Notes under the pieces: generated by a model
What the model saw: the letters and a program-made list of their open reading frames with translations, nothing else
The model's database searches: none
What the model was told of the DNA's origin: nothing
Translations under genes and position numbers: made by a program
DNA from: an uncultured Planctomycetota bacterium
GTDB taxonomy: Bacteria; Planctomycetota; Phycisphaerae; Tepidisphaerales; Tepidisphaeraceae
Length of the DNA stretch: 64,000 bases
Direction: 5' to 3'
Assembly: GCA_963841915.1 (NCBI GenBank)
Contig: CAWJEN010000003.1
Location: 64,001 to 128,000 of the forward strand
In this document: positions 1 to 64,000 of the stretch, one piece after another
Position numbering within the stretch: position 1 is the stretch's first letter
Layout of the letters: every line of letters starts with the position of its first letter

Positions 1-2
1 TT

Positions 3-425
3 GCCCTGGAGGCTCGACGGCGGGGTGTGCCGACGCTCGGCATCTGCTTCGGCATGCAGGTCATGAACCTGATCGCAGGCGGAACGCTCGCCCAGCACCT
101 GCCCGATGTCACAGGACGCAACGACCACGCCCGCGGCGACCTCGGCTGGAGACGGCGGCACGACGTGGCGATTCGCCCAAACTCCGTGCTCGCCCGGGCG
201 TGCGGTGTCGTCGGTCTGAGCGTCAACACGAGCCACCATCAGGCGGTCGCTCGCGTGGGGCCTGGACTCGACGCGTCTGCGATTGCCGGTGACGGCGTGG
301 TGGAAGCGATCGAGGATCGGCGGCGACAATTCTGGCTCGGCGTGCAATGGCACCCTGAACGGCTAGCCGCCGAGGAGACGCGACACCTACGCATCTTCGA
401 AGCGCTCGTGCGGGCGAGCGCTTAG
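3..425 (+). CDS. Peptidase C26 / gamma-glutamyl-gamma-aminobutyrate hydrolase family glutamine amidotransferase (5' partial)
   Basis: LGICFGMQ nucleophile, SHHQAV and GVQWHPE motifs; frame is open to the window edge. Confidence 0.88.
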   Translation, partial: ALEARRRGVPTLGICFGMQVMNLIAGGTLAQHLPDVTGRNDHARGDLGWRRRHDVAIRPNSVLARACGVVGLSVNTSHHQAVARVGPGLDASAIAGDGVVEAIEDRRRQFWLGVQWHPERLAAEETRHLRIFEALVRASA

Positions 426-426
426 G

Positions 427-918
427 TCACGCCACCCGCATCGGGAGATCGTGCGGGCGGACCAGGTCGCACAGCGAGTCGGACCAGTCGACGCCCGCAT
501 CGCAGCCGACGATAAAGCGATCGTCCTGCGCCCGGTGCCAGCGGACGGTGCAAAGCAGCTCGATTGACCGCCTGCCAGTTGGCGGGTGAATGACGACGTG
601 AACCTGCTCGCCAGCTTGAAGTCGTTCTGGCAACTCGAACGACAAGCCGTCAGCCGAGACGTCGCGAACGCGTGCATTGAGAGCTAGCCCGAGCCGGCCA
701 GCACCAATGACGCGAACATCAGCCTCGATGCCGCCGATGCATTGACGACGCCGGTCGCGACGATCGATCGCGAGGGGGTCCGGTGTAGCGGCGGCGACAA
801 TCTGCTGCGGCGTGACCTCAAGCCAAGCTTGCAAGTCGCGGACTTGACGCGGCTTGAGGCGAAGCGCCGGCTCGTGCCGGCGTCGTGTCAGGCCGTGAAA
901 ATCGGGAAGTAGTCGCAC
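427..918 (-). CDS. PilZ domain protein
   Basis: RRDRRR (RxxxR) and DVSADG (DxSxxG) motifs followed by VRW and IVGC strands. Confidence 0.75.
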   Translation of the reverse strand: MRLLPDFHGLTRRRHEPALRLKPRQVRDLQAWLEVTPQQIVAAATPDPLAIDRRDRRRQCIGGIEADVRVIGAGRLGLALNARVRDVSADGLSFELPERLQAGEQVHVVIHPPTGRRSIELLCTVRWHRAQDDRFIVGCDAGVDWSDSLCDLVRPHDLPMRVA

Positions 919-993
919 CGCGTGAGCCTCACGCCGTGCATCGACTGTCTGGGATCAACATCTACGCGGGCAGTGTGTTGTCGGACCCGGCAA

Positions 994-1947
994 CTATTCC
1001 TTGCCCATGAGCGGCTCGCCGAGGTTCATCAGCGGCAGCGGCATCGGGCTGTCGCTGTTCATGAAGTACAATTTGGCGGCGACGTCCTTGCTCATGGCTT
1101 GAAGTGCCTTGAGTGCCTCGAGCTGGATGTACGCCGGATTTTGTGCGATGGCCTCGTTGATCGCGTTGATCTCGTACGCCTGGGCGTCTGCAAGGATCTT
1201 CTTCATCTCGGCCGTCTGCTCGGCCGCCTCACGTTCGGCCTTGGCAATCTCTACGCCACGCTGTGCCTCTACCTTGGCCTGCTCGAGCTCTGCCTTAGTC
1301 TGCTCAATCTTTTGCTCCGCCTGCTTCTTCTTCTCGACGTTCTCCAGAATACTCGGCGGTAGGGTGAAATCTCGCAGAAGGACGGCGTTGACGATGACGC
1401 CCTTTGGCTCCATGTACTCATTGAGCTTCGCGTAGAGCTCGTCCTGCAAACGAGCCTGCGTCGTCTCGTTGAAGAAGTCCTCGGCATTGACGACGCTTTT
1501 GCCCTGCTCCCGCATGAGACTGCGGAGCTTCGGGACGAGCAGCACTTCTTCGACCTTGTCGAACTCGCCGGTCTCGCTGAGAATCCGTGATGCCTCGCTG
1601 CCGTCGATCCGCCACTGCACGCTGACGTCGATGCGTGTCGTGAGCTGGTCCTGGCTCGGCACGCCGACCTTTTCCTCGTAGTGCGTCTGTTCGCGGGTGT
1701 CGTACTCGGTCCACCTGTAGAGCGGATTGACCGGGAATTGCAGGCCGGGCGAGTATTCGACCGACTGCGGCTTGCCGAAGAGCGTTGCGACGCCGACGTA
1801 GCCGGCGGGAATGCTCTTGAAGAAGAAACTCACAGCGACTAGAAGGCCGATCAGCAGTACGACCACTGCGACGGCTGCCTTGCCCTTGCCGGTGAGTTGA
1901 CCGCTGTTCGAGATGAAGCCGCCGTTGCCGTAGTTGGTTTGGGTCAC
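994..1947 (-). CDS. SPFH/band 7/prohibitin family membrane protein
   Basis: N-terminal TM helix, IPAGYVGV..LFG, PGLQFPVNP, VPSQDQL, C-terminal coiled coil. Confidence 0.9.
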   Translation of the reverse strand: MTQTNYGNGGFISNSGQLTGKGKAAVAVVVLLIGLLVAVSFFFKSIPAGYVGVATLFGKPQSVEYSPGLQFPVNPLYRWTEYDTREQTHYEEKVGVPSQDQLTTRIDVSVQWRIDGSEASRILSETGEFDKVEEVLLVPKLRSLMREQGKSVVNAEDFFNETTQARLQDELYAKLNEYMEPKGVIVNAVLLRDFTLPPSILENVEKKKQAEQKIEQTKAELEQAKVEAQRGVEIAKAEREAAEQTAEMKKILADAQAYEINAINEAIAQNPAYIQLEALKALQAMSKDVAAKLYFMNSDSPMPLPLMNLGEPLMGKE

Positions 1948-1983
1948 AACCCATCGTACGCGCGAGCCGCCCGGTTGTTGCCG

Positions 1984-4900
1984 CTACTGGTTCGTATCCA
2001 GACGCCCAAGCAGGTCATCGACCGCCGCCTGCAGCTGCTCGTCCTCACCGGCGGCCTCGGCCTCGGGGGTCTGCGGCACGAGCAAGTCCGGGATCGCACC
2101 GTTGTTCTCCATGTCCGTGCCGTCGGGCAGGAACCACCCGCGGAAGGGCAGGCGGACGCGGGTGCCGTCGACCAGCGTGAATGAGCCGGTGCTGATGACA
2201 CCGCCGGCCGTCTGTTCACCGACGAGCGTGCCACGACCGAGCGTCTTGAAGGCGTGGCTGACGATCTCGGCGTTGCTGAAGCTCTTTTCGTTGCAGAGCA
2301 TGTTGGTCGGCAGGTCGTACCGCTGGATGAACAGCCGGTCCTGCGGATAGCCGCCACGGATCGGGCCATCGCGGTCGGCCTCGGTCGAATCTTTCAGACC
2401 ACGCGGAATGGTGTAGGCATGCTTGGGGTACATCAGGCTGGCGAGCAGGCGGTCTGTGGTCCAGCCACCGCCGTTGTTGCGAACGTCAACGATGAGCCCG
2501 TCTTTGCCCTCAGCGGCGGCGTAGAGGTCGCGCTCGAAGACGTCGAGGCTCTCCTGATTCATCCCACGGATGTGGATGTAGCCGAGGCGTCCGTTCGAAA
2601 GCTCTTCGACCTTGGCAGCGTTGCCGAGCCGCCAGGCGTCGTACGTTTGGGCGGTGATGGCTCCGAAATCGACGGGCGTGATGAGCAGGTCGACGTTGCC
2701 ACCGTTGCGGGTGACGGTGATGATCGTCTCTCTGCCAATGCGGTCACTGAGCTGTGCCTCCATCGGCTGATCGAGCTTCACCGGCTGCAGGTCGATCGCG
2801 GTGATGACATCGCCCACTTCGAGCGCCATTGGACCGACACCGGCCGGGCCAGTTTGCAGGACGTCGACGACTTCGAAGCCGTCGCCGTCAACTTCGGTGC
2901 GTACGCCGAGCCTGCCGAAACGGCGCTGTATCGGATTGCTGACCGCTGGCGTGGAGACGACCAAGGTGAGAGGCGTTGAGTTCACCGAGCAGCTTGCCCC
3001 CGACGTGCTCAAACTCGTCACCCGTGCGGGCCAAGCGTGCGAGCTGCGCGTAGTCATCGACCAGCGTTGGCCAGTCGAGACCTTTCATGGTCGGGTGATA
3101 GAACATCGCGCCGAGCGTCGTGGCGAGCTCGCGGAACTTCTGTTCCTGCTCGTCGGCGACGTCGATGCGAAGGGTGTCGCTCGCCGGCCAGGTTTCACGC
3201 CCACCCCCGGCGGCGGTCATCGTGGCCGCCCGGCCGTCGGTGAGCATGGCGACGGTTGAGCCGCCCGTGGTCGTATTGAGCAAGCGACCGGCTGCACCGA
3301 TTTCGCTGGCCGAGCCGTCCCACGGCTTCCGCATGAGGTTGCTGCCACTCTGGTAAAGAACCGCCGACGCGTCGGGAAGCATGAGCAAATTCGTCTCGCT
3401 ACCCGGCTCGCGACTCAGGCGACGAAGACGCAGATAGGCCGTGTCCAAAGCAAGCTCGTCGAGCGACGTCATCGCCGCCCGGTCGCTGAGTTCCTGCCAA
3501 GCAGCCATGGCCGCCTCGCGAACTTCTGCCAAGCCTTCTTGAAGTGCTTCGGAATCGAACTTCTCGGCCGGCTCTGCGACTTCGTCGTCCACCAGCGGCG
3601 AGACCGTGCCTCGACGCGTCGCAAAACCGGGCACCGCGATCGGCTTCATTGCCTTTGTCGCGTCGGCCAGTTCCTTGTAGTACGCGGCCATCTCGGCCGG
3701 TGGCAGCGCCTCAGTCTCCTCGTCGAGGTACACCTGCCAGACGTCGTACTCCTCGTCGACCCGCTCACTTGTGAACGTCAGCACGCGGCCGTCGCTGGAA
3801 AGGCTCGGGTTGTAGTCGTTGTCAGGGTGTCGCGTGAGGTTGATCGCCTCTCCCGTTCCGTCCGCCGCCTTGATCCACAGGTCTGCGTTGAAGTCAGCGT
3901 CCTCGACGTTGAACAACAGGTGCCGCCCGTCCGGCGACCACAAGTACGACAAGCCGCTGTCCCAGCCGTTGAAGACGATCGTCTCGTCGCCTGTGACAAG
4001 GTCAAGCACGACAAGGTCGCCCACGTTCTTGTGCAGCGCCAGCCGCCGACCCTCGGGCGAAGGGACCGGGTCGCTGTAGCTGTCGACGCCTTGCGTCACT
4101 GCCTCAACGTGGAACGCCAGCGCGTCGGCCCACTTGTCGGGAGCGGGTGCGTAACGCTCCTGCATCGCCGGCCGCGTCGTCGCATCCTTCACGCTCTTCT
4201 GAACGTCGCTTCGCGAAAGCGCGACCGTCGCCGCGTGCACCTGTGACCGACCCGATTCTTCGCCAACAAAGTAGAGCGTCCCGCCGTCCGGACTCCAGGC
4301 AACGTCGCTGTGGCGTGCAGGAGGCGTCGTAACGGCACGGGCGGCTGCGTCATCTTCCGTACCGCGGACGTAGACCTGTCCATATGCCACAATCGCAATG
4401 GCTTTGCCATCTGGTGAGACAGCAGCATCGGTCGCGCGGCTGGTGGTCAGTGACGACCTTCTCTGCCAGCGCGTCCTGCGTCGCGCGAATTTCAACTTCT
4501 CGTGGCTCGCCACCTTCGACGTCGAGGACGTACAGCTTGTCCCAGCGGGCAAAGACGATGGTCCTGCCGTCGGGCGTGACGTCGTAATCTTCTACGTCAC
4601 GGCCGGAGAAGTCGGTCAGCGGCGTGACGTTGCCGCCATCAATATTGGCGACGTAGAGGTTGACCGTCGCGTTCTCGCGGTCGCTCGTGAAGACGAAGCG
4701 ATCACTGCCGAGCCACTGTGGGCGGGCGTCGTTGCCGCGACGGTCGGTTAGCTGCGTGAAGGCCCCGCCGTCCCACATCCAAATGTCGCGCGTGTCAGGC
4801 CCACGTTCTCCGCGACGTTGAAGGTCGGCGTTGCCACGAACGAACAGGAAACGCGCGCCTCCAATCTCTTTGACCGGGCTTCTGCCGAAAGCGTCGTGCA

Positions 4901-5351
4901 GGCGTTCATGCACGCCGCCTGCCGCGTCGACGCTGTACGGCCGCGGGTTCCGGTAGACGTCGGGCTCGTGATAGCCGGTGAAGTAGAGCTTGCCGTCGTC
5001 TCCGAAATCGGTGAGCAGGGCGGCCCGGTCGACGACGAGCGCTTCAACCACATTTGAGCCGTCTGCGTCCATCGTGAACAAGCCGCTCGGGCCGTAGCGG
5101 TCGCTGGTGAAGGCGATCCGGCTGCCGTCGGGGCTGAACTGCGGCAAACGGTCTTCGCCCGGGTGGGCCGTGAGTCGTCTGGCCTCGCCACCGTCGGCAG
5201 GCACCTGCCACAAGTCGCCAGCCCAGCCGAAGACGATGGTCTCGCCGTCGGGGCTGATCGCCGGGAATCTTGGCAGTGGCACGTTTCCTTGGCCACGCGA
5301 CAGCGGCGTCAGGAGCAGGACAAAGAGCACGATCCAGCGACTCGGCGACAT
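1984..5351 (-). pseudogene. Tricorn-like S41 protease (PD40 propellers, PDZ, S41 core), split by two frameshifts (~4445, ~2960); may be intact if these are assembly errors
   Basis: Three consecutive overlapping ORFs give signal peptide, SPDG repeats, GELNASH, GYIHIRGM, DVRNNGGG, SNAE, TAGGVI and DMENNG in the expected order. Confidence 0.85.
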
Positions 5352-5377
5352 CGCTTTGAGCCTATGGCCTTGGATCC

Positions 5378-5791
5378 TTAGAAGAACTCGCCGCCGATCT
5401 CGTACAGGCCGTTGATTTGCTTGCAAGACGCGATTCGCAACCGCGTGCTAAGCCGTTGCAGTCCGTGACTCACGACCAGCCAATGACAGGCACCGACGGT
5501 AAATCTCTTAGCAGAGTTGAATCCAACGCCTTCGAGCGACAAGTCGCGGATCATGATGGCGTGGCCACTCGTTTGGCTTCGGCCCGACGCGCTGCTGATC
5601 CAGCCTTCAAGGTCGCTCTGCTCGGACCGGTCGCTGCGACGCCGTTCCGCACTGGCGAGGCGAAGACGCACTTCCTGTTCGACAGGGCAAGTCTGATCGG
5701 ACCGTTCAAGCTTCCGCGCAGCCGAGCCATCGAAGGCTTCGGGCGGTAGGGAGGCGTAAGCAGTCGAGTCGGCAGGCATTACCTGTCGCAT
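5378..5791 (-). CDS. PilZ domain protein
   Basis: ERRRSDR and DLSLEG motifs, C-terminal YEIGGEF; start uncertain (5791 or 5779). Confidence 0.75.
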   Translation of the reverse strand: MRQVMPADSTAYASLPPEAFDGSAARKLERSDQTCPVEQEVRLRLASAERRRSDRSEQSDLEGWISSASGRSQTSGHAIMIRDLSLEGVGFNSAKRFTVGACHWLVVSHGLQRLSTRLRIASCKQINGLYEIGGEFF

Positions 5792-5921
5792 CGGCGGGCG
5801 GTCCAAGCAACTTGTGCCGAGCTGTCGCTTGTTTGTGGCCGGGACGCAGGTTCGATAACTTGTGTGACCGTGCCCAAGGTGTAAGCCAGGAGACGGGCAG
5901 CAACCGATCCAACCTTTGCCG

Positions 5922-7874
5922 ATGACGCCGACCAAGTACAACGCCGCCAAGCTCTCGACCTCCGCCGCCCTGAGTGAGCGGCTCGAGCCGCGCCGTCTGC
6001 TGACGGCAACGTTTGATGATGCCACAGGGGTGCTGACGATCCTGAGCGGAGACGAAGACGCCATCATCCGGTTCGAAGACGTGACGGCGAACGAGCCGGA
6101 CGCCGAGTCGATGTTTCGAGTCATCCAGGCCGCCGGTCGATCGACCGTTCCGAGCGATCCGTCGGATGACGCGGCAGTTTTGGCCTACCTGGACGCCGCC
6201 GGCAGCACCGAAGTGTTCGGCCCCTACAACGCCAGCGACATCTTTCGCGTCGACATTGGCACAGGTACGGGCGACGATCTGATCATCGTCGGCAACCGGG
6301 CTCGCGTGAACGTCAGCGTCTTCGGCAACACCGGCAACGACACCATCTCAGGCGGACGCGGCAGCGACACCCTCTTCGGGAACGACGGCGACGACTATCT
6401 TTATGGTTCGTCGAGCGACGACCTGCTCACCGGCGGTGACGGAGACGACATCCTGCTCGGCGGTGACGGTGACTACGACTTCGTCGACTATGGAGATCTC
6501 AATGGCTCGGCCGGCGTCAGCGTCAGCCTCGACAATGTTGCCAATGACGGCGAAGGCGGTGACAACGTCGGCATCGACGTCGAGGCTGTCAGCGGTACGG
6601 CCGGTGCCGACACCTTCGACGCCTCCGTCCGCCCCAATGTTCTGGTCGACCGCACGAGCGGCTTCGTCCGCGCCTTGCCGCCGGTCTCGTTTTACGGGGC
6701 AGACGGCGCTGATATTTTGATCGGCACAGACCTGGATCAGGTGTCACTCGACAACGAAGCGGCCGTGCTGGGTGTTGTCGCGCCGACCTTTGACGGCCGG
6801 GCCGACACGCTAAATGGCGGTTTGGGTGCCGACCTGCTGACGGGGCTGGCAGGTCGCGACATCATCATTGATGCCAACGGCGACAGCGACACCGTCGACG
6901 GCGGACGCGGCGGAGCGATTTTCGTCGGTGATAACAGTGACACTTCAACGTCAGCAACCAGGCTAACGCCCGCAGAAGAGCGTCCCGGCACCGCCTTGAC
7001 CAGCGGTGGTGGCATCACCTTCGACGATGACGGCGTTATCACCATCGATGGCTCTGATGGCGACGACACGGTGCTGGTCCAGATCGGTCGGCGCGACGAA
7101 GGGCCGCAGAATCTGCGGTTCGATTTCGTCCGTATCAGCTCGGCCCTCGACGGCGGGTCGCCCGTCATTCGTGAGTTCGGCATCACCGACCTCAGCGACG
7201 ACGACGTGGAGCGGGACACGCCGGCACCGACAGCCGTCGTCTTCAACGGCAACGACGGAGATGATGTCGCTTACATTGCTTCGCCCAGTGGGGAGCAGAT
7301 CGGTGACGGCGTCGCCAACCTGTTCGCACGACTGCTTGGCGGTGAGGGCGACGACCTGCTCATCGGTGGTGACGCGGCTGACTTCATCGACGGTGGGACG
7401 GGCAACAACATCCTGCTCGGCTTCGACGGCAACGACACCCTGCTCGCCGGCTTCGGACGCGACGACTTCTCCGGTGGTCAGGGCCAGGACCGCGTCGACT
7501 ACAGCATCCGCTCGCCGGTCGAGCCGCTTCGTGTCGGACTCGGCTCGCTCTTCGACGACGGCTTCGTCGGCGAGAACGATAACGTTCGCGGCGATGTTGA
7601 AGAGCTACTGGGCGGTGACGGCAACGACGAGCTGTCGACCACTGCAAACACCGCTGTTCGCTTCTTCGGGCAAGGCGGCAATGACACGCTGCTCGGCTCC
7701 AACGCGGGTGACTTCCTGGCCGGTGGCGGCGGTAGTGACACGCTAGCCGGTGGCAACGGAGCCGACTTCTTTGCCGCACTGGACGGAAACGTCGACCAGA
7801 TCTTCGGCGGGAACGGTAACGACGACGGGGACTTCGACTCGAACGACATCGTCGACCTCGGCGTCGACGGCTAA
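5922..7874 (+). CDS. Secreted Ca-binding (RTX/hemolysin-type nonapeptide) repeat protein with LEPR-XLL-type N-terminal motif
   Basis: ERLEPRRLLT motif; many GGxGxDx(L/I) repeats; very acidic. Confidence 0.85.
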   Translation: MTPTKYNAAKLSTSAALSERLEPRRLLTATFDDATGVLTILSGDEDAIIRFEDVTANEPDAESMFRVIQAAGRSTVPSDPSDDAAVLAYLDAAGSTEVFGPYNASDIFRVDIGTGTGDDLIIVGNRARVNVSVFGNTGNDTISGGRGSDTLFGNDGDDYLYGSSSDDLLTGGDGDDILLGGDGDYDFVDYGDLNGSAGVSVSLDNVANDGEGGDNVGIDVEAVSGTAGADTFDASVRPNVLVDRTSGFVRALPPVSFYGADGADILIGTDLDQVSLDNEAAVLGVVAPTFDGRADTLNGGLGADLLTGLAGRDIIIDANGDSDTVDGGRGGAIFVGDNSDTSTSATRLTPAEERPGTALTSGGGITFDDDGVITIDGSDGDDTVLVQIGRRDEGPQNLRFDFVRISSALDGGSPVIREFGITDLSDDDVERDTPAPTAVVFNGNDGDDVAYIASPSGEQIGDGVANLFARLLGGEGDDLLIGGDAADFIDGGTGNNILLGFDGNDTLLAGFGRDDFSGGQGQDRVDYSIRSPVEPLRVGLGSLFDDGFVGENDNVRGDVEELLGGDGNDELSTTANTAVRFFGQGGNDTLLGSNAGDFLAGGGGSDTLAGGNGADFFAALDGNVDQIFGGNGNDDGDFDSNDIVDLGVDG

Positions 7875-7892
7875 GCCGCTACGGTGCCGGTG

Positions 7893-8654
7893 ATGCCGTC
7901 CGACTATCGCGAAATCTCAGAGTTTTACGACCAGGAGTACCCGGAGCTCGACCTGCTCGGGCCTGACGTGGCGTGCTTTCTGCAACACGTCGACGGACCA
8001 CGCGTCGTCGAGATCGGCTGCGGGACCGGCCGGGCCAGCCGAGCTATTGCAGCGGCGGGGCGAGAGGTTGTCGGCTTCGACATCGATCAGGCAATGCTCG
8101 ACATCGCCCACCAGCACGGCGGCGACGTGAGCTACGTCACGGCGGATGCAACGGATGACGGCTGGCATGAGGCCACCGGCGGCGACTTCGACGCAGCCTG
8201 CTGTTTCTTCAACACGTTCCTTGCCCTCGTCGATCCCGCCGGACAAGAGGCTTGCCTGCGTGGTGCTCATGCCGCTCTGAGGCCGGGAGGCAGACTTTGG
8301 CTCGACATCTTCCACCCCAACCTCGAGCTCATTCTCGCCACCGTCGGCGGAGAGGATGAGCTCGAGCCTGACCTGTTCTACCTGCCGGATGGCCGCACGG
8401 TGCTACGGACGACGTCGATCTATGCCGACATCACGCAACAGGTACAACACGTCACATTTCACTACAGCTGGTACGTTAATGAGCAGCGGGTCGAGCGGAG
8501 TCGCAGCTTCGACATGACCTGGATCATGCCTCGCGAACTGGAGCGACTCTTGCGAATCTGCGGCTTCGAGCTCGTCGAATCGTGGGGCGACTACGACGGC
8601 AACGAGATTGATGACGACAGCGAAAGGCAGATCGTTCTAGCCGTCCGCGTCTGA
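7893..8654 (+). CDS. Class I SAM-dependent methyltransferase
   Basis: VVEIGCGTG motif I, GFDID, LRPGGRLWLD. Confidence 0.9.
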   Translation: MPSDYREISEFYDQEYPELDLLGPDVACFLQHVDGPRVVEIGCGTGRASRAIAAAGREVVGFDIDQAMLDIAHQHGGDVSYVTADATDDGWHEATGGDFDAACCFFNTFLALVDPAGQEACLRGAHAALRPGGRLWLDIFHPNLELILATVGGEDELEPDLFYLPDGRTVLRTTSIYADITQQVQHVTFHYSWYVNEQRVERSRSFDMTWIMPRELERLLRICGFELVESWGDYDGNEIDDDSERQIVLAVRV

Positions 8655-8657
8655 CCG

Positions 8658-9416
8658 TCATTCTGCCGCGCGGGTGGTGACGAGCTGGTCTGTGGCCTGC
8701 ACCTCTACCCGGCGATTTGCTCTGCGATCTGCGGCGTCGTAGGCGCGGCGACGCACTGGCTCGTATCGGCCACAGGCCTGGACACGAAGGATTTCAGGGT
8801 CAACTCCGTGCCCGATGAGGGCTTCGACGACGCGGCTGGCCCGGTCGAGCGAGAGCTCCATCTCGAGCTGCCTGGCCTGAGGGCTGCTCGGGTCGAGATC
8901 GGTCGGTAGATCGTCCGGTGCCGTGTGCCCTTTGACGAGCACGATATTACGAAATCCCCTGATTTTCGACGCGATCTGCCGGAGGGCGACCTCGTCGCTG
9001 GGCAACAGGTCGACTGTGCCTGCGTCAAATAGCACGCGTCCGCCGATACCCGCTTGGTCACCGTCACGAATTTTAGTTACTTCGCTGTCAGTGCCTTCGG
9101 CCCCTTTGGCAGCCGTCTCGGCGTGGCCAGTGCCACCGGTGCCAGTCCGCTTCATTTGCTCGAGCAGCTTGTACAGCTCTTCAATGCGAACTTGACGATC
9201 CTGCACGTCTTCGGGTGAGGCACCGAAGGCGATCTGGATGTCACGCGTGGTCTCCTCTGACCGGATCTCCTCCTGTGTTGCCTCCATCGGCGTGTCGGTG
9301 ACGTCGGGCTTGAGCACCCAGAGGATCACGAACAGGCCCATCATGCACATCAGCAGGTCGGCCAGGGTGAAGATCCATTCGGGACACTCTTCACAGATTT
9401 CTTCTGGGTCACACAT
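8658..9416 (-). CDS. motB: MotB/OmpA-family stator protein
   Basis: W..TLADL TM with conserved Asp; GHT, LSLDRA and NRRVEV peptidoglycan-binding motifs. Confidence 0.85.
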   Translation of the reverse strand: MCDPEEICEECPEWIFTLADLLMCMMGLFVILWVLKPDVTDTPMEATQEEIRSEETTRDIQIAFGASPEDVQDRQVRIEELYKLLEQMKRTGTGGTGHAETAAKGAEGTDSEVTKIRDGDQAGIGGRVLFDAGTVDLLPSDEVALRQIASKIRGFRNIVLVKGHTAPDDLPTDLDPSSPQARQLEMELSLDRASRVVEALIGHGVDPEILRVQACGRYEPVRRRAYDAADRRANRRVEVQATDQLVTTRAAE

Positions 9417-9454
9417 GAAAGCTCGGGTGAGGCGTGGGCGGGAAGCGAATCAGG

Positions 9455-10234
9455 TCAGTCGGCGCGGGCAAGCTGTGCCTGCTTTGCGGCAGTCATGAAG
9501 CTCAGCAGCTGCATCTCGACGACCCGCGGGTTGTTGCCGGCTTGGATGCTGAGCAGGCCCTGCATCATGATCTCCTTCGCGAATGCCTCTTCTTTACTGA
9601 TAAAGCCGAGTTTTTCAGCGATGGGGCCTGCGATGACGTTCTGCACCATGGCCCCGTACAGCGTGCCGGTGAGGGCAACCGCCAATGCGCCACCGATGGC
9701 CGCCGGGTCGCCGTCGAGGTTCTTGAACAACGCGATCTGTGCGATGAGACAGGCGAGCAGTCCACAACCTGGTCCGAACTTGGCAATGCTGGCCCAGAAG
9801 TGCTTGCCGTGCTTGTGCCGTTCAAGCATGGCGTCAATTTCGACGCGAAGCACCCGCTCGACCACCTCGGCGTCGGTGCCGTCGATGGTGAGCTGAAGCC
9901 CCTTCCGCATGAAGGGATCGTGGTGATCCTTGCTCGGGCCCTCGAGCGCCAGTACACCATCTCGACGGGCAGTTTCTGCGTATTCTACCAGTTCCTTGAC
10001 GGTATGCTCGATGTCGTGGTGTGCCCCGAAGAGCATCTTCATCGAGCCCTTGAGACTCACCATGATGGCCGACATGGGCGTGCCGGCGATGGCGGCGCCG
10101 ACTGCTGCGCCACCGACGAGGATGACCTCAGTCGGCTTGATGTAGGGGCCGATGGCCCCGTGTGTGACGTGCCACATGCCGAAGCCGAGCGAACCCCAGG
10201 CGACGCCATATCCGAGAATTGTTCCGAAGTCCAT
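9455..10234 (-). CDS. motA: MotA-family stator protein
   Basis: ARRDGVLALE, DPFMRKGLQLTIDG, ALTGTLYG, IQAGNNPR; directly upstream of motB. Confidence 0.9.
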   Translation of the reverse strand: MDFGTILGYGVAWGSLGFGMWHVTHGAIGPYIKPTEVILVGGAAVGAAIAGTPMSAIMVSLKGSMKMLFGAHHDIEHTVKELVEYAETARRDGVLALEGPSKDHHDPFMRKGLQLTIDGTDAEVVERVLRVEIDAMLERHKHGKHFWASIAKFGPGCGLLACLIAQIALFKNLDGDPAAIGGALAVALTGTLYGAMVQNVIAGPIAEKLGFISKEEAFAKEIMMQGLLSIQAGNNPRVVEMQLLSFMTAAKQAQLARAD

Positions 10235-10337
10235 GAGCTGCTTGCTGGTGCGAGGAGAAGGTCCACCAGCGTTATCGGCCTTAGCCGGCCTGGGCCAACA
10301 GTCGCCTTGCACCTAAGCTGCGACCATCGCTTCTGCC

Positions 10338-11099
10338 ATGCCCAACGCCCTCGTCCTTCAAGCCGCCGGTATTAACTGTGACCGTGAAACGGCGCGTGCC
10401 TTTGAGCTGGCCGGTGCTCAGGCTGACCTGCGTCACATCAACGAGTTGGCAACCCTCCAGCACCCGTTCGACGACTACGACCTGCTTGCCATCCCCGGCG
10501 GGTTCAGCTTCGGCGACGACGTCGCGGCTGGCCGCATCCTGGGTGACCGCCTCGCCCGCGGGTTCGGCGACCACGTGCGGCGGTTTATCGAAAAGGGGCG
10601 ACCGGTCATCGGAATTTGCAACGGATTTCAGACCCTTGCCAGCTCTGGACTGCTCGGCGGGTCGTGCGCACTCGATGACAATGCGGGCGCAGCCTTTGTC
10701 TGCCGATGGTCGTCGTTGGTGCGGGGTCGTTCGCCATGCGTCTGGTTACGAAACTGGCAGGAGGACGAAGTCGTCGAACTGCCCATCGCCCATGCCGAGG
10801 GTCGCGTCGTCTTCGCCGACGAGGCCGCCACGTCAAGTGCCCGCGCCGCGGTGACGTATGTGGCCCCGAGCCGGCAACTATCGGCCGACATGCCTCCGAA
10901 CCCCAACGGCAGCGTCGGCAACATCGCTGGCTTGTGCGACGCGTCGGGCCTGATGCTCGGCCTCATGCCGCACCCGGAGCGATTTGTTGAGCCGATGCAG
11001 CATCCCGCTTACCAGCGGCAAAGGATTGAGCAACGTGACGTTCCCGAGCCAGCCGGACTTCGAATGTTCAGGGCGGCTGTCGACTATGTTCGTAGCTAA
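10338..11099 (+). CDS. purQ: Phosphoribosylformylglycinamidine synthase subunit PurQ
   Basis: GINCDRET, PGGFSFGD, GICNGFQ, PIAHAEG, NPNGS, GLMPHPER. Confidence 0.95.
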   Translation: MPNALVLQAAGINCDRETARAFELAGAQADLRHINELATLQHPFDDYDLLAIPGGFSFGDDVAAGRILGDRLARGFGDHVRRFIEKGRPVIGICNGFQTLASSGLLGGSCALDDNAGAAFVCRWSSLVRGRSPCVWLRNWQEDEVVELPIAHAEGRVVFADEAATSSARAAVTYVAPSRQLSADMPPNPNGSVGNIAGLCDASGLMLGLMPHPERFVEPMQHPAYQRQRIEQRDVPEPAGLRMFRAAVDYVRS

Positions 11100-11256
11100 C
11101 TGAGACCATAGGCTGAAGTAATAAGGCAGCTAAATAACTTGCGAAATCAAACGATAAGCAGTTAGACTCTTCTGAGCGAACGTCTGATAATTGCAGACGA
11201 TTTGCAATTCGGATCAGCGATTCCTGTCTGTCCGCCGGTTTGCCGATATCGGCAAC

Positions 11257-12456
11257 ATGACGCTTCGTACTCGCCTTGTCGTCGCCGCCGCGGTTGCCGC
11301 GGCCTTTGTGCCCGCCGCCGCCGCGCAGGATCTGTTCGGCGTCACCGTCACCGCGCCGGGTGAAGATTCGGTCACCGTCACCGGCTCATCGCTCTTCGAC
11401 CTCGCCGAGAATGTCATCGAGAGCCTGGGCGAGTTCGAGAACTTCGAGGGCACCAGCTTCACCGGTAGCCTCGACTACGCCGGCCTCAATGATGCGATCA
11501 TCGTCAGCGGCGATGCCGCCAATGCCGATCAGGTGCGGGTGCAGATTCCCAGCATCGGTTTCGACCGTGTCTTCGACGACGAAGACGAAGCCGAGGAGTT
11601 CCTGCGGAACGACGGTGCCGACGTCGTCGCTGAATTTATCAGCGTCGTCAACCGACAGACGCTCGTCGGTGTCACCGACGGCAACCCGGCAGCGGTCACC
11701 GCCCTCATGGCTGACGACGCCTTCCGCAACTTTGGTGAGTTCCGCAACCCGTTCATCGGTTACACGCAGGGCGGTGACGCGCTTCGTCTGTACGGCAGTG
11801 CCGGCGTCATCTCGACCGACATCGGTGACGGCACGCTCTACGAAGGTGCCCTCACCGGCGGCTTCAAGTTCACAGACCGTGTCGGCCTCGTCCTCAGCTT
11901 TCCCGGCGGATACCGCGAGATCGAGGGCTCGCAGACGTTCTTCGGCGGCGCTCAGGTCGGCGTGCCGATCAAGATCGCCGGTGACGTGACCGACGACCAG
12001 CCGCTCATCTGGCAAGTCACGCCATACGGCCTCGCCAGCGTCGGCGGTAGCCAGGATCAACTTTCCGGTGGTGTCATCCTCGGTGGCGGCCTCGTCAACC
12101 TCCTCGGCGTCAAGCTCGGTGACTTCACCATCACCAGCGGCCAACAGCTTGTCGGTTACGGCGGCACACCCATCGAAGTCGGTGACTATCGCTTCGAAAC
12201 CGACGTCTCGCAAACGCTGCTCCGCCTCAGCCTCCAGGCCACCTACGGCGGCGTCGGGCAAACTGCCTACGTCACCGGCGGCGTCGCCTACACCGATTTT
12301 CTCGACGATGCGGCTGTCGACAACTACTTCAGCCCCCTGGCTGGCGTCGGCTTCCGACTCGGGGCCGGGAGCCTGTTCCGCATCGGCTACCGCGGCGACT
12401 TCGGCGACGGCTATGACACGCACCGCGGTGAAATTGAGCTTCGACTGGCCTACTAA
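11257..12456 (+). CDS. Secreted protein, probable outer-membrane beta-barrel C-terminal domain
   Basis: Signal peptide ending AAAQ; alternating amphipathic Gly/aromatic strands; terminal GEIELRLAY resembles a beta-signal. Confidence 0.6.
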   Translation: MTLRTRLVVAAAVAAAFVPAAAAQDLFGVTVTAPGEDSVTVTGSSLFDLAENVIESLGEFENFEGTSFTGSLDYAGLNDAIIVSGDAANADQVRVQIPSIGFDRVFDDEDEAEEFLRNDGADVVAEFISVVNRQTLVGVTDGNPAAVTALMADDAFRNFGEFRNPFIGYTQGGDALRLYGSAGVISTDIGDGTLYEGALTGGFKFTDRVGLVLSFPGGYREIEGSQTFFGGAQVGVPIKIAGDVTDDQPLIWQVTPYGLASVGGSQDQLSGGVILGGGLVNLLGVKLGDFTITSGQQLVGYGGTPIEVGDYRFETDVSQTLLRLSLQATYGGVGQTAYVTGGVAYTDFLDDAAVDNYFSPLAGVGFRLGAGSLFRIGYRGDFGDGYDTHRGEIELRLAY

Positions 12457-12507
12457 GCAGCTGTATGGCAACGTTCCCTTACGAAGGTTGCTAAGTTTCA
12501 GGCTCCC

Positions 12508-13722
12508 ATGCGCGTGCTCCACGTCATTTCCGGCATCCGACCTGCTGCCGGTGGAACCACGTTTGCCTTGGCCGGCCTGACCAAAGCACAAGCCGACGCC
12601 GGCCTCGATGTCGCGACCTTCAGCACGTTCCTCAAGGGCGACGACGCGCAGGGGCTCGAACTATTCGATCCGCGTGTCACGATGCACCGGCTGGGCCCGG
12701 CGACGAACCCGATGTCGCGGCACCCGGACCTGCCGGCGCGGGTGCAGCGTGCGGTCGAGCAGGCGGACATCGTGCACATCCACGGCCTGTGGGAGATGAG
12801 TCAACCGACCGCCGCCGAGGCCGCATGGCGGCAGGGCAAGCCGTACCTCATCACGCCGCACGGCATGCTCGAGCCCTGGTCCATGGGGCAAACGTTTGCG
12901 AAAGCGTTGAAAAAGCGCATTTACCTGTGGCTTAAGCTGCGTCGCTGGCTAAATCGTGCCTCGGCCATGCACGCAACGACGGAGCTCGAACAGACGAATC
13001 TGAAACGACTCGGCCTCAAGTCGCCGACGCTCGTCGAGTCGAACGGGCTGGACCTTGCAGAGTTTCGAGACCTCCCGGCTGGAGGCTTCCTCAGGCAACG
13101 GCACCCGGAGATCGGCGACCGACCGATTCTGCTGTTCCTCGCCCGCATCAACCGCAAGAAGGGCGTCGACGTACTGATGCGTGCATTCGTCAAGGCCAAG
13201 CAGTCGGCGGGCGATTCGCCGATGCGGGATGCGGTGCTGGTGCTGGCCGGTCCGAACACCGACGGCTACCTCGCCGAGATGATGCAGATCGCCAAAGCGG
13301 GCGGCGTGGCAGACGACATCCTTGCCACCGGGCTGCTCGACAAGGATGAACGGGTGGCGGCCCTTGTAGACGCGGACTTGTTCGTCCTGAGCAGTTACAA
13401 CGAGAACTACGGCATCGCTGTCATCGAGTCCATGGCCGCCGGCACGCCCGTGTTGATCAGCGACCAGGTGCAATGCCATCCGGAAGTCACCGCTGCAGAC
13501 GCGGGAGATGTGCTACCAGTCGATTCTGACGCATTTGCAGAGAAGATGATTCAGCGGCTAATATTGCCGAAAGAGCTCACAGCTGCAGGAATGCGCGGCC
13601 GTGCGCACGCTCTCGCCTCCTTGGGTTGGGGAGCGGTGGCGACGCGTTGGGTGAAACACTACACCAAGATGGTCGCTACAGTAAGCAAGAAGGCGGTCCG
13701 CGAGGGTGGAGCGTCTGACTAA
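12508..13722 (+). CDS. Glycosyltransferase family 4
   Basis: HIHGLW, TPHGML, KKGVD, ENYGIAVIESMAAG (E-x7-E). Confidence 0.92.
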   Translation: MRVLHVISGIRPAAGGTTFALAGLTKAQADAGLDVATFSTFLKGDDAQGLELFDPRVTMHRLGPATNPMSRHPDLPARVQRAVEQADIVHIHGLWEMSQPTAAEAAWRQGKPYLITPHGMLEPWSMGQTFAKALKKRIYLWLKLRRWLNRASAMHATTELEQTNLKRLGLKSPTLVESNGLDLAEFRDLPAGGFLRQRHPEIGDRPILLFLARINRKKGVDVLMRAFVKAKQSAGDSPMRDAVLVLAGPNTDGYLAEMMQIAKAGGVADDILATGLLDKDERVAALVDADLFVLSSYNENYGIAVIESMAAGTPVLISDQVQCHPEVTAADAGDVLPVDSDAFAEKMIQRLILPKELTAAGMRGRAHALASLGWGAVATRWVKHYTKMVATVSKKAVREGGASD

Positions 13723-13733
13723 CGACCTTCTTG

Positions 13734-14921
13734 ATGAATGTCCTGCACGTCATCTCCGGCATTCGAGCTGCCGCGGGTGGTACGACCTTTGCGCTTGCTG
13801 GTTTAACGGCTGCACAAGCGGCCGCCGGACTTGACGTCACGGTCCTGAGCTTGTGGCGTGAGGGCGCTGAAGACGATGGGCCGGAGCTTTTCGATGATCG
13901 CGTGAGAATGGTCCGGGTGGGCCCGGTCAATCGCCCGCTCGCCAATTGCGAAGGTCTTGATAGCGAAGTGCGACGTCGCGTTGAAGACGCAGACATCGTC
14001 CATATTCACGGACTTTGGGAGAGCGTTCAGCACTATGCCGCCCGCGAGGCTCGCAAATTAAAGCGTCCGTATGTGGTGACGCCGCACGGCATGCTGTCGC
14101 CTTGGGCGCTGAGCCAATCGGTCAGGCAGTGGATCGTTAAACGGTTGTATCTGGCATGGCGTCTCAGGCGTGACCTGAACCAAGCTGCAGCCATCAACTA
14201 CACGACGTCGACCGAGCGGGATAATGCCAAGCCGCTCGGCCTGCGGTCACCGGCACTAATCGAGCCCAACGGCGTGGATCTAGACGAGTTTAAGACGCTA
14301 CCGCCGAAGGGATTTCTGCGGAAACGGTTCCCAGCAATCGGCGACCGGCCGATCTTGCTGTTTTTGGGTCGTCTGCACCCGGTGAAGGGGCTCGACATCA
14401 CCGTTCCGGCTTTTGCGAAGGCGGTCAAAGAGGCACCGTCTGGATCGCGAGTGAGTCAAGCCTGCCTGGTCGTGGCAGGTCCGGACAGAGACGACTACAC
14501 GCCCGAGATCACTCGAATGGCAGCAGATGCCGACGTTGCAAATCGCTTGTTTTTTACCGGAATGCTCGACCCGATTGACCGTGTCGCTGCTCTCTTAGAC
14601 GGCGACATGTTCATTCTGAGCAGTTACAGCGAGAACTACGGCATCAGCGTGATTGAAGCGATGGCGGCCGGGCTGCCAGTCCTGGTGAGCGATCAGGTCC
14701 AGTGCCACCCAGAAGTCACTGCTGCCGACGCGGGCGACGTTTTGCCGATGGAGATCAACGACTTCGCTGAGGCGATTTCGAGTCGGTTTCCCGATGCCGA
14801 GGGCTTGGTGGCAGCGGGCAAGCGGGGGCGGGACCACGTGATGGCAAACCTTGGATGGCGTGCGGTGGCCGAGCGGTGGGTCGAGCACTACGGCAAGCTG
14901 CTAAGCAATCACCGCGGCTGA
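13734..14921 (+). CDS. Glycosyltransferase family 4, tandem paralog of the upstream gene
   Basis: Same motifs; shared blocks VLHVISGIR.AAGGTTFALAGLT and SDQVQCHPEVTAADAGDVLP. Confidence 0.92.
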   Translation: MNVLHVISGIRAAAGGTTFALAGLTAAQAAAGLDVTVLSLWREGAEDDGPELFDDRVRMVRVGPVNRPLANCEGLDSEVRRRVEDADIVHIHGLWESVQHYAAREARKLKRPYVVTPHGMLSPWALSQSVRQWIVKRLYLAWRLRRDLNQAAAINYTTSTERDNAKPLGLRSPALIEPNGVDLDEFKTLPPKGFLRKRFPAIGDRPILLFLGRLHPVKGLDITVPAFAKAVKEAPSGSRVSQACLVVAGPDRDDYTPEITRMAADADVANRLFFTGMLDPIDRVAALLDGDMFILSSYSENYGISVIEAMAAGLPVLVSDQVQCHPEVTAADAGDVLPMEINDFAEAISSRFPDAEGLVAAGKRGRDHVMANLGWRAVAERWVEHYGKLLSNHRG

Positions 14922-15667
14922 GGCACGCCCGCGGCTGCGATGGCTCGCCGCATGTCCTCTTCGTACGTGGCGGCAAGGGCTTCGAGGCGCTCGCGACTCG
15001 GTCGCATGTCTTTGCCGACGATTCGGCGAATGGCAAACATAAGCTTGCCCCAATACTTGTGCCGAACCGGTAGCGGGCGATGTTCGTCCCGCAGTGGCCC
15101 CGTGAAGTGAAGGACGTGGCGGTCGGGTGCTTTGGAATCGGTGCTGTTCCACTCCGGGCCGATGACTTGCACGGCCGGATGACCGGTGGCGTGTTGGATG
15201 AAGTGGCCGTTCTCGTACGCGGTCCGAATGTCGGCAGGGGCGGCCTTGCCGGAGTCGTTGAGCATCGTCTCGAAGATGTTGCCGACCTCCGCCCGGTTGC
15301 GGGAGAACAAGACCCCAGAGTTGAAGTTGCCGCTCAATCCTTCAGCCGCGAATAGACCGGCATTCGGGTAGGTCTTACCGAGGCTGCGTGGGTCGGGTGC
15401 GGTTGAGCGGACAAGACAGTCTGCGTCGAAGAATGCGACCCACCCGACGGTCTCTGCCGGTTCAAGGAGCAGACGCCGAAGCATGGCGATTTTGAGCCAG
15501 GCCGCCTCTCGCGGGGTCAGGCCGTACCGGCCAGACAACAGGAGGTAGCCGGCCCCGAGCCGCGCGGCATATGCCCGCTGCGACGCGAGGCAGTCCGACC
15601 AGACGTGCTGATAGCCGTTGGTCGCGACGGAGAAGATGACGAGGTTGTCCCCACTCGGTGACGTCAC
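14909..15667 (-). CDS. GT-A glycosyltransferase, GT34/MNN10-like
   Basis: YA..GY, AWLKI, FFDAD (DxD), FNSGV, WN, HF.G; GTGA overlap with the upstream gene. Confidence 0.7.
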   Translation of the reverse strand: MTSPSGDNLVIFSVATNGYQHVWSDCLASQRAYAARLGAGYLLLSGRYGLTPREAAWLKIAMLRRLLLEPAETVGWVAFFDADCLVRSTAPDPRSLGKTYPNAGLFAAEGLSGNFNSGVLFSRNRAEVGNIFETMLNDSGKAAPADIRTAYENGHFIQHATGHPAVQVIGPEWNSTDSKAPDRHVLHFTGPLRDEHRPLPVRHKYWGKLMFAIRRIVGKDMRPSRERLEALAATYEEDMRRAIAAAGVPQPR

Positions 15668-16749
15668 GGGCGGCACAGCGTAAGGAAGTCATCCAGGAGC
15701 GGATTAAATCGCTCGCGAAAACGGGAAAATCGGAAGTGTTTCTGCCAATGGTCGCGACCGGCGTCGCCGAATCGCCAGGCGGTGGAGCTGTCGGTCAGCA
15801 GGCGGACGAGACGGTCGACGAGGACGTTCTGGGCGTCGGGCTGATCGAGGTCGACGTTGTAGCCCGTGACATCATCGACATTGACCTCGTGCGCTGCGTC
15901 CTGCACCGACGCGATGGCGGGCACGCCGTGACGCATGGCCTCGATGTAGACGAGCCCAAAGCCTTCGCCGCGAGAAGGCATCGCCAGCACGTCCACGTCG
16001 GCCCAGAGCTGCGGCATGTCAGCCTCGGGAACGAAACCGAGGAACTCGACACCCTCACCGGCGGCGGCTTCGAGCTCGTCGCGGTCCGGTCCTCTGCCGA
16101 CGACGAGCAAGCGAGCATTCGGCACGCTCTGGCGGACGAGGGGCCAGGCGTCGAACAGTTCGCGGTGCCCTTTGTAGCCACCTTCGAGGCGGCCGAGGAT
16201 GACGGCTGTAGGTGGGCGATCGGGCGTGGAAGGCGGCATTGTCGGCAGGTCATCGGTCTTGGTCGCGAGCCAGCAGACCTTGGCCCGGGCCATGCGGGCG
16301 TCGGTCTTGGCGGCACGGTCCCGGGTATAGGCCGTGTTGCTCAGAAGCAGATCAGCCCGGGCCGCCCAGAGGGCGCGGTCGGGTCGCCAATCGTGGCCGG
16401 GCCAGACCTCGATGCCGTGGATCCAGTCGAGGTGCGGCCGACGGAGGCCCGGCAGGCGACAGTGTGCACGCGCCATGCCGACGAAGTCGTAGACGAATCC
16501 ATCGGCCCGCAAGGCGGCAAGTTGGACCCTTGCAAAGAAGCTGGCTTTGGAGCCGCCGCAGACGGTTTGTGGCAGCGAGATGTCAGCGGCCGGCTGCTTG
16601 TCCTTCAGCACGATCGCGCGGCACTGCAGCTCGCCTGCCGCCTGCCGCTCGTTCAGGACGCGGGCCATGAGTCGGGCGACGCGGCAGATGCCACCGTTAC
16701 CGGCGTCGAGGCTGTCGACTGCGAGGATGAGGCGCGTTGGCCGAGGCAT
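15664..16749 (-). CDS. Glycosyltransferase family 4
   Basis: HGIE, YKGH, EGFGLVYIEAMRHG. Confidence 0.92.
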   Translation of the reverse strand: MPRPTRLILAVDSLDAGNGGICRVARLMARVLNERQAAGELQCRAIVLKDKQPAADISLPQTVCGGSKASFFARVQLAALRADGFVYDFVGMARAHCRLPGLRRPHLDWIHGIEVWPGHDWRPDRALWAARADLLLSNTAYTRDRAAKTDARMARAKVCWLATKTDDLPTMPPSTPDRPPTAVILGRLEGGYKGHRELFDAWPLVRQSVPNARLLVVGRGPDRDELEAAAGEGVEFLGFVPEADMPQLWADVDVLAMPSRGEGFGLVYIEAMRHGVPAIASVQDAAHEVNVDDVTGYNVDLDQPDAQNVLVDRLVRLLTDSSTAWRFGDAGRDHWQKHFRFSRFRERFNPLLDDFLTLCRP

Positions 16750-16755
16750 GTGTTA

Positions 16756-18273
16756 CTAGAACCCGGCGGCACTGACGGGAGGGCCCAGAACGTCACGCGT
16801 CGCCTCCGGCCTTAGGGCCAGTTGACGCGTCGACTGCGCTGGGGCAGGAAGTACGCCTTCGTGTTCGAATACCACGGGCAGATCACCATCCTGCGGCGTC
16901 TCGGCGACGTTGCGGCGTGCCAGGAAGCCGAAGAAGAGACCGGTCGACACCATCCAGACGGTCTGGCTTGCGCCGTTACCGAGCACCGTGTGACTTTTGA
17001 AGAAGAACCAACCTGCCGCACCAAGGGCGACCGCCATCGCAGCCACACCCGCCAGCGGCACATTGCCGAGGGTCGACAGCCGCACCCATGCCAGAAACGG
17101 CAAGCCGGCAAAAACCAACACGAAGCACGCAAGCCCGACGTAGCCCGTTTCGCGGAAGATGAGTGCGGTGCCGGTGTCGGCAACGCTCTCGAAGCGGGAC
17201 AGGTCCTGGCTGTTGATGACGTTGCGGACGGCACCGGCTGTTCCAATACCCTGGCCAAACATCGGCGGGACGCTGGAGCCGGCAACCTCGCTCTGGAAGA
17301 AGAACAGCCGGTCGCTGATGACTTCGAAGGTCAGCGCCCGCTCATAAAAGCTGGCATCGGTCTCGGCCGTGCTTGCGTCCTGGTTCGGGATCAACACCGA
17401 GGCGACGGCAGCGACCACGATGAGAAGCACACCACCAAAGACGGCTCGACCGGCGACAGCGGTGCTGCTGATGTTGCTCCGCAGCAGGCCCAGCGACACG
17501 GCAGCGACGGAGAGGATTGTGATGAGCACGCCGATCCGTACGCGGGCGACATAAATGCCGTACAGGCACAGCACCAGCAAAATGGTGAGCGGCACCCGAC
17601 GCCGCAGGTTCGCCTGGTCGAAGAGCATCGCAAACGTGAATGTGGCAACGGCCATCAGCACCAGCGACAGCACCTGGGCCGAGTTGAACGAGCCTTCGTT
17701 GAACCGCCCACCGGCCATGACGTGAGCTTCTTTGTAGATGTTGACTTGCAAGAAGCCGGGCAGCAGGCCGCGGGCGTTTTCCTGCATGAACGTCAGGAAC
17801 AGCGTGATACTGACGCCGACGACGCCCACGCGGAACAGCAAGCGTGCCAGCGGCGGACTTTGTCCGACGAGCAAGCCCGTCAGAAACAACGCGGGCGCGA
17901 TGGCATACGTTCGGCCGATCGCCAGCGGTACGCTCGGCTTGAAAAACTCGGCCGTGACCATGAGCCCGCTGATCGCTACTACGAGCAGCCACGGCACGAA
18001 CAAGACAAGCAGTCCCTTGTACTTGAGCGGCTGCTGGATCGCCCAAAGGCCGATAAAGAAGAAGAGCAAATCCTTGATCGCGGTGACGTACACCGGGCGC
18101 CCGGGCAGGGCCTTGCGAATCGTCTCATCGATGAAGAAAAGCGACAGAGCAGTTACGACGGCAAATGTCACCCACTGCGGCACGAAGAGCCCGCCGACCC
18201 TGTGTTGGTCGTCTTGCGAAGTCGTCGCCAGCCCAAACGAAGCGGGGGTGTAGTGCGAGAGGCTTTGCGTCAT
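16756..18273 (-). CDS. Polytopic membrane protein, putative Wzy polymerase / O-antigen ligase-like
   Basis: About 11-12 hydrophobic segments, large loop with FGQGIG then ETGYVG; sits in a polysaccharide cluster. Confidence 0.65.
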   Translation of the reverse strand: MTQSLSHYTPASFGLATTSQDDQHRVGGLFVPQWVTFAVVTALSLFFIDETIRKALPGRPVYVTAIKDLLFFFIGLWAIQQPLKYKGLLVLFVPWLLVVAISGLMVTAEFFKPSVPLAIGRTYAIAPALFLTGLLVGQSPPLARLLFRVGVVGVSITLFLTFMQENARGLLPGFLQVNIYKEAHVMAGGRFNEGSFNSAQVLSLVLMAVATFTFAMLFDQANLRRRVPLTILLVLCLYGIYVARVRIGVLITILSVAAVSLGLLRSNISSTAVAGRAVFGGVLLIVVAAVASVLIPNQDASTAETDASFYERALTFEVISDRLFFFQSEVAGSSVPPMFGQGIGTAGAVRNVINSQDLSRFESVADTGTALIFRETGYVGLACFVLVFAGLPFLAWVRLSTLGNVPLAGVAAMAVALGAAGWFFFKSHTVLGNGASQTVWMVSTGLFFGFLARRNVAETPQDGDLPVVFEHEGVLPAPAQSTRQLALRPEATRDVLGPPVSAAGF

Positions 18274-18311
18274 GGCATCATCGGGTGCATCGGCACGTGG
18301 GCACGGGTAGT

Positions 18312-19583
18312 TCAGCGTACCGCAGGAACAACCCTTGTCTCAAGACCTTCCAATGGGTCTTGCTCTGGCAGGTAATGCTGCTGGGCCGCGTCGAGCATCT
18401 GTCGGCTCCGCCGGCTACCGCGAAGCAGGCGCCGGCCGACGATGGCGAGCGACGCGACGAGTGATAACAACACCATCGGCAACAGCCAGCACGCAGCCGT
18501 GAGTCGCACACGCACCGGCACGACAGCTGCGTCGACATCGTTCAGCACGCGTGCAAAAGCGGCCTCGGCTGACGTGCGTAGCTCCTCCATCGCCTCGGCA
18601 TCGGCGGTGCCGACAAGGCCGTCGTGGTCGGCGAGCGCTGCGGGCCTGACTGCCTTGCCGTTGAATCTGGCGTCGTCGAGCAGGTGATCGACTTTGGCTT
18701 CGTAGCTGACCGCCAGAAGCGGCCCACCCACGGCCAGCGCCAGATGAACGACGTGCAGCCGCATCGCCAGCGTCGCGGCAGCGCCGGCGACGAGACTCGC
18801 TGCTTCGTCGACATCGCGCGGCCACACGACGCGAACAAGGAGCGAATCAGCATCCAGGCGAGCCTTGATCTGCTCCAGCAGCACGATGTCAGGCGTCTCG
18901 GCGGCCAGGAGGAGCACGGTCTTTACATGGAACTCGTCCGCCAGTCGGCGGGCGGCACTAACGGCGGCTTCTTCGGTCAGGCCTTCGGTCTGGCGGACGT
19001 TGACCATCACGTAGGGCGGCAACGTCTTGGTCTGTCGCTGCAGATCGGCCAGCACAGCCAGGTCAGGAGCGACAAAAGCAAGCGCACTGGGGGCCATGCC
19101 TCGCACCCGCGCGACGGAGGCTTCGTCCCGGACGTACACCGCCGCCGCGTTGCCCAGCAGGAAGGTCGCCATCTTCCGAAGCAGTGGCCGCCGAATCGGT
19201 CGCACGCCCAGCCCGACGTAGGCGATCGCGTGGCCCCGCACCAGTGACACCATCGCGTCGGCGGCGTATCGCGGGATCGACTGCCACGTGTAGACATCCT
19301 CAAGCAGGCCACCACCACCGATGAGCAGGCCGCAGGAACGTCCGCGTCGCGCGAGCGATTTGAGCCAGTCGGGGTAAGGCCACCAGCCTTGAAGAATCTG
19401 CGACCGCTCTTGCCCGGCGAGGGCGAATTGCCTGGTAGTCCTTGCGTTGAAGGTGTGCAGGACAGCCAGATGCTCCGGCCGTAGCCGTCGAAGCGTGTCA
19501 ACGATCGCCCGTGCGAGCAGCTCGTCGCCCAGATTCGGTGCGCCGAAGAAGCCGACGGAGCCGTAGGTCTTGTCGCTACTCAT
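18312..19583 (-). CDS. Polysaccharide pyruvyl transferase (CsaB/WcaK-like)
   Basis: GFFGAPNLGDE, IGGGGLLED, VRD, APDL, MRLH; ATG 19583 overlaps the wzx stop. Confidence 0.88.
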   Translation of the reverse strand: MSSDKTYGSVGFFGAPNLGDELLARAIVDTLRRLRPEHLAVLHTFNARTTRQFALAGQERSQILQGWWPYPDWLKSLARRGRSCGLLIGGGGLLEDVYTWQSIPRYAADAMVSLVRGHAIAYVGLGVRPIRRPLLRKMATFLLGNAAAVYVRDEASVARVRGMAPSALAFVAPDLAVLADLQRQTKTLPPYVMVNVRQTEGLTEEAAVSAARRLADEFHVKTVLLLAAETPDIVLLEQIKARLDADSLLVRVVWPRDVDEAASLVAGAAATLAMRLHVVHLALAVGGPLLAVSYEAKVDHLLDDARFNGKAVRPAALADHDGLVGTADAEAMEELRTSAEAAFARVLNDVDAAVVPVRVRLTAACWLLPMVLLSLVASLAIVGRRLLRGSRRSRQMLDAAQQHYLPEQDPLEGLETRVVPAVR

Positions 19584-21277
19584 GCGGTGGCTCCTCGCGT
19601 GCTCCAGCGTGATAGCGGACGTCCACCGGCGGCCAGTCGGTGGGGCGGCCAGACGCTGGCACCTGCCGACCACAACATCACCGCAAGCGACGAGGCATAG
19701 ACGATGCCGAAGACGACGACGTTGATCAGGAAGACGACAAGCTCCGGCACGCCTAGCTCCCGCGGCACCGCGGCGGTGACGAGCGTTGCGGCAAGGCTGG
19801 CCACGGCAGGCTCGAAGAACGGCCGCATCAGGCTTGCCAGTGATAGCCCGAGAAGCTGCTTGACGCGGATCGGCACCAAGACGCCCTGCACAACGAAGAC
19901 CACCGCCAGCAGCCCGACCGACGGCATGTAGATGCCGATCTTTTCGGGCACGGACCATGCCAGCACAAGACCCAGCAAGGGGCCGACAATGCCAGAGATG
20001 AGGCTCAGCAGCGCGTATTGCCGCACCTTGCCGATGCCGTAGAGGATTCGGGTAAGACACCCGGCCGCCGACAGGACGACAATCGATGGCACGAGCAGTC
20101 GCACGTTATCGGCCATGAGCGGTAGGACGATCTGCGGGTCATCGACCTGTCCGCCGAGCCAGACGCGGAGCACGAGGTCGGCTGTCAGCATGAGTCCCGC
20201 ACCGGCGGGCAGCATCACGATCGCGACGAGCGTCATGTTGACCCGAACCAGCCGCGACATGTTCTTACCAGCAGTGTCCTTGTCACGAGACCGTCTGGCC
20301 TCTGCGTCGACACGAACCGCCACCGCCTGCAGGCCATCGGTGACGCCGGTGCCGATCATTTGCACGTACCCGCTGAGCTGGACGGCGATGGCGTAGATCG
20401 TGTTTCCGACGAGCCCGAAGAGGGCGAACATGACGAATTGCGGCGCACGCCAGACGAGGTTGTTGGCCAGCGTGTTGATGAAGTTCCACCCGCCGACGGA
20501 GAAGAATCGGCCGATGAGCCGCTTGCGCATCCGATCTGGCCGCGGAAACAGACGCGTGTCGACCCGGACCTGCGTGGCCACAATGGTGAGGCAGATGAGC
20601 GCGGTGCAGGCCGTCGAGACAATGCCGTAGACGATGACAAGCCCCGGCTGACCCCACGCGGTGGTGAGGCTTGCGATGAAGGCGCAACCGCTGCCGATGA
20701 GCATCGGAAAGCGCATGGCCACGCGATAGGCGTTGTGCTGCCCCATCTTCTCGCGGACAAGCAGCAGGTTCATCCACGGGCTGCTCATGAGCTCGACGAC
20801 GACGGCCAGCCCACTCAGCGCCAGCAACCATCCGGCAGCATTTGCCAGCCCCGCCGGGATCTTGAGCTGATCGACGAACGGCACGATCGCGCCGACGATG
20901 ATGCCGACGACACCTGCTGCCATCCAAGCCAGTGCGACTGCAGTTTGGAAGGAGGCTTCGAGCCGCTTAGGCGAGTGGTGATAGGCGCTGCCCAGCTCCC
21001 TCACCATGCTGCCGGTGATGACGTTGCTGGCGATGGCGGCCATGCCTGTCGTGGAGCCGAGCAGGGCGACCAGGCCGAAGCCGTCGTTCCCGACGACGCC
21101 CATGAGCAGGGGCACGTGAATGATGCCGAGGGCAAAGGTGCCGAGCAGCCGTGCGTAGTTGGTAACAAGCCGCCAGACGGTGGTCGAGCCCCGCCGGTTC
21201 TTGACGACGGCGTCTGCCGAACCGCCCACCGACTCATACGGCACGGTGGTGGCGGCGGAAACTCGGTCGTCGTTCAT
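19580..21277 (-). CDS. Wzx/MOP-family polysaccharide flippase
   Basis: About 12-14 TM segments, P.L..VG.DGFG, G..IYAIA pattern; cluster context. Confidence 0.8.
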   Translation of the reverse strand: MNDDRVSAATTVPYESVGGSADAVVKNRRGSTTVWRLVTNYARLLGTFALGIIHVPLLMGVVGNDGFGLVALLGSTTGMAAIASNVITGSMVRELGSAYHHSPKRLEASFQTAVALAWMAAGVVGIIVGAIVPFVDQLKIPAGLANAAGWLLALSGLAVVVELMSSPWMNLLLVREKMGQHNAYRVAMRFPMLIGSGCAFIASLTTAWGQPGLVIVYGIVSTACTALICLTIVATQVRVDTRLFPRPDRMRKRLIGRFFSVGGWNFINTLANNLVWRAPQFVMFALFGLVGNTIYAIAVQLSGYVQMIGTGVTDGLQAVAVRVDAEARRSRDKDTAGKNMSRLVRVNMTLVAIVMLPAGAGLMLTADLVLRVWLGGQVDDPQIVLPLMADNVRLLVPSIVVLSAAGCLTRILYGIGKVRQYALLSLISGIVGPLLGLVLAWSVPEKIGIYMPSVGLLAVVFVVQGVLVPIRVKQLLGLSLASLMRPFFEPAVASLAATLVTAAVPRELGVPELVVFLINVVVFGIVYASSLAVMLWSAGASVWPPHRLAAGGRPLSRWSTRGATA

Positions 21278-21324
21278 GAACTTGTTGACGGCAAGCGGAC
21301 CCCCTGCAGCACATACATCGGCAA

Positions 21325-21353
21325 CAGTCCCGGGCCAGCGTAGCCCGGGACTG
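21325..21353. other. Perfect 11-bp intergenic hairpin
   Basis: CAGTCCCGGGC-7 nt-GCCCGGGACTG; no U-tract. Confidence 0.55.
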
Positions 21354-21389
21354 CAGTCTTGCCAGTTGATGAACCTGCCACAAACGTCG

Positions 21390-22748
21390 TTAGCCGACGT
21401 TGATCGGCGGCGACAGGCCCTCGATCAGCACGTTGTGGGTGCCGGTGGTGAAGAGCGAGCCGCGGAAGTTGCCATTGGTGTCGCGGAACGTCACGCTCGT
21501 GGCCGGGGTGTTGGCCCGCAGGAAGTTGGGTCGACGGCTGGAGGTAATGGGGTCGAAGTAGAGGTTCTGGAACGTCAGGCCGTACACGCCGCCGTCCTTG
21601 CCGGTGGCACTTGTGACAATCTCACCTGCCCGGGCAGCGTTGCCGGTGGCAAGGCCGTTGTTCTCGAACCAGGCGTCGCGGAAGGTGACCTGGCGACTAC
21701 CGGCCAGGCTGATCGTGCCCTCGCTGGTCTTGTTGGCCTCAAAGACGCAGCCGTCGAACGTGAGCTGGCGGGCGGTGCGGATTTCCAGGGCCCAGTCACC
21801 CGAAGCGGCAGTGAACGTGCATCGCTCGAAGCGGGTCGCCGTCGATTCGCCGTTCCAGACGACGTGCGTCTTGTTGTTCTGGAAGGTGACGTCGCGGAAG
21901 GTGTTTCCGACGCCGCTGGCTTCCATGGCAATATCGAGGTGACGGAAACGAACGTTCTCGAGCGTCGACCAGTGCATCCCCGAGCCGGTCGTGCCGAGGC
22001 CGACGAACCCGCCCTCGATGGAGAGGTCACGGAGCGTCAAGCCGACGTGGTCGGTGAACTGCTTGGCGACGCGGACGATGGCAGCGTTACCGAACTCGGC
22101 AGCCCAGGCGGCGCGGTCGCCGATGGTGAGCGCTGTCGAGTTGCCGTCACCGGTGATGGTAATAGCTGACGTGATGTCGAGCGGGCGATCCAGGTCGTAC
22201 ACGCCGGCCGAGAGGTGCAGGCCGACGCCCTGTGCCTGTGCCTGTGCGAGAGCCGCATGCACGTCCTGGCCGGGCTGAACGACGATGGCGTTCAGCGGTG
22301 CCTGCGTGTCAGGTTGCTGCGGGTTACCGACATCCGGCGTCGGCTGGTCAATGTCGTTGCTGTCCTTCTGGTTGACGATCACCGGCTCGACGGCATCAGG
22401 GCCCGTGGTGACCGGGACATTGAGCTCGCGCTGCTTGATCAGCTCGCGAAGTTGTTCGCTGAGGCCGCTGTCACCACTTGCGGCGGCGGTGGCACGGTTG
22501 AGAACCTGGTTGAGCGTCTCGGCCTGGAGCGTGAGAATCTCGCTCGACTCGAAGCCTTCCTTCTCCATCATCTCCACGAGGTCGAGCGAGCCGCTGGCAG
22601 ACATGAGGCGGCGAACGTCGAGGCCCTCGAGAAGTCGGTTGACACCAGCCCGGCCATTGGACCGGCGGCAGCGTGGGCACAGGCAAGCTTCATCCTTGGA
22701 GCTTTGACCGAGCTCTTGGGCGGCGGTGTTGTTTGACTTCTCAAGCAT
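21390..22748 (-). CDS. Secreted right-handed beta-helix (pectate-lyase-like) protein with LEPR-XLL-like motif
   Basis: EGLDVRRLMS; ALAQAQ..LSAGVY..PL.I...ITITGDG cap; repeated TFxxCxFExN beta-helix turns. Confidence 0.7.
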   Translation of the reverse strand: MLEKSNNTAAQELGQSSKDEACLCPRCRRSNGRAGVNRLLEGLDVRRLMSASGSLDLVEMMEKEGFESSEILTLQAETLNQVLNRATAAASGDSGLSEQLRELIKQRELNVPVTTGPDAVEPVIVNQKDSNDIDQPTPDVGNPQQPDTQAPLNAIVVQPGQDVHAALAQAQAQGVGLHLSAGVYDLDRPLDITSAITITGDGNSTALTIGDRAAWAAEFGNAAIVRVAKQFTDHVGLTLRDLSIEGGFVGLGTTGSGMHWSTLENVRFRHLDIAMEASGVGNTFRDVTFQNNKTHVVWNGESTATRFERCTFTAASGDWALEIRTARQLTFDGCVFEANKTSEGTISLAGSRQVTFRDAWFENNGLATGNAARAGEIVTSATGKDGGVYGLTFQNLYFDPITSSRRPNFLRANTPATSVTFRDTNGNFRGSLFTTGTHNVLIEGLSPPINVG

Positions 22749-22915
22749 GGTCTAAGTTCTCCATTGTGACACGGGAAGATGCAAAGCCTGAATCACGTAT
22801 TCCGGCTGGCGCGGCCGCTGCAGCCGCTCAGAGGCATACGCCACCCGCGGCCGATAAGCTCACGGTGCTAGACGTTTCCTGTTCAGGCGGCGGGGCGAGA
22901 CCCGACATGCACTCT

Positions 22916-23611
22916 ATGAAGCTTCGACTCTCGGCCACAGTTGCGTTGATTTTCGTGTTGCTCGCCGGTGGTTGCTCCAGCTCGCAGCCCGATCGCTCGC
23001 AGCCCAAGCCGATGCCCAAAGCAGCCATTACGGCCGAGGGCCACTACGCGGCTGGTCAATTTCACGAGTCGGCGATCGTCACCGATCAGAGTGGTCGGGC
23101 GACGGCTAAGCAGCTTCGCGAGGCCCGTCGCAGCGCGATCAAGCAGTACGAAGCCGCGCTGAAGCTCGACGAGACGCACGCCGGCAGCCTGTACCGCCTG
23201 GCTGTCCTGGCGACCGAGGACCAGGATCTTGACCGGGCGGCTGGGTTTTGGCGTCGGTATGTGAAGGCAACCGATGGCTCAGCCGTCGCGTGGCGCAACC
23301 TGGCCGTCGCCCACGACGTGCTCGGTGAGGCCGAGACGGCCGAGGAGGCGTACCGACACGCATTGGCCGCTGACGCCGACGACGACATCAGCCGCGTGAA
23401 CCTTGGGATGTTGCTCGCCCGGGCGGGGCGGCTGACCGAGGCACGCGAGCAACTGTCCAAGGTGCTGGCCCCGGCTGCCGTCCACTTTCACGTCGCTCAG
23501 GCGTTGCAGCGTCGCGGTCAACACGCCGCCGCGGCCACCGAACTTCGTGCGGCTGCCGCAATCGACAGCCGCTACGCAACAGCGTCGCTCAGCGTCATGC
23601 CGATCGACTAA
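22916..23611 (+). CDS. TPR-repeat lipoprotein
   Basis: Lipobox LAGGC; TPR patterns YEAALKLD, AWRNLAVA, RVNLGMLL. Confidence 0.8.
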   Translation: MKLRLSATVALIFVLLAGGCSSSQPDRSQPKPMPKAAITAEGHYAAGQFHESAIVTDQSGRATAKQLREARRSAIKQYEAALKLDETHAGSLYRLAVLATEDQDLDRAAGFWRRYVKATDGSAVAWRNLAVAHDVLGEAETAEEAYRHALAADADDDISRVNLGMLLARAGRLTEAREQLSKVLAPAAVHFHVAQALQRRGQHAAAATELRAAAAIDSRYATASLSVMPID

Positions 23612-23631
23612 TTCAAGTCGTGACACAATCA

Positions 23632-23664
23632 AAGAAGCCGAGACACGACGCGTCGCGGCTTCTT
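23632..23664. terminator. Probable bidirectional terminator between convergent genes
   Basis: AAGAAGCCG...CGGCTTCTT inverted repeat. Confidence 0.6.
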
Positions 23665-23681
23665 CTGCATCTCTAACGGTG

Positions 23682-24455
23682 TCACTCGCGATCGAAGAGT
23701 GACACGCCGATCGGGCCAAAGAAGCCGACGGCCGCCGCTTCGTTCTGTGACTTCGTCACGGTGTAGACGTTGCCGCGGGTGAAGCTCATGACCTGCGGCG
23801 AAACGTGACCATCGAGCCACGCGACATTGGCGCGGCCGTCGTGGCGAAAGTGCGTCGAAGGATCGACACCGGCCGCCGGTGGCTCGACGAAGCCGTACTC
23901 GATGAGACGACCCGGCCGCAGAAATGCGGTGTCGGCGAGCAGCACCGTCTCGCTTGACGAGCGAAACTGCGAGAGCCTGGCCCCCAGCATCGATGTCAGC
24001 TTCGACGGCACGTCTCGGCCGACGTAGGTGGCGTTGTAGCCGTATCCGCCGGTGCCGCTCTCGAAGGCTGCCGCTTGTCCCGACTCGTATTCCACCGCCT
24101 CGTGATCGAAGGACGGGCAGCGGTTGACCTCGCCCGTCTCCAGATAGTCGAAGATCGGGCCGCGTTCGCTGACGAAGGCGGCATCGTCGTCCTCCCGCTC
24201 GCCGTGCCAACGACGCAGGTTCGAATCATTCGGCAGCGATGCGTCCCAAAACCGGGCGGCTCCGGGTGGCATCCGACCTTTGTGGTCGCCGGCGTAGTGG
24301 AACATGACCGTCGCGAGCTGACGCAGATTCGAGCTGCACGTGACCGCCTCCGCCGAGCGTCGAGCGGCCCCGAGCGTCGGCAGCATCACGCTGACCAGCA
24401 GCGCGATGATGCCGATCACGACGAGCAATTCCACAAGCGTAAAACCGCGCCTCAT
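23682..24455 (-). CDS. DUF1559-type prepilin N-terminal cleavage/methylation protein with H-X9-DG motif
   Basis: RRG|FTLVELLVVIGIIALL, AR..A....C.SNLRQL, HDGRANVAWLDGH. Confidence 0.92.
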   Translation of the reverse strand: MRRGFTLVELLVVIGIIALLVSVMLPTLGAARRSAEAVTCSSNLRQLATVMFHYAGDHKGRMPPGAARFWDASLPNDSNLRRWHGEREDDDAAFVSERGPIFDYLETGEVNRCPSFDHEAVEYESGQAAAFESGTGGYGYNATYVGRDVPSKLTSMLGARLSQFRSSSETVLLADTAFLRPGRLIEYGFVEPPAAGVDPSTHFRHDGRANVAWLDGHVSPQVMSFTRGNVYTVTKSQNEAAAVGFFGPIGVSLFDRE

Positions 24456-25249
24456 CGCCGCCTCCGCGCGAGCAGGCCACCGAGCACGAGCAGGCCGAGC
24501 GTTGACGGCTCGGGGACGACGTTAATGACGCCAACACCTGCGCCGACGCCGAGCTGGAAGTCGAAGCCGCCGGTCCCTTCGGTGAGCCAGGCGTCGAGGA
24601 TCGGGTTTCCGAGCGAGTCGAGGAAGCTGCCGTTGCCTGGGATGTCGACGAGGCGGACGAAGTTGATGCTGGCGAGATCGACATCGCCGCTGGCGACGAG
24701 CGGGTCGGCGGCAAGGTCAGCGAGATCGAACGGTGTCCCGAAGCCCGCCGCGTGCTTGCCGGCAAGGCCCTTGATGTTGGTCGCGTCGAACCCGCCGAAG
24801 CTCTGGCCGAAATCGCCTGCGAAGGTGGTGTTCGTCGAGACGCTCGGGAAGCGGGCAAAGTTGCTGCCGTCGGTACTGACTTCGACGTAAGCGAGCTCTG
24901 CCAGGAGGAACGGGTCGCTGGGGAAGACAAAGCCGTTTTCGAAGACGGCAAAGTCATCGCCAACGCCGTTGGTGATCGCTGCTGGGAAAGCAACGGTCAA
25001 CTCGCCAGGCTGGATGCCGTTGGCGATGTCGGCGGCGTCGAGGTCACCGAGGCTGTTGAAGCCGCCGTCTTCGTTGATGGCCGTGCTGCCGCGTGGGGCG
25101 AAGCTTGTGAGGCTGTCGACGATGTCGTCGGCCCAGGCGACGAAGCGGTCGCTGTCGACAGGAACGCCATCGGTCGGTCCGGAGTAGGGGCCGGCCACCG
25201 CTGCTGCAGGAACGGCCATCACGGCCGCGAGAATCAATTTGTAAGTCAA
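24452..25249 (-). CDS. PEP-CTERM surface protein downstream of a cobalamin riboswitch
   Basis: Signal peptide; C-terminal VPEPSTLGLLVLGGLLARRRR; TTG start; ATGA overlap with the next gene. Confidence 0.88.
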   Translation of the reverse strand: MTYKLILAAVMAVPAAAVAGPYSGPTDGVPVDSDRFVAWADDIVDSLTSFAPRGSTAINEDGGFNSLGDLDAADIANGIQPGELTVAFPAAITNGVGDDFAVFENGFVFPSDPFLLAELAYVEVSTDGSNFARFPSVSTNTTFAGDFGQSFGGFDATNIKGLAGKHAAGFGTPFDLADLAADPLVASGDVDLASINFVRLVDIPGNGSFLDSLGNPILDAWLTEGTGGFDFQLGVGAGVGVINVVPEPSTLGLLVLGGLLARRRR

Positions 25250-25461
25250 GAAAAGTCGCTCTCTGTCCCGAACGGGGCGGGACGCATCTTCGAGTCAGAT
25301 GGGTCACCGGCGACACAACTCGGGCAGAAGACGGACGACCGGCCGCCAATGGCGGGGCGGAAGCACATCGTCCGCCGGTCGTCCTGTTGCGCGAGGACCC
25401 GACAGGTGCCAACCGTCACGCGTTACCACGTGCGGCATCCGCCCGAACACGTCGGGTGGCA

Positions 25462-25656
25462 ACAGGCAGGTCTTCCGGCTACGGGTTCAACAGCGTCGGC
25501 CTGCCTTCCCGCTGACGCATCAGCAGTGGCTTGGTTGGCCGACGCCTGGCCCGTTACGGCGGCGCGTCCGCGGAGGAATCGGCATCATCGTCAGAGACGG
25601 CTCAACCTCACCTCACTTCCCTCTTCGCCGACGACAATGCGTCGCCGGCACCTGTG
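25462..25656 (-). promoter_or_regulatory. Cobalamin (B12) riboswitch
   Basis: Minus strand reads AGGTGC...AAGAGGGAA...GCCGCCGTAA...GCCACTG...GGGAAGGC...AGCCGGAAGACCTGCC, i.e. core elements and B12 box in canonical order. Confidence 0.93.
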
Positions 25657-25664
25657 ACGAAGGC

Positions 25665-25692
25665 AACGTAGCCTCCCGAGCGGGTGCGTCAA
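25665..25692 (-). promoter_or_regulatory. Sigma70-type promoter of the riboswitch operon
   Basis: TTGACG-N16-TACGTT, predicted start ~25658 at the aptamer 5' end. Confidence 0.65.
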
Positions 25693-25853
25693 CCGCGATG
25701 ATCGGGCGCGCCAGCAGCTTTCGCCCGCAGTTGTAGATACGTGCAAGTATTGGCAGTATATTGCACTTTTTCGACGAATTGGAGAAGCTGTGGCCTTAAC
25801 CGGACGTTGCTGTCGCATGAGCAAGCGTCCAGTCACGCCATCCCGTAGAACCC

Positions 25854-28800
25854 ATGAACCGCCACCACCTGATCGAATCGCTCGAAACCCGTCGCCTGCT
25901 TGCCGCCCTGTCCTGGGACGGCGGCGGTGACGGCACCACCTTTGAAGATCCGCTCAACTGGAGCACGAACGTTGTACCTGGTGCGGCGGACGACGTCACG
26001 GTGGATGTCGCGGCAAATCCGACAATCGTGATTTCCGAGAGCCGCGTGCTGCGTTCGCTCAACAACTCCGAAGTCTTCGAAGTGACCGCGGCGGCGGCTT
26101 CGCGAACGCTCACCATCACGCAAGGCGGTCACAACAGTGGCACCATGGTCCTGACCGGGACTGGTCTGGGTGTCTCGTCTCTAGCCCTTGGCAGTACCTT
26201 TACCAATAGCGGAACAATTCGCTTCGACACCGCCGCCGGCTCGGCAGAGCGGCGGATCACGCTCAATCAGACCAACCCGGTCGCCTTCGTCAACGACGGC
26301 ATCATCAACGTGACGGCGGGAACCGACGCGGTGCTGCTTGGCAACGGAGCGGCCATCGCGACCTTCACGCAGAACGGCAACATCAACGTCGACGCCACAG
26401 GTCAGCTGATCGTCCAGAGCGTCAGCTTCGACTATGTCGGCGGGACCAACTCTGACGGCTTGTTTGTCGCGAGCAGTGTGCTCGACTTGGTCGATGCCGA
26501 CGCAGCCTCGACTTTGTCGGCAGTCGCCAGCAACACGTTGGCCGGCTTCGATTCGCCAGACCTGACGCTCGCAATACGTGGCGATGCAGGCGGTTTCAGC
26601 TCAGCGTCGCTCACCAATAGCGGCGTTGCGATGACGATGAACGGTGACATTGACATCGAGACGGCAGGCACCGCCTCGGCGACACTGACGCTCACCGGCA
26701 ACGTGACGAACCAGGGCACCATTGGCCTGACCGGCACCGGATCAGGCACCGCCACCTTCAACATCGGCGGAACCTTCACCAACGTCGGCACCGTCCGCGT
26801 CGACCAAGGCAGCGGCACGGGCGGTCGAAACGTTCGACTCAACCAGACGAATCCGGTCGCTTTCGTCCATAGCGGAACCCTCGACGTCACTGCCGGGACA
26901 GAGACCGCAATCCAAGGCAGTGGCGCGACGATCTCGACCTTCACGCAGAACGGAACGATTTCCGTCGGCGCAGGCGGTGAGCTCATCGTGCAAAGCGTCA
27001 GCCTGAACTACGTCGGCGGCACGCACACCAGCGGATTCTTCGTCACCAGCAGCCTCCTCGACCTCGACGACAGCGACGCCGCCTTGACGCTTACGGGCGT
27101 CGGGAGCAACACGTTGGCCGGTCACGACGCAGCGAACCTGACGCTGTCCGTGGCCGGCAACGGCGTCGGTGGGTTCTTCACGGCGTCGCTGACCAATGGC
27201 GGCGTCGCGATGAGCATCAACGGCGACATCGACCTCGTCACCAACGGCACCGCGTCGGTAAACCTGACGCTGACCGGACTCGTGACCAACAACGCGCAGA
27301 TCACCCTGACCGGAGACGATACCGGCGGTGTGAACTTCAGTATCGGTGGAACGTTTACCAACGACGGCACCATCCGCATCGACCAGGGCAGTGGCACCGG
27401 CACGCGGCTGCTCCGGCTCAACCAGACAAACCCGGTCGCCTTCGTCAACAACGGAACCCTCGCGACGACGGCCGGCACGGCAATCGAAGTGACAGGCATC
27501 GGCCCGGCCATCACAACCTTCACACAGAATGGCCTGATCAGCGTCGGTGCCGGTGGGCAGCTCATCATTGGAAGCGTCCGCTTGAACTACGTCGGCGGAG
27601 CCCACACGAGCGGGCTGTTTGTGACGAGCAGTGTCCTGGACCTGAACGACTCGGACACGGCAGTCACACTCGTTGCCGTCGGCTCAAACACGCTCGCAGG
27701 GCACGACGCGGCCAACCTGACGCTGACATCAACAGGCAACGCGATCAGCGGTTTCTCGACCGCGACCCTGAGCAACAATGGCGTTGATATGACCTTCAAC
27801 GGCGACATCGTCATCGCTGCCGACGGCACCGGGACGTCTAACTTCACGTTGACCGGCCTCGTGACGAACAACGGGGTCATCACCCTCACAGGCAGCGGAA
27901 CCGGCGGGACGAACTTCAACGTCGGCAACACCTTCACCAACAACGGCTCACTCACAATTGACCAAAGCACCGGCAGCGGTGCCAAGATCGTCCGTCTGAA
28001 TCAGACCAATCCGGTCGCTTTAGTCAACAACGGCACGATCGACGTCGCAGCCGGGACGAGTGCCGACATCCTCGGTAATGGAGCAACTATCACGACGTTG
28101 ACGCAGAACGGCCAGATTAATGTCGCACCAGGCAGCGACCTGACGCTGTCGAGCACGCAGCTCGACTACATCGGCGGGAGCAACACGAGCGGCCTGCTGG
28201 TCACGGCGGGCAACCTGAACCTGCTCAACGCCGCATCGTCGTCGGAGGTGGTCGGCATCGGGACCAACCTATTGCTTGCCCACGCCGCGGCGAATCTAAC
28301 CTTGGCCGCAGAGGGTGGCGTGGCGGGCAACACGACAGCGACGATCCGCACGTCGAGTGACCTCGTCAGCAACGGGCCGATCATCCTTCGAGGAAACGGC
28401 ACCTCCGCGGCGAATCTGCTCGTCGGTGGGACGTTCACCAACAACAGCACGGTCACGCTCGAACGCGGCACCGGCTCGGGCGGGAGGACCATCTCGATGA
28501 ACCAGACGACGCCTGCAGCGTTTGTCAACGTCGGCACCGTGGCTGTGGCGGCGGACGTCAACGCGAGCATCACCGGAACGACCGGGCCATTCATCAATAC
28601 TTCGCTTGTGAGCGTCGCCGACGGGGCGAGGCTGGCGTTGTCGGGTCAAAGCAACCTCTACGACGCGGCCGGAACGTTCTTGTCCGGCGGGCGATACGTC
28701 ATTGCCGACGGTGGAGAGCTGGACCTGCCGAATGCCACGGTACTGACGGCCGAGATCGAGGCGTTCGGCTCTGCCGAGATCGATCTGCTTCGCCTCGAGT

Positions 28801-29783
28801 TCAACCGTGGTGCGATTCGTCTGCTCGACGGTGCGGACGTGACGATCAACCCGTTCGGCAACAACACGTTTCAGAACCAGGGCATCATCGACCTGTCACC
28901 GACCAGCGTGCTCGACGTCATCGGCGACATGACGTTCGGCGGCGTGAGCCAGCCGGTGATCCGCAGCGAGATTGCAAGCCTCACCGACTTCGGCCGCGTC
29001 AACGTCAGTGGCAGTTTCGACCTCAACTCGCCCGACTCGACGAGCCGGTTCGACCCGGACCTCGTCGGCGGATTCGACCCCGAGGTCGGCGACAGCTTTG
29101 CCGTCATAACGGCAACGGGTGGCGTGGCCAACGGATTCGACTCGTTCCAGGGCGGCGAAGACCCTAGTGGCGATGTGCTGGCGGTTTCGCGTCCGAACAG
29201 CAGCACCGTGGCCGTGGCCGTCGTTCCCGGCCCGCTGCCGCCGGCTCCGCAGATTCTGGACCAGGCATTCGAGTTCCAGACGCGGCTGGCCGTGACGTTC
29301 ACGTTCGACCAGGACGTGTCGGCCTTCCTGTCGCGTAGCGACTACACCATCACGAACGTCGACACGGGCGAGGTGTTGCCACAGTCGGCCGGCGTGTTGA
29401 GCTTCAACTCAACGAGCAATCAGGCCGTGCTTGACCTGACCGGCAGCGTGCCCAACGGCAACTACCAGCTCGTTGTACAGGCCAGCGACATTGCCAACGG
29501 TGCGGGTGTGCCGGCCAGCGGGTCGCCGATCACGCTGGACTTCTTCGTTCTCGCCGGCGACGCCAACCGCGACCGCCAGGTGAGCATCCTCGACTTTGCC
29601 ATCCTGCGTGGCAATTTCGGCACGGGCAGCGGGGCGACCTTCACGCAAGGCGACTTCAACTACGACGGAAGCGTCTCCATCCTCGACTTTGCAGTGCTCA
29701 GGGCCAACTTCGGGCAGAACCTGCCGGTCCCGATGGCCTCCTTGTTCGCAACCGAGAACGAGGAACGTCTGACGCTGCGGTAG
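25854..29783 (+). CDS. Large secreted repeat protein (LEPR-XLL motif, ~193-aa beta-rich repeats, Ig-like region, dockerin-like C-terminus)
   Basis: ESLETRRLLA; recurring (L/M)NQTxP.A.V; C-terminal GDANRDRQVSILDF..NFG / GDFNYDGSVSILDF..NFG. Confidence 0.85.
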   Translation: MNRHHLIESLETRRLLAALSWDGGGDGTTFEDPLNWSTNVVPGAADDVTVDVAANPTIVISESRVLRSLNNSEVFEVTAAAASRTLTITQGGHNSGTMVLTGTGLGVSSLALGSTFTNSGTIRFDTAAGSAERRITLNQTNPVAFVNDGIINVTAGTDAVLLGNGAAIATFTQNGNINVDATGQLIVQSVSFDYVGGTNSDGLFVASSVLDLVDADAASTLSAVASNTLAGFDSPDLTLAIRGDAGGFSSASLTNSGVAMTMNGDIDIETAGTASATLTLTGNVTNQGTIGLTGTGSGTATFNIGGTFTNVGTVRVDQGSGTGGRNVRLNQTNPVAFVHSGTLDVTAGTETAIQGSGATISTFTQNGTISVGAGGELIVQSVSLNYVGGTHTSGFFVTSSLLDLDDSDAALTLTGVGSNTLAGHDAANLTLSVAGNGVGGFFTASLTNGGVAMSINGDIDLVTNGTASVNLTLTGLVTNNAQITLTGDDTGGVNFSIGGTFTNDGTIRIDQGSGTGTRLLRLNQTNPVAFVNNGTLATTAGTAIEVTGIGPAITTFTQNGLISVGAGGQLIIGSVRLNYVGGAHTSGLFVTSSVLDLNDSDTAVTLVAVGSNTLAGHDAANLTLTSTGNAISGFSTATLSNNGVDMTFNGDIVIAADGTGTSNFTLTGLVTNNGVITLTGSGTGGTNFNVGNTFTNNGSLTIDQSTGSGAKIVRLNQTNPVALVNNGTIDVAAGTSADILGNGATITTLTQNGQINVAPGSDLTLSSTQLDYIGGSNTSGLLVTAGNLNLLNAASSSEVVGIGTNLLLAHAAANLTLAAEGGVAGNTTATIRTSSDLVSNGPIILRGNGTSAANLLVGGTFTNNSTVTLERGTGSGGRTISMNQTTPAAFVNVGTVAVAADVNASITGTTGPFINTSLVSVADGARLALSGQSNLYDAAGTFLSGGRYVIADGGELDLPNATVLTAEIEAFGSAEIDLLRLEFNRGAIRLLDGADVTINPFGNNTFQNQGIIDLSPTSVLDVIGDMTFGGVSQPVIRSEIASLTDFGRVNVSGSFDLNSPDSTSRFDPDLVGGFDPEVGDSFAVITATGGVANGFDSFQGGEDPSGDVLAVSRPNSSTVAVAVVPGPLPPAPQILDQAFEFQTRLAVTFTFDQDVSAFLSRSDYTITNVDTGEVLPQSAGVLSFNSTSNQAVLDLTGSVPNGNYQLVVQASDIANGAGVPASGSPITLDFFVLAGDANRDRQVSILDFAILRGNFGTGSGATFTQGDFNYDGSVSILDFAVLRANFGQNLPVPMASLFATENEERLTLR
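26262..28520 (+). repeat. Intragenic degenerate tandem repeats
   Basis: NQT motif codons at 26262, 26838, 27417, 27996 and 28497 (periods 576, 579, 579, 501 nt). Confidence 0.85.
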
Positions 29784-29814
29784 GCAGACGGCACGTGTAG
29801 ACCGTTACAAACCA

Positions 29815-29844
29815 AACGCCCGCCGGCAGATGCCGGCAGGCGTT
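29815..29844. terminator. Hairpin terminator between the convergent repeat gene and tRNA
   Basis: AACGCC-C-GCCGGCA-GA-TGCCGGC-A-GGCGTT. Confidence 0.65.
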
Positions 29845-29857
29845 GTTCGTATCGCAG

Positions 29858-29931
<74 letters not shown>

Positions 29932-29942
29932 ATCGTGAGGGC

Positions 29943-29970
29943 AGCGTAGGCATCGCAACGACGCAGTCAA
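29943..29970 (-). promoter_or_regulatory. Sigma70-type promoter of tRNA-fMet
   Basis: TTGACT-N16-TACGCT. Confidence 0.65.
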
Positions 29971-30125
29971 CCGGCCGTCTTGCCGCGGCAGATGCTCTTC
30001 GTGCGGTTGAACCTGGCGGTCTGGATGCCGTACATTCCCCGATGACAGGCCACGGCGGCAACTCGACCGGCAAAGGACGCCGGGCGGTCGTCGAGGCACA
30101 GCAGGTGGTGGCAAAGGAGTGCCCT

Positions 30126-30935
30126 ATGGCCGGTGAGACGGCGATGCACAAAACGCTCAAGAAGGAAGCCTGCCGGTGGATGTTCCGCCAGGGCTACCGC
30201 TCCGTCGCGGCCGAAGTTCGTGTGCCGCCACTAGGCATCATCGATGCGGTCGGCGTCGGCACGTTCCGCGCGTACCACAACTACCTGTCAACGCCTTACG
30301 CGCTTCCGCAGACTGTCTTTGTTGAGTGCAAGCAGAGTCGAGGCGATTTCCTGCGTGACTGCTGCAAGGACACGAATCAGCTCAAGCTTGCGTTGAAGGC
30401 CAAGCGGGAAGATTGGCTGCGTCGCGGCTTTGAGCGTCGACACCGCAAGATTCGCGGCCAGGCCGGTCTCGGTAAGTTCAAGAGCTGCCTGCTCACGCCA
30501 ATGGCCCAGTTGCATTACGTCATGGCACCGGCCGGCCTGCTGAAGAAAAGCGACCTGCCGCCACGTTGGGGTTTGCTGACGCTCGGTGACGGCGGCGTGA
30601 GCGTGACCGTGCGGGCCGACTGGTGCGAGACAGCATCCTGCGGCATCGTCGAAGGCTGCATTGCCAGAACGCTTACCGGCGACCTCTATCGGGCCGACGA
30701 TCGTGCGATGGCAAGCGTGAACCGTGAGCTGTTTGCCCAGCAGCAACAACTGGCCGACAAAATTCGCGCGCTCACGCCCGGGATCCTGGAGCAGCAACGC
30801 CACGCGGCCAATGTCGATCGGCCTGCGTCATCGCCCAAGACGCTGTTCGAGCCGGCCGAGGCCGAGCCGACGGCCGGTGACATGATGCGGCCGACCGTGC
30901 GTGGTCGTCGGGCGGCGCGGCGTCTGGCGTCGTGA
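30126..30935 (+). CDS. PD-(D/E)xK-fold protein resembling the MmcB-like family
   Basis: H..LK, AEV, IDAVG, VECKQSRGDFLRD, YVMAP.GL, LPPRWGLL; AAGGAG before ATG 30126; alternative start 30042. Confidence 0.6.
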   Translation: MAGETAMHKTLKKEACRWMFRQGYRSVAAEVRVPPLGIIDAVGVGTFRAYHNYLSTPYALPQTVFVECKQSRGDFLRDCCKDTNQLKLALKAKREDWLRRGFERRHRKIRGQAGLGKFKSCLLTPMAQLHYVMAPAGLLKKSDLPPRWGLLTLGDGGVSVTVRADWCETASCGIVEGCIARTLTGDLYRADDRAMASVNRELFAQQQQLADKIRALTPGILEQQRHAANVDRPASSPKTLFEPAEAEPTAGDMMRPTVRGRRAARRLAS

Positions 30936-30971
30936 CCTGCGGGCGGGCGACGCATCTGTTAGAGTGCGGGC

Positions 30972-32558
30972 ATGCGATGGTTCGCCGCAGGATGTGTCGT
31001 TGCACTATTTGCCTCGGTGACCCTTGCCCAATCAACGGCACCGCTGGCCGATGACGTCGCGACCGCGATCGAGCAGCTTGGGGTCTCGTCCTTCCGCGAG
31101 CGCGAGACGGCCCAGCGGTCGTTGTTGGCTTATGCGACACGCGACCCGGCAGTTCGACAGAAAGTCAAGTCGGCGGCGAGCGATCATCCGTCGGCCGAAG
31201 TGCGTGCCCGGGCGGCTGCGGTGCTGGCACGGCTGGATGACCGCGACCGTTTCGGCCAGAGCTTCGTCACGCTGTCGATCGACGGCACCATGCTCGACGC
31301 AGTCATCGCGCTGAATGACCTCATGGACGGTGGAGACGGCAGTCCTAGCTCGCCCAATCGCGTTGCTGCACAGCAGGAGTTTTTTGGCGACGACGCGGCA
31401 GCCGCTGCGATTCCGGTGACGTTCGATGTCGTCGGCGTGCCCTTTTGGGAGGTGGTCACGGAGCTGGGGCACCAGACTGGTTTCTGGCCGATCGAGCACG
31501 CCGGCCGTGGCAACGGCATGCTTGTCACACGTGGTCGACAGAGCGTCGGTAACTACCCGACGGTCATCGACACCGACACGGTCACCTCGGCCATTCGTGT
31601 CGAAATGCAGGGCTCGCAACGGTCGCGGAACGCGTCCATCGACTTCGGCCTGCCGGGAAACGGCCGCGGCAATCAAGACAACAGCTCGGCATCGATTACG
31701 CTGCGGCTGTTGTTTGAGCCCAAGCTTATCATCTCCAGCCAATCGCCCGTTGCCGTTCAGGTTAAGGAAGCAACGGACGCGGCGGGCAATGACTTGCTCG
31801 GCGAGTTGAACCGCGCGCAAGGCATGCATCGAAGCATGATCAACGAAGGCTGGTTGGCGACGGTGGCCGTTCCGCTGGACCCGACGCTGACTGCCTCTGC
31901 CGATAGCGTGGCCAGGTTAGTAGGCGAGGCCAGTGTGGACGTGGCCGAGGAGGTCGGAACCTTGGAGGCCGACATCGCAGATGCCGTGGCGTCGTTGACG
32001 GCTGCTTGGATTCCCGTACGCGATAAGTTGGGCCCGAACGAAGCTCCGTCGCCTGAGCTGATGTCGCAGGTCGACGACGTGCCGGTGCAAGCGTCGGTGG
32101 ATGTGGGCGATTCGAGCGTCCGCCTGCTTGCCGTCGGCACACCGCGGGAGGAGAACCTGCTTCGGCAATTTGAGCAGATTGAACGTCGCCGGCAAATGCG
32201 TCAGGCGCGTCGACAGGCGGGGGCGATGCAGCAGGAGGCCGACAGGCCCGCACCTGAACTGGCGATGATTCGGCTCGTGATCGAGATCCAGGCGGACGAC
32301 CCGCAGGTGCTGCGGTCCTCGCTCGGCAACTTGAGGATGCAGGACGCCGACGGCCGCACGTGGCAGCTTGTGAATCAGGATCAGGAACACGGCGGACCTG
32401 CCGACGTCGATCCCACAACGCAGCGGCTGAGCCTCACGTTCGCCGACTGGTCAGGGCAGGCCGGTGCGCCGGTCCGAGTGGAATGGGTTATTCCGTCGGC
32501 GACGCGGACGCTGACGGTGCCGTTCGTCTTCGAGGACGTAGCCCTTCCCAAGCCATGA
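30972..32558 (+). CDS. Secreted hypothetical protein with N-terminal HEAT-like hairpin
   Basis: Signal peptide; IEQLG..SFRERETAQ..L and SAEVRARA pattern. Confidence 0.7.
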   Translation: MRWFAAGCVVALFASVTLAQSTAPLADDVATAIEQLGVSSFRERETAQRSLLAYATRDPAVRQKVKSAASDHPSAEVRARAAAVLARLDDRDRFGQSFVTLSIDGTMLDAVIALNDLMDGGDGSPSSPNRVAAQQEFFGDDAAAAAIPVTFDVVGVPFWEVVTELGHQTGFWPIEHAGRGNGMLVTRGRQSVGNYPTVIDTDTVTSAIRVEMQGSQRSRNASIDFGLPGNGRGNQDNSSASITLRLLFEPKLIISSQSPVAVQVKEATDAAGNDLLGELNRAQGMHRSMINEGWLATVAVPLDPTLTASADSVARLVGEASVDVAEEVGTLEADIADAVASLTAAWIPVRDKLGPNEAPSPELMSQVDDVPVQASVDVGDSSVRLLAVGTPREENLLRQFEQIERRRQMRQARRQAGAMQQEADRPAPELAMIRLVIEIQADDPQVLRSSLGNLRMQDADGRTWQLVNQDQEHGGPADVDPTTQRLSLTFADWSGQAGAPVRVEWVIPSATRTLTVPFVFEDVALPKP

Positions 32559-32609
32559 CGTCACTAGTCGTTCTGGTGCCTGCCCTGGCAAGCTGTTAAG
32601 GTGCGGGTG

Positions 32610-33830
32610 ATGACGAAGGCCCCGTTTTTTCTGGCACTTTCACTGGCGGCTGGCCCGACGCTGGCGCAGGTCACACCGGCCGACGAGTCACGTGAACCAA
32701 CCACGACCAGGCAGCCGGCCACCAGAGAGCCGCTGACGGACGCGACCATCTCCAGGTTGCTCGACGAGTCGATCGACCTGTCGTTGACGAGCCAGGCGCT
32801 GCCGGACGTGCTGGCCGCCATCTCGCAGCAAACGGGCGTGCCGTTCGAGGTGCCGGACGAGACATACCAACGGCTGCCTTACGGCGCGCAAACGCCGATC
32901 AGCGTCAACGTCACTGCGACGCCTCTGCGGCAAACGCTGTCGGCCATTACGCAGCGTCTGGGTCTTCGCTACGTGCCGCGGGATGGCAAGGTGACGCTTC
33001 GACCGCTGCCAGCACTTGAGCGGATGGGCAGGCGGGCAACGGTCCCAGAAGTGGCGATGCTGGACCTGCTCAACACGGTCCCGCTCGACCTCGTCGAGGA
33101 GCGGCCCACAGCGTCACAGATTCTCGGGCAGATCGACCTGCGGCTGCAGGCGATCGATGACGAGGCTCGAAAGGCGGGGCGGCCGACGCCCGGATACGTG
33201 GTAGAAAATCGGATTCCCGAAGGCCTGAGCGAGCGACCGGTGTTCATCGCCCGTGACGCCACCCTCGCCGCCGCGGCGGAAGCCATTGCCTTGCAGACAG
33301 CCTCGACGTGGTACCCAAGCGACCGCAAGCTCGTCGTGCTGCCGAAGGAGCAGTGGGTGCTGGAGATGCTGGAGAAGCCGGTCAGCCTCGCCTACGACAC
33401 GGTCGAGCTGCAGCAGGTCATCGACGACCTCGAGCGGATGGCAGGGCTGCCGTTCAGGATTGAACCTGGGGCGCTGGCCAAGGTCGAGAAGCGCTTCCAG
33501 AAGGTTCGCCTGTTTCTTGAGGACAAGACCGTCCGCCAAGCGCTCGAGAGCATTGGCGGCGTCAGCGGTCTTGCGTGGGAGGTCGATGGCGACGGCATCT
33601 ACCTGTGGCACGTCGACGGGGACGGCGACCAGCGACGCCCGCGCACGCCGTTGCTCGGCTTCAGAAACACGGAGCAACCGGTGCTGCTTGTCGACTTGGG
33701 CGACGGCACATCCTTGCTGGTTTACGAGAGCGAATTGCCTCGCGAGGCACGCGAGCGGCTCGAGCGACGACGCCGTGAAGCCGTCGATGCCATCGTCCGC
33801 GACCGGCCGACGACGCAGCCTGCCGACTAA
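32610..33830 (+). CDS. Secreted protein with repeated secretin-N/STN-like domains
   Basis: Signal peptide; [24 protein letters not shown]...[20 protein letters not shown]. Confidence 0.6.
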
Positions 33831-35461
33831 GCGCCGCGGCGGCGCTTGAAGGTATTAATCAACGCGTTGGTGCTGCTGTCGTGGCTGCTGACTTCTTCGT
33901 TACCTGCCAATTCGGGCAGAATGGCTTTGGCCAGTTGCTTGCCGAGCTCGACGCCCCACTGGTCGAAGCTGTTGACGTCCCAGATGATGCCCTGAACGAA
34001 GATCTTGTGCTCATAGAGGGCGACAAGCTGCCCAAGCGTGTGCGGCGTCAGTCGGTCGAACAAGATGCTCGTCGTCGGCCGGTTCCCGGGGAACGTCTTG
34101 TGAGCGACGAGTGCTTCGTCGGCACCGTCGCCCAGCTCGGCCCGGACCTGGTCGGGCGTCTTGCCAACCATGAGCGCTTCGGTCTGTGCGAAGAAGTTGG
34201 CGAGCAGCTTCTCGTGATGATCGCCCGTCGGATTCTGGCTGATGGCCGGGGCGAGGAAGTCACAAGGCACGGGTTTGGTGCCTTGGTGGATGAGCTGGTA
34301 AAAGCTGTGCTGGCCGTTCGTGCCGGGTTCGCCCCACAGGATCGGGCCGGTGGTGTAGCCGTCGACGGGGTTGCCGTCGCGTCGGGTCCGCTTGCCGTTG
34401 GACTCCATGTCGGCCTGCTGGAGGTAGGCCGGGAAGCGTCGCATGTACTGGTCGTACGGCAGGACAGCGTGCGTGTCGTACCCGAAGAAGTTGTTGTACC
34501 AAACGCCCAGGGCGCCCAGCAGCACCGGCAGATTGTCGGCCAGCGGCGTGGTGCGGAAGTGCTCATCGACGTCAAACGCGCCGCCGAGAAAGTCCTCGAA
34601 CGAATCCATGCCGACGTAGAGCGCGACAGGCAGACCGATGGCGGACCAGACGCTGTATCGACCGCCGACCCAGTCGTCGAACTCGAACATGTTGGCCGTG
34701 TCGATGCCGAAAGCCTCTACACCCTTGGCGTTCGTGCTGACGGCTACGAAGTGCTTCGACACGTCACCGCGACCGTCGGTCTTCTCGTTGAACCACGACT
34801 TGGCCGTGTCTGCATTCGTGAGGGTCTCCTGCGTCGTGAACGTCTTGCTGGCGATGATGAAGAGCGTCGTCTCCGGGTCGAGACGGCTGAGTGTTTCGGT
34901 GATGTCGGTGCCGTCGACATTGCTGACGAAGTGCATGCGCAGCTGCCGATTGCCGTAGGGCTTGAGTGCCTCGCAGGCCATTGCGGGTCCCAGGTCGCTG
35001 CCACCGATGCCGATGTTGATGATATCGCGAACCTTCTTGCCGGTGGTCCCGGTCCAGTCACCGGTGCGAACGCGGTCGACAAACCTGCGCATCTTCTCGA
35101 GCGTTTGGCGGACCCGCGGCATGACATCTTGGCCGTCGACCATGATCGGCCGATCCGAGCGATTGCGGAGCGCCACGTGCAGCACGCTGCGGCCCTCGGT
35201 CAGGTTGATCGCTTCGCCGTCAAACATGCGGTCGCGCATCGTCTCGACGCCCGCCTCCTCGGCCAGCTTGACGAGCAGGTCGAGCGTCTCGTCGACGATG
35301 CGGTGCTTCGAGAAGTCGATGTAAAGGCCCAGCGATTGTCGGCAGAATCGTGTCGCCCGGTCCGGATCATCGCGGAACAGGTCACGCATCTGCAGACCTT
35401 CCACCTGCTTGAAGTGGTCGGTGAGCTTCGTCCAAGCGTCGAGCTGGGTCGGGTTCGGCAT
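33827..35461 (-). CDS. pgi: Glucose-6-phosphate isomerase
   Basis: [44 protein letters not shown]. Confidence 0.98.
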
Positions 35462-35474
35462 GGCGTCAGGGTAG

Positions 35475-38368
<2,894 letters not shown>

Positions 38369-38410
38369 AAAAGATGTTGTAGTCAACGCTGACGATGATG
38401 ACCAACGCAA

Positions 38411-38437
38411 AGCACCCGGCCGACCTGGCCGGGTGCT
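38411..38437 (-). terminator. Intrinsic terminator after ugd
   Basis: AGCACCCGGCC-5 nt-GGCCGGGTGCT with a short T-run on the minus strand. Confidence 0.65.
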
Positions 38438-38463
38438 GAACGATGTTCATTTTGCAAGAATGT

Positions 38464-39894
38464 TCAGGCCGCTTCGGACTCGGCACCGGCGGCACCTTCG
38501 GCCGTCTTAGCACTGGCCGGCTTGCCGCCGGGCTGGACCTCGGGGCGGCCCATCGGGTAGTACTCGATGCCGTTCCGCTTCATGTCCGTGCGGTGGAGGC
38601 AGTTGCGGCCGTCGAAGATGAGCGGCTTGTTCATGACGCCCTTGATCTTGCTGTAATCGAGCGTCTCGAAGATGAGCCAGTCGGTGCAAATCGCAACTGC
38701 ATCGGCACCTGTTGCGGCCCGGACCGGGTCGACGCACCACTCCACGCCTTCGGGGAACAGCTCACGCATGTTGTCGACGGCCTTGGGGTCGTAGGCCTTG
38801 ACTTTGACGCCCTCGGCGATGAGGTGCTTGATGACGTCGATGGCCGTCGACTCGCGTATGTCGTCAGTGTCAGCTTTGAAGGCCAAACCCCAGACGGCGA
38901 CAGTCGCACCCTTGGCAGAGCGGCCGAGCTTGTCCGTGATCTTCTTGGCAAACCGTTCCTTCTGGTAGTTGTTCGTGTCGATGATCGCACTGACGAACTT
39001 GTTCTCGTACCCAGCAGCCTTGGAGATGTGCTCCATCGCGGCGACGTCCTTCGGGAAGCACGAGCCGCCGTAACCGCAACCTGCACGCAGAAAGGCCGGG
39101 CCGATCCGCTTGTCGCTGCCCATGCCACGACGAATCGCCTCGATGTCAGCACCGTAGTGCTCACAAAGAATCGTCAGTTCGTTCATGAAACTGATGCGGG
39201 CGGCCAGCATCGTGTTGGCGGCGTACTTCGTCAGCTCGGCCGACTCCCAGTTCATGACGAACCAGCAGTTGGGGTTACCGGCCTTGATCTGCTCGCGCAG
39301 GATCGGGTCGTAAAGCTGGTGCACCTGCTGGGCTTCGGGAGCCTCGGGCTCGCCGCTCTCGCAGCCGATGACGACGCGGTCAGGCCGCAGGAAGTCGTCG
39401 ACAGCCGTGCCTTCCTTGAGGAACTCGGGATTGCTCACGACGCGGACGTTCGCGTTGGTGTGCTCCTTGAGGTACGCGCTGAGCTTGCGATTGGTGCCGG
39501 CCGGGACGGTCGACTTGACGATGATGGTGACCATGTCACCGGCGCGATCGCTTGAACGCTTTTCGAGCGCCTCGCAGACCTCGCGGCCGGCGGTTTCGAG
39601 GAAGGTCATGTCGACGGTGCCGTCTTCCTTGGGCGGCGTGCCGACGGCGAGGAACACGACCTGTGCATCCTCGACGGCCTCGGCGACGTCACCCGTGAAG
39701 CTCAGGCGGTTCTCACGGAGGTTCTCGGTCATGCGTTCGGCCAAGCCTGGCTCGAAGATTGGGCACTCACCGGCTAACAGCTTCTCGAGCTTCTTGGGCA
39801 TCTTCTCGACGCCGCGAATGGTGTGGCCGATGGAAGCCAGGCAGGTGCCTGTGACGAGGCCGACGTATCCGCAGCCGATGACGGTGACATGCAT
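38464..39894 (-). CDS. ugd: UDP-glucose 6-dehydrogenase
   Basis: GCGYVG, AVGTP, KSTVP, SNPEFLKEG, GYGGSCFPKD, DGRN. Confidence 0.96.
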   Translation of the reverse strand: MHVTVIGCGYVGLVTGTCLASIGHTIRGVEKMPKKLEKLLAGECPIFEPGLAERMTENLRENRLSFTGDVAEAVEDAQVVFLAVGTPPKEDGTVDMTFLETAGREVCEALEKRSSDRAGDMVTIIVKSTVPAGTNRKLSAYLKEHTNANVRVVSNPEFLKEGTAVDDFLRPDRVVIGCESGEPEAPEAQQVHQLYDPILREQIKAGNPNCWFVMNWESAELTKYAANTMLAARISFMNELTILCEHYGADIEAIRRGMGSDKRIGPAFLRAGCGYGGSCFPKDVAAMEHISKAAGYENKFVSAIIDTNNYQKERFAKKITDKLGRSAKGATVAVWGLAFKADTDDIRESTAIDVIKHLIAEGVKVKAYDPKAVDNMRELFPEGVEWCVDPVRAATGADAVAICTDWLIFETLDYSKIKGVMNKPLIFDGRNCLHRTDMKRNGIEYYPMGRPEVQPGGKPASAKTAEGAAGAESEAA

Positions 39895-40116
39895 GTTCTT
39901 AGAGTCCTGTTCCGGCGTCGCCGGTTGCGTGTTGATTCGTGAGGTGAGGTGCCGAGGCGGACGCCTGGCGATGCCGCAGGCGATGATCGGCGGTGCCGAT
40001 TACAACGACTGCATCGGCCGAGCGGGGCAGCATCATGAGACACGTTTGCACCGCGGGCGAGCGAGACAGCTTACCGGACCTGTTGATGAAGGTGAAGCCG
40101 ATCCGTTATCTTCGAT

Positions 40117-41517
40117 TTAGACCGCGACCTCTTGCCGCACCGGAGGCGCTTCGCCTTCAGGCCTTGCTGGTACGGCTGGTGGTGTTGCCGGTTCGTCGTC
40201 AGTGCGGTCCGGTGAGACCCGCTCGTGGATCATGCCGATCTTGTACGCCGCGACGATGATGCTGCCGAACAGCACCATGTAGAAAGCCACCGCGTACCGC
40301 GTGCGGAAGTAGACGAGCATCGCCCCCGCTGCGACAAAGAAGATGGTCAGCCCGTAGCTCAGCACCACCGCACGCCGAACAGTCAGGCCGCGGGCGATGA
40401 GCTGGTGGTGAAAGTGGTGCTTGTCGGCACTGAACAGAGGCCGACCTGCCGTCCATCGTCTTGCAAATGCCAAGGCCGTGTCGAGCACAGGCAGGCTGAA
40501 CATGACGAGCCCGCCGAGCATCCACTTGGACCCGACATCCCCGATGAGCAGGATCATCGTCGCAATGACGAAACCCATCAGCAGGCTGCCGGCGTCGCCC
40601 ATGAAGATGCTGGCTGGGTTGAAGTTGAACGGTAAAAATCCGAGCACGGCTCCGAACAGCGCCAGTGACAGCGCAAGCCGCACCGCGTCGTCGTTTGCAC
40701 GATCGATCGGCCCGCCGATCGCAAGATTCGCCGCGACGAAGACCAGCCCGGCGGCGATGATCGCCGTCACGCCGCCACACAGCCCGTCGAGCCCGTCCAT
40801 GAGGTTGCTGGCGTTGCAGCAAAAGACGACGAGTCCAACCACAAAGAAGCTGCTCGCCGCGACGATGACGCCGACCTCGACCTGCTCGGGCACCGCAATG
40901 CTGAGGTTCACGTGCAGCCACTCGAAGACGAAGGCGGTGGGCTCACGCAGCACGTCGCTGCCAATCCCGAACGCGAGCAACGCAATTGCAGCGGCAACTT
41001 GTCCGAGAATCTTGAGCTTCGGCCGCACGCCGACCAGATCATCAAGTAGTCCGAGCAGCGTAATGATGGTCGCACCAGCCACAATCGGTATCGGTATCTG
41101 CACAAGCCCCCTCAAAGCCGGGACTTCACTGAAGGCTGACCCAAAGGTCAGCCCGGCGATCAGGCCCACGAAGATCGCAACGCCGCCAAGGTAAGCGACG
41201 GGACGCGTGTGCAGCTTCCTGCCGCCGTCAGGCTGATCGATGACGCCGTAGGCGATAGCGACGTTCCGCATGATGGGCGTGAACACCCAAGCAAATGCGA
41301 AGGCCGCACAAAACACGATCACGAACGGGCTGAGCACCGCGTCGTAACTCAGGTCACGCGGTGCCGACTCCATGACCGGCGGGTCGGCCTGCAGGGTCTC
41401 GCTGAGCAAAGCCTCGATATCAACCGACCCCGCGCCACGCGGGTCCAGCACCGGCAGCTCGAAGGGAGCGGCGGGATCAAAAGGGGGGGCGGGTTGTGTG
41501 GTCGCAGTATCGGCCAC
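40117..41517 (-). CDS. MraY/WecA-TagO family polyprenyl-phosphate sugar-1-phosphate transferase
   Basis: RKLH..PVAYLGG, LLDD, NLMDGLDG, FNFNPASIFMGDAGS, DKHHFHH. Confidence 0.93.
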   Translation of the reverse strand: MADTATTQPAPPFDPAAPFELPVLDPRGAGSVDIEALLSETLQADPPVMESAPRDLSYDAVLSPFVIVFCAAFAFAWVFTPIMRNVAIAYGVIDQPDGGRKLHTRPVAYLGGVAIFVGLIAGLTFGSAFSEVPALRGLVQIPIPIVAGATIITLLGLLDDLVGVRPKLKILGQVAAAIALLAFGIGSDVLREPTAFVFEWLHVNLSIAVPEQVEVGVIVAASSFFVVGLVVFCCNASNLMDGLDGLCGGVTAIIAAGLVFVAANLAIGGPIDRANDDAVRLALSLALFGAVLGFLPFNFNPASIFMGDAGSLLMGFVIATMILLIGDVGSKWMLGGLVMFSLPVLDTALAFARRWTAGRPLFSADKHHFHHQLIARGLTVRRAVVLSYGLTIFFVAAGAMLVYFRTRYAVAFYMVLFGSIIVAAYKIGMIHERVSPDRTDDEPATPPAVPARPEGEAPPVRQEVAV

Positions 41518-41650
41518 GGCTAGTCAATGTATCCGACTCGGAACCGCCTCGCGTTTGCGCGAAGGTGTTGTACGACGCATCTGCCGTGTTATCGGGCGTG
41601 ACAGCGGTCGAGTCGCGTGATGCGGCATCTTCGGTAGGCTGTGGCTGCCG

Positions 41651-43811
41651 ATGCACCCGCTCCTGATCGCAGCCCTCTCCGCCGTCGCTTTTATTGCAGC
41701 GTACGTCACGTACGGCCGCTGGCTCGGGACGAAAGTCTTCCGTCTTGCAGCCGGCAACGTCGTGCCGAGCCACGCCTTTGCCGACGGCAACGACTACGTG
41801 GCGACCAAGAAGAGCGTCGTCTTCGGCCACCACTTCACGAGCATCGCCGGCACCGGCCCCATCGTCGGGCCGGCAATCGCCATCATGTACGGGTGGGTGC
41901 CGGCGCTCCTGTGGGTGATTCTCGGCAGCATCTTCATCGGGGCCGTGCACGACTTCGGGTCGCTCGTCGTCAGCCTGCGCAACGGCGGTCGCAGCGTCGG
42001 CGACATCGCCGGCGACGTCATCAACAAGCGGACGCGCCTGTTGTTCCTGTGCGTCCTGTTCCTGTGCCTCCTGATCGTCATCGCGATCTTCGGCCTCGTC
42101 ATCGCCGCCGTCTTCAAGCAGTACCCGGCGGCGATCTTCCCGTGCGTCGTGCAGGTGCCGATCGCCGTCATCATCGGCCTGTGGCTGCACCGCCGCGGCG
42201 TGTCGCTCACGCTGCCGTCGATCCTGGCGCTGGCGACGATGTACGCCACCACCTTTTTCGGCGACGTCGGCTACCTGCACACGTTCAACGAAGCCCTGGC
42301 GGCGTGGCCGAACTGGCTGTGGATCGCCGTCCTGCTCGCCTACGGCTTTGTCGCCAGCGTCCTGCCGGTCTGGACGCTCCTGCAGCCACGCGACTACATC
42401 AACTCCCTGCAGCTGCTCTCGGCCATCGGCCTGATCGCAGTCGGCCTCGTCGCCGCCAGCCTGTTCGGCGGTGCCCCGCCCGTCGAAGGGGCGGAGCGAG
42501 TGCGAGCTGCAGATGGTCGCCCCGGCGGTGAACCTGGAGCCGGCCGACGCGCCGCCGATCTGGCCGTTCCTGTTCGTAACGATCGCCTGCGGGGCGTGCA
42601 GCGGGTTCCACTGCCTCGTCAGCAGCGGCACGAGCAGCAAGCAGCTCGAGCGAGAGCCCGACGCCCGGTTCGTCGGCTACGGGGCGATGCTGACGGAGGG
42701 GTTCTTGGCGGTGCTGGTGATCCTCGCCTGCGGGGCAGGGCTCGGGCTGGGCGGATCCCATGAGGTTGGTCAAAAGGTTTCTGTCAACAGAGCTGGCGAG
42801 TCGGTGCGAGGCCACGGATGGCCCGTTCATCCTCCTAGCATTCCGCAATTCGTGGAGAAGACAGAACTTGTCAAGAGCGAGGACGGGCGTTGGCTTGAGG
42901 TTCCTCCGCGCGGGACATTTGACCCCCACGTATCGACGCGTAGGTTCATCGAGCTCTCAGACTCTGACGTGCAGCAACGTTTCGGATTTGCGGTACCGCA
43001 AGCCACGGCGATTTCAGAGCCGACAACGCTTGTCACGGCCGGCACATTTGCCTTCGAAACTCAGTATAAGTCTTGGCGATCCGCCGACGGCCTTGGGGCG
43101 AAGGTGGGGGCGTTCGTGACGGGGGCGGGCAATTTCACCGCCGCCGCCGGTATGCCGCGCTCTGGGGGACGGCCCTGATGGCCGTGCTCGTGGCCAGCTT
43201 CGCCCTGACCACCCTCGACACCGCCGTCCGGCTCCAGCGGTACGTCGTCGAAGAACTGATCGGAACCTTCACGTCCGCTCGAAAGCTCCCCGCGAGCCCC
43301 GACCGTCAGGGAGGGGAGGACTGGGCGGGTCGCTCCCCAGAACCCCGGCCTCACGGTTGGGGCTCGCGATCAGTCTCGGTTGGTGCCACCGGCATCGCTG
43401 TGGTTACAGGCGGCGCGATGGCCGCCATACCGGCGTCGGGCGAGTGGACGCTGGCGGGCATCGGGACGGGCGGCATGATCCTGTGGCCGCTGTTCGGAGC
43501 GACCAACCAGCTGCTCGCCGGCATCGCCTTCGCCGTGATCCTGTTCTACCTGCGAAGGCGGCAGAATCGCGACGTGGTTCCTCGTGCCGCCGATGCTGTT
43601 CATGCTCGTCATGCCGGCGTGGGCGACCATCGTTCAGCTGCCCGAGTGGTGGCAGGGCGAGAGGTACGTCCTGGCGGCGATTGCCGGGGCATGTTTGACA
43701 CTGGAGACGTGGATGGTCGTGGAAGCCGCCTTGCTCTACGGCCGGGTCAAAGGCGTGGAAGTTGACGAAGAACGTCGCGGCTTCGAGGTGGTTGCGTCGT
43801 CACCCGATTGA
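41651..43811 (+). pseudogene. cstA: Carbon starvation protein CstA, split by three frameshifts (~42502, ~43157, ~43565); may be intact if these are assembly errors
   Basis: [59 protein letters not shown] spread over four consecutive frames. Confidence 0.9.
43291..43368. repeat. REP-like palindromic element inside cstA
   Basis: 26-nt inverted arms with 22/26 matching; total 78 nt. Confidence 0.75.
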
Positions 43812-43822
43812 ACCACGCCGCC

Positions 43823-44791
43823 TTACTTCCGCCGATCGGCGACCACCGTGGCGATGATCGCGTCCAGATCGTGCGTCGCCTCGAAACCGACCGCCGCCTT
43901 CACGCGGGACAGGTCCGGCACGCGGCGCGGCACGTCTTCGAAGCTTTGCCCATAGACCCGCTCATACGGCACCGTTTCGATGCTGCCACTGCCCACCTGA
44001 TCGACGACGCGTCGGGCGAGTTCGCCGATGGTCACCTCTTCGTCGCCGCCCACGTTGAAGACACGGCCGACGGCGGTTGGCTCGCCTAGCAGGGCGACGA
44101 GACAGCGCACGACGTCCTTGACATGGCAGAAGCATCGCGTCTGCTGCCCGTCTCCGGTGACCAGCAGCGTTTCACCGGCGATGGCTTTGTCGACGAAGCG
44201 GGGCAGCACCATGCCGTAGTGCCCGACCTGCCGCGGCCCGACCGTATTGAACAGCCGCACGACAACGGCCGGCAAATCGAACTGCTTGTGGTACGCAAGC
44301 GCGAGAAACTCGTCGATCCCCTTGGCGTAGGCGTAGCACCAGCGGGCGTGAAGCGTCGGGCCGATGGCGATATCGTCGTCTTCGCTGAACGGCACCCTCG
44401 TGCCCTTGCCGTACACCTCACTGGAGCTGGTGACGAGCACCGGCCTTCGCCAGCGGTTGCAGGCCTCCAGCACGACCTCGGTGCCGTGAACGATGGAGCG
44501 GATCGTCCGCACCGGCTCATCGGCAATGAGTTGCACACCAACGGCGGCAGCGAGATGAAAAACGGCATCACAGTCGCTGATCACCAGATTCACCGTCTGT
44601 GCATCTTCGACGGTGCCGCGGATGAGGCTGAAGCGGTCTCGCCGCTCGGGGTGCTCGAGCAGATGGCGGATGTTGTCGAGGCTGCCGGTCGTGAAGTCAT
44701 CGAGTGCGACGACACTGTGCCCGTCGGCGAGCAAATGCTCGGCGAGGTGACTGCCAATAAAGCCGGCCCCGCCGGTGATGAGGTAACGCAT
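43823..44791 (-). CDS. NAD-dependent nucleotide-sugar epimerase/dehydratase
   Basis: TGGAGFIGSH, HLAAAVG, SSSEVYG, YAYAK, FNTVGPRQ. Confidence 0.93.
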   Translation of the reverse strand: MRYLITGGAGFIGSHLAEHLLADGHSVVALDDFTTGSLDNIRHLLEHPERRDRFSLIRGTVEDAQTVNLVISDCDAVFHLAAAVGVQLIADEPVRTIRSIVHGTEVVLEACNRWRRPVLVTSSSEVYGKGTRVPFSEDDDIAIGPTLHARWCYAYAKGIDEFLALAYHKQFDLPAVVVRLFNTVGPRQVGHYGMVLPRFVDKAIAGETLLVTGDGQQTRCFCHVKDVVRCLVALLGEPTAVGRVFNVGGDEEVTIGELARRVVDQVGSGSIETVPYERVYGQSFEDVPRRVPDLSRVKAAVGFEATHDLDAIIATVVADRRK

Positions 44792-44818
44792 CGTTTGCGA
44801 CGGTACGGCCTTGACCTT

Positions 44819-46210
44819 CTACGTCAGGTCGTACTCCTTGATCTTGCGATACAACGTCCGCTCGCCGATGCCAAGGATCTTGGCGGCCCGCTCGCGGTTG
44901 CCTTCGGTGAGCTTGAGCGTGTTGCGGATGAGTTCGACCTCGGCCTGTTCAATGGAGATGCCGACAAGGCCATCGATGCCGCCGGCGTCGGACGTGGTGG
45001 GGCGGGTGGCTAGCTCCGGAGGCAGCGCGTCGGCGTCGAGCGTGTCGCCCGTCGTCATGACGATCATGTTATCGACTGCGCTCTTGAGTTGACGCACATT
45101 GCCCTGCCAGCTCGCAGCCATGAAGGCCTGCTGTACCTCCGGGGCGATCTTGTCGATCTCGCGCCCGTACTGCTCTGCGGCCCGGCGGACGAAAAAGTGC
45201 AACAGCAGCGGAATGTCTTCGCGTCGCTCCCGCAACGGTGGCAATTGCAGCGTCACGCCTTTGATACGGAAATACAGGTCCTCGCGAAAGTCTCGATCCG
45301 CGACCATCTTCTCGATGTCACGGTTCGTGGCCGAGACGATGCGGACGTCGACCTGCCGCGGTTCATTGTCTCCAAGGCGGACGACCTCGCCGTTCTCCAA
45401 GACGCGCAGCAGCTTGGCCTGCATCGAGGCCGGCATGTCACCGATCTCGTCGAGGAACAGCGTGCCGCCGTCTGCGTGTTCGAAGCGGCCGGGGCGGTCG
45501 GACTGTGCTCCGGTGAAAGCGCCCTTGACATGGCCAAACAGCTCGTCTTCGAGAATACTCTCGCTCAGGCCGGCACAATTAAGGGCGACGAGCCGCTGCT
45601 TTCTGCGATCGCTGTGATTGTGGATCGCCCGGGAGACGAGCTCTTTGCCCGTCCCGCTCTCACCGAGAATAAGAACGGGAATCTGGCTCCGTGCGACCTG
45701 CTTTGCCGTCTGGACGATCCGCTTGATCGCCGGTGAGTTGCCGACGATGCCTTCGAAGCCGCTGTCTTCGACGGAAATTTCAGCCAGCTCTACCTCGAGT
45801 GCCTGGTTGCGGCGACGCAGCTTCGCCTTCTCCGCCGCCCGGCCGACTTGGGCACGAAAGTCGTCAAGGTCGAGCGGCTTGGTGATGTAGTCGTAGACGC
45901 CCTCGCGAATCGCCTCCTTGCTCGTCGGCACGTCGTTGACCGCTGTCACCAGAATCACCGGCGGCGGTTCTTCGAGCGCTCGCGCCGTCTTCAGCACTTC
46001 AAGCCCATCGCGGTCGTTGTCCATCCGCAGATCGGTCACGACGACGTCGTACCGCTTGCGCTTGAGGAACTTCTGAGCGTCTTCCAGCGAGTGGCCGATG
46101 TCGCAGTCGCACTTTTGACGCTGAAGCGCCTCACACATGACTTCTGCGTGGTCGACTTCGTCGTCAATCACCAGCACCCGCGTCGGTCGCTCGTCACCTG
46201 TATCTGCCAT
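44819..46210 (-). CDS. Sigma54-dependent response regulator (NtrC family)
   Basis: REC domain (DD..TDLRM..KP), [20 protein letters not shown], Fis-type HTH. Confidence 0.96.
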
Positions 46211-46237
46211 GCGTCGTAGAGCCTATCGCACCAACGG

Positions 46238-46267
46238 AGGACGCCGAAGCACAAGCCTCGGCGTCCT
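46238..46267. terminator. Hairpin downstream of the PEP-CTERM gene
   Basis: AGGACGCCGA...TCGGCGTCCT. Confidence 0.5.
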
Positions 46268-46286
46268 TGAAGATCTCTGGATGGTT

Positions 46287-47154
46287 CTAGCGACGACGAC
46301 GAAGCATCGCCAAGCCGACGAGGCCGAGCGTCGCGACGCTGGTCGGCTCCGGAACGACTGCAAATTGCAGCCCCGACAAACCGCCGAAGAAGTTGTCGTC
46401 GACTGTCGTGCCGATGGTCGTTGCAGTCGCCCGTGGCCGGGTCGATGGTGTACAGATTGTTGGTGCCGTTGAAATCACCGTCGGCGAAGTAGAGCGTGCC
46501 GTCGGAGTCAAAGTCGAGCCCACCGACGAGGCCGAAGGCCTGCGGAACGGTGACGGACGAGACGACGCCTGCGGTTGCTATATCAACTTCAACGAGGAAG
46601 GCCTGAGTCGGAACAGCCTGCACGGTGACGTCAACGAGATACAGCGAGCCGCTGTCATCGAAGGCGAGGCCTGCCGCGTTGGAGACACCCGGGATCGTGC
46701 CGACGGGGGTGCCTGCACCGGTGGCGACGTCGATCGTAAAGAGCGTCGAGACGCCATTCGTGTTGGAGACGCCGAAAAGATCTCCGTTCGCATTGAAGTC
46801 GAGGTCGCCTTCAAAAATCTCAAAGCCGATGTCACCGACGACGGCGGTTGTGCCGGTGGCCGGATCGATGGTGAGCAGCTGCGAAGCGGCAGGCTGGCCG
46901 TTGACAGTCGCAAGCGGATCGGTAAGCGAGTAGAGCGTGCCGTCAGCCGCCTGCGTCAGGCCGAGCAGGCCGGTACTACCGGTGAAGCGGGCGTTTGTGG
47001 CGGCACCAGTGGTGGTGTCAACGTCGAACAGCCGGGCCTCGCGACCGCCGAAGCTGCCGTCGCGAAACTCGACGCCGAGCAGCTGGGTTTGAGCCGCGGC
47101 AGTACCAGCGGCAAGGGTGAGGGACAGGACGGTGTACTTGATGGTGTTGTGCAT
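46287..47154 (-). CDS. PEP-CTERM protein with beta-propeller-like repeats; one frameshift near 46428
   Basis: Signal peptide; repeats L.TID.ATG and GL.FD..G.LY; VPEPTSVATLGLVGLAMLRRRR lies in the adjacent frame. Confidence 0.85.
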
Positions 47155-47189
47155 AATGCTCCCGGTGAGGGGTCATTCAATGTAGCAGT

Positions 47190-47501
47190 TCAATCAAGAG
47201 CCGCGGCTAGCGAAAGCTTGACGACCTTGGCTGCGTCTGATCGAAGAACGACGTGCTCGTCCTGACGACGCCATACGCCTTGCTCGACCCGTCTTACCTC
47301 GCCACGGCCGTCACTGATCGGGCCTTCGTACATCAGGTATCGCCGCCGATGGTCTGGCAGCACTTCGAACCGCGTTTCCTCTGTCGGCGGCCACTCGTAG
47401 ACCCGCCACGTCTTCAGGTCAGCGTCAGTCGAGACCTCAAGCATCAGGTCGAAGTGCGGCTCGCCGAAGCCAATGTGACGGAGGACGACGAAGCGATACA
47501 C
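47190..47501 (-). CDS. Stand-alone LigD N-terminal phosphoesterase-like protein
   Basis: RFVVLRH...HFDLMLE...LKTW...DH..YL.YEG.I...G.V. Confidence 0.75.
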   Translation of the reverse strand: MYRFVVLRHIGFGEPHFDLMLEVSTDADLKTWRVYEWPPTEETRFEVLPDHRRRYLMYEGPISDGRGEVRRVEQGVWRRQDEHVVLRSDAAKVVKLSLAAALD

Positions 47502-47503
47502 GT

Positions 47504-47851
47504 TTAAGCGGTAGGCACGAACTTCTCCATCAGCGACGTCGGCATCAGACTGAAGAACGAGAACGCGGCGCCCGGAGCGCCTAGGAGGGCAGCTCCCATG
47601 AAAAAGATGCCCGCTCCGCTGCCGGTGCGTCGTCGACGAATCCGAGGGCTGACGTCATTCCCGCCGTACTGCTCGATCCGTTGCACGTTGTCCTGTCGGA
47701 TCTCTATGCCGGTACTGACGCATTTGTAGCTGCCGTACATCAGAGCGAGGCCAAGTAAGAGCATGCTCAAACGGCTCACCGCCGTCTTCCACACTGGATC
47801 GTTCTGTTCCTGAGCTAGCGGTTGCCACGCCACGCGTTGCGTTCTACGCAA
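47504..47851 (-). CDS. Small hypothetical membrane protein (two TM segments); start uncertain
   Basis: Fills the gap between co-oriented genes; two hydrophobic segments. Confidence 0.5.
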   Translation of the reverse strand: MRRTQRVAWQPLAQEQNDPVWKTAVSRLSMLLLGLALMYGSYKCVSTGIEIRQDNVQRIEQYGGNDVSPRIRRRRTGSGAGIFFMGAALLGAPGAAFSFFSLMPTSLMEKFVPTA

Positions 47852-48920
47852 TCAGCACTGGCGGTGCAACGTACTCGCTTCGCACGGGCTCTCCGTTGTT
47901 GATGCTGCTCTTGAGATCGCACGCGTGGCTCTCCGGCGGCAGGTCGAAGTCGTTCTCGTACAGCTCGTGCAGTTGATCCAGCTCTGCACCAGACAGGTCC
48001 GGCATCTCAGCAGCGGCGACCACTTCGTCGACCTCCTGCTCGTTCAGCAGCGTGGCTGTGATGGTCGTCACGGCCGGCTGTTGAAGGAGCCACTTGCAGG
48101 CGAACTGGTGCACGGTCATGTCGCGGGCCTCGAAGATCGGGCGAATGGCCTCGACCTTCTGCGGGCCAAAGACGCGCCAGCTCGCGTCGCGGAACTTGCG
48201 GTGGTCGTTCTGCTCGAGCTTCGTGTCTTTCTTGATGACGCCTTTGAGTACGCCCGAATTATCCTGCACGCGGGCCATCAAACCGGCCCGCTTGGCGACG
48301 GCCATTTCGCCAAGTTCGCGGGCCGGGTGCTGCTCGAGGTAGTTGTACACCGTCTGCACCGCCTTGGCCCCGTGCTTCTCAATGGCCTCGAAGCCTTCCT
48401 CGCGCCAGCCGATGGCGGGGCCGAGGGAAACGCCCCACGTTTTGATCTTGCCTTCGGCCTGCACCTTGTCGAGCTCTGCGAACATGTCGTCGCGGAACTG
48501 CGGCAGCTTGATGTTGTGGGCGACATACACGTCGATGCAGTCGACGCCGAGTCGCTTCAGTGAGTGCTCGAGCGCCTTCCGCATGAAGGTCGGCGAAAAG
48601 TCCTGCAGGCGTTCCTTGTGGCTGCCTGGAGTGCCAGGATCCGTGTAGAAGTCATACCCGAACTTGCCGCCGATCTGGATGGCGTCACGCCTGGTGCTGT
48701 CGAGCGTTTTGAGCCAGTTGCCGAAGAGCGTCTCTGCCCGGCCGTTGCCGTAGGCGTCGCCGTTGTCGAAGAAGGTGACGCCCTTGTCGAGGGCGTGGCT
48801 GCAAAGCCGGTCGCAGTCGTCCTGCTCGCGATGGCCCCACCAGTCGACGCCGAAGATCCAGCAGCCGAGGCTAATGGGACTGACGGAGACGTCACTGTTG
48901 CCGAAGGTGCGTTGTTCCAC
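47844..48920 (-). CDS. Aldo/keto reductase
   Basis: VSPISLGCW, FFDNGDAYGNGRAE, SLKRLGVDCID, GKIKTWGVS. Confidence 0.92.
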   Translation of the reverse strand: MEQRTFGNSDVSVSPISLGCWIFGVDWWGHREQDDCDRLCSHALDKGVTFFDNGDAYGNGRAETLFGNWLKTLDSTRRDAIQIGGKFGYDFYTDPGTPGSHKERLQDFSPTFMRKALEHSLKRLGVDCIDVYVAHNIKLPQFRDDMFAELDKVQAEGKIKTWGVSLGPAIGWREEGFEAIEKHGAKAVQTVYNYLEQHPARELGEMAVAKRAGLMARVQDNSGVLKGVIKKDTKLEQNDHRKFRDASWRVFGPQKVEAIRPIFEARDMTVHQFACKWLLQQPAVTTITATLLNEQEVDEVVAAAEMPDLSGAELDQLHELYENDFDLPPESHACDLKSSINNGEPVRSEYVAPPVLIA

Positions 48921-49078
48921 GTGGAACCATAGCGGCCGACGCTTCGGCACCAGCAAGGTTTCCACACGCTTCATGCGGCAAAAAGCCTTGCCCATGCTTG
49001 GATTTGCTGTAATACTACACGTCCCACCTGGCCGGTTCCCGCCGGCCGCACCCGCAGATTCCTCTGCAAGGAGACATT

Positions 49079-50629
49079 ATGAATTGCAACACTTCAGTTG
49101 TTTTGCCCGTTTTGAGCGTCGCGGCCTCCTTCGGTCTTGCGTCTATTGCTCAAGCGCAGCAGTACGACGTCATACTCGAAAGCGGCCTAAACCCGGAGTT
49201 CCGGAGCTTCGGCGGCGTCGTGATCAACGACAATGGTCAGATCGCTCTGTCGACGCGTGACTTGACTGGAGCGGGCAGCCGCACGCAGCTCCTCCTCATC
49301 CAGCCGGACGGGACGATTGAGCGTTTAGTGAGCGAGGGTGACGTTGCCCCGGATGGCAACGGAACGCTCTTCAGCACCTTTTCACGATTTGATTCGGGAT
49401 TGGCGCTCAACAACAACGGTCAGGTTGCGCTCGTCACGCGTTACGAGACGTCACCCGAGAACCGCGATCGGGCCATCATTCTGGCCGACGCAACGGGCGT
49501 CCAGCTCATAGCTCGCACCGGCCAGGCGGCCGGGGACGGTTTAGAGTTTCAAATTGGCGAGGAGATCAACGGCAGCATCGGCAGCACAGTCAACGTCGAC
49601 GACCCGGTGCTGAATGATCTCGGGCAGATTGCGTTTCGTGATCGCCTGACGTCGTCGAGCCTGCCCTTTCAACCCCGCGCAGTATTCGCCGCTGAAGGTG
49701 TCGGGCTCCGGCAGGTCTTGATCGAGACTTCTTCGTCCCCGGTGCCTTCGATCTCTGGAGGGGTGGGTGAGCCACAGATCAACAACCTTGGCGAGATCTT
49801 CGTTAAGTTTGAGGAGCGAACCCAGCCGTTCCTCCCGCCGCTGCCTTCGCTGCTGGTGGACAACGGCGGTTCCCAAAGCATCGTCTACGGGCCGGGTACG
49901 CCACTGCCCGATGGATCGACGGCCGTGAGCTTCTTCAGCTTCGATGCCGCCCAAGAAGGCGGGATTGGACTCCGCGGCTTTACGACGACCGATGATCCGG
50001 CCAGCCGTCTCGCCGTCACCTATGGAACGTCGGCGGGCCTCGACATCCTGTCTCGAACCGGCGAGCCGCTTGCGGCGGGTGGTGAGTTGCTGTCGAACGT
50101 GCTAAGCGGCAGGTTGGAAGCTAACAACGTCGGTGGCGTGGCATTTGTCGGAGCCATCGGTGGAGTTCCCGATTCGCCGCCCGGAACCACTGACTTCAAC
50201 GGGCTCTTCGTTGCCGATGACAATGGCCTCACCGAGATTGCCCGGCACGGCACGGTCTTGCCCGACGGCAACGTGATCGAGAGCTTTAATCGCGTTACGA
50301 TCAACGATCTGGGCCAAGTCGCGTTCGAGGTGCGGTTCGACGTCGCTGGCGGACCGTCTTCGTTCGAGTTGGGCCTCTACTTCTTCGATCCGCAGTCGGG
50401 CACCTTCCCCGTCGTCAGCACGGTCTCCGACCTCTTCGGTAGCGAAGTTTTTGGATACAATTTCTCTGGCGGCACCAGCCAGGGTGGTGGCCTGAACAAC
50501 AATGGGGAGCTGGTGTTCCGCTACCTCCTGGAGGATTCTCGCGAAGGTGTTGCCGTCTTCACGATCCCAGAGCCGTCGCTGGCGCTGGTTATCGGCCCAA
50601 TGCTGCTTCTGGCGAGGCGTCGCCGTTAA
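49079..50629 (+). CDS. PEP-CTERM protein with NxxGxxAF-type tandem repeats
   Basis: Seven repeats (e.g. INDNGQIAL, LNDLGQIAF, INDLGQVAF); C-terminal IPEPSLALVIGPMLLLARRRR. Confidence 0.88.
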   Translation: MNCNTSVVLPVLSVAASFGLASIAQAQQYDVILESGLNPEFRSFGGVVINDNGQIALSTRDLTGAGSRTQLLLIQPDGTIERLVSEGDVAPDGNGTLFSTFSRFDSGLALNNNGQVALVTRYETSPENRDRAIILADATGVQLIARTGQAAGDGLEFQIGEEINGSIGSTVNVDDPVLNDLGQIAFRDRLTSSSLPFQPRAVFAAEGVGLRQVLIETSSSPVPSISGGVGEPQINNLGEIFVKFEERTQPFLPPLPSLLVDNGGSQSIVYGPGTPLPDGSTAVSFFSFDAAQEGGIGLRGFTTTDDPASRLAVTYGTSAGLDILSRTGEPLAAGGELLSNVLSGRLEANNVGGVAFVGAIGGVPDSPPGTTDFNGLFVADDNGLTEIARHGTVLPDGNVIESFNRVTINDLGQVAFEVRFDVAGGPSSFELGLYFFDPQSGTFPVVSTVSDLFGSEVFGYNFSGGTSQGGGLNNNGELVFRYLLEDSREGVAVFTIPEPSLALVIGPMLLLARRRR

Positions 50630-50641
50630 GTGTTGGCGGTC

Positions 50642-50657
50642 TGGCACAGCATGTGCA
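50642..50657 (+). promoter_or_regulatory. Candidate sigma54 (-24/-12) promoter
   Basis: TGGCAC-AGCAT-GTGCA with GG-N10-GC spacing. Confidence 0.5.
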
Positions 50658-50668
50658 ACGCGACAGGC

Positions 50669-51097
50669 ATGACCGACGAACTAAACGACCTCATCACCAC
50701 GTCCCTCGACGGCGTCCACGGCTATAAGCAGGCCGCTGAGCATGCGAGCGATGCGACGCTCAAAAGCCTCTTCACCGACTACGCCAGCCAGCGGAGCACG
50801 TTTGCAAGCGAGCTTCAGACGCTCGTGAGCCAGATGGGCGGCACGCCGACCGATACGGGTAGCGTCGCCGCTGCGTTCCACCGCGGCTGGATCGGCCTCA
50901 AAGATGCCGTCACGAGCGGCGACAAGGGCATCCTCGCCGAGTGCGTCCGCGGCGAAGAGCACGCCGTCAAAGACTACCAATCGATCCTCGGCAGCAACGA
51001 CGTCACACCCGCAATCAAGACGCTGCTCAGCCAGCAGCATGGCCAAATTGATCAGGCCCTAACACACATGAAGATGCTGCACGGCAAGATGGCTTAG
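50669..51097 (+). CDS. PA2169/DUF2383 four-helix-bundle protein
   Basis: LNDLI...DG..GY..AAE, GS.AAAFHRGW..LK, L.EC.RGEE.A..DY. Confidence 0.88.
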   Translation: MTDELNDLITTSLDGVHGYKQAAEHASDATLKSLFTDYASQRSTFASELQTLVSQMGGTPTDTGSVAAAFHRGWIGLKDAVTSGDKGILAECVRGEEHAVKDYQSILGSNDVTPAIKTLLSQQHGQIDQALTHMKMLHGKMA

Positions 51098-51122
51098 GGT
51101 AGTTCGTCATGTTCAGCCTAAC

Positions 51123-51161
51123 GCGGGCCGAGCCACGTCTGTGGATCGGCCCGCTTCGTTT
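51123..51161 (+). terminator. Intrinsic terminator
   Basis: GCGGGCCGA..CCAC-GTCT-GTGG..TCGGCCCGC then TTCGTTT. Confidence 0.7.
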
Positions 51162-51168
51162 CGTCGCC

Positions 51169-52173
51169 TCAGAACGTCATTTCCGCAGACTCCAGGGTAT
51201 CCCCGTCGATTGCCCGCAACGTCGCGGTCACGGTGCGTTTGCTCCAGTCAATTTCCAAAGCTCCAAAGTTTGGGCGTAAATGCATGTCGCCGATGCGAAA
51301 GCGATTGGGCTCGCCGGCCGCGTCTCCGCCTCGGGGCTGATTCAGAGCACTTGATGTGACGTCGAGTACCGTCAGGTTGTCGTGGGTAGTGCGACTGATC
51401 TCCCCACTGTGGCGGTCGCCGCTGAAAATGATCGACGCTCCGCCTGCTTGGCCGAGCAAGTCGAGCAGGCGCTCTTGGTCGGCCGGGTGGTTCGCCCACT
51501 TTTCGAAACGGTGCTCGTTTGCCAACACCTGGATGCTGGAGCAGACGATGCGAAGCTCTGCCGGCTCGGCAAGTTGTGCCTCGAGCCACGCCCACTGCTC
51601 TTCGCCCAGCACCGTCGCGAGCGGGTCGGCCGTCGGGATGTATGACTTCTTCTTAGCTGTTGGATCACGCTCGAGCGGACTGCGGAAGTACCGCGTGTCG
51701 AGTAGCAGAAACTGCACCCGCTGACCGTCCGGCCCGACGGTGACGGCGTCGTAGTTACCCGCCCGCTGCCGGCGGGGCGAGTCGACGGGCTCGCCAACGG
51801 CATCGAGCATGATCGTCTTCGCCCGCTCCTTGAACGGCCACTCTCGGCCAGCGTCGTTGAGGCCGTAGTCGTGGTCGTCCCACACCCACAGCACGCGCGA
51901 CGACGCGATCAACCGTTGAACTTCCGGCTTGGCGAGCAGGTCGGCGTACGCCTGCGTCATCTCCGCCGCGTTGTCGGTGTCGGCGTAGACGTTGTCGCCG
52001 AGAAAGATGAAGACATCGGGCTCGAAGGCAGCCACTGTCGCCAGAATGGGCACCGGTTGCGTTTCGCGGATGCACGACCCGAAAGCGATGCGTTCAACCG
52101 CTTGCGGGTGCGATGCCGGAGCAAGCAAGAGGCACAGCAGGGCGACGAGCATGGCGAACCGTAGTAGCGACAT
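51169..52173 (-). CDS. phoD: PhoD-family alkaline phosphatase
   Basis: IAFGSC, GDNVYAD, WDDHDYG.ND, LDTRYFR, LGEEQW.WL, SGDRH. Confidence 0.92.
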   Translation of the reverse strand: MSLLRFAMLVALLCLLLAPASHPQAVERIAFGSCIRETQPVPILATVAAFEPDVFIFLGDNVYADTDNAAEMTQAYADLLAKPEVQRLIASSRVLWVWDDHDYGLNDAGREWPFKERAKTIMLDAVGEPVDSPRRQRAGNYDAVTVGPDGQRVQFLLLDTRYFRSPLERDPTAKKKSYIPTADPLATVLGEEQWAWLEAQLAEPAELRIVCSSIQVLANEHRFEKWANHPADQERLLDLLGQAGGASIIFSGDRHSGEISRTTHDNLTVLDVTSSALNQPRGGDAAGEPNRFRIGDMHLRPNFGALEIDWSKRTVTATLRAIDGDTLESAEMTF

Positions 52174-52248
52174 CGCACAGGGCTCTGAACGCCTCTACAC
52201 TGCCGCCCCCACATTCGAACCCACCAGCTACTCACTACTCAGAATCAC

Positions 52249-53457
52249 ATGGCAGGCAACGCAGTCATCGGCCAAAGCGGCGGTCCCACCAGCGTCATCA
52301 ACCAGTCGCTCGTCGGCGTCATCCAAGCTGCCCGGTCGGCAGGTCATATCGACAAGCTCTTCGGCGCGCGCCACGGCGTTCGTGGCGTGCTCAACGATGA
52401 CTTCATCGACCTCAGCGACATCGGTGACGACCTGCTCGAACGCATCGCCGCCACGCCCAGCAGCGCGCTTGGCTCGACGCGGGACAAACCCGACGAAGAT
52501 TACTGCCGCAGCTTGTTCGGCAAGCTCAAAGAAAAGAACGTCAAGTACTTCTTCTACGTCGGCGGAAACGACTCTGCCGACACCGCACGCATCGTTCGCG
52601 AAGTCGCCAAGGAAGACGGCTACGACCTGCACGTCTACCACGTGCCTAAGACGATTGACAATGACCTGCGCGTTCACGACCACACGCCCGGCTTCGGCTC
52701 TGCCGCCAAATTCGTCGCGGCGGCCATGATCGGTGACGACTTCGACAACCGGAGCCTGCCGGGCATTAAGATTGACGTCATCATGGGTCGCCACGCCGGC
52801 TTCCTGACGGCCGCATCGGCACTGGCTCGCGTCGCGCCCAACAGCGGACCACACCTCATCTTCGTGCCCGAGAAGCCGGTGAGCGAGGACGACTTCGCCG
52901 CCGCCGTCGAGAAGGTGTACCAGAAGGAAGGCCGCTGCCTCATCGCCGCCAGTGAGGGCATTACCGCCCCCGACGGCAAGACCTTCGCCGAGCACATGGC
53001 CGACGATCTCGAACGCGACGCACACGGCAACATCCAGCTCTCCGGCACCGGTGCACTTGGCGATTACCTGGCCTCGATCGTCACGAAGAAGCTTCAGACG
53101 CCCGGCGGTAAGAAGCTTCGCGTACGTGCCGACACGTTCGGCTACCTGCAGCGGTCGTTTGCCGGCTTCGTCAGCGAGACCGACGCCGAAGAAGCCCGCC
53201 GCGTCGGCCGCATGGCCGTTGAGTATTCCGCCGATCCGGCCAACGAGCAGGGCAGCGTGGTCATGACGCGTAAGCCAGGTGCCGAGTACGCCGTCGACAC
53301 GCATCTCGAGCCGATCGAGAACGTCGCCCGTCTGACCAAGCACATGGCCGACGAGTTCCTGACGGACGATCACGACGTGACGGACGCTTGGCTCGACTAC
53401 GTCCGCCCGCTCGCCGGAAAGCTCCCGACGGTCGGCACGTTCGACGAGTTGAAGTGA
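52249..53457 (+). CDS. 6-phosphofructokinase, probably PPi-dependent
   Basis: QSGGPTSVIN, GGNDS, PKTIDND, MGRHAG, GYLQRS. Confidence 0.92.
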   Translation: MAGNAVIGQSGGPTSVINQSLVGVIQAARSAGHIDKLFGARHGVRGVLNDDFIDLSDIGDDLLERIAATPSSALGSTRDKPDEDYCRSLFGKLKEKNVKYFFYVGGNDSADTARIVREVAKEDGYDLHVYHVPKTIDNDLRVHDHTPGFGSAAKFVAAAMIGDDFDNRSLPGIKIDVIMGRHAGFLTAASALARVAPNSGPHLIFVPEKPVSEDDFAAAVEKVYQKEGRCLIAASEGITAPDGKTFAEHMADDLERDAHGNIQLSGTGALGDYLASIVTKKLQTPGGKKLRVRADTFGYLQRSFAGFVSETDAEEARRVGRMAVEYSADPANEQGSVVMTRKPGAEYAVDTHLEPIENVARLTKHMADEFLTDDHDVTDAWLDYVRPLAGKLPTVGTFDELK

Positions 53458-54230
53458 CGACGCCTGACCCGCAGCCGGCTCAGGCTACAGATCCGTTGAG
53501 CTGGGACAGCATCGTTCAGCCCGGCGTTCGCGCGCTCAAGAGCAACTGGCGGCCGTTCGTCCTGATTCAGGTCGTCGCGGCGGCCTGTGTCGTCGCGTAT
53601 TATAACTTCGGGGCCGTCCGGGACGCCTTCGACTGGCTCGGCACGATCAAGATGACGTACGGCTACGTCGCCAGCGGAATCGCAGCATCGTTTGCCGGCG
53701 CTTTACTGCCTGAACTGGCCAAGGCGCTGAGCCAGCCCGGCTACCGCCTGAGGGGCCGTGGTGAAGAGTTGACGTATCTGCTCATTTTCTTCTTCTTCAA
53801 CGGCATCGTTGTCGACGCCTTCTATCGCACGCTCGGCATGATCGTCGGGACCGGCAGCGACTTTGGTACGGCGTTCATCAAGATGCTCGTCGACATGTTG
53901 GTGTTCACGCCGCTTCTGGTGTTGCCGCTCGTCATGCTCGGATTCGCTTGGCGGCGGCACAGCTACAAGGTCAAGCCCGTCGCGCAAGAGCTCGCCCGAC
54001 ATGGCATCGGCGGCTGGTACGCGCGGCGGGTTGCACCCGTCTTGCTTCCCGATTGGGCCTTCTGGGCACCGATGGTCTTACTGATCTACTCGATGCCGCC
54101 CTCGCTTCAGGTCATCTTGTTCGCATTAGCGCTCGCCGCCTGGTCGCTTGTGATGGTCTTCATCGGCAACGAGGAATTGCCTCCCGAAGCGCAAGCAGAA
54201 CCCGGCGTGCTGGCGGTTACGGAGGACTAA
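53454..54230 (+). CDS. Membrane protein, Mpv17/PMP22-like
   Basis: KMLVDMLVFTP and W.FW.P...IYS.P..LQ patterns; GTGA overlap with the pfk stop. Confidence 0.6.
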   Translation: MTTPDPQPAQATDPLSWDSIVQPGVRALKSNWRPFVLIQVVAAACVVAYYNFGAVRDAFDWLGTIKMTYGYVASGIAASFAGALLPELAKALSQPGYRLRGRGEELTYLLIFFFFNGIVVDAFYRTLGMIVGTGSDFGTAFIKMLVDMLVFTPLLVLPLVMLGFAWRRHSYKVKPVAQELARHGIGGWYARRVAPVLLPDWAFWAPMVLLIYSMPPSLQVILFALALAAWSLVMVFIGNEELPPEAQAEPGVLAVTED

Positions 54231-54238
54231 ACCCCTCA

Positions 54239-54961
54239 TCAGCCGAGGATGATGAACGTCGAGAACATGAAGATCCAGACGACATCGAGGAAGTGCCAGT
54301 AGAGGGCAGCGTGCCTTACGCCGACGTAATGCTCGTGGTCGTACCAGCCTTTGCGGGCCTTCCAGGTGACGATCGCGAGGTAGATGATGCCGCCCAGAAC
54401 GTGCAGGGCGTGGATGAGGACGAAGAAGAACAGTATGCCGTAAAGGCGGGTTGACCGGGCGGCCGGGAGCAGATCCGCGGGTCCTGCGACACCCGCTTGT
54501 GGATCGGTGCCCGCGAAAGGTGAGGCTGTGACCGGTGCCGCCGGGACCTGCGGGTCGAGCGTCAGCAGGCCGATCATGGCAGGCGTCTGCACGACAACAA
54601 AAAGGACTGCAAGCACGTTCGTTGCCCACAGCCACGAGTGAAACTTCCCCATGCGCTCGCGTTGCACGCCCTTGAGCGCCATGTGAATGGCGAAGCTCGC
54701 CAGTAGCACGATGACCGTGCTGACAAAAAGCTTCCAGTCGCTCATCTGCTCGCGGAAGGAGCCGAACGGCTGCGTGTCGGACATCTGATAGCGGATGATC
54801 GCGTAGATCAACATGCCACTGGCGAAGGCGATGCCCAGGGCCATGACGAAGAGCCACATGCCGACGGTTTGCACGCGAGCGGGTACATGGTGGCCCCGCT
54901 CATCCACCTCACGGTGCGGGCGGCGATAGTCGAGCTCCTTCGGATCGGCGGCTTCGCTCAC
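54239..54961 (-). CDS. Cytochrome c oxidase subunit III family protein
   Basis: GMWLF, HALHVLGG, LYWHFLDVVWIF. Confidence 0.88.
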   Translation of the reverse strand: MSEAADPKELDYRRPHREVDERGHHVPARVQTVGMWLFVMALGIAFASGMLIYAIIRYQMSDTQPFGSFREQMSDWKLFVSTVIVLLASFAIHMALKGVQRERMGKFHSWLWATNVLAVLFVVVQTPAMIGLLTLDPQVPAAPVTASPFAGTDPQAGVAGPADLLPAARSTRLYGILFFFVLIHALHVLGGIIYLAIVTWKARKGWYDHEHYVGVRHAALYWHFLDVVWIFMFSTFIILG

Positions 54962-55023
54962 GGCTGATCATATCGACCGAAAGAATCGGCGTTTCGGAAA
55001 CGTTGTGCATAACGTCGTCGCCC

Positions 55024-56373
55024 TTGGAGGACCTTCAACGCACCCAACGCAAGCAGCAGGAACGGGCAGTGCTCGTAGGTGTGATGCTGCCCGACTCGAA
55101 CGCCGATCCACGCAACCCGCTCGGCGAATTGGCGAGCCTGTGCAAGACGGCAGGCGCGACGCCTATCGCCGAAATCTTGCAAAATCGCCGCACCGTCGAC
55201 GCCGGCACCTACGTCGGTAGCGGTAAGGCACTGGAAATCGCCCAGGCATGCAAAGCGCATGATGCCGACTTCATCGCGTTCGACAACGAGCTGACGCCGA
55301 GCCAGATCGGACAGTTGGAGAAGATCATCAACGAGCATCTCGAGTCGCCTCGCGGGGCGGGCGTCAAGGTGCTCGATCGCAGCGAGATCATCCTCGACAT
55401 CTTCGCCAACCGTGCACAGACGCACGAGGCCAAGTTGCAGGTCGAGCTGGCGCAGATGGAATACACGTACCCGCGGCTCACGCGGATGTGGGGCCACCTC
55501 GAGCGAATCGCGGGCGGTGGCACCATCGGCGTCGGTACGCGCGGCCCTGGTGAAACGCAGCTCGAGATCGACCGACGACTTGTCCGCAAACGGATCAGCG
55601 AGTTGAAGTCTGGCATCGCAGAGGTGCAGGCCCGCAAAGCTCGCGAGGTGTCGAAGCGGAACGTGGGCCATTTCACCGTCTGTCTCGTCGGCTACACCAA
55701 TGCCGGTAAGAGCACGCTGTTCAACACGCTGACCGACGCCGGCACCTATGCCGACGACAAGCTGTTTGCGACGCTCGACACGCGAACGCGCTCGTGGAAC
55801 GTCGAGCGTGGTGCCGAAGCGATGTTGAGCGACACGGTTGGGTTCGTACGAGACCTGCCGCACGGCCTGGTAGCGAGCTTCAAGGCGACACTGGAAGAAG
55901 CCGTGCACGCAGACTTGCTTCTGCACGTGCTTGACGTCGGCCACCCGCGGGCCAGGCAGCAGTACGAAAGCGTGCGTGAGGTGCTCACCGAAATTGGTGC
56001 GGGTGACAATCCGGAGGTTTTGCTGCTGAACAAGGTCGACACACCCGAGGGCAAATACCAGATCGACGAATGGCTGGCGCTGCGGCCCGATGCCCTTGCC
56101 ATCAGCGCCAAAGACGGCACCGGCATCAAGCCCGTCGGTGCCCACGTGTTTGACATGATTCAGGGCACGCAGCGAAGGGTCACGCTCAAGCTCGATGTCC
56201 GCGACGGCAAGCGGCTGGCGTTCCTGGAGCGGTCGGCCCGCATCGAATCCCGCGAGTACGACGGCGAGGTGGTCGAAATCAAAGCGAGTGTCGGCCGGCG
56301 GGTGCTGGGTGATCTGCGACGAGACGATGGCGTGCAGATTGTCGATGTGTCGGATCTGCTCGGCGGCGAGTAG
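55024..56373 (+). CDS. hflX: GTPase HflX
   Basis: ILDIFA.RA.T.EAKLQVELAQ, GPGETQLE.DRR, GYTNAGKST, DTVGF, NKVD; start uncertain. Confidence 0.96.
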   Translation: MEDLQRTQRKQQERAVLVGVMLPDSNADPRNPLGELASLCKTAGATPIAEILQNRRTVDAGTYVGSGKALEIAQACKAHDADFIAFDNELTPSQIGQLEKIINEHLESPRGAGVKVLDRSEIILDIFANRAQTHEAKLQVELAQMEYTYPRLTRMWGHLERIAGGGTIGVGTRGPGETQLEIDRRLVRKRISELKSGIAEVQARKAREVSKRNVGHFTVCLVGYTNAGKSTLFNTLTDAGTYADDKLFATLDTRTRSWNVERGAEAMLSDTVGFVRDLPHGLVASFKATLEEAVHADLLLHVLDVGHPRARQQYESVREVLTEIGAGDNPEVLLLNKVDTPEGKYQIDEWLALRPDALAISAKDGTGIKPVGAHVFDMIQGTQRRVTLKLDVRDGKRLAFLERSARIESREYDGEVVEIKASVGRRVLGDLRRDDGVQIVDVSDLLGGE

Positions 56374-56398
56374 CTCGTCCCGTCGGCTAAGCTGCGGC

Positions 56399-57385
56399 GT
56401 GCAAGATGCCGCTTTCCCCGTTGCGAGGCTACGTCGTCTGCGACACTCGTCGCACGTTCGGCAGATGCTCCAGCGCGTCCGCCTGCGACCAAGTGACCTC
56501 ATCGTGCCCGTCTTCGTGCACGACGGCCAGACGGTCGAAGTCGCCAGCATGCCCGGCGTCTTTCGGCACAACATCGATGACGCCGCCGATTGGCTCGACA
56601 AGCTAGCGGTGCGGGGCGTGGGCGGTTTTCTCGTATTCGGCGTTCTTCCCGAAGCGGCAAAAGACGCGACCGGCACGCCCGGTGCGGACGGCGACAATGT
56701 CGTCTGCCGCCTCGTCCGAGAGATGAAGCGGCGAAGCAACCCGATGCTGGCAATCACCGATGTATGCCTCTGCGAATACACCGACCACGGCCATTGCGGC
56801 CCTTTAGCTGGTGAGACGGTCGACAACGACGCAGCCCTTCCGCTGCTCGCCGAGCAGGCAGTGAAGCACGCTGCCGCCGGTGCCGACTGGGTTGCGCCCT
56901 CGGCTGCGATGGACGGCATGGTGGCTGCCATACGCCTCGGTCTCGACGGGGCGGGACATACGCAGACGGCGATTCTGAGTTACAGCGTCAAGTACGCCGG
57001 CGCGTTCTACGGGCCTTTTCGCGACGCCGCGGCCAGTGCACCCAGCTTCGGCGATCGCCGGGCGTACCAGATGGACGCTTGGCGAGGCACGGACGAAGCC
57101 GTTCGCGAGGCACAGCAGGACGTGGCCGAGGGGGCTGACGTCGTGATGATCAAGCCCGCTGGGCCATACCTGGACGTCGTCGCCGCCGTTCGCGAGGCGG
57201 TGAACGTGCCGACGGCCGCGTATCAAACGAGCGGCGAATACGCCATGCACGTTGCAGGTGGTGAGATGGGTTGGATCGACACGGACGCCGTCGCTTTCGA
57301 AAGCGTTGCCGCCATCCGACGAGCGGGAGCTGATCTGGTGGTGACGTATCACGTCGAGCGGCTGTTGCGGCTGCTCGGAGTGTGA
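56399..57385 (+). CDS. hemB: Porphobilinogen synthase
   Basis: RLRRLR, DVCLCEYTDHGHCG, APS..MDG, FYGPFRDA, MIKP, AYQTSGEY. Confidence 0.97.
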   Translation: MQDAAFPVARLRRLRHSSHVRQMLQRVRLRPSDLIVPVFVHDGQTVEVASMPGVFRHNIDDAADWLDKLAVRGVGGFLVFGVLPEAAKDATGTPGADGDNVVCRLVREMKRRSNPMLAITDVCLCEYTDHGHCGPLAGETVDNDAALPLLAEQAVKHAAAGADWVAPSAAMDGMVAAIRLGLDGAGHTQTAILSYSVKYAGAFYGPFRDAAASAPSFGDRRAYQMDAWRGTDEAVREAQQDVAEGADVVMIKPAGPYLDVVAAVREAVNVPTAAYQTSGEYAMHVAGGEMGWIDTDAVAFESVAAIRRAGADLVVTYHVERLLRLLGV

Positions 57386-57394
57386 GGCGATGAC

Positions 57395-57614
57395 AACGGT
57401 CAAAATTAGAAGAGCCCGAGAGCCGCGGTTTCACGGACCGCTGGTCTGACGATGCATGCAGCACCGCCATCGCGTCTTCCGCAGAAGGCGTGCTCTGCCC
57501 GGGGCTCGAGGAGATGGTGACGTCGCAGATCGTCAGACCGGCGACCCGTCGGTTCGCGGCTCGGGGACGTTGCACCCGCCCGTCTCGCTCGTTCTGATCC
57601 AACAGTGCCCCGTT
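57395..57614 (+). ncRNA. Unassigned rod-like structured RNA candidate
   Basis: Nested stems pair the two halves of the hemB-mscL intergenic region; most mismatches are G-U on the + strand. Confidence 0.55.
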
Positions 57615-57630
57615 AGCAACATGGTCGCAC

Positions 57631-58323
57631 TCAGTCTGCGTCCGGCGGCGTCGGAGCCTTCGACCCGCTGGCCATGAGGTCCCGAATCTCCGTCAGCAGC
57701 CGTTCTTCTGTTGACAGGGCGGGCGTTTGATCCGGACCCGGCTCGTCAGCCGCCTGCTCCTTCTCGCGATTGAGCTTGTTCATCACGCGGATGACCATGA
57801 AGATCGCGAACGCCTGGATGATGAATTTGATGACATCATTGAGAAACTTGCCGTACATGATACGGACGACCTTGTTTTCGCCCTCGCCGACGGTGCCGGT
57901 TTCGGGATCAGGCTCTGCCGTAGCGTCTGCCACTTCAGCGGCGGCTGACTCAACCGTATCTGCCGCTTGCTCGACCTGATCGGCGGCGGCTTCGACGTCC
58001 TCGGGCGTGTCGGCGGCAGCGGCAGCATCTGCAGCATCAGCGGCATCATCGCCCGCCGCGGCAGCGTCATCTCCGGCTCCGGCGACGTCCGTAGCAGTCT
58101 CCGCCACGTCGGCCGCCGCTGCTTCCAGCTTGCCGACCGGAATGTCGATCGACAACTCTTCGAACTCGACACCGCTCACGAGCCAGCCCAATGGCGGCAT
58201 CATGACGTTCGTCACGAACGATGACACCACCGCACCAAACGCAGCACCAATGATCACGCCCACGGCGAGATCGATGACGCTGCCCTTCATGGCAAACTCT
58301 TTGAACTCTTGCAGCAGTTTCAT
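57631..58323 (-). CDS. mscL: Large-conductance mechanosensitive channel with long acidic loop insertion
   Basis: EFKEFAMKGSVIDLAVGVIIGAAFG, YGKFL, LLTEIRDL. Confidence 0.95.
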   Translation of the reverse strand: MKLLQEFKEFAMKGSVIDLAVGVIIGAAFGAVVSSFVTNVMMPPLGWLVSGVEFEELSIDIPVGKLEAAAADVAETATDVAGAGDDAAAAGDDAADAADAAAAADTPEDVEAAADQVEQAADTVESAAAEVADATAEPDPETGTVGEGENKVVRIMYGKFLNDVIKFIIQAFAIFMVIRVMNKLNREKEQAADEPGPDQTPALSTEERLLTEIRDLMASGSKAPTPPDAD

Positions 58324-58371
58324 GCGTCGCATGATGCCGCTGCAGCTGCGTCGTCGCAACTTTTTGTGCCG

Positions 58372-60492
58372 CTAGTCGCCTTCGCCACTCATGAAGCCTT
58401 CGAGCTTGCGGCTGCGAACCGGGTGCTGGAGCTTGCGAATGGCCTTGGCTTCGACCTGGCGGACGCGTTCGCGCGTAACCTTGAAGATGCGGCCGACCTC
58501 TTCGAGCGTGTAGGTGTAGCCGTCACCGATCCCGTAGCGGAGTTTGATGATTTCTCGCTCGCGGTAGGTGAGCGTTTTGAGCACCTGCTCGATCTTTTCC
58601 TTGAGCATTTCCGTCGTAGCAGAGTCGACGGGGTTGTCTGCCTTCTCGTCCTCAATGAAGTCGCCGAAGTAGCTGTCTTCGCTTTCGCCGACGGGTCGAT
58701 CGAGGCTGATCGGGTGGCGGCTGATCTTCATGACCCGCCGCGTCTCGGCGACGGTCATCTCAGCGATCTCGGCGATCTCCTCCATCGTCGGCTCGCGGCC
58801 GTGCTCCTGCGTGAGGGTTTTCTGGATGTTCCGCAGGCGGGACATCGTTTCGATCATGTGAACCGGAATCCGGATCGTCCGGGCATGATCTGCGATAGCA
58901 CGCGTGATCGCCTGGCGAATCCACCACGTCGCGTAGGTGCTGAACTTGAAGCCGCGGCGATACTCGTACTTGTCGACTGCACGCATCAGGCCGGTGTTGC
59001 CTTCCTGGATGATGTCCAGGAACGACAGGCCGCGATTGCGATACTTTTTGGCGATCGAGACGACGAGCCGCAGGTTGCCGCCGGAGAGCTTTCGCTTGGC
59101 CTCTTCGTAACGGTAGTGAATCTTGCGGATGGCCGTCAGCCGATCCCGCAGGTCGCTGCTGGGCTCGAGAACAAGGTCTTCAAGGCCTTCGAGCTCTTGT
59201 CGACAGACATCGAGGTCGTCGGCGGTAACTTGTTTGCCGTTGGCTCCGGCACCGACGTGCTCGTCAAGCTCACTCATCTTGCCGCTGATGCTGGCGAGCT
59301 TCTTCATGAGCGGGGCGATACGGCTGGTCCGCAGCGTCGCCTCTTCGATGAGCCGAACACCGCGACGCCGTCGACGACGCAGCCGCTGTTCGACGACTTC
59401 GCGGTCCTTCTTCGTCTTAGTCTCCCGCAACGCGTGCCAGTCCTCGCGGTTCCGCTCGAGCATCCGGCGGACGCTGTCGAGGTGGACCGGAATCCGCTCC
59501 TGCACCGTCTGTTTGCTGGCCATGTCCTCGGCCGTGCTGATCTTCATTGTCCGGTCGAAGGGCAGTTGTCCCTCGCGGACCTGTTCGAGCATCTCGCACG
59601 CCTGCTGCTGGCAGTAGTCGCTTTCGAGCACGCGGCTGCGGAAGATCTTGCGCGTGATCTCGATCTTCTTGGCGAGACTGATCTCCTGCTCCCGCGTCAA
59701 GAGCGGAATCTCGCCCATCTGCGTCAGGTACATCCGCACCGGATCATCAATCCGCTTGCTCGACACCTCTGCGTAGTCCCGCTCCATCTGAGCGACGTCA
59801 ATCTCGCCCTCGAGGTCGCCCGCGTCCTCGAGGTCGCCTGCGTCGACAGCCTCAACGCGATCTTCGACATCGACATCGTCGTCGTTCCGCGGGCGGCCGT
59901 CGTCGTCTTCGAGGTCGCCGCGGCGGCGGTTGTCGCTGAGCACCTTCTTGATGAAGTCGTTCTTGCTCTTCTCCTGCTGCGTTCGTTCGGTCTGCGTGAC
60001 ATTGTCCTTCCCAACCGGCTCGGCTACGTCGGCGGCGATGCCGACCCGCGTCCCGGGCAGCGGAACAATCCTGACCGGCGCGGCGTGACGACGCTTACGG
60101 CTCTTGGGCCTGTTGCTCTCGAACCGCTCGACGTCCGCATCGTCGATAAGGGCGATGCCCATTTCGTCGAGGCTCATCAGGAGCATCTCGAGGCGGTCCG
60201 GGCTGACCACTTCGTCGGGCAGCTTGGCGTTGAGCTCATCGAAGGTGACGTACCCGCGATCGGTGCCGAGGTCGACGAGCAGGTCGACGCGTCGCTGGAC
60301 TTCCTCTGCGCTACCGGCACCTAGAAGCGGGTCGGTCGGCGGGCGGGGACCCGAACCGACGGGGCCGAGATCTTTGTTGGCTTCTACATCTTTGGCACGA
60401 TCAGTTGCGTCCGGCTGGGCTCGCTCCGTAGCGGCCTTGGCCGTGTCGGGAGAGGCGGGTTTAAAGTTGGCGTCGCTGCTGTTGGAACTCAT
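58372..60492 (-). CDS. rpoD: Primary sigma factor sigma70
   Basis: Region 1.1, DDPVRMYL, NLRLVVSIAKKY, FSTYATWWIRQAI, TRERVRQVE. Confidence 0.97.
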   Translation of the reverse strand: MSSNSSDANFKPASPDTAKAATERAQPDATDRAKDVEANKDLGPVGSGPRPPTDPLLGAGSAEEVQRRVDLLVDLGTDRGYVTFDELNAKLPDEVVSPDRLEMLLMSLDEMGIALIDDADVERFESNRPKSRKRRHAAPVRIVPLPGTRVGIAADVAEPVGKDNVTQTERTQQEKSKNDFIKKVLSDNRRRGDLEDDDGRPRNDDDVDVEDRVEAVDAGDLEDAGDLEGEIDVAQMERDYAEVSSKRIDDPVRMYLTQMGEIPLLTREQEISLAKKIEITRKIFRSRVLESDYCQQQACEMLEQVREGQLPFDRTMKISTAEDMASKQTVQERIPVHLDSVRRMLERNREDWHALRETKTKKDREVVEQRLRRRRRRGVRLIEEATLRTSRIAPLMKKLASISGKMSELDEHVGAGANGKQVTADDLDVCRQELEGLEDLVLEPSSDLRDRLTAIRKIHYRYEEAKRKLSGGNLRLVVSIAKKYRNRGLSFLDIIQEGNTGLMRAVDKYEYRRGFKFSTYATWWIRQAITRAIADHARTIRIPVHMIETMSRLRNIQKTLTQEHGREPTMEEIAEIAEMTVAETRRVMKISRHPISLDRPVGESEDSYFGDFIEDEKADNPVDSATTEMLKEKIEQVLKTLTYREREIIKLRYGIGDGYTYTLEEVGRIFKVTRERVRQVEAKAIRKLQHPVRSRKLEGFMSGEGD

Positions 60493-60698
60493 GGGTGTCG
60501 TCGATGCCTTGGGAGGTTTCGGGTTCGCTTCTGGAACATGCGCCGTAGAACGGTCGCGTCAACCTGAGCCGGTCCGTCGGCACGATTCGCCACCGGAAGC
60601 TGTTCCGGTTAGCACGGCTGTGCGACCGCGGGCGGTCGGGCAAGGCCGTCACGACGCGTCGCAAGTCTATGCGACGGCCGCCGGCGTTGTGTCGCGGG

Positions 60699-62642
60699 TC
60701 AAGCGTCGGTCTTTGCCGACCCACGACCGCGACCAAGAGCGTGCAGCTTTTCTTGAAGCCGTCGCAACAGTTCGTTTTCGTCGTGAGCGTCGCCGTCGCC
60801 CGATGGCAGTTCGCCAGGTTCGGAAGCGTTACGACGGACATCCCCCAACAGTTCTCGGAGCCCCGCGTCATCTCGCAGACGCAGCAGGCCTCGAACGGCA
60901 TCGGCGGCGACGTTGTCAGCCTCTCCGAAGGTTTCAGCTGCCTCGTGGTACTCTATGCACGCCGATACCGCCGCCGCAGCCGAAGACTCGCCTCCACCCG
61001 GCGCCGATAAGCCCGCCTCTCTGACCACGTCAAGCCACTCGTTGAACTCCGGCTCGCCCTCGTTGCGTACGTGATCCCAGAACAACGTCGCCAGCCAACG
61101 CTGGCGTCGGTCGCTAAGATCTTCAGGGCCGACCCGCGTCTGCACGTCGTGCCACAGCGTCGGCTTGCGGAACAAGCTGCCAAGCAGCAGCCGGCCTACC
61201 CGCGTCACGCCGTCGACTGATTCCGTGACGATGTCAAGACGTCTGGCTTCGGAATACTCAGGCTCGCCGCGCTTACGCCAACGCTTTTCCTGTCGTCGTT
61301 GCGGCTGTTGCTGTCGCGGCGGATCGAAGCGGCGACGCAGCTCGTCGGTGCTCAACCCCGTCAACCTGCCGACCCGAACGAGTACGGCACCCCAGCGATT
61401 CTGATCGAGCGAACCGCCCACCGTCGCCCGGGCGTCGGCAAGCGTCGTCAGGTAGTTCTCCACCGCGTTTTGCCGGGCCGTTACGCTCGGCTGCTCGCCG
61501 AGATTGCGGGTCAGGCGTCGCCACTGGTACGTCAAAGCATCGGCAGCCCCACGCACGCGCTCGTTGAAGGCGTCGACACCCTCTGACTGCAGAAAGTCGT
61601 CCGGATCGGTGCCGGCAGGCAGCTCGGCGACGGCGACCTCAACAGGCTCGCGCAAGAACAGCTCGACGCTCCTGCGGGTGGCTGTCTCGCCGGCGGCGTC
61701 GGCGTCGAAGAGCAGCACCACACGGTCGGCTAATCGCCTCAGCGTCGCAGCGTGCCGTTCTGTGAGCGATGTACCGAGTACCGCCACGCCGTTGGTGACG
61801 CCGAACTGTCGAGCCATCGCCGCGTCGGCGTAGCCCTCGAACACCACCGCCGTCCGACTTCTGGCGATGTCGCTCTTGGCCAGATCGAGGCCGAACAGTG
61901 TGGCCGATTTGTCGAACAGCGGCGTTTCCGGCGAGTTAAGGTACTTCGCAGGTGAATCATCGCCCGGCAGGATTCTGCCGCCGAACGCGATCGGGCGGCC
62001 TTGCTCGTCGCGGATGGGAAAGATCACGCGGTCGCGGAACGTATCGTAAATGCCACGGTCGCCTTGCTTGAGCAGGCCGGCCTCGAGCAGAACGTCTTCG
62101 CCGAACTTGCCGGCGATGCCCGCGTCACCCAGGCCGTTCCAGCCGGGCGGGGCGAATCCGACGCCGAACGCCTGCAGCGTCTCATTGTTGAAGCCGCGGC
62201 AGTGCAGATACGCGAGTGCTTTGCTGCCGACGTCACTCAGGAGCGTTCTACGGAAGAAGTCGGCTGCGGTGCTGCAAGCCTCTCGCAATCGTGTCAGCCG
62301 ATCAACCGTCTCGCGGTCCGGCCCGTTCAGCTTCGGCAGCTCGACACCCGCCCAGTCGGCCAGGAGGTGCAGGGCAGTTTTGAAGTCGCTGTGGTCGCGC
62401 TCGATGACGAAGTCGATCGCGTTGCCACCCTTCTTGCAGCCGAAGCAGTAGAAGAATTTCTTCACCGGATCGACGCCGAACGACGGCGTCTTTTCGCTGT
62501 GGAACGGGCAGCAACCGACGAACCTGCGGCCGGCCTTCTTCAGCGGCACCGTTTCGCCGACAAGGGCGACAATGTCGACTGCATCAAGCACGAGCGCCTT
62601 GCCGTCGACGCCGGTGGAGAATGAACGGGAACCGCCTGCCAT
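60699..62642 (-). CDS. dnaG: DNA primase
   Basis: CPFH.EKTPSF..CFGC, KYLNSPET, EGY.D, FDADAAG, DPDD; upstream of rpoD. Confidence 0.97.
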   Translation of the reverse strand: MAGGSRSFSTGVDGKALVLDAVDIVALVGETVPLKKAGRRFVGCCPFHSEKTPSFGVDPVKKFFYCFGCKKGGNAIDFVIERDHSDFKTALHLLADWAGVELPKLNGPDRETVDRLTRLREACSTAADFFRRTLLSDVGSKALAYLHCRGFNNETLQAFGVGFAPPGWNGLGDAGIAGKFGEDVLLEAGLLKQGDRGIYDTFRDRVIFPIRDEQGRPIAFGGRILPGDDSPAKYLNSPETPLFDKSATLFGLDLAKSDIARSRTAVVFEGYADAAMARQFGVTNGVAVLGTSLTERHAATLRRLADRVVLLFDADAAGETATRRSVELFLREPVEVAVAELPAGTDPDDFLQSEGVDAFNERVRGAADALTYQWRRLTRNLGEQPSVTARQNAVENYLTTLADARATVGGSLDQNRWGAVLVRVGRLTGLSTDELRRRFDPPRQQQPQRRQEKRWRKRGEPEYSEARRLDIVTESVDGVTRVGRLLLGSLFRKPTLWHDVQTRVGPEDLSDRRQRWLATLFWDHVRNEGEPEFNEWLDVVREAGLSAPGGGESSAAAAVSACIEYHEAAETFGEADNVAADAVRGLLRLRDDAGLRELLGDVRRNASEPGELPSGDGDAHDENELLRRLQEKLHALGRGRGSAKTDA

Positions 62643-62704
62643 AGACAACCAACCTTAGCCGTTGGGCAAGGCCACTGAGTTGGCTTTGCCGTGTAGCCCA
62701 AGAC

Positions 62705-63196
62705 TTAAACCCCACGCCGGCACAGCAGCTTGCGGAGCTGCTGATGCCGGTACTCGAACATCTTCTTGAGCTGCGGCTTGACGATCAGCTTGTCCCCGAT
62801 GAGCCCGAGCGGACCCAAAGGCACCTCGTACCGCACATCGTCGATCGCCCACACCTTCGTCCTGCCGCCGTCGACGACTTCTTCAAAGCGATGGGTGTGG
62901 ACCCACGATTTGAATGGGCTCTTCCTGGCTTCGTCAACAAAGTACGCCACGCGATGCGGTCGCGATCCGACGGGCGGCTGAAACTGCGTGTAGACAGCGA
63001 CCCACTTCTGACGGCCGATCGGCGTCTTGGCACGGATGATGACCTCGGCCCCGACGGCTGCGGGGTCGGCCTTCGTGATCTGCACGTCCGCCTCCGGCGG
63101 CGACAGGGCGACGAGGCCTTGCTCGGTATCCTCGTGGAACGCCCAGACGGCTTCGAGCGGGGCATCAAGTAGCGACTTCTTGTACATCCGTGGCAT
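62705..63196 (-). CDS. SRPBCC family protein
   Basis: APLEAVWAFH, FVDE...PFKSW.HTHRF, D.VRYEVPLGPLG, MFEYRH. Confidence 0.85.
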   Translation of the reverse strand: MPRMYKKSLLDAPLEAVWAFHEDTEQGLVALSPPEADVQITKADPAAVGAEVIIRAKTPIGRQKWVAVYTQFQPPVGSRPHRVAYFVDEARKSPFKSWVHTHRFEEVVDGGRTKVWAIDDVRYEVPLGPLGLIGDKLIVKPQLKKMFEYRHQQLRKLLCRRGV

Positions 63197-63220
63197 GAAC
63201 GCCAGCGTACGGTTGCCGCG

Positions 63221-63514
63221 GTGGAGCCGTCGGTAAAGCTTGTCTGTCGGACCTGCGGTTACGACATCCGCGGTCTGCCGACGTTGCGTTGCCCCGAATG
63301 CGGCAGCGACCTTCGGGATGGCAACGCCGTACGGCAGACTCACAGGCCGACGGCACTACGTGATCAGATCGTCTTCCTCGCGGCGATGGCCGTGCTCGCA
63401 ACGTTGCTCGTGGCGTCAATCGACCGCCTCGATCTGAACGCGTTGATCGGCATCGGCATAGCGGTGTTCGCGTTGACGCTGTTTGGCCTCCTGCTGCTCC
63501 GCCTCGAGCGTTAG
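63221..63514 (+). CDS. Small Zn-ribbon membrane protein
   Basis: CRTCGYDIRGL...CPECG followed by two TM helices. Confidence 0.7.
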   Translation: MEPSVKLVCRTCGYDIRGLPTLRCPECGSDLRDGNAVRQTHRPTALRDQIVFLAAMAVLATLLVASIDRLDLNALIGIGIAVFALTLFGLLLLRLER

Positions 63515-63548
63515 CGCAAATCAAAACGATGACGCGGTAGGCTGTCGC

Positions 63549-64000
63549 ATGACCCGCGCCTTCCTCCTTGCGTTGCTATGCCTTGCAGTTCCTGTCGCAG
63601 CTCAGATGCCGAGCGATCGCGGCAGCGTGATCTTCATTCACCCCGACGGTGCAGGCGGCGGCACCTGGGCTGCGACGCGGGCGCTGTACGTCGGTCCTGA
63701 CGAGGACCTTCACTGGGATCTGCTGCCTTTCGTCGCTGTCTATCGCGGGCACTCGCTTAACTCGCTGACGCCATCGAGCAACGCGGGTGCGACCATGCAC
63801 GCGTACGGCGTTAAGACTGAAAAGAGCGCCTTCGGCCGGACCAAGTCTGGGCCCGATGGCGTCGAGCCGACTGACGCCGAGGGCAAATCGCTCAGCGTCG
63901 CAAAGCAGGCGATCGCCGCCGGTGTGCCGACAGGCATTGTGCAGAGCGGCGACGTTGTCGAGCCCGGCACCGCCGTCTTCCTGGCAGATGCTAACGAACG
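63549..64000 (+). CDS. Alkaline phosphatase (PhoA-like), 3' partial; absent from the ORF track
   Basis: Own translation MTRAFLLALLCLAVPVAAQ..SVIFIHPDG..LHWDLLP..TPSSNAGATMHAYGVK..TGIVQSG..EPGTAVF, open to the window end. Confidence 0.85.
   Translation, partial: MTRAFLLALLCLAVPVAAQMPSDRGSVIFIHPDGAGGGTWAATRALYVGPDEDLHWDLLPFVAVYRGHSLNSLTPSSNAGATMHAYGVKTEKSAFGRTKSGPDGVEPTDAEGKSLSVAKQAIAAGVPTGIVQSGDVVEPGTAVFLADANE

Follow-up and report, generated by a model that had tools for sequence, protein, structure and literature searches.

Organisation of the locus

The window, that is, the whole stretch of 64,000 nucleotides that was analysed, carries on its minus strand a two-gene unit headed by the only cobalamin riboswitch match (RF00174) in the study genome. 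Every part of the original prediction was found in its place, among them the promoter string TTGACG-N16-TACGTT (25692–25665), the riboswitch, which the Rfam covariance-model check returned as a full-model match, and the ATGA at which genes 1 and 2 overlap (24452–24455). Pfam searches and the gene layout likewise agreed that btu, ECF and cob genes are all missing from the unit. No published report of this operon system was found in literature searches. The features are:

25665..25692, minus strand: sigma-70-like promoter candidate TTGACG-N16-TACGTT (sequence, and box position in relatives)
25448..25670, minus strand: cobalamin riboswitch aptamer (RF00174, 92.4 bits against a gathering threshold of 31.5, E=1.3e-21, model positions 1–189)
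25250..25447, minus strand: structured leader, the expression platform (fold of 25240–25480)
24452..25249, minus strand: gene 1, 265 aa, TTG start, BtuH-like domain and PEP-CTERM tail
23682..24455, minus strand: gene 2, 257 aa, prepilin N-terminus, DUF1559 and H-X9-DG
23631..23665, no strand assigned: hairpin, likely a bidirectional terminator (z=-3.4; none of 200 shuffles folded as stably)

The riboswitch leader and the terminal hairpin

The aptamer lies in line with gene 1, 198 nt before its start. The promoter candidate agrees with the sigma-70 consensus at only 8 of 12 positions and was not listed by the scan. Of 19 related leaders, 18 have a TTGAC/TTGCC box in the 55 nt that precede the Rfam start, 15 of them at a distance of 22–31 nt, and the -35 box of the study locus stands at 22 nt; this matching position supports the candidate. 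The leader fold (25240–25480) has a z-score of -2.1, with 4 of 200 shuffles as good. Since a predicted hairpin at about 25264–25283 masks a purine-rich segment that precedes the TTG start, control by the riboswitch is likely to be translational. The terminator scan found only a weak 5-bp terminator-like site in the leader.

The hairpin beyond gene 2 lies between convergent genes, the opposing TPR gene ending at 23611, and is likely a bidirectional terminator common to both transcription units. Of the terminator originally proposed here the stable fold stood up; the hairpin has a short U-tract and was not among the sites that the terminator scan listed.

Gene 1, a BtuH-like protein with a PEP-CTERM tail

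Gene 1 specifies a signal peptide (residues ~1–19, read from the sequence by eye), a BtuH-like domain (~35–244) and a PEP-CTERM tail (245–265), the last as predicted and above the cut-offs of both PF07589 (21.0 against 20.7) and TIGR02595 (21.9 against 16). An ATG start at 25219, which gives the 255-aa database call, was rejected because the signal peptide would be too short. The surface location of PEP-CTERM proteins after processing is a proposal, not a demonstration (PMC1569441).

The predicted structure (pLDDT 92) found its best fold matches in 7biz_B (Z=12.4, rmsd 3.2 Å, 161 residues aligned) and 8blw_B (Z=12.0, rmsd 3.4 Å, 171 aligned). These two BtuH domains ranked first and second among 48,161 chains, the next chain having a Z of 8.1, and 8blw_B was also the top Foldseek row (E=1.1e-3). 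Identity to the BtuH structures is 17–20%, and neither the single sequence nor its close profile (A1) matched any solved structure. The divergent family profile (A3) matched 8blw_B (E=4e-4) and aligned over 102 columns with profile A6 (probability 98.4%, E=5e-15), a bridge through Bacteroides-type BtuH; the bridging homolog L099 matched 8blw_B (E=7e-19) and 7biz_A (E=3e-15). A long homolog of gene 1 matched only thrombospondin repeats among the solved structures; the one match from a plasmid search was weak and irrelevant. The subfamily comprises 3352 representatives at E<=0.001.

Chained alignments place BtuH2 residues N399 and E406 at N105 and E118 of gene 1, while E584 corresponds to D230 by a motif in profile A6 and F401 to F107. 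Among 84 homologs N105 is kept in all, as are E118 (E/D) and D230 (D/E), and F107 is kept in 65. Three of the five residues of the nucleotide-loop metal site (N399, E406, D522, S582, E584) are thus retained; S582 is replaced by G228 and D522 falls outside the mapping, as H476, Y510 and W511 fall outside the aligned stretches. The corrin contact Q333 is also absent. The contacts W577/L578 are probably W221/L222, an assignment that requires a 2-residue gap.

These sequence and model comparisons indicate that the product of gene 1 is a distant member of the BtuH family of B12-binding domains, a predicted binder that ends in a PEP-CTERM tail. Binding of B12 by this family has been demonstrated in Bacteroides (PMC8941943), which gives the earlier suggestion of a corrinoid binder a basis in homology; the class proved to be a known one with a new anchor rather than a new class. 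Two other assignments were rejected. A carbohydrate-binding module is disfavoured by CBM32/AlyQ rows with Z no higher than 8.1, below BtuH, a weak AlyQ likeness being remarked on in the BtuH paper itself. A DUF4465/BtuJ protein is disfavoured by the lack of a PF14717 match at E<=0.1, against 120–335 bits for neighbours at related loci; a BtuJ structure was absent from the best 50 fold matches listed, which does not by itself exclude the family.

Gene 2, a DUF1559 pilin-like protein

Gene 2 possesses a prepilin cleavage motif (TIGR02532, 26.3 against a cut-off of 16.3) followed by an N-terminal helix (7–57). The predicted DUF1559 and H-X9-DG assignments hold, each profile exceeding its cut-off by a marginal score (PF07596, 24.3 against 23.3, residues 30–112 only; TIGR04294, 20.7 against 19). 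The 16 highest fold rows of its model are all type IV pilins or pseudopilins, including ComP (Z=4.5) and the pseudopilin EpsG, with modest Z-scores (3.3–5.9) in the range of common arrangements; Foldseek returned nothing at E<=0.001. A predicted complex of gene 1 with the gene 2 head scored 0.00 in two runs, with the controls not folded, and is evidence neither way.

The study genome has about 39 prepilin-type frames. Eleven of the 39 have a PEP-CTERM within 400 bp, compared with a random mean of 1.5 and a maximum of 7 in 1000 placements; because this layout is so common, the pairing of PEP-CTERM with DUF1559 by itself says little about B12. The profile of the gene 2 subfamily scores gene 2 at 259 bits and the paralogs at 95 or less. 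In all 29 rows of the subfamily alignment F5, L7 and E9 are invariant, and both the cleavage motif and E5 are conserved; the invariant aromatic or charged residues of the head are R82, W83, Y138, Y140, F203, R204 and W213. A quick, unrooted tree placed gene 2 in a group of 37 rows (SH-aLRT 83), 34 of the others belonging to loci with a binder or a riboswitch in two phyla and 2 lacking a switch; none of 35 paralogs from the study genome joined it. At least two further DUF1559 groups in this tree also occur behind cobalamin riboswitches. The B12-linked DUF1559 genes as a whole fall in several groups of the tree, which does not support one common origin for them. By these comparisons the gene 2 subfamily is conserved and linked with cobalamin riboswitches in two phyla.

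Gene inventory of the study genome

The study genome, which is 93.8% complete, encodes MetH; MetE, CobS and CobN were not found in it. The original prediction had asked about btuB, and no TonB-dependent receptor was found, the plug (PF07715) and barrel (PF00593) domains giving 0 matches in the study genome while control searches matched 3 of 14 genomes. One weak TonB_C match (28.5 bits) was obtained. The DUF4465 core had no match. Three secretins, three PilT proteins over cut-off, a GspF/PilC homolog and three exosortases (PF09721) are present; filament machinery was encoded in none of the operons examined, and in the study genome such genes lie elsewhere.

Related loci in other bacteria

The synteny of riboswitch, binder and pilin that had been predicted was recovered across Planctomycetota and Verrucomicrobiota. 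With Rfam, 11 of 13 loci of gene 1 homologs had the riboswitch, and a purpose-built riboswitch model detected it at 53 of 80. These 80 binder loci contained a prepilin gene in 42 cases, a TonB-dependent receptor in 12, neither in 26 and both in none; for the Verrucomicrobiota/Kiritimatiellae (n=14) the figures were 11 prepilins and 2 receptors. A DUF4465/BtuJ gene neighboured the binder at 38 of the 80, and beta-propeller-like proteins and BtuFCD-like genes also occur. At L090 and L038 the order is switch, binder(s), prepilin, BtuF-like protein, ABC ATPase and FecCD-type permease, and at L100 it is switch, BtuF/C/D-like genes and pilin. Four betaproteobacterial loci (L053, L060, L068, L074) combine BtuH-/BtuJ-type PEP-CTERM proteins with a receptor and have no prepilin. 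The idea of a hidden common outer-membrane transporter at the loci with neither partner was rejected, most first genes there resembling those of secreted propeller-type proteins.

Searching from the pilin side, a switch was found within 3 kb upstream at 14 of 20 loci, and in 8 of these 14 the pilin is the first gene after it. No BtuH- or BtuJ-like gene was detected within 10 kb of the pilin-first loci (L098, L101, L103–L108) by profiles at the thresholds used. The pilin thus does not require a PEP-CTERM partner. In one genus, five genomes carry a full-scoring subfamily gene (287–294 bits) without a riboswitch in 10 kb.

At the genome level the receptor plug domain was absent from 24 of 30 subfamily-positive genomes versus 51 of 271 others (75 of 301 overall); the remaining 6 of the 30 carry a receptor somewhere. 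When 49 receptor-free, subfamily-negative genomes were searched from the switch side, a prepilin lay behind the switch in 16. The other 33 showed no prepilin and no receptor up to 6 kb from the switch, some of these regions ending at contig edges, which suggests either that PVC bacteria have other routes or that the pilin is optional; an OprB-like porin followed the switch in only three genomes, all free of receptor and prepilin. Among 44 receptor-positive genomes, 18 had a receptor behind the switch, 6 a prepilin and none both. The exclusivity of pilin and receptor closely mirrors phylum, and a single family supplies 21 of the 30 subfamily-positive genomes, so that these counts are not independent. 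Fisher tests (p=4e-5 for loci, 2e-11 for genomes) ignore kinship and for that reason were not relied on. In many related bacteria, then, the pilin-like gene occupies the slot of an importer gene.

Comparison with known systems

The Btu loci of Bacteroides thetaiotaomicron comprise BtuB–BtuG, the surface binders BtuH and BtuJ, BtuFCD and cobalamin riboswitches, as described in PMC8941943 and PMC13616437. The study operon shares with them riboswitch control and a BtuH-fold binder, and its relatives often add the DUF4465/BtuJ, beta-propeller-like and BtuFCD-like genes mentioned above. It differs in having neither BtuB nor BtuG, with a pilin-like gene in the receptor's slot, and in the PEP-CTERM tail that the binder bears where its Bacteroides counterpart has a lipoprotein anchor. 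Gene 1 resembles the BtuH domain (BtuH1, BtuH2 and the C-terminus of BtuG1; 7BIZ, 8BLW) in fold, in detectable homology and in the equivalents of N399, E406, E584 and F401, and is a stand-alone domain, as is BtuH1; it falls in a separate subfamily and departs at Q333 and S582. The published BtuH surveys that were found cover gut Bacteroidetes and three Firmicutes only.

DUF4465/BtuJ, a frequent neighbour in related cassettes, is a different protein family from gene 1. Its members from the planctomycete Mucisphaera and from Coraliomargarita bind B12, and the neighbours named in the accessible portion of that report are ABC, TonB and propeller proteins, with no mention there of prepilins (10.1101/2025.08.21.671476).

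Like the competence pilin ComP, gene 2 is a predicted pilin-fold protein with a specialised head, and pilus-linked substrate capture has been proposed in Verrucomicrobiota for the pilus-like MUL2 locus of Akkermansia, according to PMC13174399. Those filaments act on DNA or glycans, however, and DUF1559 heads are larger and have dozens of paralogs. We found no published report of pilin-linked vitamin uptake. With the DUF1559/H-X9-DG family gene 2 shares the methylation motif, the DUF1559 start, H-X9-DG and a large number of paralogs; Planctopirus limnophila has 68 copies, its largest paralog group, without known function (PMC10632474). It is set apart from the family at large by its membership of a riboswitch-tied subfamily.

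Proposed mechanism and alternatives

The operon very probably scavenges vitamin B12. Shortage of the vitamin would turn it on, a direction taken from established riboswitch behaviour. Gene 1 would be exported and, once an exosortase had processed it, displayed at or beyond the periplasm, where, as its homology suggests, it would bind a cobamide through the nucleotide-loop metal site. We hold these two steps together, the predicted response of the switch to B12 and the predicted surface binder, with high confidence. The product of gene 2 would then be processed as a pilin and built by machinery encoded elsewhere into a type IV pilus or type II secretion-like filament, of which it would form the B12-specific, ligand-contacting head. 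Retraction would pull B12 through a secretin into the periplasm, and an unlinked BtuF/BtuCD-like set, whose genes are present and whose specificity is presumed, would carry it on to MetH. For filament head, retraction and delivery taken together we see an even balance of probabilities, and we judge it a toss-up whether the gene 2 pilin does the outer-membrane job of BtuB by way of such a pilus/secretin machine.

Alternatively, the pilin helix could keep the protein in the inner membrane, where it would bind B12 in the periplasm or pass it on in the manner of a solute-binding protein, the vitamin entering through a porin or other channel with no filament movement. The Pfam name of DUF1559 (SBP_bac_10), the use of the term solute-binding family, by annotation only, in an R. 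baltica paper (PMC2754498), the adjoining BtuF-like genes at several loci, the OprB-like porin of three genomes and a head whose invariant residues would fit a ligand pocket all lend themselves to this. The gene 2 model, however, resembles pilins over helix and head and not a solute-binding fold, the cleavage motif and E5 conserved in 29 of 29 rows fit processing and assembly, and with BtuF-like genes alongside there would be no need for another binder in the periplasm, so that we consider the idea unlikely, if a serious contender. It is likewise unlikely, though the idea is again a serious contender, that gene 2 is a cargo-specific pseudopilin that brings PEP-CTERM B12 binders out while B12 enters otherwise. 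Such an export or display adaptor would suit the ATGA coupling, as of a 1:1 partner, the EpsG row and the general habit of PEP-CTERM genes to lie beside prepilins in this genome; yet eight loci have the pilin first and no detected binder in 10 kb, L100 pairs it with BtuF/C/D-like genes only, the betaproteobacterial PEP-CTERM proteins manage with a receptor and no prepilin, and the failure of receptor and pilin ever to share a locus is left unexplained.

A role in storing or withholding B12 at the surface, or in attaching the cell to B12 producers in times of shortage, with no part for the pilin in transport, appears improbable. An extracellular reservoir is the role given to BtuJ in PMC13616437, a type IV-like pilus is proposed for attachment in Akkermansiaceae in PMC13174399, and a transporter-like partner is missing at 26 of the 80 binder loci; neither the entry of B12 into a MetH-dependent genome in which no receptor was found nor the presence of the pilin inside btuFCD-like operons (L038, L090, L100) is accounted for. 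That one of so many prepilin-type genes merely fell behind the riboswitch, unrelated to B12, is highly improbable. The paralogs are numerous and one genus keeps the subfamily gene without the switch, but gene 2 groups with genes of binder and riboswitch loci from two phyla and with no paralog, and the pilin-side search, with independently sampled members behind switches at 14 of 20 loci, largely refutes it.

Implications

Extending the retractable-filament reading beyond this operon, we tentatively suggest, as a possibility we would sooner doubt than assert, that PVC bacteria import B12 without TonB by a retractable pilus or pseudopilus with a DUF1559 protein as ligand-specific head, each DUF1559 paralog being an adaptor for the import of one particular substrate, equivalent in PVC bacteria to a TonB-dependent receptor, and the B12 member the first with a nameable ligand. 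The import of large nutrients by planctomycetes that have no TonB-dependent receptor is a question that concerns the 75 of 301 sampled genomes lacking the plug domain. With this locus, one DUF1559 subfamily acquires a ligand that can be named, B12 as an inbuilt switch and, in growth at limiting B12 with no methionine, a simple selection, which makes the function of the family directly testable. If the pilin route is true, it would be a new way of moving a vitamin across the outer membrane; even if it fails, the known range of BtuH binders, so far in gut Bacteroidetes, widens to take in a large subfamily of environmental bacteria with a PEP-CTERM anchor.

The riboswitch-headed unit

The unit lies on the minus strand and comprises the following features:

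25448–25670, minus strand: cobalamin riboswitch (full Rfam match, 92.4 bits, E 1.3e-21)
24452–25249, minus strand: gene 1, with a PEP-CTERM tail
23682–24455, minus strand: gene 2, with a prepilin motif, a marginal DUF1559 match and H-X9-DG

The riboswitch, the two genes, which are joined by an ATGA overlap, and the strong closing hairpin (z −3.4) are all as originally predicted. The proposed promoter is weak against the consensus and was absent from the promoter scan's list, but its −35 box occupies the same position as the boxes in 15 of 19 related leaders. A genome scan revealed no other cobalamin riboswitch in the 3.63-Mb genome (G000; 93.8% complete). The nearest relatives are in the Planctomycetota and, in the pilin tree, the Phycisphaerae. 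Three neighbouring features gave no indication of membership in the unit: a divergent gene for a 1309-aa repeat-rich protein with a Planc_extracel start and a dockerin-like end (25854–29783, plus), a convergent TPR lipoprotein-like gene (22838–23611, plus) and a tRNA with a CAU anticodon (29858–29931, minus).

The predicted binding protein

Among 7997 scored candidates at least 3574 are relatives of gene 1. A structure model built from 115 relatives (pLDDT 92) was compared with 48,161 chains. The best matches were the B12-binding domain of BtuH2 (7biz_B 318–593; Z 12.4) and the BtuH domain of BtuG1 (8blw_B 392–660; Z 12.0), the third-ranked row reaching only Z 8.1. At the sequence level, 8blw_B was also matched by a profile of 84 divergent homologs (E 4e-4). 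L099, a further locus with riboswitch and pilin, encodes a Bacteroides-type homolog that matches both BtuH structures (E 7e-19 and 3e-15) and aligns to the gene 1 family with a probability of 98.4%.

BtuH2 residue numbers were read from the alignments with an offset of +100, checked on eight named residues. N399, F401 and E406 correspond to N105, F107 and E118 of gene 1, E584 by motif to D230, and W577/L578 likely to W221/L222. In BtuH2 the metal site holding the B12 phosphate consists of five residues, among them N399, E406 and E584 (PMC13616437); N105, E118 and D230 are retained or D/E-swapped in 84 of 84 profile rows. Q333 and S582 are replaced by different residues, and H476, Y510, W511 and D522 have no mappable equivalent in the alignments, which counts against the assignment. 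By modelled fold and sequence the gene 1 product is a BtuH-type domain, a known class of binder carrying a new anchor, PEP-CTERM. BtuH2 binds B12 and is required for efficient uptake (PMC8941943); the corrinoid binding originally predicted for gene 1 would follow by homology.

Conservation of the cassette

A genome scan yielded 566 confirmed relatives of gene 1, and the best 80 loci were analysed. Of 13 loci scanned with Rfam, 11 have a switch upstream; in the other two just 13 and 729 bases were available there. A sequence model built from 12 of the Rfam-found riboswitches gave 61 matches in binder loci, of which 54, in 53 loci, were kept (seven were weak, downstream or on the opposite strand). 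On the binder's strand and no more than 3 kb away, the 80 loci contained a prepilin gene in 42 cases, a TonB-dependent receptor in 12 and DUF4465 in 38; none contained both prepilin and receptor, and 26, several at contig edges, contained neither. The predicted synteny of riboswitch, PEP-CTERM and DUF1559 genes is recovered in Planctomycetota and Verrucomicrobiota. The division between prepilin and receptor tracks phylum: Planctomycetota (40 loci) have 30 prepilins and no receptor, Verrucomicrobiota plus Kiritimatiellae (14 loci) 11 and 2, and other phyla (26 loci) 1 and 10.

Locus L038 has the order switch, binder, prepilin, BtuF-like, ABC ATPase and FecCD permease. DUF4465 proteins from Mucisphaera and Coraliomargarita bind B12 (10.1101/2025.08.21.671476). 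BtuH-like gene and pilin share a single open frame at L070:6965–8593, as do BtuH-like and DUF4465 domains at L009, L026, L076 and L096. In the closest relative (L002:7798–8603) the pilin gene is spread across two frames, a broken gene or an assembly error. Cyanobacterial and Desulfospira BtuH-like members (L021, L025, L027, L029, L030, L039, L044) lack any clear switch, pilin or receptor in their surroundings.

The pilin subfamily

In the gene 2 model (pLDDT 86.9) one helix spans 50 residues. Every one of the 16 best fold matches is a type IV pilin or pseudopilin, with modest Z of 3.3–5.9. Against a profile of cassette pilins, the window's gene excluded, gene 2 scores 259 bits and its G000 paralogs at most 95. 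A quick unrooted tree of 115 heads places it in a 37-row group of Planctomycetota and Verrucomicrobiota (SH-aLRT 83) containing none of its 35 paralogs. The remaining switch-linked DUF1559 genes fall into separate groups (support 98–99), a pattern pointing to either recruitment on several occasions or deep divergence.

In 301 Planctomycetota genomes chosen irrespective of binder, the subfamily occurs in at least 25 at E≤1e-40 and at least 30 with a C-terminal profile, lower bounds since only 8–10 candidates were scored per genome. The receptor plug is absent from 24 of these 30 genomes, versus 51 of 271 others; 21 of the 30 belong to one family. Twenty of 24 non-self pilin loci were fetched, one at a contig edge; a switch lies within 3 kb upstream in 14 (9/15 by Rfam, 5/5 by our profile), the pilin being the first gene in eight of them. 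L090 reads switch, DUF4465, BtuH-like, pilin, BtuF-like, ABC, FecCD. Five genomes of one genus have a subfamily pilin locus lacking a switch: one, checked further, carries two switches elsewhere, with a different DUF1559 group behind each, and a search of another found no cobalamin switch. At L091–L095 the switch-less pilin is followed by small lipoprotein-like, NHL-repeat and FG-GAP genes, and its function has possibly changed. L101–L108 (family f10) and L110 consist of switch, DUF1559 and a small lipoprotein-like gene, with a PF01902 (diphthamide synthase-like) gene, DUF6580 and a BtuF-like gene downstream in various members. DUF6580, which follows the pilin in seven loci, is a candidate B12-related membrane protein.

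Genes behind other riboswitches

A switch is present in 49 of the 51 genomes that are receptor-free and subfamily-negative. When about 6 kb downstream was examined for 71 of 78 over-cut-off matches (seven weaker ones left out), a prepilin followed in 16 of these genomes, while the other 33 showed no prepilin and no receptor there. In a receptor-positive set (50 of 226 genomes, one per genus) 44 had a switch over cut-off, followed by a receptor in 18, a prepilin in 6 and neither in 20; receptor and prepilin were behind the same switch in none of the 44. The two share no locus in any set surveyed, whether from the binder, pilin or switch side.

First genes behind switches in PVC genomes of the neither type mostly appear to specify secreted propeller proteins. 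Two clusters of such proteins with no or weak Pfam matches, one of 15 members and part of one of 18 (L116, L118, L119, L121–L123, L125, L128, L131, L132 and others; neither pilin nor receptor there), are possibly BtuG-like binders. Three receptor-free genomes have tandem cobalamin switches before an OprB-like porin, possibly a third outer-membrane route, and a YncE-like propeller (L111:548–2077, L117:524–2062, L129:2646–4175). In a single case (L218:32–6160) a partial switch match precedes a cupin, a secretin and a large PQQ-propeller/PKD protein. An unnamed PEP-CTERM-type family of about 200–250 aa, often first in switch-pilin cassettes (L145, L151, L191, L199, L207, L212, L214), is a candidate further B12 binder.

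Probable B12 requirement and possible role of the unit

G000 encodes MetH, which scores 916 bits against TIGR02082 with no coverage of the model's first 320 positions; searches of this 93.8% complete genome found no MetE, CobS or CobN, nor, in answer to whether btuB is present, any receptor plug or barrel. There is one weak TonB_C match. G000 also has unlinked candidates for a B12 role, with no switch controlling any of them: a FecCD permease with ABC ATPase and, likewise unlinked, a BtuF-like gene. Allowing for the 6% of sequence missing, G000 is likely a B12 auxotroph without a known outer-membrane importer. A second corrinoid-binding protein, with B12-binding_2 and B12-binding domains, is encoded at C6:1453457–1454470 (L083:3458–4471).

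The operon very probably scavenges B12. For gene 2 the preferred reading, with about an even chance, is an import role: it would form the B12-specific head of a retractable filament, which would pass the vitamin through a secretin. G000 has three secretins, three PilT over cut-off, several GspE/PilB-type ATPases, a GspF/PilC homolog and three exosortases. The main limit on this model is the many PVC genomes with neither pilin nor receptor at the switch. That gene 2 is instead a membrane-anchored periplasmic relay is unlikely, and an export adaptor for the binders ranks just after it. In favour of the adaptor, PEP-CTERM and prepilin genes pair generally in G000: of its 39 prepilin-motif frames 11 have one of the 99 PEP-CTERM frames within 400 bp on the same strand, against a random mean of 1.5. 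Such pairs may be substrate-specific capture modules in a genome where no TonB-dependent receptor was found. A reservoir or adhesion role is improbable, and a chance neighbour very improbable.

No paper on a riboswitch/PEP-CTERM/DUF1559 B12 system was found in literature coverage that excluded most subscription papers, and the available text of PMC13616437 has no match to Planctomyc, PEP-CTERM or pilin. The unit is a real, conserved system in which the pilin subfamily occupies the receptor's slot; if pilin-driven import were shown, the system would be categorically new.

Follow-up and report, generated by a model that had tools for sequence, protein, structure and literature searches.

The palindromic region between hemB and mscL in an uncultured planctomycete of the Tepidisphaeraceae belongs to a set of 13 inverted pairs of a 33-nt hairpin repeat, likely spread by a small single-stranded DNA transposase of the HUH/Y1 type; a sister species carries the gene of this enzyme between the same arms. 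The element (positions 57420-57562 of the window, that is, of the whole 64,000-nt stretch of DNA analysed; C3:121420-121562 in genome coordinates) is probably a REPIN-like REP doublet, a known kind of element, left as an orphan relic. The genome to which the window belongs (G000; 3.6 Mb, 93.8% complete) was compared with those of its congeners G001, G002, G003 and G004, the last being an uncultured Tepidisphaerales genome of a sister species.

A long hairpin made of two repeated arms

The first-pass annotation had described positions 57395-57614 as a rod-shaped structured RNA between two convergent genes. The sequence is exactly as quoted there, and both neighbours are borne out by profile matches: the stop codon of hemB, encoding delta-aminolevulinic acid dehydratase (56195-57385, + strand; PF00490, E 4.8e-122), lies 34 nt before the left arm, and that of mscL (57631-58359, - strand; PF01741, E 4.1e-39) lies 68 nt past the right arm. 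A codon-usage gene caller places the hemB start at window position 56465. Between these genes, the element consists of two inverted 33-nt REP-like arms and a 77-nt spacer, and its nhmmer envelopes span 57410-57570. The left arm (57420-57452, + strand) shows three mismatches to the genome consensus GAGCCGCGGTCCCACGGACCGCCGGTCTGACGA, and its hairpin (57423-57444, + strand) has 9 bp, a bulged base and a CAC loop, with two C>T changes that result in G-T wobbles. The right arm (57530-57562), which is read on the - strand, carries five mismatches to the same consensus, and in its hairpin (57538-57559, - strand) arm positions 9 and 19 are both changed (G>A and C>T), compensating each other inside the arm. 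The spacer (57453-57529) is the second shortest of the 13 (range 75-150 nt), and contains a semi-conserved AGCAC...GTG motif together with a local hairpin at 57472-57491 (GCGTCTTC-CGCA-GAAGGCGT).

The long imperfect hairpin is genuine. Folded as RNA, the + strand of 57395-57614 has a minimum free energy of -105.8 kcal/mol, whereas 200 dinucleotide shuffles average -86.99 +/- 4.72 (z -3.99, none as good). The - strand reaches -99.0 kcal/mol (z -2.30, with 5 of 200 shuffles as good). The core pairings are real, with GAGCCGCGG at 57420-28 facing TCGCGGCTC at 57554-62 and a 15-nt stretch at 57439-53 pairing with 57529-43 through a single G-T, and the apical hairpin noted in the annotation is also present; the complementarity between 57420-57453 and 57529-57562 amounts to 76%. 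The outer stems of the proposed rod did not hold. They had been drawn between the left (57395-57419) and right (57563-57614) flanks (AACGG/CCGTT and ATTAGAA-GAG/CTC-G-TTCTGAT), which fall outside the repeat family and pair no better than chance: their contribution of -22.2 kcal/mol compares with -20.9 +/- 3.6 from shuffled flanks (equalled or surpassed by 170 of 500) and is matched by 391 of 500 random genomic flanks, while complementarity outside the arms drops to chance about 4-5 nt out across 31 copies. Nor are most departures from perfect pairing G-U on the + strand, as had been stated, since the eight differences between the arms comprise four G-U on that strand, two G-U on the - strand and two transversions.

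Copy number and the reading as an RNA gene

A BLAST search of the 220 nt against its own genome returned 60 matches at E <= 10, mostly at the two arm regions, and an nhmmer profile of the arm gave 70 matches at E <= 10, including 13 inverted pairs, always in the order + then -, besides singletons. The annotation had itself foreseen that many copies would make the rod a repeat element, and the 13 paired copies settle the matter in that sense. From arm to arm the elements measure 141-216 nt, and the minimum free energy of the paired copies ranges from -83 to -143 kcal/mol. Ten of the 13 copies are cleanly intergenic, one overlaps a gene start by 15 nt and two overlap weakly supported calls of the codon-usage caller; with respect to their neighbours, one lies between convergent genes, two between divergent genes and ten between co-directional genes. 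At least 19 inverted pairs were found in G004, and all 19 that were read follow the same + then - order. When the consensus arm was searched with up to three mismatches in 41 genomes, it matched 19 times in G000, 31 in G004 and twice in G002, with none in the other 38 and none for reversed-pattern controls. An exact degenerate arm pattern retrieved 20 stretches from a collection of species-representative genomes, all in a single MAG of an uncultured Tepidisphaerales. In metagenomes, two degenerate arm patterns gave no match each.

A dedicated structured RNA gene in the hemB-mscL spacer, either a divergent 6S-like RNA or a novel sRNA acting as a rod-shaped molecule, would agree with the strong fold and with the 6.8 kcal/mol by which the + strand exceeds the - strand in stability. 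The region also resembles 6S RNA (RF00013) in its size of about 150-220 nt and its predicted rod shape, and the 6S gene of this 93.8% complete genome remains unplaced, as the RF00013 model finds no match anywhere in it at E <= 1, nor between 56800 and 58200 at E <= 10. Such a gene is nevertheless highly improbable, because the sequence, unlike 6S RNA, occurs as 13 paralogous copies with divergent spacers, matches no Rfam model and is not conserved at its locus in relatives. Seven weak Rfam matches at E <= 10 between 56800 and 58200 all fall outside 57395-57614, and a scan of the whole window at gathering thresholds detects nothing besides a tRNA and a cobalamin riboswitch. Neither a sigma-70-like promoter nor, on either strand, an intrinsic terminator with a GC-rich stem and a T run was found in 57200-57800. 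No element follows hemB in G001, G002 and G004, where other convergent genes are found downstream (the G003 hemB locus was left out for its poor alignment, score 33). Among the ten co-directional copies, moreover, just three fold more stably on the sense strand. Five loci with other copies were also compared with Rfam, and only MIR3454 appeared, a sub-threshold artefact of the long hairpin that scores 41.5 bits where the gathering threshold is 142.

A further candidate, the integron attC site, was considered for the conserved ends, the variable centre and the extrahelical base, and was discarded on account of the copies being dispersed singly and of the arm seeming to lack a GTTRRRY-like core.

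Covariation and species variants of the arm hairpin

The arm is a 33-nt REP-like unit with its own covarying hairpin of 9 bp, bulged and closed by a 3-nt loop. In an alignment of 67 arms (45 distinct), 95.6% of the hairpin cells pair, as compared to 86.1 +/- 0.9 after shuffling (0 of 500 as high), and pairing does not exceed 43.7% when the hairpin is slid along the arm as a control. The covariation score is 0.318 versus 0.134 in the shuffled alignments (0 of 500 as high). Both sides have changed in six of the nine pairs, a number reached by one of 500 shuffles, and pair 10-18 occurs as UA in 17 cases, AU in 16, GC in 5 and CG in 4. Across the two arms of an element no compensation is seen: in none of 100 cases does an arm variant recur in the opposite arm, which indicates that the full-length rod is not maintained and speaks further against an RNA gene, as do the outer stems at chance level. 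The two halves of the spacer are more complementary within one G000 element (0.54) than across elements (0.43; 6 of 2000 permutations as high), although the same comparison in G004 is not significant (223 of 2000), which leaves room for some pressure on the whole palindrome or for a common origin of its halves.

The hairpin comes in a different version in every species of the genus, a T-A pair here being A-T in the sister species and G-C or C-G in others. The variant of G000 is GGTCC-CAC-GGACC and that of G004 is GGACC-CAC-GGTCC; GGGCT-TAC-AGCCC has 88 matches in G001 and none in G000, and CCGCTC-AAC-GAGCGG is confined to G002. The ends of the arms vary as well. Of 26 G000 arms, 15 show CnGA as the outer foot and 20 have TCTG (CAGA on the opposite strand) at the inner end. 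Of 34 G004 arms, 9 show the outer CnGA, 24 show nTGA and 31 have the inner TCTG; no arm carries a GTAG foot.

The pattern of changes also bears on the possibility that the element, whatever its origin, is kept by the host in a structural or regulatory role, either as the site of a dimeric protein at the two-fold symmetric arm cores or as a transcribed 3′ stabiliser or bidirectional stop. The arm cores are conserved while the spacers drift (a mean of 2.38 mismatches per arm), the symmetric double changes from T-A to A-T would equally fit a dimer on a double-stranded palindrome, the window copy lies close to two convergent stop codons (34 and 68 nt), and effects of REPs on mRNA stability and termination have been reported (PMC6006769, PMC3733652). 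We regard host retention as unlikely. On the GAGCC strand of the arm, G-T outnumbers A-C by 17 to 4, a bias that favours a hairpin on single-stranded DNA over a duplex site; the convergent-gene position is particular to one of the 13 copies, no T-tract terminator was found, and the absence of the family from congeners, or its replacement there by other variants, argues against a conserved host function.

A small gene of predicted HUH/Y1 fold between the arms

In the G004 genome (contig C55), two arms with one and no mismatches enclose an interior of 532 nt with a frame of 157 codons, which is interrupted by an in-frame TAG at codon 20, so that no intact cognate of exactly this arm was found. 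Homologues of its protein are encoded in G001 (45% identity) and G002 (40%), each flanked by the hairpin variant of its own species, and the G001 gene has doublets on either side. A homologous gene of about 160 aa flanked by the species' own hairpin version is thus present in three congeners. An identical database protein bears the JGI name 'REP element-mobilizing transposase RayT'. Five of seven family members match PF01797, all below its cut-off (best E 0.01, 15.7 bits against 23), and the arm-flanked protein P0001 has no match to NF047646. A sequence profile of the protein returned only a chance match to SufD (E 1.5) from the PDB. The predicted fold is more telling: an AF2 model of a family relative (pLDDT 87.5) finds by Foldseek, as its best PDB match, 4er8_A (E 4.6e-5), in which a RAYT is seen with its REP hairpin, followed by the TnpA proteins of IS608, ISDra2 and IS200. 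The top matches include 4er8, 2vih and 2a6m, with moderate TM-scores of 0.43-0.52. The modelled fold of the family is therefore closest to RAYT/TnpA-REP and to IS200/IS608 TnpA, and residues H84, H86, Y144, P146 and H148 are nearly invariant among 50 relatives.

No arm-flanked gene was found in the 93.8% complete G000 genome. The G004 protein has no match there at E <= 0.01, and the PF01797 matches (C6:1463088, C3:48278 and C5:936387) are not near an arm. A profile of 50 sequences detects a domain embedded in valS (E 7.7e-17) that is flanked by another repeat; this homologue, with 29% identity, carries NHLH, WT and Y-T-V-D-R-Q, fitting the motifs of class 3. Two loci were considered as the cognate gene and set aside: C6:623264, a weak profile match (E 0.038) with an internal TGA, no arms and no recognisable protein, and the classical RAYT at C6:1462938-1463678 (PF01797, 32.5 bits; NF047646, 52 bits, below the cut-off of 80), around which neither the arms nor comparable inverted repeats occur. 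The lack of an arm-flanked gene in G000, together with arms that are more decayed than those of G004, suggests that the window copy is probably an immobile orphan.

The arrangement in G004 brings up a classical MITE, that is, what deletion leaves of an insertion sequence with a DDE transposase. The 33-bp terminal inverted repeats of such an element would be recognised in duplex form, and its insertion would duplicate the target. Inverted 33-nt termini, a variable interior, a moderate copy number and a patchy presence within the genus are all features of such elements, and the G004 arms directly flank a gene as the terminal repeats of insertion sequences do. Six of 17 G004 doublet spacers, besides, are weakly similar to the subterminal regions of the gene-carrying element (score > 24, the 99th percentile of shuffles), but none of the 13 G000 doublets exceeds that percentile against the same G004 regions. 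None of 31 elements shows a direct repeat of 4-8 nt at offsets 0-12, and repeats of 2-3 nt beside them stay at chance level. The arm-flanked gene encodes a predicted HUH/Y1 fold and not a DDE enzyme, and recognition as double-stranded DNA would not predict either the covarying arm hairpin or its strand-specific tolerance of G-T (17 versus 4). A classical MITE is quite improbable. The 'MITE-like palindrome' that the annotation had offered as one option came nearest among its readings, but the element parts from MITEs in the lack of target-site duplications and in hairpin-bearing arms tied to an HUH/Y1 gene; these same two features make the element REPIN-like instead of a MITE with classical terminal repeats.

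Relationship to known elements

REP doublets and REPINs (BIMEs; PMC3116915, PMC3337134 and PMC3733652) are built, like the elements here, of short and imperfect palindromes that carry a bulge and end in short unpaired feet. Like REPINs, the elements found here are mostly inverted pairs that can fold into one large hairpin, and they are intergenic, dispersed and specific to the species in sequence, with no target duplication. The REP/RAYT pattern, an HUH/Y1 gene in single copy with the repeat on either side of it, is also reproduced, in this case in the congeners. Several traits depart from it: the foot is neither GTAG nor CGTC, only 13 doublets are present, which is a low number, and the spacers are long (75-150 nt against the 20-100 bp given for REP dimers in PMC3733652, where RAYT genes are flanked by REPs or TIRs). 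The congener protein stays well under the Pfam and NCBIfam cut-offs for RAYT and has a YLPxH tyrosine motif, and G000 itself has yielded no cognate gene.

A second point of comparison is class 3 of TnpAY1, known from Planctomycetes, where hairpins with a CnGA foot accompany it (Quentin et al. 2018, PMC6006769). Class 3 is found mainly in Planctomycetes and Acidobacteria, as is the family studied here, and a protein core of about 155 aa and a conserved N-terminus are also common to both; class 3 genes, too, are flanked by atypical hairpins that are present in many further copies. The class 3 REPs listed there begin CCGAGCCGCG, their starts being CCGA or CAGA followed by GCCGCG, and 15 of 26 G000 arms read CnGA-GCCGCGG; the TCTG at the inner end of the arm gives a similar CAGA when read on the opposite strand. 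The arm-flanked family differs in its THxH and YLPxH motifs, as compared to the published NHVH and YV[VI][AENY]EQ, and in the regular 9-bp helix of its arms, as compared to the weak interrupted stems of Table S1; judged by the published motifs and by rows of Table S1 (PMC6006769), the family is a possible member of class 3.

TIRtrons and TIRYTs, in which long terminal inverted repeats enclose RAYT-like genes and also make up families of moderate abundance (PMC3733652), offer a third parallel. The G004 gene sits directly between inverted 33-nt arms, and the arm pairs devoid of a gene are moderately abundant; unlike in TIRtrons, the arms hold a REP-like hairpin, and the G001 gene is flanked by doublets on each side, in a REPtron-like manner.

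Proposed mobilization and significance

By analogy with REP/REPIN-RAYT systems and with IS200/IS605, the spreading of the doublets would start with the folding of each arm into a hairpin on single-stranded DNA. An HUH/Y1 enzyme would then bind the arm hairpin, cutting and rejoining beside its foot, and the doublet would be copied or moved with no duplication of the target. The flanking genes of the window element and of the copies at C5:1297215 and C6:224532 are not adjacent in the congeners, so that there is no empty site to compare; neighbouring gene pairs without an element around the latter two copies are likewise separated. At the window locus, read-through transcription from hemB or mscL into the element would produce a long hairpin that, as reported for REPs elsewhere, could stabilise or end the transcripts. 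It is tempting to go further and regard the doublet as orphaned from a branch of hairpin-and-transposase systems that has yet to be described, made up of HUH/Y1 proteins of about 160 aa with a YLPxH motif that escape recognition by Pfam. Within this tentative scheme, which we consider possible but doubtful, the gene of Tepidisphaerales would lie between two REP arms in the manner of an insertion sequence, the hairpin would be re-tuned in each species through compensatory changes, and doublets devoid of the gene would outlast it, possibly through some use in transcripts or by the host.

The main value of the analysis is that of a correction, as the 220 nt that looked convincingly like an 'RNA rod', in an intergenic spacer rich in GC, are a repeat element, and the copy number in its own genome was enough to decide at once between the two. 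The associated protein family is sizeable and poorly annotated, with 354 representative clusters at E <= 1e-10 and 1097 at E <= 0.001. The genus, for its part, constitutes a compact natural series, in which compensatory changes re-tune the hairpin from species to species, and the small HUH gene that goes with it is in place, broken or missing; this series may be used to test both the co-evolution of REP hairpins with their enzymes and the lifetime of orphaned doublets.

Results

The 245-nt gap between the stop codons of the convergent genes hemB (stop 57385; PF00490, E 4.8e-122) and mscL (57631-58359, - strand, stop 57631; PF01741, E 4.1e-39) holds the segment 57395-57614, which the first-pass annotation quoted correctly and read as a candidate structured RNA of nested pairings. 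As + strand RNA it is predicted to fold into a single long imperfect hairpin of -105.8 kcal/mol, equalled by none of 200 dinucleotide shuffles (-86.99 ± 4.72; z -3.99), and as - strand RNA it reaches -99.0 kcal/mol (z -2.30; 5/200 shuffles equally good). The sequence as quoted, the + strand z value and a main inverted repeat of 34 nt with 76% complementarity (57420-57453 with 57529-57562) uphold the core long hairpin, but not the outermost stems (57395-57419 with 57563-57614), whose gain of -22.2 kcal/mol is at chance level: shuffled flanks gave -20.9 ± 3.6 (170/500 at least equally good), and flanks taken at random from the genome matched it in 391 of 500 cases. Nor are the departures from complementarity mostly G-U on the + strand, since the 8 differing arm positions comprise 4 G-U on +, 2 G-U on - and 2 transversions. 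The neighbouring MscL, of 242 aa, has a Pfam match split into two stretches, and its first transmembrane part is followed by an Ala-, Asp- and Glu-rich insert of ~90 residues (AAAADVAETATDVAGAGDD...).

Readings of the element as a 6S-like RNA or a novel sRNA are not supported. Rfam yielded no family overlapping it at E <= 10, RF00013 had no match in the window's own genome (G000) at E <= 1, and at five loci holding other copies the sole match was to a miRNA precursor, far below threshold. Neither a sigma-70-type promoter nor a T-tract terminator was found in 57200-57800, and of the 10 G000 copies lying between co-directional genes, just 3 fold more stably as sense-strand than as antisense RNA. 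The window's sole Rfam matches at gathering score are a cobalamin riboswitch (25448-25670, - strand, 92.4 bits) and a tRNA (29858-29931, - strand, 62.6 bits).

Copy number, which had been proposed as the check for a repeat element, pointed to a repeat: the G000 assembly (3.63 Mb, 6 contigs, 93.8% complete) holds 13 inverted pairs of the arms. The 220-nt query gave 60 matches at E <= 10, most of them to the two arm regions, and an nhmmer arm profile gave 70 at E <= 10, including the 13 pairs, always oriented + then -. Built on the consensus arm GAGCCGCGGTCCCACGGACCGCCGGTCTGACGA, these elements span 141-216 nt including both arms; their spacers vary in length (75-150 nt) and have in common only short motifs (AGCAC...GTGCT, cgtcttcc...ggaagacacg). 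The window copy (57420-57562; 77-nt spacer) is among the more decayed, because its arms carry 3 and 5 mismatches to the consensus and the G000 mean is 2.38 per arm, with 7 of the 26 arms perfect. According to our own codon-usage gene caller, 10 copies are cleanly intergenic, one shares 15 nt with the start of a called gene and two overlap weakly supported calls; the surrounding genes are convergent at one (the window copy), divergent at 2 and co-directional at 10. Arm singletons also occur, and a perfect palindrome at G000:C5:1208777-1208807, GAGCCGCGGTCCCACGGACCGCGGCTC, looks like a doublet whose arm hairpins were brought together by loss of all that lay between them; the 'double foot' REPs of PMC6006769 are comparable.

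The conserved feature of the family is the arm's own hairpin and not the rod formed by the whole element. Each arm holds CCGCGGTCC-CAC-GGACCG(C)CGG, whose 9-bp stem contains a single bulged base. In the arms of the congener G004, both members of one stem pair are changed relative to G000, arm position 10 from T to A and position 18 from A to T. Pairs were counted in 67 arms (45 distinct; 26 from G000, 34 from G004 and 7 homologous ones from G001 and G002), leaving out two G004 elements with indel-bearing arms and the masked N positions beside or inside two G004 elements (L034, L044). In these counts, which are descriptive only because the copies are non-independent paralogues, 95.6% of cells were paired against 86.1 ± 0.9 in shuffles (0/500 as high), 6 of the 9 pairs had changed on both sides (1/500 shuffles) and the covariation score was 0.318 against 0.134 (0/500 shuffles); sliding the partners by 1-3 columns left at most 43.7% pairing. 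Pair 10-18 alone occurs as UA (17), AU (16), GC (5) and CG (4). With the same limit, none of 100 arm variants in 30 elements recurs in the partner arm of its element, and 8 of the 40 located in the stem keep a Watson-Crick partner inside the arm that carries them. Read along the GAGCC strand, a direction set by the arm itself and not by the chromosome, wobble G-T outnumbers A-C (17 vs 4, again descriptive). This asymmetry speaks more for a single-stranded hairpin than for a duplex site of a protein. Spacer halves in G000 were somewhat more complementary within than between elements (0.54 vs 0.43; 6/2000 permutations as high), and in G004 the difference was not significant (0.545 vs 0.499; 223/2000).

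At up to 3 mismatches, the arm matched 19 times in G000, 31 in G004, twice in G002 and never in the remaining 38 of 41 genomes searched (own, genus, family and class), and reversed-pattern controls gave 0 matches. The exact degenerate pattern found 20 stretches in a species-representative genome collection, all in one uncultured Tepidisphaerales MAG, and two metagenome scans with arm patterns returned none. None of 31 elements showed a target duplication, sought as direct repeats of 4-8 nt at offsets of 0-12 outside the arms; direct repeats of 2-3 nt were at chance level, and complementarity is lost after ~4-5 nt outside the arms.

In congeners, a gene is linked to arms of this kind. Between the arms of one G004 pair (G004:C55:5731-6328; 1 and 0 mismatches) lie 532 nt instead of the usual ~95, and in them a 157-codon frame interrupted by an in-frame TAG at codon 20. 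The 129-aa part after this stop has homologues in G001 (45% identity) and G002 (40%), and none in G000 or G003 at E <= 0.01. The G001 gene, apparently frameshifted, has on both sides inverted doublets of AGCCGCGGGCTTACAGCCCGCAGG, a repeat built like the arm of the window family except for compensatory changes at its three apical pairs. The G002 gene is a 199-aa frame with the motifs HLH and QYLPDH, and the 37-nt arms on its two sides hold CCGCCGCTC-AAC-GAGCGGGGG. The G001 hairpin variant occurs 88 times in G001, 19 in G003 (as related forms), once in G004 and not in G000, and the G002 variant in G002 only; each species therefore has its own hairpin version, and the gene, where present, sits between copies of that version. 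In G003, the single query used found no homologue of the arm-flanked gene. In a G003 sub-variant, GGGCCTACGGCCC (e.g. C60:14517-14598, C62:1836-1859), the loop-closing pair is C-G where GGGCTTACAGCCC has T-A, a compensating change. G001 also carries head-to-tail arrays of doublets of its own variant (G001:C1:102787-103350, 9-10 matches at ~70-87-nt steps; G001:C1:2313689-2314044, 6 matches at 135-nt steps), whereas G000 doublets are solitary.

A database entry identical to the G002 protein carries the JGI name 'REP element-mobilizing transposase RayT', and six more relatives are unnamed or 'hypothetical'. Five of the 7 family members match Pfam Y1_Tnp below cut-off (best E 0.01, 15.7 bits vs 23), and the member P0001 had no relevant match in Pfam or NCBIfam. 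An AlphaFold2 model from the 7-sequence alignment (mean pLDDT 87.5, pTM 0.82) had as top Foldseek match in the PDB 4er8_A, 'REP associated tyrosine transposase bound to a REP hairpin' (E 4.6e-5), followed by TnpA chains of IS608, ISDra2, Sulfolobus and IS200, with moderate TM-scores of 0.43-0.52. A profile search of 1.84 billion representatives gave 1097 proteins with E <= 0.001, of which 354 reach E <= 1e-10 and 94 E <= 1e-30; in 50 of the proteins found, two His (HxH) and the Tyr, Pro and His of YxPxH are nearly invariant.

PF01797 occurs at three places in G000: a classical RAYT-like gene without arms around it (NF047646 52 bits, below the cut-off of 80), a weak match at C5:936387 and an HUH/Y1-like domain embedded in frame in valS (G000:C3:48248-48721, outside the window; 30.6 bits). 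This last domain was the sole match of the G002 protein (E 1.9e-6, 29% identity) and the best of a 50-sequence profile (E 7.7e-17; second match, without arms, E 0.038), and it is flanked by doublets of another repeat, CCCCTCCCTCACGGTCGGGGCTCGC. The valS frame (G000:C3:46748-50221; L010/L075), ~14-17 kb before the window start, is open for 1365 aa, and the inverted doublets on both sides of the domain are translated as ASPDREGG / SEPLPDGRGS.

Discussion

The window element is a REPIN-like REP doublet. Among the first-pass options, 'MITE-like palindrome' came nearest, but target duplications are missing. According to Di Nocera et al. (PMC3733652), REPs are 20-40-bp tagged palindromes; most of them form inverted dimers whose units lie 20-100 bp apart and which may adopt larger folds, and on either side of RAYT genes there are REPs or, in 'TIRtrons', long TIRs. 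Quentin et al. (PMC6006769) describe class 3 TnpAY1 as rare, found mainly in Planctomycetes and Acidobacteria, with a 155-aa core, the motifs NHVH, W[TA] and YV[VI][AENY]EQ, and atypical flanking hairpins with a CnGA foot; the class 3 REPs tabulated there start with CCGAGCCGCG or CAGAGCCGCG. The window-family arm starts with GAGCCGCGG, with Cn before it in 15 of the 26 G000 arms; its inner end TCTG, or CAGA on the opposite strand, is kept in 20/26 G000 and 31/34 G004 arms. With NHLH, WT and YTVDRQ, the valS-embedded domain agrees with the class 3 motifs. The arm-flanked family, which has THxH and YLPxH instead, is by these motifs related but possibly a separate subclass. Among the matches listed for RAYT/REPIN/TnpAREP in Planctomycetota, none dealt with such elements in Tepidisphaerales, and for Planctomycetes with repetitive extragenic palindromic these two papers alone were relevant.

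By analogy with REP/RAYT and IS200/IS605 systems in the literature, the arm hairpin would form on single-stranded DNA, where an HUH/Y1 enzyme would bind it and cut and rejoin at its foot. Any hemB or mscL transcripts reaching the element would carry a putative long hairpin at their 3′ ends. One G000 doublet (C5:1297215-1297373, L022) lies directly after a transporter-like gene whose G004 orthologue (68% aa identity) is one ferredoxin gene away from the gene-carrying element within the locus G004:C55:5509-9842 (L076), which hints at a common ancestral site; the G000 homologue of the ferredoxin is 68 kb away. Since no arm-flanked gene was found in the G000 assembly, which is missing ~6%, and the G000 arms are more decayed than those of G004 (2.38 vs 1.12 mismatches per arm), the G000 arm family, and with it the window element, is probably orphaned.
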